NCBI GenBank assembly: GCA_977030845.1
Contig: OZ365110.1
Coordinates: forward strand, 42,904,001-42,968,000
Origin: Fimbriosthenelais zetlandica
Taxonomy: Eukaryota
Direction: 5' to 3'
Length of the DNA stretch: 64,000 bases
Made by a program: the position numbers and the translations under genes. Of the stretch, positions 1 to 64,000 are shown in pieces. Positions within the stretch are counted from its first letter, which is position 1. Each line of letters begins with the position of its first letter. The notes under the pieces are model-generated. The model was not told where the DNA came from. It saw only the letters and a program-made list of their open reading frames with translations, and searched no databases.

Positions 1-600
1 AAAGATTTTCTTCACGAGAAAGGCAAAGTCTAAAAGTTATTAACTTTTATGCTGAGACGTTTCCGTCATGCCCGAAAAGCATGAAATAAGTACAAACACT
101 ACAAAAGGTGAAGACAGTCGGGCGGGAGGCGGAGAAACAACAGAGCCGGATGTTTTAAGTAGCGAGACCATTAACTGGGAATAAAATGCCGGTTCATGCT
201 TGTCAACCTGACTCTGATGTGGATCTAAACCCTCTGTTCCCAATTTTATGGTCCAAAGAATTTGGTCCTTGTTTTAAACGCAGCCTTAAAGGGTCAATAC
301 TTCAGAGTCTGGTTATCCCCGATTGGTATTTGCTGAGTGAACAAAAAGGTGACTAATTATGATTTAAAGCACTCCTAGTTGGGGGCTTTTTACGGTACTT
401 TTAAACCAAGTCTCCAAACGTTAATAAACCCATACTTTCTGAATTTCGAGTCCCTTCATGAAAAATGAATGGTCAATTTTCGATATTTCAAAACTTCGAA
501 AATTGCTATGACTCTACCCAGTATTCTTTCGCCACAAACTCTTGAAGCGAAGTGTAGGCTAATAATTGATCGCCTGTGAAAGTTGAAGTTGAAAGGGCAT
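1..600. mobile_element. Possible abutting ends of two non-autonomous DNA-transposon-like elements sharing a TTAA (286-289), Kolobok-like
   Basis: GCAGCC-TTAA-AGGGTC at 280-295: both sides read TTAA followed by RR outward (TTAA GG.. on minus, TTAA AG.. on plus), the terminus/TSD pattern known for Kolobok elements. No matching opposite TIR or transposase seen, so this is only a pattern match. Confidence 0.2.
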
Positions 601-3600
601 CATTTATCTCACTTTTACTTCTGGTGAACTCACTTTTTGCCCTTCAACCCATATGCAAAAATGACCTTCATAGCTTTGTGTATAGGGATTAAAGCAGGTA
701 ATCATATTTAATCCTGAGCCTGAGAGATTCTGTCGATCCGTGCAAAAAACCAGTTACCAGGCGAGGAAAAATGTATGGCAATTGGGCCATTCATCATACA
801 TTGCTTTTGGGACGTCTGAAGTGCAGATAAAGTGTTCTTTGAAGACATGCCTATACATATGTAAAGGTATAAACACCATTTTTGCCTCTTTCATCATCCC
901 TTCAGTTGGTGGCTTGTTTTTCTCTCCCCCTCCACCTGTCTTAGCTCCCGCTCCATATCTGCTCATGAGTTGAGAATCAAGGGACAGGTTGATGGAGCTG
1001 CTCATAAGGCTGTAGGTATATGTATAGGCGGAACTGCTCACATTGGGCTGGCCACATGCCTGAGCATCCCTCAGCGACCCAGAGGCCTGGTCCCTCCCAC
1101 AGCCGGCCTAATACCGTTAGAAGCTAGTACCATTTCTATATAATAAGGTAATCAAATAGAAACGCAATGGTCGCCAGTAGAATGGAGTGTTGGCTCTACG
1201 AAATGACCGACTTTATCTTATCCGTCTTGATATCAGTGAATTGCATTGCCTACTCTGTGCCAATCCAATCTCCTCTGGCCATCTCTGCGATATTACACGA
1301 AATTGTCCTCTATTTCTAACACTTAATAAAGTTTGCTGCCTTGCATGTGCGACCAGTGCAAGGGGCCTGCAAGATAAAGAAGGCCCGGTCTGTCTGGGGC
1401 TGAATTTCTGAATTCATTGGCGGCCTCTGATAGGCTTCATACAAGTCTTTGACAAGCCATTGGGGCCGAGCGCGTGAAGTCGGTTACAGCAAATCTCCCC
1501 TGAATCTGTCCAATCTCTGTCCCCCAGATAAGCCGGGGAAGATCTGGGAGGGAGGAGTAAGTCGGTCGGTGCGGTCAGATAGGGGCAAGCTCTCAGCCAC
1601 TTCTCAGTTGTATTAACAGCACAAAGCCCCTTATTTGAGATGCAGATGAAACGCAGGAACGCAGCCCAAAGCCGGACCCCAATGTTGAGCCACACCGGCA
1701 GAAAGGCCCCCCTTGTATTTCTAAGATTGCATTTATCTGACATCAAAATTGCATGCAGGGCTGGGCCCCCTTGCTGGTTTATTCCACATCTTCAGACATT
1801 GACTGCGCCCATGATTGTTGCATAGCTTGAGCTTATTAGGCATGTCCCAGGACATGGCAGAGCCAAGGCACCCTTGTCATCGTGGGCTGGTGGAACCTGG
1901 AATAGGAGAGAATGCAAACACACCCCCTCCTATCCTTAATTTCAAAGACCATCTCTAGAGGGTAGTTTACACGATGAGCGCTCGCTAGCAGTCCGACATC
2001 TTATTCTACAGACAAACAAGTCTTTCTACCCATGTCAATATACATGTCTTAGACAGCCCAAGTAGGAGACGATTGGAAATGCAACATTTACCTTGCAAAT
2101 TTGCAGTTCTCTAGTTGGGCACCCCTTACTTATGCACACAAATGAATATGTATGGAATTAGTCGGAGAATATATGCATCGAGATTAGCAGTTGTGGTGAC
2201 CTTTGCACTGGAGTACTCATCAGTGGTTAGAATATAAGACTATAAATTGCATAACACAAGTATGAAGGAAGGAAGAGAGAGAGGCCTGGGGCCTGCTTCA
2301 GCGGAAAAAATATCCCATAGATTTAGCATTGCTAATGGTTGTTCTGAAACAGGCCGGGAGGTATATGTATACTGTTATTTTTTCCACTGAAATCTGCAGT
2401 GTTGCTATTTTATAAGATTGGTTATGCATGACACTGAAGAACAGGACCCCATTTCAAAAAGAATATTAGCCATAGACTTGGCATTTCTAATATTCCTTTT
2501 GAAACATATCAACGAAATTCCTGTCGGTGGGAATATGGGACAGGCTGGTGTTGGCGGGACGTTTGGGTGACAGTGCGTGGGATGGGGTATGTGTGAGTGG
2601 GTGGGAGCATGGGTGGTAAGGTGTAAGGATGGGTGGGCTGGGGGACATAGAGATAGCCAGTACTTTCAACATAGCATTTGCCTAATAAGTGCGATAACAG
2701 ACACCTTCTAAGATATGCAACTGTTTTGCCAATTCTAACACTGAGCCCAATGTATACATAATGCTATCATTCCGTGACCAGGGCGAAGCATTATCATTCA
2801 AGCCAATCAAATATGGAATGGCCAAGCATGACAATGGAGTCTGGCTCATTTATTTCATCACTATCTCTTGCTGCCCTTGTAGAATGGGTGCAGCAGGGTG
2901 TCTGCCCCGGTCTATATCCACCAATCATGGCCGCCCTATAGCCACTAACCCAGCCCGGTCTCGGACCAGTTTTTTTTTTACATTTCTGGACTATACACTG
3001 TATTTCTCGCAATTCAGTTGTCCCCGAGGGAAAGCTGGTACTGTTGGTTACAGCGATACAGCGCAGAGAGGCATGCTTTTATATATGCCACCTGGGAAAA
3101 ATACAGACATAGACAAGCGTACTTAAATGACACAATGTGTCGTCCTCTATGGAGATAGCCTTTGGAGAGTGATGTGAAGGGACATAACAACTGAAAGCTT
3201 GGTTCAGATAGTAGGAGTCAATCTAAGAGAATGGCCCTGGTAGTCTATACTCACTTGAAGCGAGATATTCATGAAGTTAAGGGAGAAGACTGGCTGGATG
3301 GGGACAGTCTTGTTATATGCTGCACTTTTTATTTGAGAAAATTCTGTCGTTGAAACCACAGAAACGCCTTGGTCTTGGTAGCCCATTGTATTAGAGCCAG
3401 CCTTTATAATAATTCAAGAATATGCATACAGTTAGACATCCAATCAATTCGTTGCAAATGTTGTCGCTTTAGGGAAGTGCTCGTTTGTGGAGACTCAACT
3501 GTATACATAGGGTTAGCTCGTATTGAATGCAAGTCCCTGACAACTGCGTGTTCTGAGTATTACTTTATTTATTTCATTTTTTACTGATAAGTGCCTATTT

Positions 3601-4060
3601 ATATTATTGATTTCGGTGTGACTGTTGCTTTTAGAGCTGGCCATTCAACGCATGCGTACTTTTTCCCTTGTAGGGGAGATTAAATCTGAAAACTGCTATG
3701 CATAACTTTTCTCAAATTCATTTGAAAATTATGAAAAAATAGCCATTAGTTATGCCAGTGTCCTCCATGGACCGAGCACTGCTAACTGGGATATCAAAGG
3801 CCAACCATAGGCCTGTGGTAAGAGACATGTAAAACAACTTCCTGTTATTCGACAAAACATGACGTTGTGAGCCGACAGCGAGTTTCCGTCCTGTCTCGTA
3901 CTGACATATATGAAAATTTCTGATCGGATCTGCTGCGATTTGCTTGCGATACCACTGTGACAAAAGTGATGTTTGTACTCATGAATGTGAAAAATGTACC
4001 AGCTGTTGAGTATGGCTTATGGCCTTAGTAACGTCAACCACAATTGTTTTGTGACGCAAT

Positions 4061-4160
4061 CATCACCTTTGTGACACCACCATCACCTTTGTGACACACA
4101 CATCACCTTTGTGACACAAGCATCACATTTGTGACACAAGCATCACCTGTGTGACACAAG
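4061..4160 (+). repeat. 20-bp minisatellite, 5 copies (consensus CATCACCTTTGTGACACAAG), degenerate flanks to ~4040 and ~4190
   Basis: Units start at 4061, 4081, 4101, 4121 and 4141, with up to about 3 differences from the consensus. Confidence 0.95.
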
Positions 4161-7100
4161 CATGTGTGACATACGCATCAACTTTGTCGTAGTATAAAGT
4201 GTTTCTTTTTGAACATTTGGTTTGAAACATGCCCCTGGTTTGCTACACACTATAATATATCAGCATTCATGAGGCTGAGTGGTAGAATATGTAGCATGCC
4301 ACCTTCCTCCCACTGAGACTTCTCAAACTCTGCCAGCAAGTGGTCGACCAACCGACCAATGACTTCCAGTGGAAAACTTCCTTTATTCAATGATTCTTCT
4401 GCGTCTTAGATGATTTCCCAAGATGGGCCCATACACCTCAATCGTGTCTCTCTAACCACAATCCACGTCCTCTAATCTTCTGAACAGGGTTTGAGGCCAA
4501 AATTCGCCCCGCTTTGATAGCACTACTGGGAGGTAGTGCTGGACCATGAGGGACACCTAGCGGAGTCCTGCTGGCCTCTAAATCTCGTATGCAAGGCGGA
4601 GTAATGCTACCTCTAGGCCAGACCTTTTCACCTGGTCTTGACATGAAGGGGGCATCACCGGAGGGGGGGTGGGTGGGTGTAGGGGTGGGGGGGGGGGGAC
4701 ATCCTTCAGGGGGCTGATCCCCAGGGGAATCACCAAACCATGCAGCCTCCTGGAAGCCCCCCTTTCCTCTAAAACACCATCAAGGGGATTAACTGCTCTG
4801 TTTGTTGTGTTTTCCAGAATTTGATTCTGACATTTCAACGCATACTAATGGCCTCTTCAGATATGCTCTGGCTCGGCCGCAGGAAGCGGGGTGGTCTGCA
4901 GCCCCATATGTGGGCGAGTCTGATAGAAACTTGCTGACTTTCAATCGAAATGACTCCAAACCCCTTAGGATGGCGATTGTGCACATTTGGCTTGGTAGCT
5001 GGCACGTCTGCCTTGTCTTGATTAGTCCCTCTGATGAAGGCCGCCACTCAAACCATTCTGCCCAGTGTTGCTCTATGCTTTGCTGGTTCACTTGCTCTAT
5101 AGGCCGGTCATGACGCGAATGCAAAGCACCTTATTCCACAGCTCTTGCCAAGTTGTCTGCTATTGTGGTGCCGCATTTATGACACAACGGAGGAGCAAGA
5201 ACCCGTTTGAAGCGGGCCACAGTTGGGGTTGCAGCCTTGCTTGGCATATTTGATGGTGTCGGGGGAAGTGTCCTAGAAGCGTATTGCGTGTCGCTAAGAC
5301 TTCATCTCACAATAGCCATCCCTTTTTATTCTCCTCTGACACGCCTTATACGGCCCCTATTAAGCTTATTTTAAGGGCAGTACTAAATCTGAGGACGCTG
5401 CCTGCTTACAAGCACAAGTAGATTGGCTCGCGCTGTACCTCACCACGCTAACAGCCCAGTTTGCCCTTCATATTTGTTTCAACAGAATGAATCCCAAGAC
5501 ACTGCAGGCCGAGGTTTCCATCAAATTGTGCAAATGTACTGTACATCTCGGATGATCCCAACTAATTTCCGTTTCTTCTGTGCTTCGGCTTGAAGGTTTG
5601 TGTTGAGCCATCATTGAGTCCATTGTCAGAAATTGGTGTATCATCTCTAGAAACAACGGTAGCGTGACTGGTCTTTGACCAGAGAAAATAATCCAAACAA
5701 AAGACCTTTATTATGAGTTAATTGTCAAAGGTTTTACATAGAAATAGGTGGTCAATGAATGTATGTGTATCTCAGCCATTAGAACTCTGGTTCTTTGGCC
5801 AAAAAGACATAAGTGCAATGATAAAAGTTCATGCAGTAGTTAGCATTACATGCCTATGGCCGCGAAGAGATATTAAGGGGAGAGAATGGTCCTCTACCTA
5901 CTTGAATAGATAGACCATTTACCAGCTCTTATCATCTATCACTTGTGGCAATGATATATGGGTAAATCATTGAGGGACCGCCATCATTTACCAAGCATTT
6001 GATTCATCTGGACATGAGTCAATTAAATATGAGAAATCCTCTCATTTGAGACTTTTTCTCCGTCCCACAAGATCAAGCACTGCCTGCAAGGGAGACTATA
6101 ATAAAGGCTACATTCCTATGATGACTTTTTCATATCAAATTTGTTTCATAATTCTAATGCAGAAAGTCTTAGGTGGGTAGTAGTAGGCGGCGTCGGATGG
6201 CTTTTGGCCTTCGTTTAACGGATGCCCCGACTGGAAATAGAAAGACTAATGTTACCCACTAAAAGCGATGGAAGGCACATTTTGCTAGTTTATGATGAAA
6301 GCATGTATTAATATCAGTTCATGAAAGAATTAAGAGAATGTATTGGATGAGTAGATCATGAGGCCGAACCAATTCATGAAGAAACATGAGAGTCGCGAAA
6401 ACAAAGCGCAGCTTTTTTCTCATCACCCGCAATGATAAGCACATCCCCATTGGGAATGTGATTTATGAATCTATTCCTAGATAAGGAAGGAATTCGCAAA
6501 GGGAACCTTTGACAAATTGGCAAGGCGGGAAGCATTTTTTCAGATAGGAAACAATGGTGGTGGAGAGGAGGTGAGGAGGAAGTGGGAGGGCGGGGAGGAA
6601 GGAAGCAAGTTATGCCATGGTTAAATCCCAAACCTATCAGCCGGCATCTGATAACGAGCTGATTAGAAAAATGGATGTGAAGCGTTAGAGTGGCTGACAT
6701 AATCTCTGCAGTAGGTGGCTGCGACTAATAGACAATGCAACCATTTGATTACATCTTTTCCCACTTGATCAGCTATTCACCCTGCCATGGGAGTAGGGCC
6801 AAAGCCCTGTGCAGGGCCTCGGAGGCAGCAGATAACATTGAACTATCACTTCTAACGGTTCTACCCCGCAACTGCTGCCACCATGATAAATTATCACACT
6901 CTGTTAAGCCTTTTTTTGTCAGTGCCCAGTTCATTCTGCCGGATACGACTGCCTTTTTCTCTGGCAATTTCATGCTTGTCATATTTGCCTGGAGTTTGCT
7001 AGGTCTAGGTCAAATATTACTTTGTTTAAAGCCTGTATGGCTAAATTAGACGCTGACGCCTGATCGACTCTACATGACATCCTCAAATGTTCATTCCTTC

Positions 7101-9601
7101 ACTGCTTCTAATTTGACGATTGAATGGTCGCAGGATTGAGACCAAGACGGATTAATTACCGCCATATTTCATGCTGCCTTTCTTTTCCCCCTCATTCATG
7201 CGCCATGGAAGTCAGAGACTGGAGCGATAGAAGCCAGAAAAGGGGAGCATTTGAGAGCTATACTGATCCAAGCAGCGAGGATTTAGCCCATTTGGGCTCA
7301 GTTACATTCAGCGTTTTGTGTGGCGGAAGGTTTTGCCGGGCAGGTGGGGGGAGGGGGCAGAGGTAGCCAGAACCTCTTGAGACCATCAGGTTTTGTGCAA
7401 GACTCCATCTTGCAAACGGCCAAAGGCCTGCAGGCCTGCAAGCCTGGCTGGCCAAACGATGACAAATCTGACTCCGGAGAGCGCCCCAATTGCTGGATCA
7501 AAGCCTTGGCCTGGCCAGATGCATTTGGCCATGCTCGCCACACTTGCCAGCCAAACATTCATATGTCATGAAACCATAATAGTCCAATATATCACCATTT
7601 CATTCGCGTTCGCTTTCTGTTCTATTTCCCTGGCAAATCGACCCGAGAAAAACATTTGATTTTTTCCTCTCCGCCATCATGGCAGACCTCAGAAGAAGGC
7701 GATGGCAGAGATGGTTGGCTTGGACAGTTCACATACAACATCAAAACCATATAGGACGGTTAGATCTGAAATAGAGAAATTCCCTCCCCTCCCATGTGGA
7801 GTAATTTCGAGGAGATTTTCTTTAGCGGGGCCAGTGGAAAGGAGAACACATATCAGTAAGCTCGAGCTCACATTCCCTTGGCCCATCCACTCAAGCCTAA
7901 TGACCAGGACGGATCTCTGTCCCCAGCCACAAGTCCTCCAGCATTACGGATCGATTTTGATCCCAATCCAGCGATAGGATCTTGCTCAGATTGTGGATCA
8001 GGGGATAAGCAGTGTTCAATAAACCAGGAGGCTGGGCAATCAGCCTCGCCTGCAACTGATACAGAGATCAAACGGCCTGGGAAAATAGGCATTCCTCTCC
8101 CATTCCCGCCAGCACCACAAAAACACAGTATGTAACGTTGGCCAGAACATCAAGGATCATCCTTCTGACGTCATCTTCTGGATATGACTATATTGAATAG
8201 AGGCCCTCCAGTGGCCTTTCCCCCTCCAGGGCAGAGCGCCTCTCTTGTTCCCTTCCTGAACCTTTTAACTTTTGTATTGGGGTGTTCCCTCCTCCTGACA
8301 AAAACTCCCGGCCTGCCTCCTGGCTTTTCTCCCCCGTTTCATTAAAACTAGGCATGTTGATCGTCTAGGAGAGACACTATGACAGTAACTCAAATGGTCT
8401 TTAGGCAGTACGATTTCCAATCTTGTATATGTATATATATATGAAACATTGCAAAACTTAATTCTTAGCACCGGAGTGCAAAATCGCAGCCGATAAACGA
8501 ATATGAATTTCCCCCGGAGTCTTTAATCCTAATGCCTTGAGATAAGAAAATGGCAATAAAGTCCAAGGGAAAATTACTATTTATTAAAAGAAACAGGTCT
8601 TCGCTGTTTGCTAAAAAAAAAAAAAAGGCTTTGGTGTAAAACATAGTTCCTAAGATGACTTAGATCCTCTGGCAACTTTATTAATTTCCATAAGTTTTCA
8701 TTAGACAGCGGTGCGCTGACACTGTTGCATCTCAGCTAGTCCTTCATTGAGGGAAGAAACACAGTTTTTCCATCACAATAAACCTGCCTCTGTCAACCGT
8801 ATCGCTCCTCACCAGGGAACCAAGACCCTTCAGTTCTCCCAAAGTGCCAAGTAACGCTGACAAATTGAGAAATTGAAGGCTCCACAATCGTTTCTTGAGT
8901 ACTCGTTGAGTCTGAGCGATGCAATATGAAAACACAACATTGCCGCAGCAGAAGAAACGTAATAAGATTGTAAGAGAAAGTGAGAGAAAATGATTACTCA
9001 ATCCGTATCATTATGAATATGAGTCACAGTGGTTGAACATTTTCAGGCTCTGATATTGGCCTGGAAATGGGCATTCATTCCTGTTAACAGAAGCTCTATT
9101 GCCCACCATTCTTATCTCAACCCATCTGCAAACACAGGCGGCAGTGTTAATTTATAAAACCCATAAAGCATGGCAAGGTAATTGGGGGATTTTAATGAGC
9201 AAATGGGGCGTGTAGTCAATGTGAATGGCAAAGGATAGCGTCCACGCACCGTTAAAATTGAATGAAGTTCCATTTTCAGAAACCCAGACATTACCTATAT
9301 TTTACCCTGAAGTGGTCTGCAACTCGAGTTCATTTGTTTGAGTGAACTGCCTTACTCTTTTTGCCATCGTTGATATGATTTGTTTCCTCCTCTAAATGTT
9401 GCATGTTTTGAGGCCAAGTTACAATTGTCATTAGGCCTGAAACATCCGCTCCCGCCAAGCAGTTAATTTGAGTTCTCCTTTGACACATTTAGCTTTTAAT
9501 GGACAACTATAATATTCCGTTGAATTTTGTTTAAAACCTATAGAGGCATAATAATGTTATATGTTTTTTTTAGATTTCCGTCATATATAATTATGTATAC
9601 G

Positions 9602-9805
9602 TTTCTGTAGATGATTCAAACAGATTCATTGTCCTAATTATTGGCTTTTTCAAGTAAAGATTTTGTAGGATTTTGTTGAATTTGTGTTAAAGCTTACTGA
9701 AACATATTAAGATTGCTCAAATATCCATCATATGCATTTCTGCAGATGATTCTAACATATTTCTGTTCTAATTAGGAACCATTTCAAGTGAGGATTTTGT
9801 AGGAT
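9602..9805 (+). repeat. Diverged direct duplication, ~70-bp segments 135 bp apart
   Basis: TTTCTGTAGATGATTC...GATTTTGTAGGAT (9602-9671) versus TTTCTGCAGATGATTC...GATTTTGTAGGAT (9737-9805). Confidence 0.65.
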
Positions 9806-10113
9806 GAAACATATTGTGGAATTAAACAGGACTGTAATGGACACACATAAAGACCCCACTGTCACCATTACTTCTCGTTAAAATGGTTCATAGTCCCCAA
9901 AGAACCAGTTAGCAAGAGAGGCAGAAGATAAAAATATGTTATTTCAGGATAGAGAAATGGATCAAAATGCATAGATCTACACTGAGCTCGTCCTCCTAAC
10001 AGCCTGCATTTAATTGGTAAAGCTTGATTAATATTGATATAGTTGGTCTAGTTCCAACATTTTCCTGAATCCCTAATTGCAGAATCCCACAGACATTATC
10101 TGCTTATTTTAGG

Positions 10114-10320
10114 GTAACAATCAGATCTTGAAATATTTTGATAATTTTGGTGTAACAATCGTACTTTTAAGGTAACGATCGTTACACTATGTTCATGGTT
10201 TTAGTGTGTTATGCAATCCGTCCTTTAGGGTAACAATCGTTATAAACTTTAGATAATAACCTTAGCATATAATCTTACTATACGGTAACAATCGAATCGA
10301 TATGAATTGTGTAACAATCG
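10114..10320. repeat. Cluster of six GTAACAATCG-like decamers, including the perfect 14-bp palindrome GTAACGATCGTTAC
   Basis: Motif starts at 10114, 10152, 10172, 10230, 10285 and 10311; palindrome at 10172-10185. Confidence 0.8.
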
Positions 10321-13300
10321 TACATTTATGGATAACTTTAACAAATGCGCAGAAGCCTTTCAGTCAGATGGCTTGATGAATTCCAGCATAATTATATTCA
10401 TCAAATGCCTGATATAAACAGCATGACAGTTAATACATTCATAAATTGGAGGCTTCAGACTGGACAAAAAAGATTGTCCTGTTCTATATTCTACCCCGCC
10501 AATTTCACAACATCAATCGTTGGCCGGGGAGGGAATGCAGATATCCAATGTGACGTTTGACTGTGGCCAAAAGACGAGGATGCTGATCGATGTCTTTGAT
10601 GGATTAGATTATAATCCTTCACAGTATCCTAACCCATCAGATCGCGTCCCTTTCTCGGCTGTGAAGACTATTGGTTTGAAGGCAGCAAAATGGCCCGCTG
10701 ATAAACATATTCTTCACTGAGGTCAGGGCCAGCCAGCCATCATTGACTCCAGCCCCCATTCCACAGCATGAACTTGTCTTCCTTGACCTGCCAAGCATGT
10801 TTGAACATGTGATAGAGCAGATAGCCCATGGCATGCATGTGTGTGTCCAGACTTGTCCAAATACGGCCAGAAATGATGAGCACGCCCTGCTTGTCACTCC
10901 TGACCAGTCCATCTTCCTCTGGTCGGCCCAAAAGCCCCCCGACCGGTTAGACCCATCCAATTGCTGCCCAATCAGGCGATATCGACTTTGTCAGAAATTG
11001 CATCAAACGTCCATGAATTATCTTCTGATCAAATGACTTGGGTAATGCTTTCAGGGCTAACAATGTGTACTTGAGTCCTATTTTCTGTAGCCAAGACCGA
11101 TTCCCAGGCTATCAGTATTGTCAAGTCTTGGCCTTTTGACATCGCTTGTGTTTGGGACCAGATATTCTATGCTCCAGTTAATATTAGACCTGGCATGTGA
11201 GAAAGCTGCAAAAGAGGTACTTAAAAGTTGTAGGGAACAATTGCATTAATTCCTGAATGGTTTGTGTTCCTTTGAATTGATATTTCCATCAGCAAATCCT
11301 CACTAGGAAATCTTGCGTTGACTGTGTTCTTGGCAAGTTCGCTCATATAATATGGACAATCCTTTATACCCGTAAAATGAAATGAATTTCAGAAATAATT
11401 TTAGAAATATTTTGATCCAACTAATAGGCCTAATTCATTTTATTTTCTCTTATTTGGTGAATTTCCTTGCAGGTAATAATAGTCATACTTCTGCAGGTAA
11501 TGTATTATACACTACATACTATTCTGCTCTGACATATTATTGTCTTCGTGACTAAAGCATAGTCATTGGTTATCTCACGCTGCCACGAAATAACAGCCGC
11601 ATGAATTATAGGTCCATTGGGTATAATCTCAAAAAGCTGATGTGGTCATAATGGGTTATATTAGAGAACACAAAGCAATGGGGGAGAGAGAATGTGATCG
11701 CTAATTCAAACGTGTAAGAATGGGAGAGTGATGCAATCCATTTCAACTTGTCAGTTTATATAACAAAGTCTCCACCCCATTCTTTGATCCGAATGACCGT
11801 GTCAGGACCAAAGGGAGAACCTTGCCATCAGAGAGGCCCAAAGTTTCGATCACTCGCCGACATCTCCTCAATAATATTTTCATGACAGAAATACGACCTG
11901 AAGAGAAAATTCCCCAATGACAATATTATACTCCCTTGTGAAATCGCGACAAAGGAAGAGGGGGTTGTAGTTATATTCAGCTCGGGTGTCTCTATGCTTT
12001 TATGATGGAATATAAAAATACACACCCCCCCCACTCTTACACCCAACACACACACCCTCCATCGGTCTTTGAACAGATACACATCGGCCTGGATTTGCTG
12101 GCACTGTTGGCATCCAAAGGGTTTGATGCAGAGGCAAAATCAGTGCTAAATGTATTTAGTTCAGCGAGGAAGAGTCTATTGGGTTTTGGAAACACTGGGA
12201 TCAGAGCCTGTCAAAAGTGGACTCATTAGTTGAGGAATCCAATAGAGCGGAGGGGGGGCTGGTCAATAGTGCAGACTTGTATTGGCAGATTGGGGTCCGC
12301 ACCCGGTTTAAAACTCGCATCACCTATCGACCGAGAGAGGACCAACTCTCCAGGGATTGACCGCCAACCAGAATCATACCCCCCCCCCTAAAGCCCCCCT
12401 CCCCCTTCCCCCCTTCCCCAGCTCCCACTCTGCATGCTTGGTCTTCTAATTCCAATTCCAACCTTTCATATTGTCCCCACCCCACTCTGAAGGGTGTGAA
12501 CTCACATGTCATGTTTGTTGCCTTACCTTATTCCCACAGTCCTCTCACTGTTTCCCAACTATTGTACATTACTAATATGATAGGGAATCTGGTTGGGAGT
12601 TTGGGCAGTTTCTTTTGTGAGAATGCCTCTGTGAGAAATAGGTATACTATGTATACTGCTGATTAATATCCCAATATAACAGAAGAATTTCTTTGAAAAA
12701 CACAGAAATGACATACAATTTCTCATTTGGAATTTATTGTGCAGATGTATTTTTAAAACTTGTGGAAATATTGCTATGCTGTTTTAGACCAGTAAATATA
12801 TAAATTCTCACTATAAAAATGCATGACTTTCAAGTTATCTTCACCTGCACCGTAGATCAAAGACTTTAAGGAAAAATCTTGCAAGATGATATCATTGCTT
12901 TTAGAAATATATCTACTTTTGTGCTGGAAACCTGGCAATAATTGAACCAATCTGAGTACTTGTGGAGGTGCAACCTGCAATATTCAATTTTGAGCTTTAA
13001 GTTTAAAAGTGCTGAGACATGAGTAAAACATCTGCATAATTATGGAAAGTTTACCATTTGACCTGCTTCACTAAATACAGTCAAATGGAAGTTATCTCCC
13101 AAATCAACGACTCGGTCATTGCCTGATTATAACTTTCCCTACCCACCCATGCATGCTTTCAGAACATAGTCACTGCATGGGACGTGTAACCTCTAAATGG
13201 CTGAGACTCCCCTTAATTCTGTAGAACCAGGTCTTACTGTATATGCTGAACCCTAAACGGATCAGAGGACATTTTGAGACTTGCTGGTTCTACCAGCTCA

Positions 13301-14090
13301 TCCTTGGTTAGAATATTCCACCCCCAGAAGATGTGTCAGCACAAGGGCCGCAGCTCCACAAATCAGGGTCATGAGCAGTTCGACCCCAGACGGCGTACAA
13401 TGCTTTCCACCCAGTATGATCTATGCACAGAGGCGGTAGGAGCGGAAGTAGACTATCTCAGCGACATATGTAGGCCTTAGTCGGCACTAACAACCACCCT
13501 CACTTTGCTTCTTGGTGGGAGAAATTGATGGAGCTGAGAAATAAGCGATTCAGAGGACACTTGGAGACTGTTTGCTCAAACACACCACCCGGTGCTCAAG
13601 TCGAGATGAAGCAATATGCTGGGATATTCGCTTTCCACGAGCGTACCCCATTTAATGTAGATGTGAAGTTAAGTCTGCCATTGTTTCTAGTGTTTTCTCA
13701 TAGGGGCCCGGCAGAAGTGGGCCCAAGTGTTTCTTTATGTCCCATGAAGGAGGTGGAATATTGGAGAAGTGAACAGGCAAGGTGGTGGTCAGTTGGGGGA
13801 AAGCCTAGCTGCTCTGGCCTGGTCAATATCGGAGAGTCGCCGACAGGCAAATGCACTTAGACAGCAGTGATAACGCTACAATAGCTACCTAGGAAGCACC
13901 CATGTCTGTCTTAAAGCCCGGAACACACTGAGCAAATAAACACTGGCTTTTTCTCAGGTTTGATGTTCATCTTGCTGTTCGTTTCATTGCCGCTAACTGT
14001 TTGGTTGTCACCTGTACAAATGGTGATTTGTTTTTGATAGAATAAATGGTTACTCTAAAGCATCAAAGTCTGTCGGCCTAGCAATCACCC

Positions 14091-14570
14091 CCCAGAAACC
14101 ATCCACCCATGAAGCCAGCCAACCCAGAAGCCATCCACCCATGAAGCCAGCCAACCCAGAAAGCCACCCATCCATGAAGCCAGCCAGCCAACTAACCCAG
14201 AAAGCCACCCATCCATGAAGCCAGCCAGCCAACTAACCCAGAAAGCCACCCATCCATGAAGCCAGCCAGCCAACTAACCCAGAAAGCCACCCATCCATGA
14301 AGCCAACCAGCCAACTAACCCAGAAAGGCATCCACCATCCGCCCATGAAGCCAGCCCAGAATCCATCCAACCATGAAGCTAGCCCAGAAGCCATCCAGCC
14401 ATGACGCCAGCCAACCGGCTCACAAACCAGCCAGCTGAGAAGCCATCCACCAATTAAGCCAGCCAACCAGCTCACAAACCAGCCAGCAACTCAAATGCCA
14501 TTCACCAATTAAGCCAGCCAGCCAAGATGTCATCCATCCATGAAACCAATCAACCAACCAACCCAAAACC
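14091..14570 (+). repeat. C/A-rich minisatellite: two 32-bp units, then four 41-bp units (AACCCAGAAAGCCACCCATCCATGAAGCCAGCCAGCCAACT), then decaying copies
   Basis: 41-bp units start at 14153, 14194, 14235 and 14276 (next at 14317); this explains the repetitive W/G/L-rich ORFs on the minus strand. Confidence 0.95.
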
Positions 14571-16994
14571 TGTCATTCATCCATCTATGACGCTATTATC
14601 CAAGGATCCGTGAAGCCAATTGGCTGAGGAAAGTTGTTCTTCATGTTGGCAGAACAACCTTTCTGTAATATTGATGCTTTCATCACTTATATTTCATCAG
14701 TTTTATTATACTTTCAACACGTTCAGCTCTTGGGCGCTACTAAAGAAGTATTTATATCAGGAAATAACCTTCGGTTAATATGTTACTAGCAAAGTTGTAA
14801 GAAACAAACAACACCAGTCAGCAAGATCGAGTCATGAATACCTTTGGGGCCTCGAGAAGTGATAAAATTGTTAAGGATAGAATTTGGATCGTAAAATATA
14901 GGAGGCCAGAGGCAAGGTATGAACGGTTTTTATCTCTTCTCCCCATCAGGGCCTGGAAAACGGGACATCCATGTGATCACCTACATCACTTCACACATGC
15001 ATATGGATACTAAAAGTGACGTTGTAATTCCATTATGTGAAAGTGAACATCTGTCTGGAGCTGGGCGGCTGATTTATTATCAACCTCACAGGGCTCTATG
15101 GGTCATTTTAGCCTCCATTTCATTCCTTTCCCATTCTAGACACTCGCCAATAACCGAAACACAAATCACCAATGTGAGAAAAGCCCGGCGGGATGCCTAA
15201 AGATGATATTCATTGTCTTCAGGCACGTATGCCATAAAATGCTATGAACTTTCGCCTGATCAACATGGGCATTTCCCTCCTTTCCTGCTTGTCCCATCGC
15301 CGGTCCATCTTTCGGTCTCGGCTTTTATTTTGAATTACAAGCATCGTGCAGATAAGATCGGAGTGGCTTGGAGATAGGGCTGGGCAGGCTGATGAGTTTC
15401 TGAGTTTACGTTTGGTCCTGACAAACAAGTCATTGTGCGTGCCGCCTCTGATATGCTTCTTGACGGGCTAATCATATTTGATTTGTGCTAATTTATTTGT
15501 CGGGGACTAGATAAGAGGGACCGAGCGGCCGAGGCGGTTGACTGCTTATCCATTCTTTTCCTTGTTTCAATTATATTCCTCTGACTGGGAGGAGATGGAG
15601 GGTGCTTTTTCCACAGCCAAAGTCCCTTAAAGATCAGAAAGCGTGCATGATTCAGTTAACGCTTCCTCCAGCAAGTAAGGACTTCTGAGAGAAGGAGAAG
15701 AGAGGAAGAAGGCCTGGATGCTACAGACTCTGTCTGCTCAACGCAAACACCAAGTGTCACAACCACTAGCGGTCCTTCCCTCTGATCTCTGAGATAATAT
15801 GGCAATAATCTGACGTAATGCACCTCTGAGTGCCATCAACTGCCATAACACAAGAAGAGCAAAGCCACTTTGTTTTTGCTCTTTTAATTGCTCAGCTGGT
15901 CGTTTGGGGAGGCCGCAAAGGTTTCAGCCCACTTGCCTCACGGTGGCCTTGAATAGCAAATGCCTTTTCCTCCTCCTTTTGCATGCGTTCCTCTCTCAGC
16001 CTTGCAGGCAAGCGTTTTTAACCCATCCCACATTTAATAGGAAAACGCCCTTGAAAAATGAATAACATTACCTTTCAAAGAAGGCCCAAGTAAAAGTGGA
16101 TGGGGAGACCTGGGTATTAATACGAAACTAAAATGAAAGCTTTAATTTAATATACTTCCTCAGAATATATTCTGGATCCACGGTTGGTAGCATATGTGTA
16201 GACCTACACGAACATGTTTTGCCATGAGCATGGGAATGGCATCCCCCAGACTCAAAGTTTGCCCTCCCACGTATTTACTTCAAATGCATCTAGCCGTCCC
16301 ATGCAGTGGCGCCACCAGTGCCTGGTGGGGTTTCAGTGCACTACTATAGTCCATTAATCCAAGCTTGGGTTCGTGCCGAGCAAAATTACTGTCCCCCCAA
16401 ATTGATGACACGGATTAAGAGGTTAAAATTGGAAAGCAGCGAGAATAAAATGCTTGTGAAATGTGCAATTAAAGCCCCAGTATTTAACAAAATTTAATCA
16501 CGTCTTCATACTAGACAACCTTTGGCTGCTGATTATATTGATTTTAGTAGTTAGATGTATTTTTTTTTCTTCTCATTGCAATCCAACAGAATTCTAGCAG
16601 AGATAATGTCAGTCTACTTTTTATTGGGCTTGTATAAAGCGAGGAGGCAGAGCCAGCATGACTATATCAACATTTGATGTAGCAGACAGACCATGAATAT
16701 GCATGATTTAATCAGCACACTGCTTTAATTATAGCACTCTTGATGCCAGGTTATAGCCACTTTGCACCGACTCTAGCTCTTACGATCTGCTTATTTTCTC
16801 CACCACAAGGCCTTTCAGCCATGGGCCCGGGGGTCGTTTCATTAAAAATAATACTTCTTGCATCTTTCTTTGCAAAATACTTTGACCTATAGGACTTTTG
16901 GAGTACAATATATATAACAAATTGTCAGTTAGTTAAGAACATGTATACATACATCCTGAGCTGGTTCTAAGTACTATTTTTCAATATGTACCCA

Positions 16995-17170
16995 GATCTC
17001 GGGAAATCCAAGCGGGAAGGCCAAGGAGTTCTTTTGGAGAAGATTTTATGTTGCTGAAACAATAAATCGTTTGGGCCGCAAGGCTGGACGCTGGACCCTT
17101 CTTTTCTTCAGACTGACACACTGACACCCCTGACACCCCCACCTTTGCAAAATCCTGGATGCGGCCCCTG
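16995..17170 (-). mobile_element. Short MITE-like element remnant with a CAGGGGCGGATCCAGGATTTT-like terminus
   Basis: Minus strand from 17170 reads CAGGGGCCGCATCCAGGATTTTGCAAAGGTGGGG, a terminus type I recall from short non-autonomous elements in animal genomes. The other end is degenerate, so the left boundary is approximate. Confidence 0.4.
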
Positions 17171-17499
17171 CAAAAAAACAATCTTCACAAGAAAATCAAG
17201 TAGGTCCTTGGAACCCTCTGCACAAAATCTCGGCCTAAATTGCTTTTAGTAAACCAACCCCCAGTGAACAGAGGGTTTGGCCCAAGGCCGCATTCATCTA
17301 AGATAGACAATTTGGGGTAGAGCCAAAGCAATCTCTAAATCGTGACATGCAATGGTGCGTACACCACGTGCAGACTGGCTCTTCCAGCAGCCATCAAACC
17401 AGACAAGAATCTTTACTACATGCTAAACCAGTACTCTGTCTGATAGCAAGGCCTCCACCACCGCCTCAGGGTGCCAGCTTATTCCTCCCGCTCATCAGC

Positions 17500-17690
17500 C
17501 TGGACAATGGGCAACTGCTTGTATTATCGCTCAGAGATTTTTGGTATCTGGACAATGGGCAACTGCTTGTATTATCGCTCAGAGATTTCTGGTATCTGGA
17601 CAATGGGCAACTGCTTGTATTATCGCTCAGATATTTTTGGTATCTGGACAATAGGCAACTGCTTGTATTATCGCTCAGAGATTTCTGTAT
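17500..17690 (+). repeat. 48-bp minisatellite, 4 copies (CTGGACAATGGGCAACTGCTTGTATTATCGCTCAGAGATTTTTGGTAT)
   Basis: Units start at 17500, 17548, 17596 and 17644 and are nearly identical. Confidence 0.97.
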
Positions 17691-20600
17691 ACCAGACCTC
17701 TGATAAAAGTCACTAAGTATACATACAAGGAGCCTGAATAAATAGATGTGTGGAAAAGCAAAGGTTAAAAAAGTCAGAACACTTTTCATGGTTAAGTTAC
17801 TTATCCTTAATGCCGGCAGTGGTATTTATGCCAGAGGAGCTAATGGGGAAGCTGTCCCCTAAACAGTGAAACCATGTACTGCCGGGTTTTTGTATTCTCA
17901 AGACATAAATCGGAGGTAATCCTCCCATAAAAAGCCCAGTAATGGATTAATATGCTTCAGTTATTGACATTTATATCTTGACCTTTCAACTGATAGATAT
18001 GTTGGTTCATGCTATTCAAGATGGTCCATTTGCCTTGGCTGTATGATGAAGTGAAATTGCCCTTGAACGGATCATTATGGGTTTTGTCTCGGCAAACATT
18101 GCCATTGAGTAGCTTTAAAAGAGGTCACAACCGCATCTGCTGCTGTCAGTGCATGCAGGGATAATCAAAATGATGCATAGGAATGTGTGCATGCCTGATG
18201 CATTTTGCTTTTAAAAATACCCCACCCTTTCCCCCTATATGTACTGTGGTCTATATTTCCCCCTTTCGGGACAGGACTTGGTTTCTGCATGGGAACCTCT
18301 AACCGCCACATATCCCATTGCGGGTAATAATTTACGTAACACCCCACCAACTAAAGGGTTACTAATGGATCATTGGAATTATGGAGATGCTTATGATGTG
18401 TTACCCAATGTCAGTAGCAAAGGTCATGCAGAGGAGTGGGCGTTCATGGCCGTATCTGTAATATTCTCCTTCCTCATTTCCCACCCAGCCCCAAGCCGGA
18501 CTCATCCGAGCTCGAGCAAAAATGGGCAAGTCCTAGGGGACAGGGAATGTTCCCCAGATGGCCGCCATTATTCCTTTGCATCCTGGGAAGGATGTCGTCA
18601 TTGGAGTGGGAGCTCGTGGTTCTGTGTTTTGTCAGTGTCCGCGTGACAACACAGGCTTCCAGGCCAGAGCGAATGGCATTATCATGGTGGCAGATGCATT
18701 AGCATTGTACCGCCATTGGTAGGCAAGAGAATGGCAAGAGAACTGCTGGCCAGTTGGTTGGTTCCTACGTACATTGTACTTAATTGACCAGTTTGTGAAA
18801 TCATGCATGACGTTGCAATATGTCTGTTTGAAGTAGGCCTAGTTCCCGTAGCAGAATGGTTTGTTTTAGAATAGGATGGGATGATATGAACTTACTGTCA
18901 ACTGTTTAAGGAAATGACTTAATATTTGTAGTGAAGTTCAAAAGCTTAATGAGGCTAAACTGTTTATATTATGGATCAGCGACGAACGGATGAACGGTTC
19001 CTTTGCTGTGTCATGGGCTTAAGCTGGCAAGCATTTTTGCCAACCTTTTGCCAATCCTTTGCCTGCCCATGGAACAATTAATATATGTTATCAGTATCGG
19101 TACTACGTCGATTTTCATCAAGTTAAACAATTCTATAGTATCCACTAGAACGACTGGAATGTACTGCCTTTAATGTCTGTAAATGGAAGTTGATGTTATT
19201 GGAGATGGAGCTCCGCCAACCGTAGACCATTCCATACATCCCTGGCACACAACATTATCTCAGAAAACATTCTCTTCCTGCATAAGGGAAAGCAATTCCC
19301 CATCCATTTTGGCATAGAACCCTCCCTAGAGAGCACGGACCCCTCAATCAAGAGACTAAATATGTATTTGATGAGGGACATCTGGGAAAAATATATTCTA
19401 AATGACTGTCTGGATGTGTCTAGTGGGACGTGTGGTACACGGTATTATGACCAGCCTCTTACAATGCACTTCTCCTTGGATGTAGACTTATTCACCATGT
19501 ATTTTACGAGTACTTTAAAACTGAATTTATACCACACATGTGTTGTGCTGCATGGGAGATATTTCCCCAGTTTACCCAGCAAATATTTTGCTTCATGCAC
19601 TGAACCAGACCGATGGAGCCGAAATTATTAGCTTGGAGAGGCAGCCTGGTGTAAAATGGATATAATATCATGTTCACCGCCGAATGGGCCTTGTGTAACT
19701 CACTCCCATTTCAGTGGGAGAGATGTGTTTGAACCTGATGACTTGGCATGTAGCGATTCAGGAAGTTAAAAAGCATTTACAAATCGAATACAGTCAATAT
19801 AACCGGTTAAATTAAGTACACCCCATAGTTTCTTTTCATACTCAGTGAAGCTGAAGGGACACTGACTAAATTTGGAAAGCGCTTGGCAGGTATAGCCCCG
19901 GCCTTTTGGGTGGGGATTGTGTGTGCATGGTGGGGTAAATATGGGATCGGGTGTTAGATTCAATGTGTAATCTGTTAAAAAGCGCCCCTGGGGGAAGCTC
20001 TAGGGATGACTGCATTCAGATGCACATAGGATGCAGCAATGGACAAGCCCAGTAGATTATCTTCACAGGGGGGTGACGCTCGGTAAGCTATGGCCTTTTT
20101 CTCTGAAAGGGATGATTCTATTTGGTTAGCTGCCACGCTAGTGTCTCTTCTCAGAGGGCTATTTCTTCTGATCCTGTCCCAAACGGCCGCTCTTAACTTC
20201 TAACTGTTGGCGCATATCGAAATCCACTTGCGATATTGTACTCATATTGCAGTCATATCAGAAAAATCAACAGATAATGGAAACCCCCATGAAATTTAGT
20301 GCCTGATAGTAGGATGACCTGAGAAATTTCCATTCAGCATAAAGCGGTGTAGTTATTATATAGGCCTACAAAATTGCCAGACCGCGTTGTTTAAAAAAAA
20401 TTAAAATCAGGTTCGGATATAATGGAAAATGAATCCATTTGACATGATATTTATTTAGAATCAGTCCACCCGATATGTTGATTGTGCCTCACAATCAATA
20501 ATAGGGAATGGTAAAATAATGATCTACTTCAGCTGCTATTTCATTTCATTTCCGAAGCTTTCAATAATAAAGGCATTGAGCCGAGGACGATTGTGTCCGT

Positions 20601-23600
20601 ATCACAATATCCCGACTCCTCCCGTCATATTCCTAGCTCCCTCCTCTGAAAGGCACAAGTCTAGAATAAAAGTGACATTGTGGATAACCAGAGCGGGACA
20701 CTAGCGATCCCACACCATGCATATTTGATACATTAATGAGCATTTGGCAGGTGACAATGGCGCGTGAATTGAGCACATTACTGGCCAAGTGCAGATTAAT
20801 TGATGTTTTGATGCAGTTAAGAGTCCAAATCGGAGCATATGTGAAAGGGTGGAGTGGAAAAAAGTCATCAAAACAGCATTGGATCGTCAAGATCAAAAAC
20901 GCTGCAATTGATGCTTGTATTGAGGCCTACCATGAACAAAGCCCATTCTCCATATACTGCTTACCATCGAGGGAGAACCAGGCCCAAAGTCAAGCCTTTA
21001 CCTCCACGCACTTCACGGTTTTTGCAGTAGTTTATAAATGTTCAGGTTATTTAAATATCAGTCCACTAAAGTGCCTATCCCTACATACAATACTCTTATC
21101 AATGCTTTACCACTTTACCATCAAGTCTTATACCCTTTTATTTGTATCTGACTTAATGATTAGCTTGTCGCTAAACACTTCCCTTAGTCGGGCTTGCACG
21201 GTAATCCCCCCCGCATTAATCCTGCCCCAGCCGCCAGCTGAAAACCCTACAACCCAGCTTTCATTTTTTTTAACCGAGATACTCCATAGGCAGGCAATTC
21301 ACAAGCTACCCACTCACGCTATCTTTAGTACGGCAGTCCAACTTAAACACATCAAACTAGGCTAGTGTTACTTGGGGCCCCCCGTCCGCCATTGTTCTTT
21401 TGTCCTGACGCTGAGGTGTACACTTTTCATTACTATCAGCAATCATGCGATATGGCACTTAGTGTGCTTATGCTTGGCCCGCCTGCCAGACTCAATGGAC
21501 GTCCAATCGTAGGTTAGTCTCTATGATTCAGACATATTGGCCAAGCTAGGCTTTGGCTATGAGGAAAAGTCTAAAGAGAGAAAGCAAGAACCTGTCGCCT
21601 GAGAGCTCCTGATTTCTGGTCAGCACTCTGATGAGACCCTAATAAACATAACCTGATTTCCCCAATTATATTATATATAGGATATCAAATGGATGTTAAA
21701 AATGTTTTAATCTCTTCAACCAGCAGTAATATATATATATATATATTGGAAATTTAAGGCAATATTTACCTAGAAATGGTCACAATACAAATTGGTAATG
21801 TTGTAGCTTTAAGAGCCTTTAGTCAGTATCTAGATTTAATATATTAATTATCATGTAGCAGCTATAAGTGCCTATAGTCAGTAGCTGAATTTTTAAGGTA
21901 TTAAGTGTGGCCTCCTGATATTGATAGCGTCAAGCGAAGGATACATCAGGTAATCTGTTAGTTTATTTATCAGGAATTATCGGTGCACCTGGCATCACCT
22001 GACTTGATGTAATAGCTGTGGGATCATGTAGATTGTCTAGAATCACACAGAAACAGGTGGAGTCTGGCACATATGCTAATAATCACCCAGATCAGCATAA
22101 TCTGTCTTAAAATTCTTCAGGGTGCCATAGCTTGATGAAAAACAGATCTTAACCGTATTAAATCAGTATCTCAACGCTCCGGGCGAAAGGTACATAAAAG
22201 ATTGGGATCACAATTAAAAGCATTTGTATGCCATAAGCCTTAAAGTTGTTTCTCTTTTGATTTTGCTTTCGCGGGGGGCTTTAATGTTATAGACTGGTAT
22301 TTAGAAGCCATTCACAAAAGACAAATGCCCGATGTATTAAATACTGTCTTTTATTTTTGCTATGGCTGACTGAGGAGTTCGTTTTACTCTTCCACATGCA
22401 TAGCCTTCTCTATAAGAAAGCGGTGACAACAATTGTGGGATTTAAAAAAAATCAAATATCGAACACTGATTTTCTTTCCGGCATTCATAGTAAATGATTG
22501 AAACATAAATCCAAAGGGAGTACTGCAAAGAATATTTTCATTCCATTTATTCCATTCATACATTCTCAGTCCTCGTGAGGGTGTTTTCCTTCCTATGCCT
22601 TTCCTCCCTTGCTGTTTTTTTTATCAGTTGAGAGTAAAATTATGAAGACAACTGCTTGCGTTAAGTGAGGATAAAATGAAATAAATGATGATGGTTAGGA
22701 TACGTGAGTAGTTTGAGAAACCCAGTGGATAAAACCAGTACATTTGACCCCATGATCTATTGTTCTTTTTTAACCACCCCCTCATTCAAAATTGCCATGA
22801 GACTTCCCAGGCGCACTGAACAGCGACCTCTCGGAAGAGACAAACAAGAACTATTTGGAATGCAACTCAAACCACATTTGTCTTGGATGAAAATTGAGTT
22901 TGCCCATTGAATCAAGAGGCACGGGGTATGGTCGGCATCCTTGATCACCCACTAATTTCCCACGTGTTTTTACCTTGACATCCGCCATCCCAGCCCCTTC
23001 CCCAACGCTGTCACATGATGAACCAAGATGGCGGCCATCACGTGGTCGCCTGAAGATGGCTGCGTGGTAGCAGCTATAGAAGCGCTCTTAACTAAAACAA
23101 TTTTTACTTGGAGAGGCTTGGCATGGAGGTCGTGTGGACTAACTCCTGGGTGGTCACATGGGAAGCATTGGGTATATACAGCATGCCATGTCCACTTAAT
23201 TGGCCTGTCCACGGTAGTTGACCTATGTCCTGTTTGCCAGATTGTCCAAATAAAATTCCCCTCTGTGCACGCAGTCTCCACCTCCTGGAAATCCCCAGCA
23301 GCTGGCTTCTCCAAGCTGTGGATAAAGATTCGAAAAAGGGAATAGAATCCATTTGATTGCCTTTCTCCCAAGCCAGTATGTTATTATTCTAAACAAAATA
23401 AAGCTAAAAAAAACCATAGAAACCTTTTGTAATTGCTGTCGTTAATGCAATTGAATCGATGCACTATTGCTACTCCCTCCAAGAAAGAACTATGTCTTTT
23501 ATATATTATACACTACAAGCAACAATGAAGCGTTTAAATATTAAGAGCTTTCGACAAAGAAAGTTCGCTTGCACGCACATTACATATCAAAGGTAATAAA

Positions 23601-26600
23601 AAGCAAACAGCGGGCCCTTCCATTTACAAAGTCAGCCATCCACTCAATATATACCCTAACCAGAAAACTTAAACCGTCTTTAGCCAGTAAAGGTGTAGGG
23701 ATTTCACTTATTCGGTGCCTTCTTTTTACCTTGGCTTGCCATGCCTATTGTAGCATGACTAGTCGTCGATTTTTAGCCGTAATGACCTCGTTACAGAAGC
23801 CAGCAAGTGATGAGCTTCTTTCATTATGGTTTATCAAATGATCCAGGACATGCATTCATTTCTTTGAGCATGCTTGTATGGCATGCCATCAAAGCATCAG
23901 GCTCGTGACACGATCCGATCGTTTAAAGTCCCTAAACACAATCATACATGATTGGTTGTATACTGCCATGCTAAGGACTTGTATGGAACAGGTAAATAAC
24001 ATTATTAAAGGCAGTTTATTCAGCCATGCCCGGCTTTAGCCTGTGCCTGTTTTACACTGGAGCTGCTTATAAAATTCTGTACGGGGCAGGCAGTTAATTG
24101 CTGGTATTATACACACTGACTGCATTTTTAAAAGCTGTGAATTGGGGATTAAATGAAATAGTGGGATGTATTCCGTGCTTATAGCACGTGAGGGAATGAG
24201 CTGACTACAAGCAGCTCCGCTGTAACTCTGTAAGTCAAGTTTGTCTTTTATAACTCCTTTTCCCTTTGAAGCCAACTTCCTTTGAAAGACCACTTTTTTA
24301 AATCATGGATTACAGGACCCTCCTGTAAATTTTACAGAAAGTAAAACGTATTTTCAGAGTTCTGATCAAACCTGTAATCAAGTGTCAATATCTTTAATAT
24401 CTAATAAGCAACTGAATTGAATTCAGATAAGATGTGAATGTGGATATCATTATCAAAGCAATTTCTTTGACAATCGGTTTATTATCATAATTAAATCACT
24501 CGCGATATTCCACAAAGATGCCTTTTAAAGATACTTCTAATGAGCACCTCATAACACAGGATGATTTATTTATGCTGCATGCCATAAGAATAAATCCATT
24601 TTGAAATCCATGAAACCCACACAATGGCCTGTATCTTTCGGCGTATATCTTATATATAGGGAATGAAGCCGTTTGGATGATGGCAGTAGAAGCCAGCTAG
24701 GATTGGGTTTTGCTATTGGCTATGACCGATAGACAGGCGCATTTATCCATTGATCCGGTTAGTGATTAGGTGTTTGTTATCTTTTTTTTTGACGATATTG
24801 ATCTGCAGTGCAGCCTCAATGATCTGATCCATCTTTTATGATTTATCGATTGTCCTGCTCTGGTAAACATACAATATTACTTTTTATAAGGCAATGACGT
24901 TTGCGTCTGAGAGCATTTCAGTCGAGGATATATCCCAGTCTGACATTTTTTTGGTGTCATTCGGGTTAACTTTTAACTTCATATTGATTTCTTTATCCTG
25001 AATTACCAGAGGCAAATAAGGGATCAATATCAAATGGTATGGGGAATTTTTTATCATATAAAACCATTGTTCCACTCGAGGGTCGGAGTGGTTTTAATTG
25101 CAGGCAATTAGTTTTAAAACAGGCAATTGAAGTACATTTAATCAAGGGCTTCTGTATATTACTCCTGTCCTTCAGGGGTCTGTCTCATAACAGAGGGCTT
25201 GTTTCATAATATATTTAAACATTATATTAATCAATAGGACGTAGACCTATGGTTGAATCTTTCTTATGGTACCATTCCCTTGTCTCTAAGAACTCTGAGT
25301 TAGGCCATATGAGCAAAGGACCATGATAGTCAAGGTGTTACATATATGGAGGGTCCCTCAACATCTTTGCATATGGAAATCAGCCCCCGAGGGGGATCTT
25401 GCTTTCATGGTCTCAAGTGAAAGTGTTTAGCGTATTTACAGAGACACAATGCAACCAAGGAGGCCCCGGGCCTCCCCAAGGAACTGTGTCAAGTGTTAGT
25501 ATTCCTCTGCTCTCCGATAGCACTTAGCATAATGGAATATGAGATTGAGTGTGTTACAGTGACGTGGTACTGTGAACGGGGGAGGCTGGCAGTCCCAGAC
25601 ATAACATGGCCATTACCATGCCCTACCGTAAGAGCCACTGCCTTGGATAGGACACCCTTGTGGATGTTACTCCTGGCACGTTAGGCGTGTCACCTACGGG
25701 ATGGGTAACTCACCAAGGCCTATAACCCTTTACCCACACTCATGGGCTGGTGCACAGAGCTTCTCAAGAAGTATGTCCCCCTCCCTTAGTGATTAATGCA
25801 TTGTCTTTTATTTTGCATGAGTCTCCTGACAGGCCTCCCCATCTGGCGCCCTAATGGAATTGGATTTTTGATTGAGTTTTCATTCCAGGCGATGTTTGTC
25901 AGGATAACTAATTAATTAGGCTTCGTCAGTCCGACTAGCATGGTCTAGGCAAAATGCATACATCACACATCCTAGTTACAGCCTAAACCTTTTATCCTAT
26001 TAAGAAAGAAATTAGCCTTGGTGGAGGGGCGTGGAGTTTCTATTCATTACAGAATGACATTATGGTGGGCGGTAAGAGATCGGCTTCTTCAGACCAAGAC
26101 GCCACTATAGATCTTTTATTATTTCCTTAACTAATGCTTAGACAGCAGCCACAATCTCTTAATCCAGGAAGATTGACATGGCCACCAACAAGTTGGTAAC
26201 TGTTGCATTTCTGCCATCCTGTCTTCTTGCCGAGATAACCATAAGAATCTGAACATTCCAGGCTATTCTCATTGTAAGCTTTCTAGGTTTTTGTTGTGTC
26301 TCAATATCTTGGCATGGCCATTTAGAATATTTGCCAGAAGCATTGTACAACATTTTTATGTACTATTTAGAACTTCCCTGTTGATATGTCCATTTTCCAT
26401 ATACTACTTAGGCCTACACAAGGTCATAAAGGTCCCATTTTGATCACAATTCGCATCGATAATAGGTTTAGTGATACCCGATACCTACCAAGTGCTCCAA
26501 TAATAGCACATCCTTTCTTTACCAGCCCCAATGTAACTTTTCTATATACTACTTACACTAATTGTACTAGTAGTATAGGGAAAATGTTCCTATATCCTGG

Positions 26601-41800: not shown

Positions 41801-42948
41801 ATTTTCATCAATCTGAATTGTCCTGCATTGCAAAACAATCCTGCATAATTAACATTGGATTTTATGACCGCCACATTCCTCTTTTTCCAACCCAAGCTGT
41901 GCGGAGAATTTCTAATCATTTTCAATACACCAACTATGTGTATGCGTGGAATCCTCAAATCCCAGTGTCAAAACTTTTCCTCCTACATCATAGATATATG
42001 AAGGTGAATTATTAATTTGTTATTCATTATATGCCTCATCCTGCCGGCAGAGTCTTCAAACATGTGGAAGCATAAGTCAGCCGGGTGTTATTTTCTTAAG
42101 AAAAAAAGGAGATGGGAGGAGGAGGAGAGCTGGAGAAGGAACGATTGGGGGTTAGATTGTAGATAGGAGGCCTATTCATCATGGCCAAAGTTTAGGCTTC
42201 CACAGTGTGTAGGACACGTTGTATGTGCTTGTATATTGTGAGACTGCATAAAGACCTGCTCCCTCCGGCCTGGCCTTTCTATCCGTCACTGGGAGTAGCT
42301 CCTATGCAGGCCCATTGTGATTTAGTCCGGACGTCCGCTATACTTTCCCCCGATCATACGTGATTGTTCATTGATCATGACATTGAAGATTCTGCTTCGT
42401 GCCGTGTTGAATTCATTCCGCTAAAGAAGGCAGCAGGCCAACATGGCCCCTTCCTGCCACTCCCCTCACCCCAACCCCCGTCCTGGCATTCACTCGCAAT
42501 GATGGATTCAATATTGATATATTCCAAGCTTTCTTCCACTACGTCATCGTCCAAGATGGATCAGACATGATTGAACTAGGTGGCTGAAGCATCTTCGCAT
42601 TTCTCCATCCATGGTTTTGTTAATGCCTCAACGCGTCCATTTACAATACCCACAAATCATGTGGCTATATACACCCCACCCATAGGAGAGGATCCATCCT
42701 TGCTCTAACCCCCCACCCACCCACACCCCTCCTTGATGCCCAGGTGTTGTGGATTATTGCATCTTCACCTATTATAGGTCTTATCGCTATGCTAACCTGA
42801 TCAGTGCGAATCTTTTTCTAAAACCGTCTGCTTGCATCTATTAACCATCATTGTGCACGAAAAGACAGCATGAAAAGAACGAACACCTGTATCTTGCTCC
42901 ATCGGGGTTAAATAATTATTTCATATCTGCAAACGGTGTGCCTCGGGG

Positions 42949-43030
42949 ATTTTTCATGAAGATTTCAAGCATGAAAGTTTATAAATCCATGAAATTTTTC
43001 ATAAAGATTCCAAGCATGAAAATAAATCTG
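42949..43030 (+). repeat. Short tandem duplication, 45-bp period
   Basis: ATTTTTCATGAAGATTTCAAGCATGAAA (42949) and ATTTTTCATAAAGATTCCAAGCATGAAA (42994). Confidence 0.75.
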
Positions 43031-43612
43031 TTAAATCCTGTTTGAATCCTTAAAACTTTTAAGGTTCATACCGAAAGTGAGGGGACATCCCCCCCCCCTC
43101 CCCAACAAGGGTCAGGGTAATTAAATGGGAATAATGAAATCCCTTACAGATATACTGATAGTTCAATACTAATCTTGCAATCGTACTGCTATTTTTGGAG
43201 GTATTACTTTTTATACAAGCAATGTTTTTACAATTTAGTCACTCACTCCTAGATGATTAATCTCATATATTTGATACTATTTCTTTCAGTTTTTATGCAC
43301 GCCCATCAGTTGAGCCGACCCCATTTCGTCGTTTAAATATGCAAGCTGTCAAAAATCAAAACTAATTATTTCTTCTCATGATTGTTCTGCAGCCATATGA
43401 CAGCATCTGCTTTCTTATCTACCGAGCGAACACCAGACAACCTATTGAAGCAACGGATTGAAAGGTCTCATGCCATGCCATGCCCAGCCTCGCGGTGCCT
43501 CGATCGTTGTTAAAACAATATTATCAACCGTTTCTTTCAGCATCCGTTTTAAACTAACCTACTTCTCATAAAAATCGTACCTCTTCACTCCCATCTCCAA
43601 TTCATTTGCCCC

Positions 43613-44178
43613 CATGTCATACACACCATTCTATCTCACCATAGCACATTCAACTTGTAACAATTAACCATTTTTTCAGGTGATTTAGTCCACTACTGTG
43701 GCCCTCGCCCTCCCTCTAGTGTTGAAGTGAGGAGTTTGGGAGGCATGGCGGTGTTTACAAAGCAGACAAGTATACACAAGGTCAAGGTGATCTATAATGA
43801 TATTTACGAAGACGGGTCTCTTCCCAAGGTGAGTGTGTTTCCCTTATTTACTACTGTTAAAATTAATGTGCTTGTGTGGCCATTTATGTGATGGTTTGGA
43901 TGATGGAGAGCGTAGGAGTCCAGTCACTATTACACAGTGGATCGTGATTTGTTTATCACAGGTCATGTCAAATACCCGTTGACAGTGATTGTCTCACATC
44001 TTCTCCATGATGTGAGCTTGGAGTCTCTGTTCTCGATTTCAAGCAGCCACAGGCCCATCAATCTGAAACGCAAATTGAAAATAATACTGAATAAATACAT
44101 AATATATTATATATTGTGAGAATCGAGGCAAGCACTACCCACACCGTCCAGATTTTCAATGGGTTATTATTCCTAGAA
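43613..44178 (-). repeat. Linker L, inverted, internally deleted and more diverged copy (L0)
   Basis: 43613-~44065 is the reverse complement of ~46725-47255, and ~44110-44178 is the reverse complement of ~46329-46395. Confidence 0.85.
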
Positions 44179-45110
44179 TACCTGGAAAATGCATCCATTT
44201 AACTCTCAATTCTCAAACATTTCCTTGTGTACCCTCATCCCTTGAAATCCCTGCATTATTTTATCTATTTTTACAGGTGCTGCGAGTTTGTATAACGTCC
44301 GATATGGTAATGGTTCCTCCTCTTCGATCCATGGCTGTATCGGGATCCACTGACATACACTATGCATTGTTTACAAGACGGCTGACCACCACCACGCACG
44401 GCCACTGACCAGCAGATATACCTATCGTCTACCTCCTCCTACTCCTTCTACTCACCTTTACAAAGAAGTCTTTCTTTCCTGACTGGATACTAAAGCTGGC
44501 AAAGTAATCAAAGCCTGAGATATAGCCTCCGTAATCCCGCGGTATTCATCTTGTATGTCCAAATGGTCAAGATTCAATAAAAACAATAAAGCTACATTTG
44601 TCCCATGATTCATTGCGCAGCCGGGCGCTCACCTACTTCCGGCTCTCACGACTGAAATAAAGCTAAACATGAAATAGAGGAGGGTGTCATTTTTCGTCGG
44701 ACAAGGACGTGAACAATCTGTGTCACGACTCTGATTTCTTAAATCGTTAATATCTCGGCAACCACTGGGTCTTGATTCAAAATGAAAAATGAAAAATCTT
44801 AGTTGGGAAAGTCTCTAAAGGGTGGTATAGGTTACAAGTGCTAAAAGTGCTTCTAAAAATTTCGAATTTCAAAATGTACCCAATTTTCACACCGAGCTCA
44901 GATCGCATACTCAGTCTCACTAGTTCCTCAAATTGCCGTCCCACTCCGAGTGGCGCCCTAGTCGATGGAGGCCGATGTCCATGGGACAAGCCAGCCGGGT
45001 GGGAAAGGCAAGCTAGCTCCCATATCCCCCGCCTCTGAGGCGCCCCAAGCGGAAAACCAGAGTATTAGGCGTATTATAATAATACATGGATTAAGACCAT
45101 TCAATGTGTG
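44179..45110 (-). repeat. Arm A, reverse copy 1
   Basis: Starts TACCTGGAAAATGC; reverse complement of the forward arms throughout. Confidence 0.9.
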
Positions 45111-45206
45111 GAGACGGAACGCCCAGCCCATGATCGAGGCCTCGTATGGTAAGTTATGGGCAATGGCCACTGAGGGTGCCACTTTCGTAGTTACCCAGTT
45201 CCACTA

Positions 45207-45493
45207 GGAGCTAGCTTGGTAGGCCTACGGACGTCCGCCCTTGGCTTTCCTACCCGGCTGGCTTGTACCATGAGCATCGGCCACCAACGACGAGGGCGCC
45301 ACTTTCACGGTAATTTGTGTAACGAGTGAGGTAGAGTGTGCGATCCGAGCTCGGTGTAATAATTGGCCATATTTTGAAATTCGAAATTTCTACAAGCACA
45401 GGCCTATAATTATGGTCGAGGCCTTGTATGGTTAGTTATGGGAATGACCACTGAGGGCGCCACTTCCATAGCTACTCCGTTCTTCCAGATCTG
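45207..45493 (+). repeat. Extra truncated, diverged arm start (45207-45399) plus a second spacer S (~45412-45493)
   Basis: GGAGCTAGCTTGG...GCGATCCGAGCTCGGTGT...TTTTGAAATTCGAAATTT, then a return to GAGGCCTTGTATGGTTAGTTATGGG...GAGGGCGCCAC. Confidence 0.85.
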
Positions 45494-46328
45494 CGGGAGC
45501 TAGCTTGGTCCACTGGCTTGTACCATAGGGGCATCAGCCATCACCGACTAGGGCGCCACTCGGAGTCGGACGGCAATTTGAGGAACTAGTGAGTCTGAGT
45601 ATGCGATCCGAGCTCGGTGTGAAAATTGGGTACATTTTGAAATTCGGAATTTTTAGAAGCACTTTTAGCACTTGTAACCTATACCACCCTTTAGGTACTT
45701 TCCCAACTAAGATTTTTCATTTTGAATTTTGAATAAAAACCCAGTGGTTGCCGAGATATTAACGATTTAAGAAATCAGAGTCGTGACACAGATTGTTCAC
45801 GTCCTTGTCCGACGAGAAATGACACCCTCCTCTATTTCATGTTTAGCTTGATTTCAGTCGTGAGAGCCGGAAGTAGGTGAGCGCCCAGCTGCGCAATGAA
45901 TCATGGGACAAATGTAGCTTTATTGTTTTTATTGAATCTTGACCATTTGGACATACAAGATGAATACCGCGGGATTCCGGAGGCTATATCTCAGGCTTTG
46001 ATTACTTTGCCAGCTTTAGTATCCAGCCAGGAAGGAAAGACTTCTTCGTAAAGGTGAGTAGAAGGAGTAGGAGGAGGTAGACGATAGGTATATCTGCTGG
46101 TCAGTGGCCGTGCGTGGTGGTGGTCAGCCGTCTTGTAAATGCATAGTGTATGTCAGTGGGTCTGGATACAGCCATGGATCTAGAGGTGAAACCATTACCA
46201 TATCTTGGACATTATACAAAGTTGCAGCACCTGGAAAAATAGATAAAATAATTCTGGGATTTCAAGGGATGAGTGTGCACAAGAAAATGTTTGAAAATTG
46301 GGAGTTAAATGTGTGTATTTTCCAGGTA
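45494..46328 (+). repeat. Arm A, forward copy 2
   Basis: Runs from CGGGAGCTAGCTTGG to TTTTCCAGGTA. Confidence 0.9.
45867..45917. promoter_or_regulatory. ETS-like site plus ZNF143/Staf(SBS)-like site, present in all six arms (44591-44642, 45867-45917, 47976-48027, 48975-49016, 51051-51102, 52043-52084)
   Basis: CCGGAAGT (GCGGAAGT in two copies) lies ~17 bp from TCCCATGATTCATTGCG, which is close to the SBS consensus TCCCA-NN-ATGCAYYGCG and is preceded by GCTACA. Motif match only; binding is not shown. Confidence 0.5.
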
Positions 46329-46729
46329 TTCTAGAAATAATAACTCATCGATAATCTGGAGGGTGTGGTTAATTTTGCCTCTACTCTCACAATATACTCT
46401 ACACATGTATTTAGTAACTTATTGAGATTTGCTCTGAATTTCTAGGGATCCTAACACCATGAAGGCATGGGAAGCATTTGGTAGAGTTGGGGAGTCGGCT
46501 CAGAATGGCACTGTAGTTAACGCTATAGTGCCTATACTGACAGGTAACCTATATGTGTATATAAAACCTTCTAGTCAGCTTAATGATTGAAACGCAAATT
46601 GAAGATATATAGGCCTAATAGTTTGTTTTAATTACTTAACACCAAATCAAAAATAGACAATTTATTCATTATTTTACCATGTCGTTTTGCTTTTCTTTTT
46701 ATAATTTTTTTTATAATTTTTTTCTACAG

Positions 46730-46809
46730 ATTGATGTGTCAGTGGCTGCTGAAAATCGAGGACAGAGACTCCTAACTCACATCATAGAGAAAATGCGAGA
46801 CAATCACAG
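46730..46809 (+). other. Candidate 80-nt exon in L, plus strand (IDVSVAAENRGQRLLTHIIEKMRDNH); second copy 49782-49861
   Basis: Strong acceptor TTTTTTTCTACAG| and weak donor CAG|GTATTT. Open in phase 0 in L1 and L2; the acceptor is deleted in L3; in-frame stop in L0. Confidence 0.3.
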
Positions 46810-46993
46810 GTATTTGACATGACCAGTAATACACAAATCACGATCTCTTGTGTTGATGGACAAGGCCGGACTAATGTTAACAACATGTGGCATGGTGACT
46901 GGACTCCTACGCTCTCCATCATCCAACCCATCACATAAATGGCCACACAAGCACATTAATTTTAACAGTAGTGAATAAGGGAAACACACTCAC

Positions 46994-47182
46994 CTTAGGA
47001 AGAGACCCGTCTTGGTAAATATCCTTAGATCACCTGTGACCTTGTGTACACATGCCAGCATTGTACACACCGCCGTGCCTCCCACACTCCTCACTTCAAC
47101 ACTAGAGGGAGGGTGAGGGCCGCAGTAGCAGACTAAATCACCATTGGTCATTCTCTCAGCGTTTCCATGGTGTTGGAAAATC
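46994..47182 (-). other. Candidate 189-nt exon in L, minus strand (IFQHHGNAERMTNGDLVCYCGPHPPSSVEVRSVGGTAVCTMLACVHKVTGDLRIFTKTGLFL); copies 50046-50234 (-), 53105-53298 (-, 194 nt), 43680-43828 (+, 149 nt)
   Basis: Acceptor ACCATTTTTTCAG| and donor AAG|GTGAGT are conserved in all four copies. Open and a multiple of 3 in two copies; length-altered in the other two. Confidence 0.4.
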
Positions 47183-47585
47183 CTGAAAAAATGGTTAATT
47201 AATTGTAACAAATTGAATGTGCCATGTTGAGATATAGAATGGTGTGTATGACATGTTGCGCTCCTATTGCGTCGGATATAAAATCGGATTAATGTGTTCC
47301 AGGCTTTAGGCCTATGTGTTACAGTAGAATCTGATAGCCAGCCGATAGCCAGCATATGTATAACATTGTGATGGGGGTAGTGTGTGAGACATAAATGATG
47401 AAAAGAACTCAAGTTCGAACTAAGGACTGTGGTCAGTATTGTGTACTCTATACGTACAAGGCCGTCCCTTGTCCATGTGCATACATGTACGTGTGTATAT
47501 ATATTGAAGTCTGTAGGCAAATACAAAAGACTGAATGTGATGAGAAATAATAATATGTCCGGAAAAAACTGAAGCTTAATTGATA

Positions 47586-48436
47586 TACCTGGAAAATGCA
47601 TCCAGTTAACTCTCAATTTTCAAACATTTCCTTGTGTACCCTCATCCCTTAATTGTTTTATCTATTTTTCCAGGTGCTGCGACTTTGCATAATGTCCAAG
47701 ATATGGTAATGGTTCCAGCTCTTCGATCCATGGCTGTATCGGGATCCACTGGCATACACTATGCATTGTTTACAAGACGGCTGACCACCACCACGCACGG
47801 CCACTGACCTGCAGATATACCTACCACCTACCTCCTCCTACTCACCTTTAGTAGAAGTTTCTCCTTCCTGACTTCCAAAGCTGGCAAAGTAATCAAAGCC
47901 TGTGATATAGCCTCCTTAATCCCGCGGTATTCATCTTGTATGTTCAAGTGGAAGAGATTCAATAAAAACAATAAAGCTACATTTGTCCCATGATTCATTG
48001 CGCAGCTGGGCGCTCACCTACTTCCGGCTCTCACGACTGAAATCAAGCTAAACATGAAATAGAGGAGGGTGTCATTTTTCGTCGGACAAGGACGTGCACA
48101 ATCTGTGTCACGACTCTGATTTCTTAAATCGTTAATATCTCGGCAACCACTGGGTCTTTATTCAAAATTCAAAATGAAAAGTCTTAGTTGGGAAAGTCTC
48201 TAAAGGGTGGTATAGGTTGGAAGTGCTAAAAGTGCTTCTAAAGATTTCGAATTTCAAAATGTACCCAATTTTCACACCGAGCTCAGATCGCATACTCAGT
48301 TTCACTAGTTCCTCAAATTGCCGCCCGACTCCGAGTGGCGCCCTAGTCGGTGGTGGTCAATGCCCATGGTACAAGCCAGCCGGATGGGAAAGCCTAGCTA
48401 GCTCCCGTATCCCCCGCCTTTGAGGCGCCGCAAGCG
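47586..48436 (-). repeat. Arm A, reverse copy 2
   Basis: Starts TACCTGGAAAATGC and ends GGCGCCGCAAGCG. Confidence 0.9.
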
Positions 48437-48526
48437 AAGCCTCGTATGGTAAGTTATGGGCAATGACCACTGAGGGCGCCACTTTCATAGCTACTCCGTT
48501 CTGCCTGATCCTATTATGTTAGGACG
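48437..48526 (+). repeat. Spacer S at the palindrome centre (homologues at ~45111-45206, ~45412-45493, ~51565-51645)
   Basis: GCCTCGTATGGTAAGTTATGGGCAATGACCACTGAGGGCGCCACTTTC, in the same orientation in all copies. Confidence 0.85.
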
Positions 48527-49435
48527 CACATTGAATGGTCTTATTAATATAATACACCTACACTCCGCTTGTGGCGCCTGAGAGCCGTGGGATACGGGAG
48601 CTAGCTTGGCTTTCCCACCCGGCTGGCTTGTACCATGGACATCGGCCACCACCGACTATGGCGCCACTCGGAGTCGGACGGCAATTTGAGGAACTAATGG
48701 GTCTGAATATGCGATCCGAGCTCGGTGTGAAAATTGGGTACATTTTGAAATTCGAAATCTTTAGAAGCACTTTTAGCACTTCCAACCTATACCACCCTTT
48801 AGAGACTTTTCCAACTAAGATTTTTCATTTTTCATTTTGAATAAAGACCCAGTGGTTGCCGAGATATTAACGATTTAAGAAATCAGAGTCGTGACACAGA
48901 TTGTTCACGTCCTTGTCCGACGAGAAATGACACCCTCCTCTATTTCATGTTTAGCTTTATTTCAGTCGTGAGAGGCGGAAGTAGGTGAGCGCCCAGCTGC
49001 GCAATGAATCATGGGACAAATGAAGCTTTATTGCTTTTATTGAATCTTGACCACTTGAACATACAAGATGAATGCCGCAGGATAACGGAGGCTATATCAC
49101 AGGCTTTGATTACTTTGCCAGCTTTGGAAATCAGGAAGGAGAAACTTCTACTAAAGGTGAGTAGAAGGAGTAGGAGGAGGTAGACGATAGGTATATCTGC
49201 TGGTCAGTGGCCGTGCGTGGTGGTGGTCAGCCGTCTTGTAAACAATGCATAGTGTATGTCAGTGGGGCCCGATACAGCCATGGATCGAAGAGGTGGAACC
49301 AATACCATATCTTGGACATTATACAAAGTCGCAGCACCTGGAAAAATAGATAAAATAATTCAGGGATTTCAAGGGATGAGTGTGCACAAGAAAATGTTTG
49401 AAAATTGGGAGTTAAATGTGTGTATTTTCCAGGTA
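48527..49435 (+). repeat. Arm A, forward copy 3
   Basis: Runs from CACATTGAATGGTC to TTTTCCAGGTA. Confidence 0.9.
49004..49156 (+). other. Candidate exon in arm A ending in AAG|GTGAGT; 51 open codons MNHGTNEALLLLLNLDHLNIQDECRRITEAISQALITLPALEIRKEKLLLK in this copy
   Basis: The donor is intact in all six arms (exon ends 44456-, 46053+, 47846-, 49156+, 50915-, 52224+). The frame from this ATG is open to the donor in the short-form copies 49004-49156 and 52072-52224, but hits TAA 2 nt before the donor in 45896-46051. The ATG lies inside the SBS-like motif, so coding status is doubtful. Confidence 0.3.
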
Positions 49436-50635
49436 TTCTAGAAATAATAACTCATCGATAATCTGGAGGGTGTGTTTATTTTTGCCTCTAATCTCACAAT
49501 ATACTCTACACATGTTTTTAGTAACTTATTGAGATTTGCTCTGAATTTCTAGTGATCCTAACTCCATGAAGGCATGGGAAGCATTTGGTAGAGTGGGGGA
49601 GTCGGCTCAGAATGGCACTTTAGTTAACGCTATAGTGCCTATACTGACAGGTAACCTATACGTGTATATAAAACCTTCTAGTCAGCTTAATGATTGAAAC
49701 GCAAATTGACAATAGACAATTTATTCATGATTTTACCATGTCGTTTTGCTTTTCTAAGTGATTTTTATGCTTTTTCTACAGATTGATATGTCTGTGGCTG
49801 CTGAAAATCGAGGACAGAGACTCCTAACTCACATCATAGAGAAAATGCGAGACAATCACGGGTATTTGAGATGACCAGTAATACACAAATCACGATCTCT
49901 TGTGTTGATGGACAAGGCCGGACTAAAGAAAACAACATGTGGCATAGTGACTGGACTCCTACGCTCCCCATCATCCAAACCATCACATAAATTGCCACAC
50001 AAGCACATTGATTTTAACAGTAGTAAATAAGAGAAACACACTCACCTTAGGAAGAGACCCGTCTTGGTAAATATCCTTAGATCACCTGTGATCTTGTGTA
50101 CACATGCCAGCATTGTAAACACCGCCGTGCCTCCCACACTCCTCACTTCAACACCAGAGGGAGGGAGGGGGCCGCAGTAGCGGACGAAATCACCATTGGT
50201 CATTCTCTCAGCGTTTCCACGGTGTTGGAAAATCCTGAAAAAATGGTTAATTAATTTTTACAAATTGAATGTGCCATGTTGAGATATAGCATGGTGTGTA
50301 TGACATGTTGCGCTCCTATTGCGCCGGATATAAAATCGGATTAATGTGTTCCAGGCTTTAGGCCTATGTGATACAGTAGAATCTGATAGCCAGCCGATAG
50401 CCGACATGTGTATAACATTGTGATGGGGGTAGTGTGTGAGACATAAATGATTAAAAGAACTCAAGTTCGGACTACGGACTGTGGTCAGTATTGTGTACTC
50501 TATACGTACAAGGCCGTCCCTTGTCCATGTGCATACATGTACGTGTGTATATAATGAAGTCTGTAGGCAAATACAAAAGACTGAATGTGATGAGAAATAA
50601 TAATATGTCCAGAAAACACTGAAGCTTATTTGATA
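49436..50635 (+). repeat. Linker L, copy 2 (1200 bp)
   Basis: Collinear with the other L copies, with small deletions. Confidence 0.9.
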
Positions 50636-51564
50636 TACCTGGAAAATGCATCCAGTTAACTCTCAATTTTCAAACATTTCCTTGTGCACACTCATCCCTT
50701 GAAATCCCTGAATTATTTTATCTATTTTTCCAGGTGCTGCGAATTTGTATAATGTCCAAGATATGGTAATGGTTCCACCTCTTCGATCCATGGCTGTATC
50801 GGGATCCACTGGCATACACTATGCATTGTTTACAAGACGGCTGACCACCACCACACACGGCCACTGACCAGCAGATATACCTACCACCTACCTCCTCCTA
50901 CTCCTTCTACTCACCTTTACAAAGAAGTTTCTTCTTCCTGGCTGGATACTAAAGCTGGCAAAGTAATCAAAGCCTGAGATATAGCCTCCGTAATCCCGCG
51001 GTATTCATCTTGTATGTCGAAATGGTCAAGATTCAATAAAAAACAATAAAGCTACATTTGTCCCATGATTCATTGCGCAGCTGGGCGCTCACCTACTTCC
51101 GGCTCTCACGACTGAAATCAAGCTAAACATGAAATAGAGGAGGGTGTCATTTCTCGTCGGACAAGGACGTGCACAATCTGTGTCACGACTCTGATTTCTT
51201 AAATCGTTAATATCTCAGCAACCACTGGGTCTTTATTCAAAATGAAAAATGAAAAATCTTAGTTGGGAAAGTCTCTAAAGGGTGGTATAGGTGAGAAGTG
51301 CTAAAAGTGCTTCTAAAAATTTCGAATTTCAAAATGTACCCAATTTTCACACCGAGCTCAGATCGCATACTCAGTCTCACTAGTTCCTCAAATTGCCGCC
51401 CGACTCCGAGTGGCGCCCTAGTCGGTGGTGGTCAATGCCCATGGTACAAGCCAGCCGGATGGGAAAACCAAGCTAGCTCCCGTATCCCCCGCCTTTGAGG
51501 CGCCCCAAGCGGAAAACCCGAGTATTAGGCGTAATATAATAATTCATGGATTAAGACCATTCAA
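50636..51564 (-). repeat. Arm A, reverse copy 3
   Basis: Starts TACCTGGAAAATGC and ends GACCATTCAA. Confidence 0.9.
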
Positions 51565-51645
51565 GCCCATGATCGAGGCCTCGTATGGTAAGTTATGGGC
51601 AATGACCACTGAGGGCGTCACTTTCGTAGTTACCCCGTTCTGCTA

Positions 51646-52503
51646 GGAGCTAGCTTGGTACGGACGTCCGCTCTTGGCTTTCCTACCCGGCTGGCTTGTA
51701 CCATGGGCATTGACCACCATCGACTAGGGCGCCACTCGGAGTCGGGCGGCAATTTGAGGAACTAGTGAGTCTGAGTATGCGATCCGAGCTCGGTGTGAAA
51801 ATTGGGTACATTTTGAAATTCGAAATTTTTAGAAGCACTTTTAGCACTTGTAACCTATACCACCCTTTAGAGACTTTCCCAACTAAGATTTTTCATTTTT
51901 CATTTTGAATAAAGACCCAGTGGTTGCCGATATATTAACGATTTAAGAAATCAGAGTCGTGACACGGATTGTGCACGTCCTTGTCCGACGAAAAATGACA
52001 CCCTCCTCTATTTCATGTTTAGCTTTATTTCAGTCGTGAGAGGCGGAAGTAGGTGAGCGCCCGGCTGCGCAATGAATCATGGGACAGATGTAGCTTCATT
52101 GCTTTTATTGAATCTTGACCACTTGAACATACAAGATGAATGCCGCAGGATAACGGAGGCTATATCACAGGCTTTGATTACTTTGCCAGCTTTGGAAGTC
52201 AGGAAGGAGAAATGTCTACTAAAGGTGAGTAGAAGGAGTAGGAGGAGGTAGACGATAGGTATATCTGGTGGTCAGTGGCCGTGCGTGGTGGTGGTCAGCC
52301 ATCTTGTAAACAATGCATAGTGTATGCCAGTGGGTCCCGATACAGCCATGGATCGAAGAGGTGGAACCATTACCATATCTTGGACATTATACAAAGTCGC
52401 GGCACCTGGAAAAATAGATAAAATAATTCAGGGATTTCAAGGAATGAGTGTGCAAAAGGAAATGTTTGAAAATTGGGAGTTAAATGTGTGTATTTTCCAG
52501 GTA
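51646..52503 (+). repeat. Arm A, forward copy 4
   Basis: Runs from GGAGCTAGCTTGG to TTTTCCAGGTA. Confidence 0.9.
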
Positions 52504-53687
52504 TTCTAGAAATAATAACTCCTCGATAATCTGGAGGGTGTGTTTATTTTTGCCTCTATTCTATATTCTACACATGTTTTTAGTAACTTATTGAGATTTG
52601 CTATGAATTTTTAGGGATCCTAACTCTATGAAGGCATGGGAAGCATTTGGTAGAGTGGGGGAGTCGGCTCAGAATGGCACTGTAGTTAACGCTATAGTGC
52701 CTATACTGAGAGGTAACCTATACATGTATATAAACCTTTTAGTCAGCTTAATGATTTGAAACGCAGATTGAGGATATATAATAGTTTGTTTTAATTACTT
52801 TATACCAAATCAACAATAGACAATTTATTCATGATTTCACCATGTCGTTTTGCTTTTCTTAGTGATTTTTTATATAAGACTCCTAACTCACATCATAGAG
52901 AAAATGCGAGACAATCACGGGTATTTGAAATGACCAGTAATACACAAATGACGATCTCTTGTGTTGATGGACAAGGCCGGACTAATGAAAACAACATGTG
53001 GCATAGTGACTGGACTCCTACGCTCTCCATCATCCAAATCATCACATAAATGGCCACACAAGCACATTAATTTTAACAGTAGTTAATAAGAGAAACACAC
53101 TCACCTTGGGAAGAGACCCGTCTTGGTAAATATCCTTAGTTCACATGTGACCTTGTGTAGGCTACACATGCCTGCACTGTAAACACCACAACGCCTCCTA
53201 CACTCCTCACTTCAACACCAGAGGGAGGGAGGGGGCCGCAGTAGCTGACTAAATCACCATTGGTCATAATATCAGCGTTTCCACTCTGTTGCAAAATCCT
53301 GAAAAAATGGTTAATTAATTGTTACAAATTGAATGTGCCATGTTGAGATATAGAATGGTGTGTATGACATGTTGCGCTCCCGTAGGCCTTTATCATAATT
53401 AGACCTATGTGTAACAGTAGCCTCTGATAGCCAGCAGATAGCCAACAACTGTATAACATTCATGTGAAGAGGGTAGTGTGTGAGCCATAAATGATGAAAA
53501 GCACTCAGGCTCGGCCCAAGGACTGTGGTTAGTATTGTGTACTCTATACGTACAGGGCCGTCCCTTGTCCATGTGCATACATGTACGTGCGAATATATCA
53601 TGAAGTCTGTAAGCAAATACAAAAGATAGATCGACTGAATGTGATGAGAAATAATAATATGACTAAAACACTGAAGCTTAATTGATA
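52504..53687 (+). repeat. Linker L, copy 3; ends in unique sequence instead of a reverse arm
   Basis: Ends ...AAGCTTAATTGATA then TTCACATAC, whereas L1 and L2 continue ...TTGATA then TACCTGG. Confidence 0.9.
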
Positions 53688-53804
53688 TTCACATACATGT
53701 AAGTGTAATTCCTGGGTGGGCCCGTTAATAGGCATGGATCTGCCCTTCCTGAGGCAGACCTACTGACCCTCAGATAACAAAATATTATTTAGAGTATGTC
53801 TTAC

Positions 53805-53925
53805 CTTGTCTATATATGCACTTGTAAAATGTGTACGGACTTCTTGTATAGACATTAAACCACCATTTATTCATTCTTGCATGTAAAAGATCAGGAACAG
53901 TTGATTCGGGTGTAACATGAGTTGG
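53805..53925 (-). other. Candidate 121-nt exon just right of the array (PTHVTPESTVPDLLHARMNKWWFNVYTRSPYTFYKCIYRQ)
   Basis: Acceptor TTCTAATTTTATTTTCCAG| and donor CAAG|GTAAGA; open in one of three frames; no recognisable homology. Confidence 0.35.
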
Positions 53926-54200
53926 CTGGAAAATAAAATTAGAAACGTGAATAAATTTCACTGTATTTTCTCAGATTTTTACATATTCAAAACTTAATTT
54001 ACATATGCTACAGATCTGAAGCCTACCTACTCACTACATTATATTTAATAACATTAGATTTTTGTAGCTACTTCTTACGAAACCCTTCTTTGGCTCTACA
54101 GAGTAGGCAAGGTTAATTAGGTGCATGGTTTTAAGAACATACAAACAAAGGGTACAAACAAAATTTAAAAAATGTAGGCATATGCCCGGGGGCATGAATT

Positions 54201-54430
54201 TAGACGAGTCTGATATCCCAATATATTCCCTATAGTAGACGAGTTTGATATCCCAATACATTCCCTATAGTAGACGAGTCGGATATGCCAATACATTCCC
54301 TATAGTAGACGAGTGTGATATCCCAATACATTCTCTATAGTAGACGAATATGATATCCCAATATATTCTCTAAGTAAACGAGTCTGATATCCCAAACATT
54401 CTGAAAAGTAGACGAGTCTTATATCTCATA
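54201..54430 (+). repeat. 35-bp minisatellite, ~6.5 copies (TAGACGAGTCTGATATCCCAATACATTCCCTATAG)
   Basis: Units start at 54201, 54236, 54271, 54306, 54341, 54375 and 54409, decaying to the right. Confidence 0.95.
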
Positions 54431-57400
54431 GCGTTAGTTTAAGATTGAACGATCGCTTATATTATAATTCACATCAGCAAGTAGAAAATCTCGCTGGACT
54501 TGTTCTCTTTACACAATCATCCTGGGTATTATAAATCAATCATTTGATTGGAAGCCATTCAAGAGCCGAGTGTTTCATCATTCGTCTGAATAAAAAGACA
54601 GCCCTGAAATTCCATATCAAAGACCCAAACCTATGATTAAAATAAAAGCTTTTTGATCTCTCCGAAGCTTGTAAGGCACATTTTCGCCATTTATTCAAAT
54701 GAAATATCTCTCCGCGATGATGTTTTAAAAAAATGATCCATTTCCATTACCATTCTGTGCGCAGAATTGCTTCTTTAAGACATTGTAAAAATCTCGGCCA
54801 ACTCGAGCAAAATGTTTTCCTTACTGACTTTTTAGATGCTTGTTTTTTTCTGTTATCTTATTAATTCCATTATTTAGTGCAGCTATTGCAGTCTCTGCCT
54901 GATTGGACTCCTGTCTTCATCAGACTCGCCTCTCCTATGATAATAATATTGACTTCTTCCTAATCGCTGCTATTGCCTTGCGTCCCTATATTCCTAAAAG
55001 GCATTTTCAATCTAAAGTATGTCACTATCTTTGATCATGACTGGACTGAATAGGGAATTGAAAGCAAAATGGCAGCCAGTCTACCTAGCACGATTGATCT
55101 TCGATGCTCGTCTAGTGTCTTTTCCAAAAAGGATCGAAGGGGACCCTCTCCTAATTGCATCAGCAAAGATACTATCGTCCTTGACAACCGCTTGATTAGT
55201 ATCGTCATTGGAGAGATCTATGGGCCTAGAGAACCACCGGCTTTTTCCGATAAAAATGAACGCTTCGCGTGATGACTCTGCCCTTATCTCCCCCAGATTT
55301 CATTCTATGTCTTATCCCCAAGAATGCTGATAAATTTAATAGACTGATAAAACGGGCACGCGCTTCTTTGGCGCTTAGTCGGCGGTGTCTTGTAGGAATG
55401 GCAAGGTGTCAGAATCCATTTATTCAGATATAGGCACCAATAGCCCCACTCTCAATCCCTCCATTATACAGTATAGACTCGGGATTACGCTTAGATTTGT
55501 ATCATGGTGTCTTTGATGTTTTTCCTCCTTCTTGGAAAATGAACCCACCCCATTGTTATTGTAATGGAAAGATTGAATAATAGAGCATCGTTTATATAGT
55601 TTATCTCAGTGTAAAATGGGGGGAGATTATAAAGTTCAAAAGCAGAGGCGTCTTAAAAAATAATCTTTTGATATCAGTTGCGTGTTTAATTAACATCGTG
55701 TGGTTAAAAATGGCACATTGTTAAATACTGTACATCATTAAATACTGAAAATGATGCAAAATGAAATCTATACCCTCTGCCTCAACACAGTTTAAATTTC
55801 ATATTTTTAAATTCATGGTTTAAGCCAACAAATTCACCATACGAATCAATGCATTAATCCCATTATACTATACTCAATTCCCTCTTGGTGGGCGAGTTCT
55901 CCTTTTTTCATATAGTGGCGATCATTGTCAGTTTTGATCTCCTGTTTTGTCACTCAAGAGATAGAAAAATTCACTTTGTAGGCTACCTATAGACACCCTA
56001 GAGTGAGCAGCCATGTCTGAAAGGCAATGGCAAGAGACTTGGATAAGATGAAGAGGTTTTATACCATGGGTGCCTGGCTCATTAGTGGCATGCCCATCAT
56101 TGTAATTAAAGGTAGGAAACCTTTTTATCCATTTTTTTAAATGTAAAACTGACATCCTTTCTCTGCCAGGGCTCTGTTCCATTAAGGTCAAACAGTTTGT
56201 CAGACTCCTTCCTACCAATAACCTAGACTCCATAACTCAAAGGTTCAATGACTCTTCAACGAGAGAGAAGAATTTAAGAAGAGTTAAACCAAATTCAAAT
56301 GGGAATTTTAGAGTTGTATTAAAGATGGATTGGAGTATATATATAGGAAGAGAGGAAGCCACAGGGACTGTGGAATGAAGCCACTACTATACCACTACCA
56401 CCCACCACTCGGCCATTCGGTTATCATCTTTCGTGTTTCCCCCAGTGGAACTAGTCACCCCAACGCCCTTCACATAGCGACTCCTCCATTCGCCCTGCCA
56501 ACCCCACACTCCACTCTGTCGTGTCACGTTTATCAGGTTTTCCGAACTGGTGAACATAACACAAAAAGGGGAAGCAAAATTCAGATGAGGATGTGTATGG
56601 GACGATGGTGCGTTGATCGGGCAAACCAAGTGAGAGAGCGGCGGAAGTATTCCATGTCAGCTTCTATTGGAGACATGGAATGTTGGAGGCGTTATTGCCC
56701 TGCCGTCTATGGAATACATGGATCATCCCAGGCTCCATTATGTCAGGGGATGTCCTCACGTATTCTCTCCTCTTGTTCCAATTAGTTTCTCTGTACCAAT
56801 TTAAAGAAAAAAGTTTATCACGTTGGGAGACAGATTTGGGCTACCACCATATAAGTAATGTTGCAGTATAAATCAATCAATGCTCCCAGCAACTACATAA
56901 TTAATTAACTTATATTTTCTTAGGCAAAGGTGGGTATATATAAATAAATTTATTTAATTTACTCCCTTAATATGGGTATAATTTACTCCCTTATATGGGT
57001 ATGTCAATACATTATAGGCCTATACAGTGAAACCATAATAATTGTTTGTTACATGCTGCAGTCTGTCTCATTGATTACTTTTGAATTACGTGCTAACTTT
57101 TTCCACATTTCTTATGCATAATTCCGATGCATGTATACAAGTGACATGCTGTATGGACTTCATTATATTGAAATGAGTAACTGCTGGCGCGATATTCAGC
57201 AGAAAAAAGTCTTTGACCTTTGAGCACAAGATGTCATTGGTATTGCTGATGGAAGCGGAGAGCAACGCCATGTCTCCCAATTAAAAGGTCGTGACCAAAA
57301 CAGGAGGAGGAATCATACCATGCAATGTGATCAGGAAATTTCAATAATTTGCCAGAGTGGGGTGAAAAAAAGTAGGTGGGGGCTATGCAGGGAAGGTCAT

Positions 57401-57924
57401 TGCTCACAGTGGGTGACGTATCTAGAAGGCTGATGAGACTGATGGCTTGTCCTGCAGGCAGGCTTGAACGGTGTAGCTGAGACCCCTTCAGGCCCAGACA
57501 GTGTATTGCAATAGGAGGGAGGCGAGGCCATGCTTGTAGGAGTAAATGATTTGTGAGCATTCACTCATACATGGCTAGCCAAGCAAGTGACAGCCCAGTG
57601 TCCGTGGAGCGGGTAGGGCCACTGGAGGAAAGGTCTATCTATCAAGGTTTTCCCTGCTCCATCCTCCTTCCCCTCCTCCCGCTCCTCCTCCTGGGTCTTA
57701 TTGGAAAGAGAGAGGCCTCAGGAGTAACAGGTGTGGGAGGGGGAAGAGAAGGAAGAGGACAGGTGAAGAGAAATTGGGGGAAAATAGGGGGAGGTCACGG
57801 GTGGGTGGGAAAAGGAAGTAAGATGAGCTTTTTATGGATGTTTCCCTGGGTATTAACAGCCTTGTGGCTTATGTATAGTTATATTATGCATGTTAATAGA
57901 TCGTTTTAATGAGTTTACCCTATT

Positions 57925-58610
57925 TTCTGGTCATTGTTTAGCGAACTGCTCACACTTGCTCAGAAGTGGTTATAGTTGTTATAAACTGCTCATGACCACC
58001 CCAGTGTGTCACCCATATCTTCCTATTCCCTTTCCCTATATCCTAACTGAATATAGGCCTACCAAAACAATGAGCTGTCTCATGCTATACTAGTGTTGCA
58101 TTCTGGCTACTAATTAATGACCTGCTCACAATTGCTCAGAGAAGCTTAGATCTATTTCGAACGGCCCATAACCAGTCATACTTCTCCCACTTTTAGTTTG
58201 CCTCTTTTCCCTTTCTTCTTCAACCTGGATCATTGCTTTCTGTTCATTGGTTATCGAACTGCTCACATCTGCTCAGAATTGATCATAGCTGTCATTAACT
58301 GCTCAGAAATTTCATTCAGTGTTAAACTAATCTTAAATCTGGCGACTAGCTGCTGACCTGCTCACACCTGCTCAGAGAGGCTTAATTAGATCTAATTTGA
58401 ACATCCCATGACCAGTCATAATTCTGCCACTATTCTCTTGCTCCACTATTCTTTTGCTCCACTATTCTTTCAATCTTCTCTTCATCCCAGGTCATTGCTT
58501 TATGGCCATTGGTTACCGAACTGCTCACATCTGCTCAGAAGTGATTATAGCTGTTATGAACTACTCATGACCACTCCCGCTACTCCCCCATATCATTCCC
58601 TTTCCTATTG
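57925..58610 (+). repeat. Degenerate higher-order repeat A-B-A-B-A sharing the core CTGCTCACA-NN-TGCTCAGA
   Basis: Core at 57946, 58122, 58259, 58358 and 58521. A copies continue with ATAG(C/T)TGT..AACT; B copies continue with TTAGATCT..GAAC..CCCAT(A/G)ACCAGTCATA. Confidence 0.85.
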
Positions 58611-61600
58611 TTCGCTACAATAAATGAATATGCCCAAACAGGAACCTGTTAGGAACAAAATAATAGGCCAATCTGATGCAAAACAAAGTTTCTGAGGGTT
58701 CCTCGTTTATCTGGCGAATGTTGTACAGAAATAGCCTTTGTCTCTCTCCCTGGTAATCTCTTTAACAACCAGATGAACACAGGAAGGCTTTCTACCTCTT
58801 CCCAGAGATATGGTCAATTTCTCTCCGGATACCTTTAAACGAGTGTCTTTGCCCATAGTGAAACTTGGCTAGAAAATTAGACAAGCTGTGGCAAAAGGTT
58901 CCTATAGATTGTTCCTGGAGACTATGGCCAAATGCTGGAAGTCTGCAAAAAAAAACTGGTGCAAAGACCATAAGATCAACTGTCAGGGAAATAAGATGAA
59001 TTCGATCCGGAATAATCGATTTAACCCTCTCTGCCTTAAAGGGAGGAAGGCAGAGGAGTTTTCAGTGGCAGAACTTGATGAAGAATAATCTGGATTTGGA
59101 GGAAAGAATGGTGAATAATTGACAAGTGCTGAAGCAACCTTAGGGGATTAATTCAACTAATTCTGACCATTCTGGCCATCTTGAAGAAGGAGCAAGGAGA
59201 GGTCTGGAGGGGGCTTCAGTCTTGGGTGTTGCTCCCATAACCTTAGTGTATTTCTCTATTGATAGCATATTAGGCTGGCTATGTTAGCCAGGTCATGGGG
59301 CTATGAGCTGCGACCAGACATCTATAAAGGTCAGGCAAAGTCACAGCATTAGGGGGGGCTGGCAATTGTTATGCAGGACCAAGGGAGGCCTTATGTCACT
59401 CACCATCACCACAAGACCTTCAGGCAAACACACAATTACTCGCTGGATACAAAATCAGGAGGCCATTGTGGCCTAGGGCCCGTGAATCAGAGTAGGGGCC
59501 TAGTTAACAAGGCAGAGAGCGTCATCTGTATGTGCAGCGCCATGTGCAGTCCCGGCCCCAGCCACGCCCCATGAAGGGCCCCAATACTTGTCTCACGAGA
59601 AAGCTTTCGTGTTCAGCATGGTTCCCCTACCAGCTTCCCAGCGGTCAGTCAGATAAGTTCCCACCACCACCACCACCACCTCCAACTCTCTCCATCTCCT
59701 CTTCCTTTGCTCCTCTCTGCTCACTACAAAGAACCGGTCACCAAGCGGCTCTTTATCTGGCTTCAAATTTGGAAACATTGCGCAAAGGCCAGTGAATGGG
59801 TGGCTGATTAGCATTTGTTGTGGGCGAGTATTGGTCTTGTAGGGGGTATCAGCAAGAGCCCTCTCATACTCAGGGGAACTGGGTTTCATGATAATCCAGA
59901 CATTCAGACTGTAGGAAGCATCTTTCTTCCTGATGCTGACAAGATTCTAGCTTAAACTCATCCCCCATAGCTCCTTCCTTCTTCCCCTCCGGCGTTACAT
60001 GTCCAGGCCCCCCTAAAAAAAGAGATTCAAGCGGAGCACTTTGATCAAAGCATCGAGAAGGGCACTTGTCAGGGTCTTGATATGCAAATCACCAAGTCGT
60101 ATTGTCAGTCAGTGTAGATAGGTTTGATAGTTTCATCATTATCGTGAGCTGTAGGGTATTGGGGGGAGCCGAGATGGCGGCCCCAGGGCCCGAGTAACCG
60201 ACAGTATATCTGCCAGCCCTTGCCACTTATCTATGGCCCCCTTTGTGCTTGGGCCCCACCCTTTAATTGATCCAGGAATTTAAAGGAAGTTGGATCCACC
60301 AGAGACAGGTTTGACTGACAGCAGCCCCCATATGGCGAGAGCAAGGAAGGGGAATTATTAAACTGCAGGGTTAGCTGAATGTTGACCTGGCCAAAAAAAA
60401 GAAGAATCGAACCAAGAGAAATCATGCATGGGAGTCACATATATTTTGATTTGATTTGATAAAAAATAAGGCCAAGACATAGTCAATATATATAAGCTAC
60501 GTTTGTGCTATCTCTGAGGTTAGGGACGGGTCTAAACAGTTCAAAACTTTTATAGATTTTGTCAGAGATTTCTTATACAGTGATGTGAACATCTCCGATA
60601 AGGTGACTATAGGTTCCATTGCCAAAAACCAACGATATATACAGTCTACTCTCCCTTAGTAGTCACGCCCTTTAAATGGCCAGGCCACATTAATTATTAT
60701 GGTAAGTTTTTTCTCAGAACGGAGGTGCATCCTATTATATTGGTATTGTTCTACTCTCCCTACAATGGTCAGTTCTGCTCAGAACGCCGTATGACCGAAA
60801 TAGGGAGAGTCAACTGATATATATATGCAAAGATATATATATATATTATCATAGTTTTGATATTATTATAATAAAGACTTCTATATGGTAGAAATATTTG
60901 TTGCCCACATCGCATATTAGTTCTATACATCCCGTACTAAAGCTGTTATAATGAAGTCAGTGGTGTCAGGGAAATGCCCTTGTTCCGACACCCTCCTACA
61001 TGTGTGATTTTATGATAGAAATATATTTCCCCTTCTTTACGAGCTATTTGGTTTAAACCATGCCTGTAAAAAGGTGATTATCTTACATAAACTACTTACA
61101 GTCATGAGAAGGAGGGAGAGAAAAAAAACCTAGCTATGATTAGTGGCTGTTTGCTGAGCTGAAAAAGTCAGGCCTGGCCTAGAAGCCCGATGATTGAAGA
61201 CATTTTACTCTACTACTCATCCCTCACCCTGCTTCAGTGCGACATTTCATTCTACTACTTACACTTCCCTTCTATAGCAAAACCACACCATGCAAAACCA
61301 CCAGCGAGCCATTGCCCGCGCTATGATTTGCATTTCTTTTCAATAAAAGGCAGCGAATATGTGAGGGATATGCAGGGTATTTACCATATATATACATACC
61401 CTTGGCAATACAGATGGGTGGTACGCCTTCAGATAACATCGTTAATTCTCCTTATTTACCGACCCTTTGACATTAATGGTGTTCTTGATAATAGGCATTG
61501 CTGTGAATAGAATGGCCATAATATTCCCTACACGACATTTGCTGTTTATGTTTTAACCGTTGGAGTCTCTCTCTCCTCCCCCTTTAGTATAAAACAGTGA

Positions 61601-63879
61601 TGGAATGTGGAATCTAGGAGGCTCGATCTTCTAAATGGGTCAGTAATCATTTATTAGTTGGGGCCCATTGTCGTCGTAAATTGTCAGTTGTTTATAACAT
61701 CCCAGTAGGGGGTTTCATCGCTCATAACGAGAGGCAAACAAAGGCCTGGTCGCCCTTCAGCCCTATTCTCATGATATAAATGAAGTGGGCTCACTGTGAA
61801 AGTGTTGGAGGGATTAGGTCGCGCCGATCCCCTGATAATCCTATGATCTATGTGCCTTGGTGTCCACTGTGCTGCGGCCCACAAGGGATGCGATAAAGCA
61901 CCCACGTTAGGCCTTGCCCCAATATTGGTAAAACCGCAACACACTCCAAATGTATAGATATGGGCTTTTAAACTCAGGTGGTAGGGTTACTTTCCCGTTC
62001 CATATTTATTTCCCCACTTTCCTTTATTACGTTCTGGAACATATTATCCAGTAAAATGTAATATACAGTCATCACTTTAGGCTTACATCATAATTACGAA
62101 ATTCCATTAAAGCAGTGGAAAACTGATTAGAAATGATGGCTTAACACATTGAAATATTGCCATTGAAAATAGAGGCAATTAAGACAAAGGGCATCTGTCC
62201 TATCCATGCACATCACCTTATTCCCTACCCCATTAGTCCTATCTCTATCTGATAGCCCATGTCCACCCTTGTGAAGAACATCAGTGGCACACGAGTACCA
62301 AGGCATGTGTACCCCCTCCCACACGCATTCCAATGGGGCTGAGGGTTAACCTGTTTAAATTGGAACGCCAAGAATGCCATGCTGCTCTCAGCAAACCCTT
62401 CCAGTTGAGACTTCAATGTTTTAACTCTTATACAACAATACCATGAGAACATAGAGTAATAATATTATTATCTGTATATTCTACTTTATGGTCAGTCATT
62501 GCATAAAGAAGATCGCGTTTTTGTTTTGTATGGGGAAGATTAGCCATCCATTCTGCCTCTCCATTGCTGCCCCATGGCTTATGGACCTTTCACAGGCTCT
62601 CCTCTTGCTCTCACAGCTTTGGCCAAAGGCTGAAACCATGGGAGGATTTTCCCACAGCCTTTCACCACTTGGCATCAATTTACCCAGGGCTGGGTAAGGG
62701 GAAGGGATAGCTCTAAGCTGTTTATGCGCTGACGATGCAACGTGAGAGTGAATGGGGGAAGGTGGACTCCTTTGACAAGGCTGATGTTCGTCCCATAGCA
62801 AGCCCTACATGGTTAAGATAGGAAACATGTTGGCGTGTTGAGAAGTGGCTGCCAATGCCAGAGTATCTGACTGGACCCCGTGTGGTTTCTTTACAATGGT
62901 AACAACTGCCTTCACCCCTCCCGACCATTCATATGTATAAGCCAGACACCATTCGTGCTTCAGGGATATCTACTTGGGATTTCTATGGATTTGCGAGTAG
63001 CATCAGTATTTATGTATGCTAAAGCGGGCCCATACTGTCCCATATAATGTAGCTGTAAATTTGCCAATAAACCTCCCAAGCCATGCCGTTTGCCTCTGTA
63101 GAGTTCTAGAAATTCCTCATTTATAAGCCAGGCAGTGCGCTGAGACTTCCTTGTATTCTGCCATGAGAATTCTTCCACATATTACTATGGTCCATGAGGC
63201 CTTGGCGTAAGAAAATTCATGCGATAGAATATTCGATAAGATTTCCTTGCAGTAGCAATAAAAACCATTATTTCTGTTCCATTGAGTCTCTCAGCGACTT
63301 CCTTTAATGCCTCCCCATATACATATTTAATGCAAACATCATCAAATGCTTAAATGCTTTTATATTCCCACTTCTGATGTAATATCTTCTATTGCATTTG
63401 GGTAATATATATCTTTGGGGCAAACATCAATAGAAAACCTAGATGATATTTATCACTGAATGCACATCTACATAACCTTGTCTACATATAAAAGTGCACC
63501 CTTTCAGACTTCGTGACCCAAACAAAACAAGGCACAGTCTCGTAATGTCTCGACTAGGGACGAGACATTGCGTGAACCTCGTTCTGGGGTCATCGATCAT
63601 GTGCTGCCCCCCGGTGAGCATGACGAAGGTCATTACTCGTGGTGACACGACTCATCCCTAGCTATATCAATTGCTGTCTCCAACGGCCCCTCTCTCTCCC
63701 CCGGTCAAGAATTAGCCTGGTCGGTAACGGTCATTTTCTCTCGGCTCCTTATAAAGGAGCCTGCCATTCAGAGGTGGATGGCAGGCGCAGACTTGGTGCA
63801 GAACCCTCCATCTCTTTACTTGTGACGTTGAATGTTTCTGACTTAAAACGCTATCATCTACTAAGCCAAACAGCAAGGG

Positions 63880-64000
63880 TTAGAGAAGAGAAAAGAAGAG
63901 ACGGGCGAAAGGGAACTGGAAGAAAGGGAAAGGGAAAGCTTGAAAGAGACAGGGAGGGGAGGGAAGGGCATGGGAGGAAGTGGGAGGAAGAGGGAGGGAA
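63880..64000 (+). repeat. Purine-rich (G/A) low-complexity tract running off the window end
   Basis: Almost exclusively G and A (GAAGG/GGGA-type motifs). Confidence 0.85.

What the first reader, a model, noticed from the sequence alone, without database searches (positions are those of the whole stretch)
43613..53687. 10-kb tandem array of nested palindromes built from a promoter/exon-bearing arm
Seen: six ~0.9-kb arms in strictly alternating orientation, separated alternately by a ~90-bp spacer S (tight palindromes with ~0.85-kb stems) and a ~1.2-kb linker L, giving a 3.1-kb period. No transposase, TSD or simple satellite monomer explains it, and the arms carry promoter-like motifs and splice donors. 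Inference: an inverted duplication of a transcribed locus later amplified in tandem. It could produce long fold-back RNA (endo-siRNA/hpRNA or piRNA source) or extrude cruciforms and be recombinationally unstable. An alternative is a tandem run of a Foldback-type or long-TIR DNA element (A-L-A).
Basis: partly seen in the sequence, partly recalled or inferred. Interest (0 to 1): 0.85.

Follow-up and report, generated by a model that had tools for sequence, protein, structure and literature searches.

The report
Tandemly tripled palindrome of promoter-like DNA
A 10-kb non-coding stretch of this invertebrate genome is a mirror-image duplication of a promoter-like segment that was later copied three times head-to-tail; it is real and its history can be read, but nothing shows that it makes RNA, so it is a moderately interesting structural repeat.

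Summary
There are six 855-944-bp arms in alternating orientation, three ~1.15-kb linkers all in the same orientation, and an array spanning 43613-53688. Two details need correcting. The spacers are 459, 123 and 159 bp, not ~90 bp. The period is 3.4 kb for the first unit and 3.06 kb for the later ones.

The history can be read from the sequence. A palindrome formed first (43613 to about 47255). A 3.07-kb segment was then duplicated twice in direct tandem through one junction, found at both 47584|47585 and 50634|50635, with 2-bp microhomology. The copies differ by 4-12%, so this is not an assembly artefact.

Partner arms (92.9% identical) are no more alike than non-partner inverted arms (92.4%), so the arms are not being homogenised against each other.

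No coding capacity, Rfam family, tRNA, transposase or second copy was found in the window. Protein and metagenome searches found no relatives.

All six arms keep an identical ZNF143/Staf-like plus ETS-like cassette and a strong splice donor. The ~1-kb core between the paired cassettes has escaped CpG decay, while the outer arms and linkers have not. This fits outward-firing promoter pairs that are unmethylated in the germline.

No sequencing run was listed, so transcription, hairpin RNA and small RNAs are untested.

Verdict: a new member of a known kind (palindromic segmental duplication amplified in tandem). Two other notes from this scan cover the same stretch.

The parts
43613..44109 (.). 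[quoted passage not shown] It is an inverted copy of linker part b (46727-47255) and lacks ~250-300 bp of linker part a.
44110..45053 (-). Arm A1, with the putative promoter pointing left. SBS-like site 44601-44617, ETS-like block 44624-44642, donor 44448-44459.
45054..45512 (.). Spacer S1 (459 bp). It contains an extra, ~80% diverged copy of the right part of the spacer plus the inner arm (about 45125-45405).
45513..46396 (+). Arm A2, with the putative promoter pointing right. SBS-like site 45892-45908, donor 46050-46061.
46397..47584 (+). Linker L1. It has three parts: a (about 46397-46726), b (46727-47255, shared with the left flank, holding two convergent exon-like pieces) and c (47256-47584, outside the ancestral palindrome).
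47585..48439 (-). Arm A3, truncated at the tandem-duplication junction 47584|47585. SBS-like site 47986-48002, donor 47838-47849.
48440..48562 (.). Spacer S2 (123 bp)
48563..49503 (+). Arm A4. ETS-like block 48975-48993, SBS-like site 49000-49016, donor 49153-49164.
49504..50634 (+). Linker L2. Exon-like piece P lies on + (49781-49868). Exon-like piece M lies on - (about 50240 to 50046, with an ATG at 50203).
50635..51513 (-). Arm A5, truncated at the same junction as A3 (50634|50635). SBS-like site 51061-51077, donor 50907-50918.
51514..51672 (.). Spacer S3 (159 bp)
51673..52562 (+). Arm A6. SBS-like site 52068-52084, donor 52221-52232.
52563..53688 (+). Linker L3, the edge copy and the most diverged (87.5-87.8% to L1 and L2 in parts b-c). 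Piece P has lost its 5' half and piece M carries a 5-bp insertion.

Best explanation
This is a single-locus, non-coding segmental repeat made in two steps.

Step 1 (shown). A segment of about 1.5-1.8 kb, carrying a CpG-rich promoter-like core, was duplicated in inverted orientation. The result was a palindrome running from 43613 to about 47255, with its centre in S1.

Step 2 (shown). A 3.07-kb piece was duplicated twice in direct tandem. The piece ran from inside the left arm to 330 bp beyond the right arm. Both duplications used one junction with 2-bp AT microhomology, which points to end-joining or replication slippage followed by unequal crossing-over. The product is three units, each ordered arm, spacer, arm, linker.

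Since then the copies have diverged by 4-12%. There are patchy exchanges between units, rearranged palindrome centres, and no homogenisation between partner arms.

Inferred. Each palindrome behaves as a symmetrical head-to-head pair of ZNF143/ETS-type promoters. They share a ~1-kb core that is unmethylated in the germline, and they fire outwards through a non-coding first-exon-like piece with a strong donor. Neighbouring promoters therefore face each other across each linker. Any read-through RNA would contain long inverted repeats. Whether such RNA is made, and whether it has any use, is not known. The default reading is a largely neutral structural duplication that multiplied a promoter.
For: Structure.

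Order of events:
- A3 and A5 share the same truncation point and the same joined sequence (TTGATAT|ACCTGG). A1 reads TAGAAT|ACCTGG and the end of L3 reads TTGATAT|TCACAT.
- Seven sites separate all + arms from all - arms.
- Mean identity is 94.1% for same-orientation arms, 92.9% for partner arms and 92.4% for non-partner inverted arms.
- The linker has the same orientation in all three units.

Single locus and non-coding:
- No other copy in the remaining 54 kb.
- No credible Pfam family in 37 ORFs. The only hit was one weak, sub-threshold one, TMEM132_N at E = 0.027, 15 bits against a cut-off of 27.
- No Rfam family and no tRNA.
- No protein relatives of the linker or arm ORFs.

Promoter-like core:
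- The 17-mer TCCCATGATTCATTGCG is identical in all six arms with 0 expected. It matches 15 of 18 positions of the ZNF143 SBS1 forms quoted in PMC3627581.
- The adjacent CCGGAAGT block occurs six times, and so does the donor.
- CpG observed/expected is 0.85-1.09 at the palindrome centres, 0.49-0.63 in the linkers and 0.51 in the rest of the window.
- CpG columns vary in 5/40 cases in the inner arm, 12/26 in the outer arm (p = 0.004) and 22/64 in the linkers.
Against: - There is no RNA evidence of any kind. No sequencing run was listed, so promoter activity, direction and splicing are inferred from sequence alone.
- The SBS-like site has three mismatches to the vertebrate consensus. Whether this animal has a ZNF143 orthologue was not checked.
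- Low variation in the inner arm could reflect more frequent exchange near the palindrome centres rather than constraint or hypomethylation. The six copies are not independent and the counts are small.
- Only 64 kb of the genome could be searched, so 'single locus' is not proven.
Confidence: 0.7

Rival explanations
1. The array is a functional hairpin-RNA, endo-siRNA or piRNA source. Transcripts that cross a palindrome, or converge in a linker, form long double-stranded RNA. That RNA is diced into small RNAs which silence a related gene or the locus itself.
For: - The arms would give stems of about 410-870 bp with ~93% pairing.
- Promoter-like cassettes sit inside every arm, and neighbouring ones converge across each linker.
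- L1 has no canonical poly(A) signal on the + strand.
- Tandem clusters of hairpin-RNA loci are known in Drosophila: hp-CG4068 with 20 copies and the hp-tHMG cluster with 13 (PMC10317233).
Against: - Partner arms are no more complementary than non-partner arms (92.9 vs 92.4%), and there are no partner-shared compensating changes.
- The cassettes point away from the tight hairpin if they fire outwards, as the CpG pattern suggests.
- No target gene or homologue was found.
- No RNA data exist here.
Confidence: 0.17
2. The ancestral palindrome (43613-47255) is a Foldback-like or long-terminal-inverted-repeat DNA element that inserted here. Only the later tripling was a local duplication.
For: - It has long inverted arms around a short centre and no coding capacity, as in non-autonomous foldback elements.
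- The 8-9 bases outside its two ends are partly alike, TTTGCCCCC versus GTTGCGCTC, matching at 6 of 9 positions. This was read.
- An older, 80%-identical copy of the inner-arm segment sits in S1, so part of the arm has been copied more than once.
Against: - There is no second copy in 54 kb of flanking sequence.
- No relatives appeared in the protein or metagenome searches.
- The arms lack the internal subrepeats typical of Foldback elements.
- A flank match of 6/9 is weak for copies only ~7% diverged.
- The arms carry a housekeeping-type promoter cassette rather than transposon ends.
Confidence: 0.08
3. The repeat is an amplified 5' end of a real protein-coding gene family. The exon-like pieces P and M in the linker would be functional first coding exons.
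For: - Both pieces have acceptor and donor motifs kept in most copies.
- Piece M opens with ATG, is intact in L1 and L2, and gives weak matches to fibronectin type III repeat boundaries.
Against: - L1 and L2 differ at six of 52 residues of piece M, with mostly amino-acid-changing substitutions. L3 has a frameshift, and the left copy has lost the ATG.
- The ATG of piece P is absent in L1, and its 5' half is missing in L3.
- The fibronectin-like hits are to a fish protein and a metagenomic 'titin'. They owe their E-values to summing many weak repeats.
- No further exons of that kind occur in the window.
- There is no Pfam match.
Confidence: 0.04
4. The array is an assembly artefact, such as fold-back chimeric reads or haplotypes laid side by side.
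For: Palindromes and tandem copies are typical products of chimeric long reads and of uncollapsed haplotypes. No reads could be examined.
Against: - The copies differ by 4-12% with many copy-specific indels. The three spacers differ in length (459, 123, 159 bp), and the edge copy is the most diverged.
- Fold-back artefacts give identical arms.
- Two haplotypes cannot give three units.
- The window has no gaps.
Confidence: 0.02

Closest known systems
Tandem hairpin-RNA clusters of Drosophila (hp-CG4068, hp-tHMG cluster; PMC10317233)
   Same: Both are local inverted duplications repeated head-to-tail, over a few to tens of kilobases, non-coding, and variable between copies.
   Different: The Drosophila loci are defined by Dicer-2-dependent small RNAs, by a primary transcript that crosses both arms, and by arms copied from a target gene's exons. 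Here none of that could be tested. The arms carry promoter-like DNA rather than exon fragments of a known target, and partner arms are only ~93% complementary.
Ampliconic palindromes of mammalian sex chromosomes
   Same: Both have long inverted arms around a short spacer and carry promoters or genes in mirror image.
   Different: From my own knowledge, not checked here: those arms are tens of kilobases to megabases long and are kept over 99.9% identical by arm-to-arm gene conversion. These arms are 0.9 kb, 92-93% identical, and show no homogenisation between partners.
Foldback / long-terminal-inverted-repeat DNA transposons
   Same: Both have long inverted arms, a short middle and no transposase.
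   Different: No dispersed copies, no clear target-site duplication and no subrepeat structure in the arms were found. The array grew by a single duplication junction that includes 330 bp of flanking DNA, not by insertion.
ZNF143/Staf-dependent bidirectional promoters (PMC3082894, PMC3627581)
   Same: Both have an SBS1-like 18-mer next to an ETS-type site at a CpG-rich core that separates two divergent starts less than about 1 kb apart.
   Different: Here the two sides are mirror copies of one promoter, not two different genes. The site has three mismatches to the vertebrate consensus. Binding and transcription are untested.
Inverted ladders made by breakage-fusion-bridge amplification
   Same: Both show repeated units with arms in alternating orientation.
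   Different: Breakage-fusion-bridge cycles invert every segment in turn. Here the linker has the same orientation in all three units, so the array is a direct tandem repeat of a unit that already held a palindrome.

Membership tests
Foldback / long-TIR DNA transposon | Multiple dispersed copies in the genome | tested here: inconclusive
   No copy in the other 54 kb of the window, and none in the metagenome or protein searches. The rest of the genome could not be searched.
Foldback / long-TIR DNA transposon | Target-site duplication flanking symmetrical termini | tested here: not met
   For A-L-A, the + arms of units 2 and 3 stop 70 bp short of the - arms at a shared breakpoint, and the flanks are the repeated spacers. 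For the ancestral palindrome, the flanks match at only 6/9 positions.
Foldback / long-TIR DNA transposon | Arms built of short tandem subrepeats (Foldback) or an encoded transposase (autonomous forms) | tested here: not met
   Tandem Repeats Finder finds no subrepeats in the arms. No credible Pfam family in any ORF of the array; the one hit is sub-threshold (TMEM132_N, E = 0.027).
Hairpin-RNA (hpRNA) locus | A primary transcript that spans both arms | not testable with these tools
   No sequencing run was listed, so read laying could not be used.
Hairpin-RNA (hpRNA) locus | Dicer-dependent small RNAs of about 21 nt from the stem | not testable with these tools
   No small-RNA data were available.
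Hairpin-RNA (hpRNA) locus | Arms homologous to a target gene | tested here: inconclusive
   No homologue of the arm or linker ORFs was found, but this genome's own genes could not be searched.
Gene-conversion-maintained ampliconic palindrome | Partner arms kept nearly identical (over 99%) | tested here: not met
   Partner arms are 92.4-93.5% identical, no higher than non-partner inverted arms at 91.4-93.6%.
Breakage-fusion-bridge inverted ladder | Every segment alternates in orientation | tested here: not met
   L1, L2 and L3 are all in direct orientation.
ZNF143/Staf-type promoter | 18-bp SBS1 motif close to a transcription start | tested here: inconclusive
   The site matches 15/18 positions of the SBS1 forms in PMC3627581. 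The transcription start is unknown.
ZNF143/Staf-type promoter | CpG-island-like, unmethylated context | tested here: met
   CpG observed/expected is 0.85-1.09 in the cores against 0.51 background. CpG columns are no more variable than other columns in the core (5/40 vs 25/310), but 3-4 times more variable outside it. Methylation itself was not measured.
Small-RNA gene array (snRNA, spliced-leader RNA, tRNA, miRNA) | Match to a curated RNA family or a tRNA fold | tested here: not met
   Rfam gave no hit at gathering scores or at E <= 1. ARAGORN found none.

The most novel reading that the evidence does not exclude
Each palindrome is a self-driven double-stranded-RNA generator in a non-arthropod invertebrate. 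The mirrored ZNF143/ETS promoters would fire in both directions. Inward transcripts would fold into ~410-bp hairpins, and outward transcripts from neighbouring units would collide in the linkers. The tripled array would then be a dedicated small-RNA source whose promoters are part of the stems.
Probability: 0.1. Interest if true: 0.65.

Novelty: new member of a known kind. Interest (0 to 1): 0.3.

Why it matters
Three things are of some value.
- It is a clean worked example of how a palindrome plus one microhomology junction can multiply a promoter six-fold. The order of events can be read from the sequence.
- It shows that long, closely spaced palindromes can persist in an animal genome for a long time, here to about 7% divergence, without arm-to-arm homogenisation, while their centres keep being rearranged.
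- If the six cassettes are active, the locus would be an untranslated source of convergent and fold-back transcripts, and so a candidate small-RNA locus in a group where few are described.

Without RNA data it remains a structural curiosity.

Tried and rejected
- RNA evidence. Two sequencing-run searches (53000-57000 and 48960-50260, any kind) listed no run, so read laying could not be used.
- Known RNA genes. Rfam at gathering scores on the whole window and at E <= 1 on 43500-50700 gave nothing. No tRNAs were found. I considered a spliced-leader or snRNA array because of the Staf-like site followed by a donor. I rejected it because there is no Rfam match, no Sm-site-like motif after the donor, and the 'exon' varies between copies.
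- Coding capacity. Pfam on 37 ORFs in and around the array gave nothing above threshold. The protein atlas gave only chance-level rows.
- Exon-like piece M. Searched against 1.84 billion representatives, it gave four weak hits to fibronectin type III repeat proteins (a gar 'fibronectin-like' protein and a metagenomic 'titin'). Their E-values come from summing many weak repeats. tblastn of those proteins back on the window found no further exons. I rejected this as chance or long-decayed similarity.
- Relatives of the ORFs. The search for homologous proteins on the 209-aa linker ORF and the 95-aa arm ORF gave no hits.
- Other copies. A sensitive blastn of one unit and S1 against the rest of the window found none. 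Exact-word scans of the metagenome collection with two invariant arm words gave 0 hits. That collection is not expected to hold this animal's DNA, so the blank means little.
- Bacterial promoter and terminator scan. It is irrelevant for an animal locus and I ignored it.
- Poly(A) signals in the linkers. They were not decisive.
- Earlier notes for neighbouring windows could not be reached.
Full report
OBSERVATION

The repeat finder and a blastn self-comparison confirm the described structure. There are six arms:
- A1 44110-45053
- A2 45513-46396
- A3 47585-48439
- A4 48563-49503
- A5 50635-51513
- A6 51673-52562

They alternate strictly in orientation and are 91.4-95.7% identical pairwise. Three linkers lie between the palindromes, all in the same orientation: L1 46397-47584, L2 49504-50634 and L3 52563-53688.

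Homology begins at 43613 and ends at 53688.

Three details need correction.
- The spacers are 459, 123 and 159 bp, not ~90 bp.
- The period is about 3.39-3.41 kb between units 1 and 2 and 3.05-3.08 kb between units 2 and 3.
- The leftmost palindrome is longer than the other two. 43613-44065 is an inverted copy of the middle of the linker (46727-47255), at 88-92% identity.

The window has no N runs. Its G+C content is 42% and its CpG observed/expected ratio is 0.51 outside the array. Earlier notes on the same genome describe an invertebrate animal.

HOW IT AROSE

In the alignment of the six arms, A1, A2, A4 and A6 run about 70 bp further outwards than A3 and A5. A3 and A5 stop at the same column and are joined to the same linker end, reading TTGATAT|ACCTGG at 47584|47585 and at 50634|50635. 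A1 reads TAGAAT|ACCTGG at the corresponding place. The last linker runs into unique DNA as TTGATAT|TCACAT at 53688.

So there is only one novel junction type. It is present twice and has 2 bp (AT) of microhomology. That is the signature of a direct tandem duplication of one 3.07-kb segment, followed by one more copy through unequal exchange.

The duplicated segment begins inside the left arm. It ends 330 bp beyond the right end of the palindrome, in part c of the linker (47256-47584), which has no counterpart on the left. Transposition therefore cannot have built the array.

Three observations place the inverted duplication before the tandem copies.
- Seven sites separate all left-pointing arms from all right-pointing arms.
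- Same-orientation arms of different units are the most alike, at a mean of 94.1%.
- Partner arms average 92.9% and non-partner inverted arms 92.4%.

Mixed patterns occur as well, for example A1+A2+A5 against the rest at six sites and A1+A2+A4 at five. These show patchy exchange between units.

The edge linker L3 is the most diverged, at 87.5-87.8%. This is usual for the outer copies of tandem arrays.

The left arm lacks about 250-300 bp of linker part a.

The palindrome centres differ between units. S1 holds an extra copy of the right part of the spacer plus the inner arm, about 80% identical. Unit 2 lacks a stretch present in units 1 and 3. Rearranged centres are what long palindromes are expected to accumulate. 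That expectation is from my own knowledge and was not tested here.

Because the linker never inverts, the array is not a breakage-fusion-bridge ladder.

NOT AN ARTEFACT, NOT CODING, NOT A KNOWN RNA OR TRANSPOSON

The copies differ by 4-12%, with copy-specific indels. That excludes fold-back read artefacts. Three units also cannot be explained by two haplotypes laid side by side.

No ORF in or around the array matches Pfam above threshold: 37 ORFs were tested. Rfam finds nothing even at E <= 1, and there are no tRNAs. The arms hold no subrepeats. No other copy lies in the remaining 54 kb.

Two exon-like pieces face each other in each linker.
- Piece P lies on the + strand, for example at 49781-49868.
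- Piece M lies on the - strand, about 50240 to 50046, with an ATG at 50203.

Both have splice-site-like edges. Neither shows coding constraint.
- The ATG of P is missing in L1, and its 5' half is missing in L3.
- M differs between L1 and L2 at six of 52 residues.
- M is frameshifted in L3 and has lost its ATG in the left copy.

The only database hits of M are weak matches to the boundaries of fibronectin type III repeats in a gar protein and a metagenomic 'titin'. Their E-values come from summing many weak stretches. I treat them as chance or as a long-decayed relic.

The linker and arm ORFs have no relatives among 5.8 billion predicted proteins.

THE PROMOTER-LIKE CORE

All six arms keep an identical 17-mer, TCCCATGATTCATTGCG, with 0 expected by chance. 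It agrees with 15 of the 18 positions of the ZNF143/Staf SBS1 sites quoted in PMC3627581. An ETS-type CCGGAAGT block lies 6 bp away. A strong donor, AAAG|GTGAGTAG, lies about 145 bp further out and is also kept in all six arms.

The 350 columns between the cassette and the palindrome centre vary half as often as the 440 columns outside it: 30 against 72 variable columns, p = 0.0013.

CpG observed/expected ratios are:
- 0.85-1.09 in 500-bp windows at the three centres
- 0.49-0.63 in the linkers
- 0.51 in the rest of the window

Variation at CpG columns compared with other columns:

| Region | CpG columns variable | Other columns variable | CpG vs other |
|---|---|---|---|
| Core (inner arm) | 5/40 | 25/310 | no excess |
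| Outer arm | 12/26 | 57/382 | p = 3e-4 |
| Linkers | 22/64 | 90/996 | p = 9e-8 |

Core against outer-arm CpG columns gives p = 0.004.

The ~1-kb cores between paired cassettes have therefore escaped the CpG decay that affects everything around them. These cores lie at about 44600-45910, 47985-49015 and 51060-52085. This is the behaviour of DNA that stays unmethylated in the germline.

In an invertebrate with gene-body methylation, the pattern fits promoters that fire outwards. The methylated, decaying side would be the transcribed side. This step is inference. The counts are small, the copies are not independent, and more frequent exchange near the centres could contribute.

WHAT IT MAY DO

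If the cassettes fire outwards, each palindrome is a mirror-image divergent promoter pair, and neighbouring promoters converge across each linker. The cassettes of A4 and A5 are 2.0 kb apart. L1 has no canonical poly(A) signal on the + strand.

Read-through would give RNA containing the next inverted repeat. A 991-nt piece around S2 folds at -799 kcal/mol, z = -57. If the cassettes also fire inwards, ~410-bp hairpins would result directly. A double-stranded-RNA source is therefore mechanistically possible. Tandem hairpin-RNA clusters are known in Drosophila (PMC10317233).

Three points speak against a selected hairpin.
- Partner arms are no more complementary than non-partners.
- No compensating, partner-shared changes stand out. 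Only two sites are shared for A1/A2, two for A3/A4 and none for A5/A6.
- No target gene was found.

No sequencing run was listed for either query. Transcription, splicing and small RNAs are therefore untested, not absent.

COMPARISON AND VERDICT

The locus works like a palindromic segmental duplication amplified in tandem.
- It fails the tests for a Foldback or long-TIR transposon in the array itself.
- It fails the test for a gene-conversion-maintained palindrome.
- It fails the test for a breakage-fusion-bridge ladder.
- Membership of the hairpin-RNA class cannot be tested here.

I rate it a new member of a known kind, with modest interest (0.3). The structural history is well supported. The promoter reading is moderately supported by sequence evolution. 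Any RNA function is open.

Two sibling notes from this scan cover the same stretch.
- s1-196196 reports the six ZNF143/ETS-like cassettes, and my tests agree.
- s1-196172 reports arm-to-arm gene conversion in palindrome 2. My identity matrix does not support this as more than a possible short tract at arm columns 205-229.

Noticed in passing
window 54201-54425: A 35-bp minisatellite of 6.5 copies with 88% matches lies about 500 bp to the right of the array. It is unrelated in sequence to the array.
   Followed up: no
window 14091-14524: A C/A-rich block of overlapping tandem repeats with periods 16, 28, 32, 41 and 52. On the minus strand it reads as an open 85-aa W/G/L-rich frame. It is probably a minisatellite rather than a gene.
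   Followed up: no
window 17500-17684: A 48-bp tandem repeat of 3.9 copies with 96% matches. It is open in several frames on both strands.
   Followed up: no
window 45125-45405: An extra copy of the right half of the spacer plus about 170 bp of the inner arm sits inside S1. It is only ~80% identical to the six arms, so it is more diverged than the palindrome itself. It shares a variant stretch with the inner edge of A6. Its age and origin are unexplained: it could be an older duplicate, or an insertion of a small mobile element.
   Followed up: partly
window 1-64000: No ORF of 70 aa or more that was tested matches a protein family above threshold, and no RNA gene was found in the whole 64 kb. 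The array sits in a long gene-poor or intronic stretch with a CpG observed/expected ratio of about 0.5.
   Followed up: partly

What the first reader, a model, noticed from the sequence alone, without database searches (positions are those of the whole stretch)
47586..49435. Signature of arm-to-arm gene conversion across the tight palindrome
Seen: reverse arm 2 and forward arm 3, which face each other across S, uniquely share TTCGAAATCTTTAG and CACTTCCAACC (48211-48250 and 48751-48790); the other arms have AATTTTTAG and CTTGTAACC or CTTCTCACC. They also share the 5-nt-shorter exon end, while the facing pair rev1/fwd2 shares the long form. Elsewhere variants sort by orientation: forward arms have GTGTGT near the L end and TCCGAGCTCGG, reverse arms have GGATGC and TCTGAGCTCGG (the latter seen in three reverse arms; fwd3 also differs at other sites). 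Established: palindrome arms can homogenise by gene conversion, as in primate Y palindromes. Inference: patchy conversion tracts overlie an older forward/reverse split.
Basis: partly seen in the sequence, partly recalled or inferred. Interest (0 to 1): 0.7.

Follow-up and report, generated by a model that had tools for sequence, protein, structure and literature searches.

The report
Short sequence exchange between palindrome arms
Two facing copies of a repeated promoter-like segment in an invertebrate chromosome share one small patch of changes found nowhere else in the genome, most likely because one copy overwrote 25-92 letters of the other; this is real but ordinary repeat-family behaviour.

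Summary
The scan noted this same stretch before (s1-196172, s1-196129). The core observation holds. They alone carry AAATCTTTAG and CACTTCCAACC. Both T>C changes are derived: the other 4 arms and 21 paralogues keep T. The 43-mer that carries them occurs exactly twice in the 447-Mb assembly. Tree-only simulation gives P = 0.0005 for this. Over the whole arm the two are not sisters (AU p = 0.002), since rev2 groups with rev3 and fwd2 with fwd3. A local exchange of 25-92 bp, probably rev2 to fwd2, is therefore the best reading.

A second head-to-head pair of the same family, at 40.946 Mb, has its own exclusive patch.

The "5-nt-shorter exon end" is not evidence for this exchange. Fwd3 and about 7 of 21 paralogues also have it, and rev2's copy sits in a block closest to a paralogue 1 Mb away. 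A GENECONV-style run test does not single out this pair (p = 0.09).

The array as a whole is a mosaic (PHI p ≤ 1e-4). Exchange there is not confined to partner arms, which remain 6-7% diverged, unlike Y-chromosome palindromes. No reads were available, so a polishing artefact is not excluded.

The parts
47585..48436 (-). rev2, left arm of the tight palindrome P2. It is a rev-type arm: it abuts the distal end of L1 and has no L of its own.
   Evidence: Self-BLAST and inverted-repeat pairs; six-arm alignment.
48437..48562 (+). Spacer S2 (~123-126 nt), made of element E (48437-48504) plus X (48505-48563). Both are the upstream extension of the forward arm, as in single-copy paralogues.
   Evidence: BLAST of the three spacers against each other and of E and X against the paralogue loci.
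It is a fwd-type arm followed by L2.
   Evidence: p-distance to rev2 is 0.068 (58 substitutions and 2 indels over 855 aligned bases).
48718..48809 (+). Maximal exchanged tract in fwd2. This is the longest difference-free interval between the two arms.
   Evidence: Flanking differences lie at 48717 and 48810.
48759..48783 (+). Minimal tract in fwd2. 48759 T>C and 48783 T>C are exclusive to the two arms. 48782 G>C is shared with rev3 and L012.
   Evidence: Polarised site table; alignment view; 43-mer found exactly twice in the genome.
48193..48284 (-). Mirror of the maximal tract in rev2. The derived sites are at 48243, 48220 and 48219.
   Evidence: Coordinates derived from the two 43-mer hits (48209-48251 minus, 48751-48793 plus), with no indel in between.
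49099..49157 (+). Short-form 'exon end' in fwd2, just before a GTGAGT donor-like site. It is 5 nt shorter than the long form.
   Evidence: The short form is shared by rev2, fwd2, fwd3 and 4-7 of 21 paralogues, so it is not specific to P2.
44092..45053 (-). rev1. It is positionally a fwd-type arm, because an inverted L (43613-44065) follows it.
45513..46413 (+). fwd1.
50635..51513 (-). rev3, sister of rev2 in the whole-arm tree.
51673..52562 (+). fwd3, sister of fwd2 in the whole-arm tree (support 98/89).
49437..50634 (+). L2, the 1.2-kb segment between fwd2 and rev3. Its distal part is U1-like, so unit 2 is a mosaic.
   Evidence: Windowed distances; max-chi2 breakpoint at 50032-50049, p = 4e-4.

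Best explanation
The stretch is the head-to-head junction of two diverged copies (arms) of a promoter-like/first-exon-like segment. This segment belongs to a multi-copy family confined mostly to 37-54 Mb of one chromosome. The two arms descend from different, older arm lineages: rev2 with rev3, and fwd2 with fwd3.

After rev2 and rev3 separated, the rev2 lineage gained two T>C changes next to an older G>C. A short non-crossover exchange then copied 25-92 bp holding all three onto the facing arm about 540 bp away (rev2 to fwd2). The likely route is intrachromatid gene conversion through a short heteroduplex, possibly with GC-biased repair.

Such events recur in this family but are rare. They do not homogenise the arms. 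They sit on top of wider mosaicism made by unequal crossing-over and conversion among direct and inverted copies.

Shown: the exclusive shared derived alleles, their improbability under a tree, and the local conflict with the whole-arm tree. Inferred: the direction of transfer, the enzymology and the GC bias.
For: - Exclusive derived alleles at 48759 and 48783, and 48782 shared only with rev3 and L012.
- The 43-mer haplotype occurs exactly twice in 447 Mb.
- AliSim tree-only null, 2000 replicates: P = 0.0005 for this pair, 0.0015 for any of the 3 partner pairs, 0.012 for any of 13 non-sister pairs.
- The AU test rejects rev2+fwd2 as sisters over the whole arm (difference in log-likelihood 48.7, p = 0.0024). 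So the patch conflicts with its flanks.
- The patch lies in the longest identical interval of the pair.
- Independent second case: the head-to-head pair L019/L026 at 40.946 Mb shares an exclusive ACGGA...AACC patch (3 substitutions plus 1 insertion). Its 27-mer occurs exactly twice in the genome. P(>=2 of 7 head-to-head pairs show this) = 0.0005.
- All 5 exclusive partner-shared substitutions are AT>GC, against 31.5% of 184 private substitutions (p = 0.003).
- Recombination across the arms in general: PHI p <= 1e-4.
Against: - Only three sites carry the signal, in one small patch.
- A GENECONV-style run test is not significant for this pair (p = 0.09).
- In the quartet rev2, rev3, fwd2, fwd3, 2 sites support the partner grouping, 1 supports the other discordant grouping, and about 18 support the tree.
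- The arms are 6.8% diverged, and before the event the flanking perfect identity was only about 41 and 26 bp. That is short for canonical homologous recombination.
- The GC-bias test rests on two events and was chosen after seeing the data.
- No reads could be laid on the region (no runs listed), so the assembly there is unverified.
Confidence: 0.6

Rival explanations
1. The patch comes from replication template switching (quasi-palindrome correction). The nascent strand briefly copied the opposite arm, perhaps in a hairpin formed by the 850-nt arms around the 123-nt spacer. This made a short stretch of the imperfect inverted repeat perfect without homologous recombination.
For: - A clustered multi-nucleotide change makes the arms complementary over a short tract.
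- Flanking perfect identity is only tens of bp and the arms are 6.8% diverged, which disfavours canonical recombination.
- The mechanism is documented for inverted repeats (PMC5453318, PMC8604942).
- The second patch, in L019/L026, is also a tight cluster of 3 substitutions and 1 insertion within 16 bp.
Against: - The copied sites are about 540 bp apart (P2) and 1149 bp apart (L019/L026). From my own recollection, not checked in the cited papers, described template-switch events are much shorter-range than this.
- The all-AT>GC direction is what biased heteroduplex repair predicts, not template switching.
- Sequence alone cannot separate the two mechanisms.
Confidence: 0.17
2. The patch is an assembly or polishing artefact. 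Reads from one arm were used to correct the other inside the 92-bp stretch where the arms are otherwise identical, so the shared variants are not real in one arm.
For: The patch sits in the longest identical interval of the two arms, which is where mis-mapping is easiest. No reads could be obtained to check.
Against: - The identical interval is only 92 bp, so reads longer than that would span a distinguishing site at 48717 or 48810.
- The arms are otherwise kept 6.8% apart.
- A second palindrome 2 Mb away shows the same kind of patch, including an insertion.
- 48782 C is also present in rev3, which fits a real lineage history.
Confidence: 0.1
3. The patch is a relic rather than a recent transfer. 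The two arms of P2 were once a homogeneous inverted duplicate. Almost all of both arms was later overwritten by conversion or unequal crossing-over from rev3-like and fwd3-like direct copies, leaving 25-92 bp of the original shared sequence.
For: The array is heavily mosaic: PHI p <= 1e-4, and 57% of informative site pairs are incompatible. Unit 2 is a U1/U3 mosaic.
Against: - It needs several large tracts on both sides in both arms, against one short tract.
- 48782 C is shared with rev3, so the patch looks like rev-lineage sequence sitting in fwd2.
- The forward/reverse split predates the paralogous clusters at 41.9 and 43.98 Mb.
Confidence: 0.08
4. Independent parallel mutations at hypermutable sites produced the same changes in both arms.
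For: Homoplasy is common in this alignment.
Against: - Both sites are invariant T in all 25 other copies and are not CpG sites.
- Simulation with among-site rate variation gives P = 0.0005.
- A third concordant site lies between the two.
Confidence: 0.02

Closest known systems
Arm-to-arm gene conversion in primate Y- and X-chromosome palindromes (PMC3723533, PMC8981503, PMC8600007)
   Same: Inverted-repeat arms around a spacer. Derived variants are shared between the facing arms against the wider phylogeny. The direction of change is compatible with GC-biased conversion.
   Different: - The arms here are about 0.85 kb. From my own recollection, the sex-chromosome arms run from kilobases to over a megabase.
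- The spacer here is 123 nt.
- Arm identity is 93%, not above 99% (PMC3723533, PMC8981503). One tract of <=92 bp is seen, not continual homogenisation.
- The setting is a multi-copy family of an invertebrate chromosome; whether that chromosome is an autosome was not checked.
- Non-partner copies exchange just as much.
Concerted evolution of tandem and segmentally duplicated families by unequal crossing-over and ectopic conversion
   Same: Mosaic units, incompatible site patterns, a middle unit that is a hybrid of its neighbours, and blocks closest to paralogues 1 Mb away.
   Different: Homogenisation is weak: copies stay 4-10% apart. The units contain inverted as well as direct copies.
Maintained long inverted repeats of divergent or convergent gene pairs in C. 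elegans (PMC1803023)
   Same: Head-to-head and tail-to-tail homologous segments with short spacers in an invertebrate, with conversion invoked to explain them.
   Different: Those repeats are nearly perfect and involve protein-coding pairs. Here the arms are diverged, and no coding function could be shown.
Short-range template-switch mutations between inverted repeats (PMC5453318, PMC8604942)
   Same: A cluster of nearby changes that makes an imperfect inverted repeat locally perfect.
   Different: The copies here are 540-1149 bp apart. From my own recollection, not checked in the cited papers, described events involve much shorter and closer repeats.

Membership tests
Palindrome arm-to-arm gene conversion (Y/X-palindrome type) | Two inverted arms flanking a unique spacer | tested here: met
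   Arms 47585-48436 and 48563-49436 with a ~123-nt spacer.
Palindrome arm-to-arm gene conversion (Y/X-palindrome type) | Arm-to-arm identity far higher than the age of the duplication predicts (>99%) | tested here: not met
   p-distance is 0.068 for P2, and 0.062-0.180 across the seven head-to-head pairs. Partner arms are never sisters, and the AU test rejects that for P2 and P3.
Palindrome arm-to-arm gene conversion (Y/X-palindrome type) | Derived variants shared by partner arms against the phylogeny of the flanks | tested here: met
   48759 and 48783 are exclusive to the two arms. P = 0.0005 under the tree-only null. L019/L026 is a second case.
Palindrome arm-to-arm gene conversion (Y/X-palindrome type) | GC-biased direction of fixed conversions | tested here: inconclusive
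   5 of 5 exclusive partner-shared substitutions are AT>GC, against a 31.5% background (p = 0.003). However, they come from only two events and the test was chosen post hoc.
Palindrome arm-to-arm gene conversion (Y/X-palindrome type) | Conversion events seen directly among haplotypes or individuals | not testable with these tools
   No sequencing runs were listed for this genome.
Statistically detectable conversion tract (GENECONV-type longest identical fragment) | Pairwise identical run longer than expected after permuting polymorphic sites | tested here: not met
   rev2-fwd2 p = 0.09. The best pairs are rev2-rev3 (p = 0.003) and rev1-fwd1 (p = 0.006), all uncorrected for 15 pairs.
Recombining (non-tree-like) repeat family | Excess of nearby compatible sites and failure of a single tree | tested here: met
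   PHI p <= 1e-4 for the six arms, 2e-4 for 11 sequences and 5e-4 for 27 sequences. 560 of 990 site pairs fail the four-gamete test. Unit 2 is a mosaic, p = 4e-4.
Template-switch (quasi-palindrome) mutation | Clustered changes that increase complementarity of nearby inverted repeats | tested here: met
   Three sites within 25 bp make 92 bp perfectly complementary.
Template-switch (quasi-palindrome) mutation | Very short range between donor and target | tested here: not met
   The copies are about 540 bp apart (P2) and 1149 bp apart (L019/L026). That described events are shorter-range is my recollection, not checked in the cited papers.

The most novel reading that the evidence does not exclude
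Head-to-head promoter-like palindromes of this family undergo recurrent, GC-biased, very short (tens of bp) arm-to-arm exchange. This happens even though the arms are 7-12% diverged and share only 20-40 bp of flanking perfect identity. If so, a short-patch exchange route would operate well below the identity thresholds usually assumed for homologous recombination. It would be promoted by the palindromic geometry, and with dozens of copies it could be measured in this genome.
Probability: 0.2. Interest if true: 0.5.

Novelty: new member of a known kind. Interest (0 to 1): 0.3.

Why it matters
The result gives a clean, polarised example of a very short exchange between diverged inverted repeats in an invertebrate, with a second independent example in the same family. 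It also shows that such exchange does not keep these palindromes homogeneous.

For anyone annotating this genome, the practical lesson is that trees of this family are unreliable over short windows. Variants such as the long and short 'exon end' are old family haplotypes that have been shuffled among copies. They are not markers of the local palindrome.

It does not open a new question. Conversion between inverted repeats and concerted evolution of arrays are both well known.

Tried and rejected
1. **Reads check.** Two run searches (window 47400-49600 and 20000-26000) listed no runs (one search was busy). Read laying was therefore not used, and the polishing-artefact rival stays open.
2. **GENECONV-style longest-run permutation test.** Not significant for rev2/fwd2 (p = 0.09). 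A hand-read triplet comparison (fwd2 against fwd3 and rev2) was uninformative, because private fwd3 changes swamp it.
3. **Short exon end as support for P2 conversion.** Rejected, because it is a family-wide haplotype and rev2's block is L009-like.
4. **A third-party donor for the patch.** Rejected, because the haplotype occurs only twice in the genome.
5. **An external donor for fwd2's complete 5' end.** The nearest other copy is only 89% identical.
6. **A single clean unequal crossover as the whole history.** Only partly fits. Unit 2 is U1-like distally and fwd3-like in the exon region. But spacers S2 and S3 differ in structure, and the left part of unit 2 is mixed.
7. **Spacer inversion by intra-palindrome crossover.** Rejected, because element E has the same orientation in all three spacers.
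8. **The fwd-L-rev module as a transposon with 850-bp terminal inverted repeats.** Not supported. The outer ends of the arms are not sharp, and single arms exist.
9. **What the arms encode.** No Rfam family was found in the window. The seven longest ORFs have no Pfam hit, and no convincing ORF lies in the array. That the 'exon' is transcribed is unproven.

Full report
**Structure**

The window is G000:C10:42904001-42968000 of a 447-Mb invertebrate assembly. Between 43.6 and 53.7 kb, six ~0.85-0.9-kb copies of one segment ("arms") alternate in orientation:

| Element | Window coordinates | Strand |
|---|---|---|
| L0inv | 43613-44065 | inverted copy of L |
| rev1 | 44092-45053 | - |
| S1 | between rev1 and fwd1 | |
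| fwd1 | 45513-46413 | + |
| L1 | 46414-47584 | + |
| rev2 | 47585-48436 | - |
| S2 | 48437-48562 | |
| fwd2 | 48563-49436 | + |
| L2 | 49437-50634 | + |
| rev3 | 50635-51513 | - |
| S3 | between rev3 and fwd3 | |
| fwd3 | 51673-52562 | + |
| L3 | to 53688 | + |

Its "rev1 / fwd2" are my rev1 and fwd1.

The arms belong to a larger family.
- A whole-genome search finds about 21 more full-length copies between 37 and 54 Mb of the same chromosome, several of them again head-to-head.
- Many partial copies (arm positions 165-562 and 735-854) lie on other chromosomes at 72-85% identity.
- The module fwd-L-rev recurs, inverted, at 43.98 Mb. A copy of [L0inv-rev1-S-fwd1-L-rev2] recurs, inverted, at 41.93 Mb.
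- The spacer of the tight palindrome (elements E and X) is the normal upstream extension of a complete forward-type arm, as seen in single-copy paralogues. Fwd1 and fwd3 lack part of that extension.

No Rfam family, Pfam domain or convincing ORF was found. The arm carries an ETS-like CCGGAAGT and a Staf/ZNF143-like motif ahead of a GTGAGT donor-like site, seen by eye in the sequence. Transcription is unproven, and no RNA runs were listed.

**Checking the observation**

The six-arm alignment and the 27-sequence family alignment confirm the following.
- Rev2 and fwd2 alone have AAATCTTTAG and CACTTCCAACC.
- Rev1, fwd1 and fwd3 have AAATTTTTAG and CTTGTAACC; rev3 has CTTCTCACC.
- The orientation-sorted variants (TCCGAGCTCGG and GTGTGT in forward arms, TCTGAGCTCGG and GGATGC in reverse arms) hold in all six arms.

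Polarising with the 21 paralogues gives the direction of change.
- 48759 T>C and 48783 T>C are derived and exclusive to rev2 and fwd2. All 25 other copies have T.
- 48782 G>C is shared with rev3 and paralogue L012.
- A pattern search finds the 43-mer haplotype exactly twice in the assembly, at the two arms.

The tract is at least 48759-48783 (25 bp) and at most 48718-48809 (92 bp). Its mirror in rev2 is 48193-48284. It is the longest difference-free interval between the two arms, which otherwise differ at 58 substitutions and 2 indels over 855 aligned bases.

**Is the patch more than chance?**

I inferred a GTR+G tree of the 27 copies and simulated 2000 alignments on it without recombination.

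| Event in the simulations | Frequency |
|---|---|
| rev2 and fwd2 share >=2 exclusive sites | 0.0005 |
| any of the three partner pairs does so | 0.0015 |
| any of the 13 non-sister pairs among the six arms does so | 0.012 |

In the real data, rev2/fwd2 is the only pair among the six arms with such sites.

Over the whole arm the tree is (rev1,(rev2,rev3)) and (fwd2,fwd3). The AU results are:
- rev2+fwd2 as sisters: rejected, p = 0.0024.
- rev3+fwd3 as sisters: rejected, p = 1.5e-5.
- rev1+fwd1 as sisters: not rejected, p = 0.12.
- the six arms as one clade: rejected, p = 0.017.

The patch therefore conflicts with its flanks, which is the signature of a local exchange. Because 48782 C belongs to the rev2/rev3 lineage and not to fwd3 or fwd1, the likelier direction is rev2 to fwd2.

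- The 5-nt-shorter "exon end" is shared by rev2, fwd2 and also fwd3, and by 4-7 of 21 paralogues. Rev3 has the long form.
- Across 49100-49268 rev2 is closest to L009, its positional counterpart 1 Mb away (0-1 differences against 2-6 to fwd2). It shares a 9-nt deletion with L009 that fwd2 lacks.
- A GENECONV-style permutation test does not single out rev2/fwd2 (p = 0.09). The best pairs are rev2-rev3 (p = 0.003) and rev1-fwd1 (p = 0.006), all uncorrected.
- Exchange is not special to partner arms. Of 45 informative sites, 560 of 990 pairs fail the four-gamete test, and PHI gives p <= 1e-4.
- Variants shared by non-partner inverted pairs are about as frequent per pair as those shared by partners (hand count).
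- Unit 2 is itself a mosaic. It is fwd3-like around the exon and U1-like in distal L2 and the following rev arm (max-chi2 p = 4e-4). This fits unequal crossing-over or conversion between direct repeats, but not one clean event, because S2 and S3 differ in structure.

**A second, independent case**

I listed all two-copy exclusive site patterns in the family. This shows that L019(-)/L026(+), a head-to-head pair at 40.946 Mb, shares an exclusive ACGGA...AACC patch. The pair is not sister in the tree and is 11.5% diverged. The patch holds three substitutions and one insertion within 16 bp. Its 27-mer occurs exactly twice in the genome, 1149 bp apart.

Under the tree-only simulations, two or more of the seven head-to-head pairs showing >=2 exclusive sites has P = 0.0005. 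All five exclusive partner-shared substitutions are AT>GC, against 31.5% of 184 private substitutions (p = 0.003). This is suggestive of GC-biased repair, but it rests on two events and the test was post hoc.

**Mechanism**

The best-supported reading is a short non-crossover exchange between the facing arms, that is, intrachromatid gene conversion.

The main rival is replication template switching across the imperfect palindrome (PMC5453318, PMC8604942). It would produce the same sequence outcome, and the short flanking identity (about 41 and 26 bp before the event) and the 6.8% divergence favour it. Against it are the 540-1149-bp distances between the copies and the AT>GC direction.

A polishing artefact cannot be excluded without reads. 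It is made less likely by the short (92-bp) identical interval, by the second locus, and by the lineage-consistent 48782 C.

A "relic of former identity" model needs many more events. Parallel mutation is rejected by the simulation.

**Comparison with known systems and verdict**

The logic matches arm-to-arm conversion in primate sex-chromosome palindromes (PMC3723533, PMC8981503, PMC8600007) and maintained inverted repeats in C. elegans (PMC1803023). The defining feature of those systems, near-identity of the arms, is tested here and not met: partner arms are 6-18% diverged.

This is therefore an occasional short-tract exchange in a reticulately evolving repeat family, not a homogenising palindrome. 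It is real, modestly interesting, and a new member of a known kind.

Noticed in passing
G000:C10:40945902-40947731 (loci L019/L026); patch copies at 40946282-40946308 (-) and 40947431-40947457 (+): A second head-to-head palindrome of the same family carries its own exclusive arm-to-arm patch, ACGGA...AACC (3 substitutions and 1 insertion). The patch occurs only twice in the genome.
   Followed up: yes
window 49900-50250, with equivalents in L1 (~46850-47200) and L3: The L segment holds, on the minus strand, a CCAAT-box-like sequence followed by a CTAAG|GTGAGT donor-like site. This patch is also conserved in the dispersed copies (L positions 472-808, 72-75% identity). It may be a second, antisense promoter/first-exon module.
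   Followed up: no
window 45226-45512: Spacer S1 contains a truncated extra copy of the start of a forward arm (45226-45399) and a second copy of element E (45412-45509). So palindrome 1 has a 460-nt composite spacer.
   Followed up: partly
loci L028-L031 (C10:45.91 Mb, C25:30.93 Mb, C10:46.95 Mb, C1:14.85 Mb) and many others: The arm core and parts of L are collinear with a dispersed repeat present on several chromosomes. Copies are 92-96% identical to one another over 0.85-1.5 kb but only 72-85% identical to the C10 arms. This is a recently amplified element that shares the promoter-like core; its type was not identified.
   Followed up: partly
paralogue L009 (C10:41929695-41930580), aligned to window ~48790: L009 has a 6-nt insertion that turns CCTATACC into CCTATAGGCCTACC. 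This is a TAGGCCTA palindrome at a TA site, the motif that other notes of this scan read as transposon excision scars.
   Followed up: no
window 54166-54375: A 35-nt tandem repeat of about 5-6 copies (TAGACGAGTNTGATATCCCAATAYATTCYCTATAG) lies just beyond the end of the array.
   Followed up: no
window 48643-48678 equivalents in fwd3, rev2 and rev3: Fwd3 shares three derived alleles with rev2 and rev3 near the inner end of the arm. This is a candidate rev3-to-fwd3 tract in palindrome 3, but a few paralogues carry the same alleles, so it is not exclusive.
   Followed up: partly
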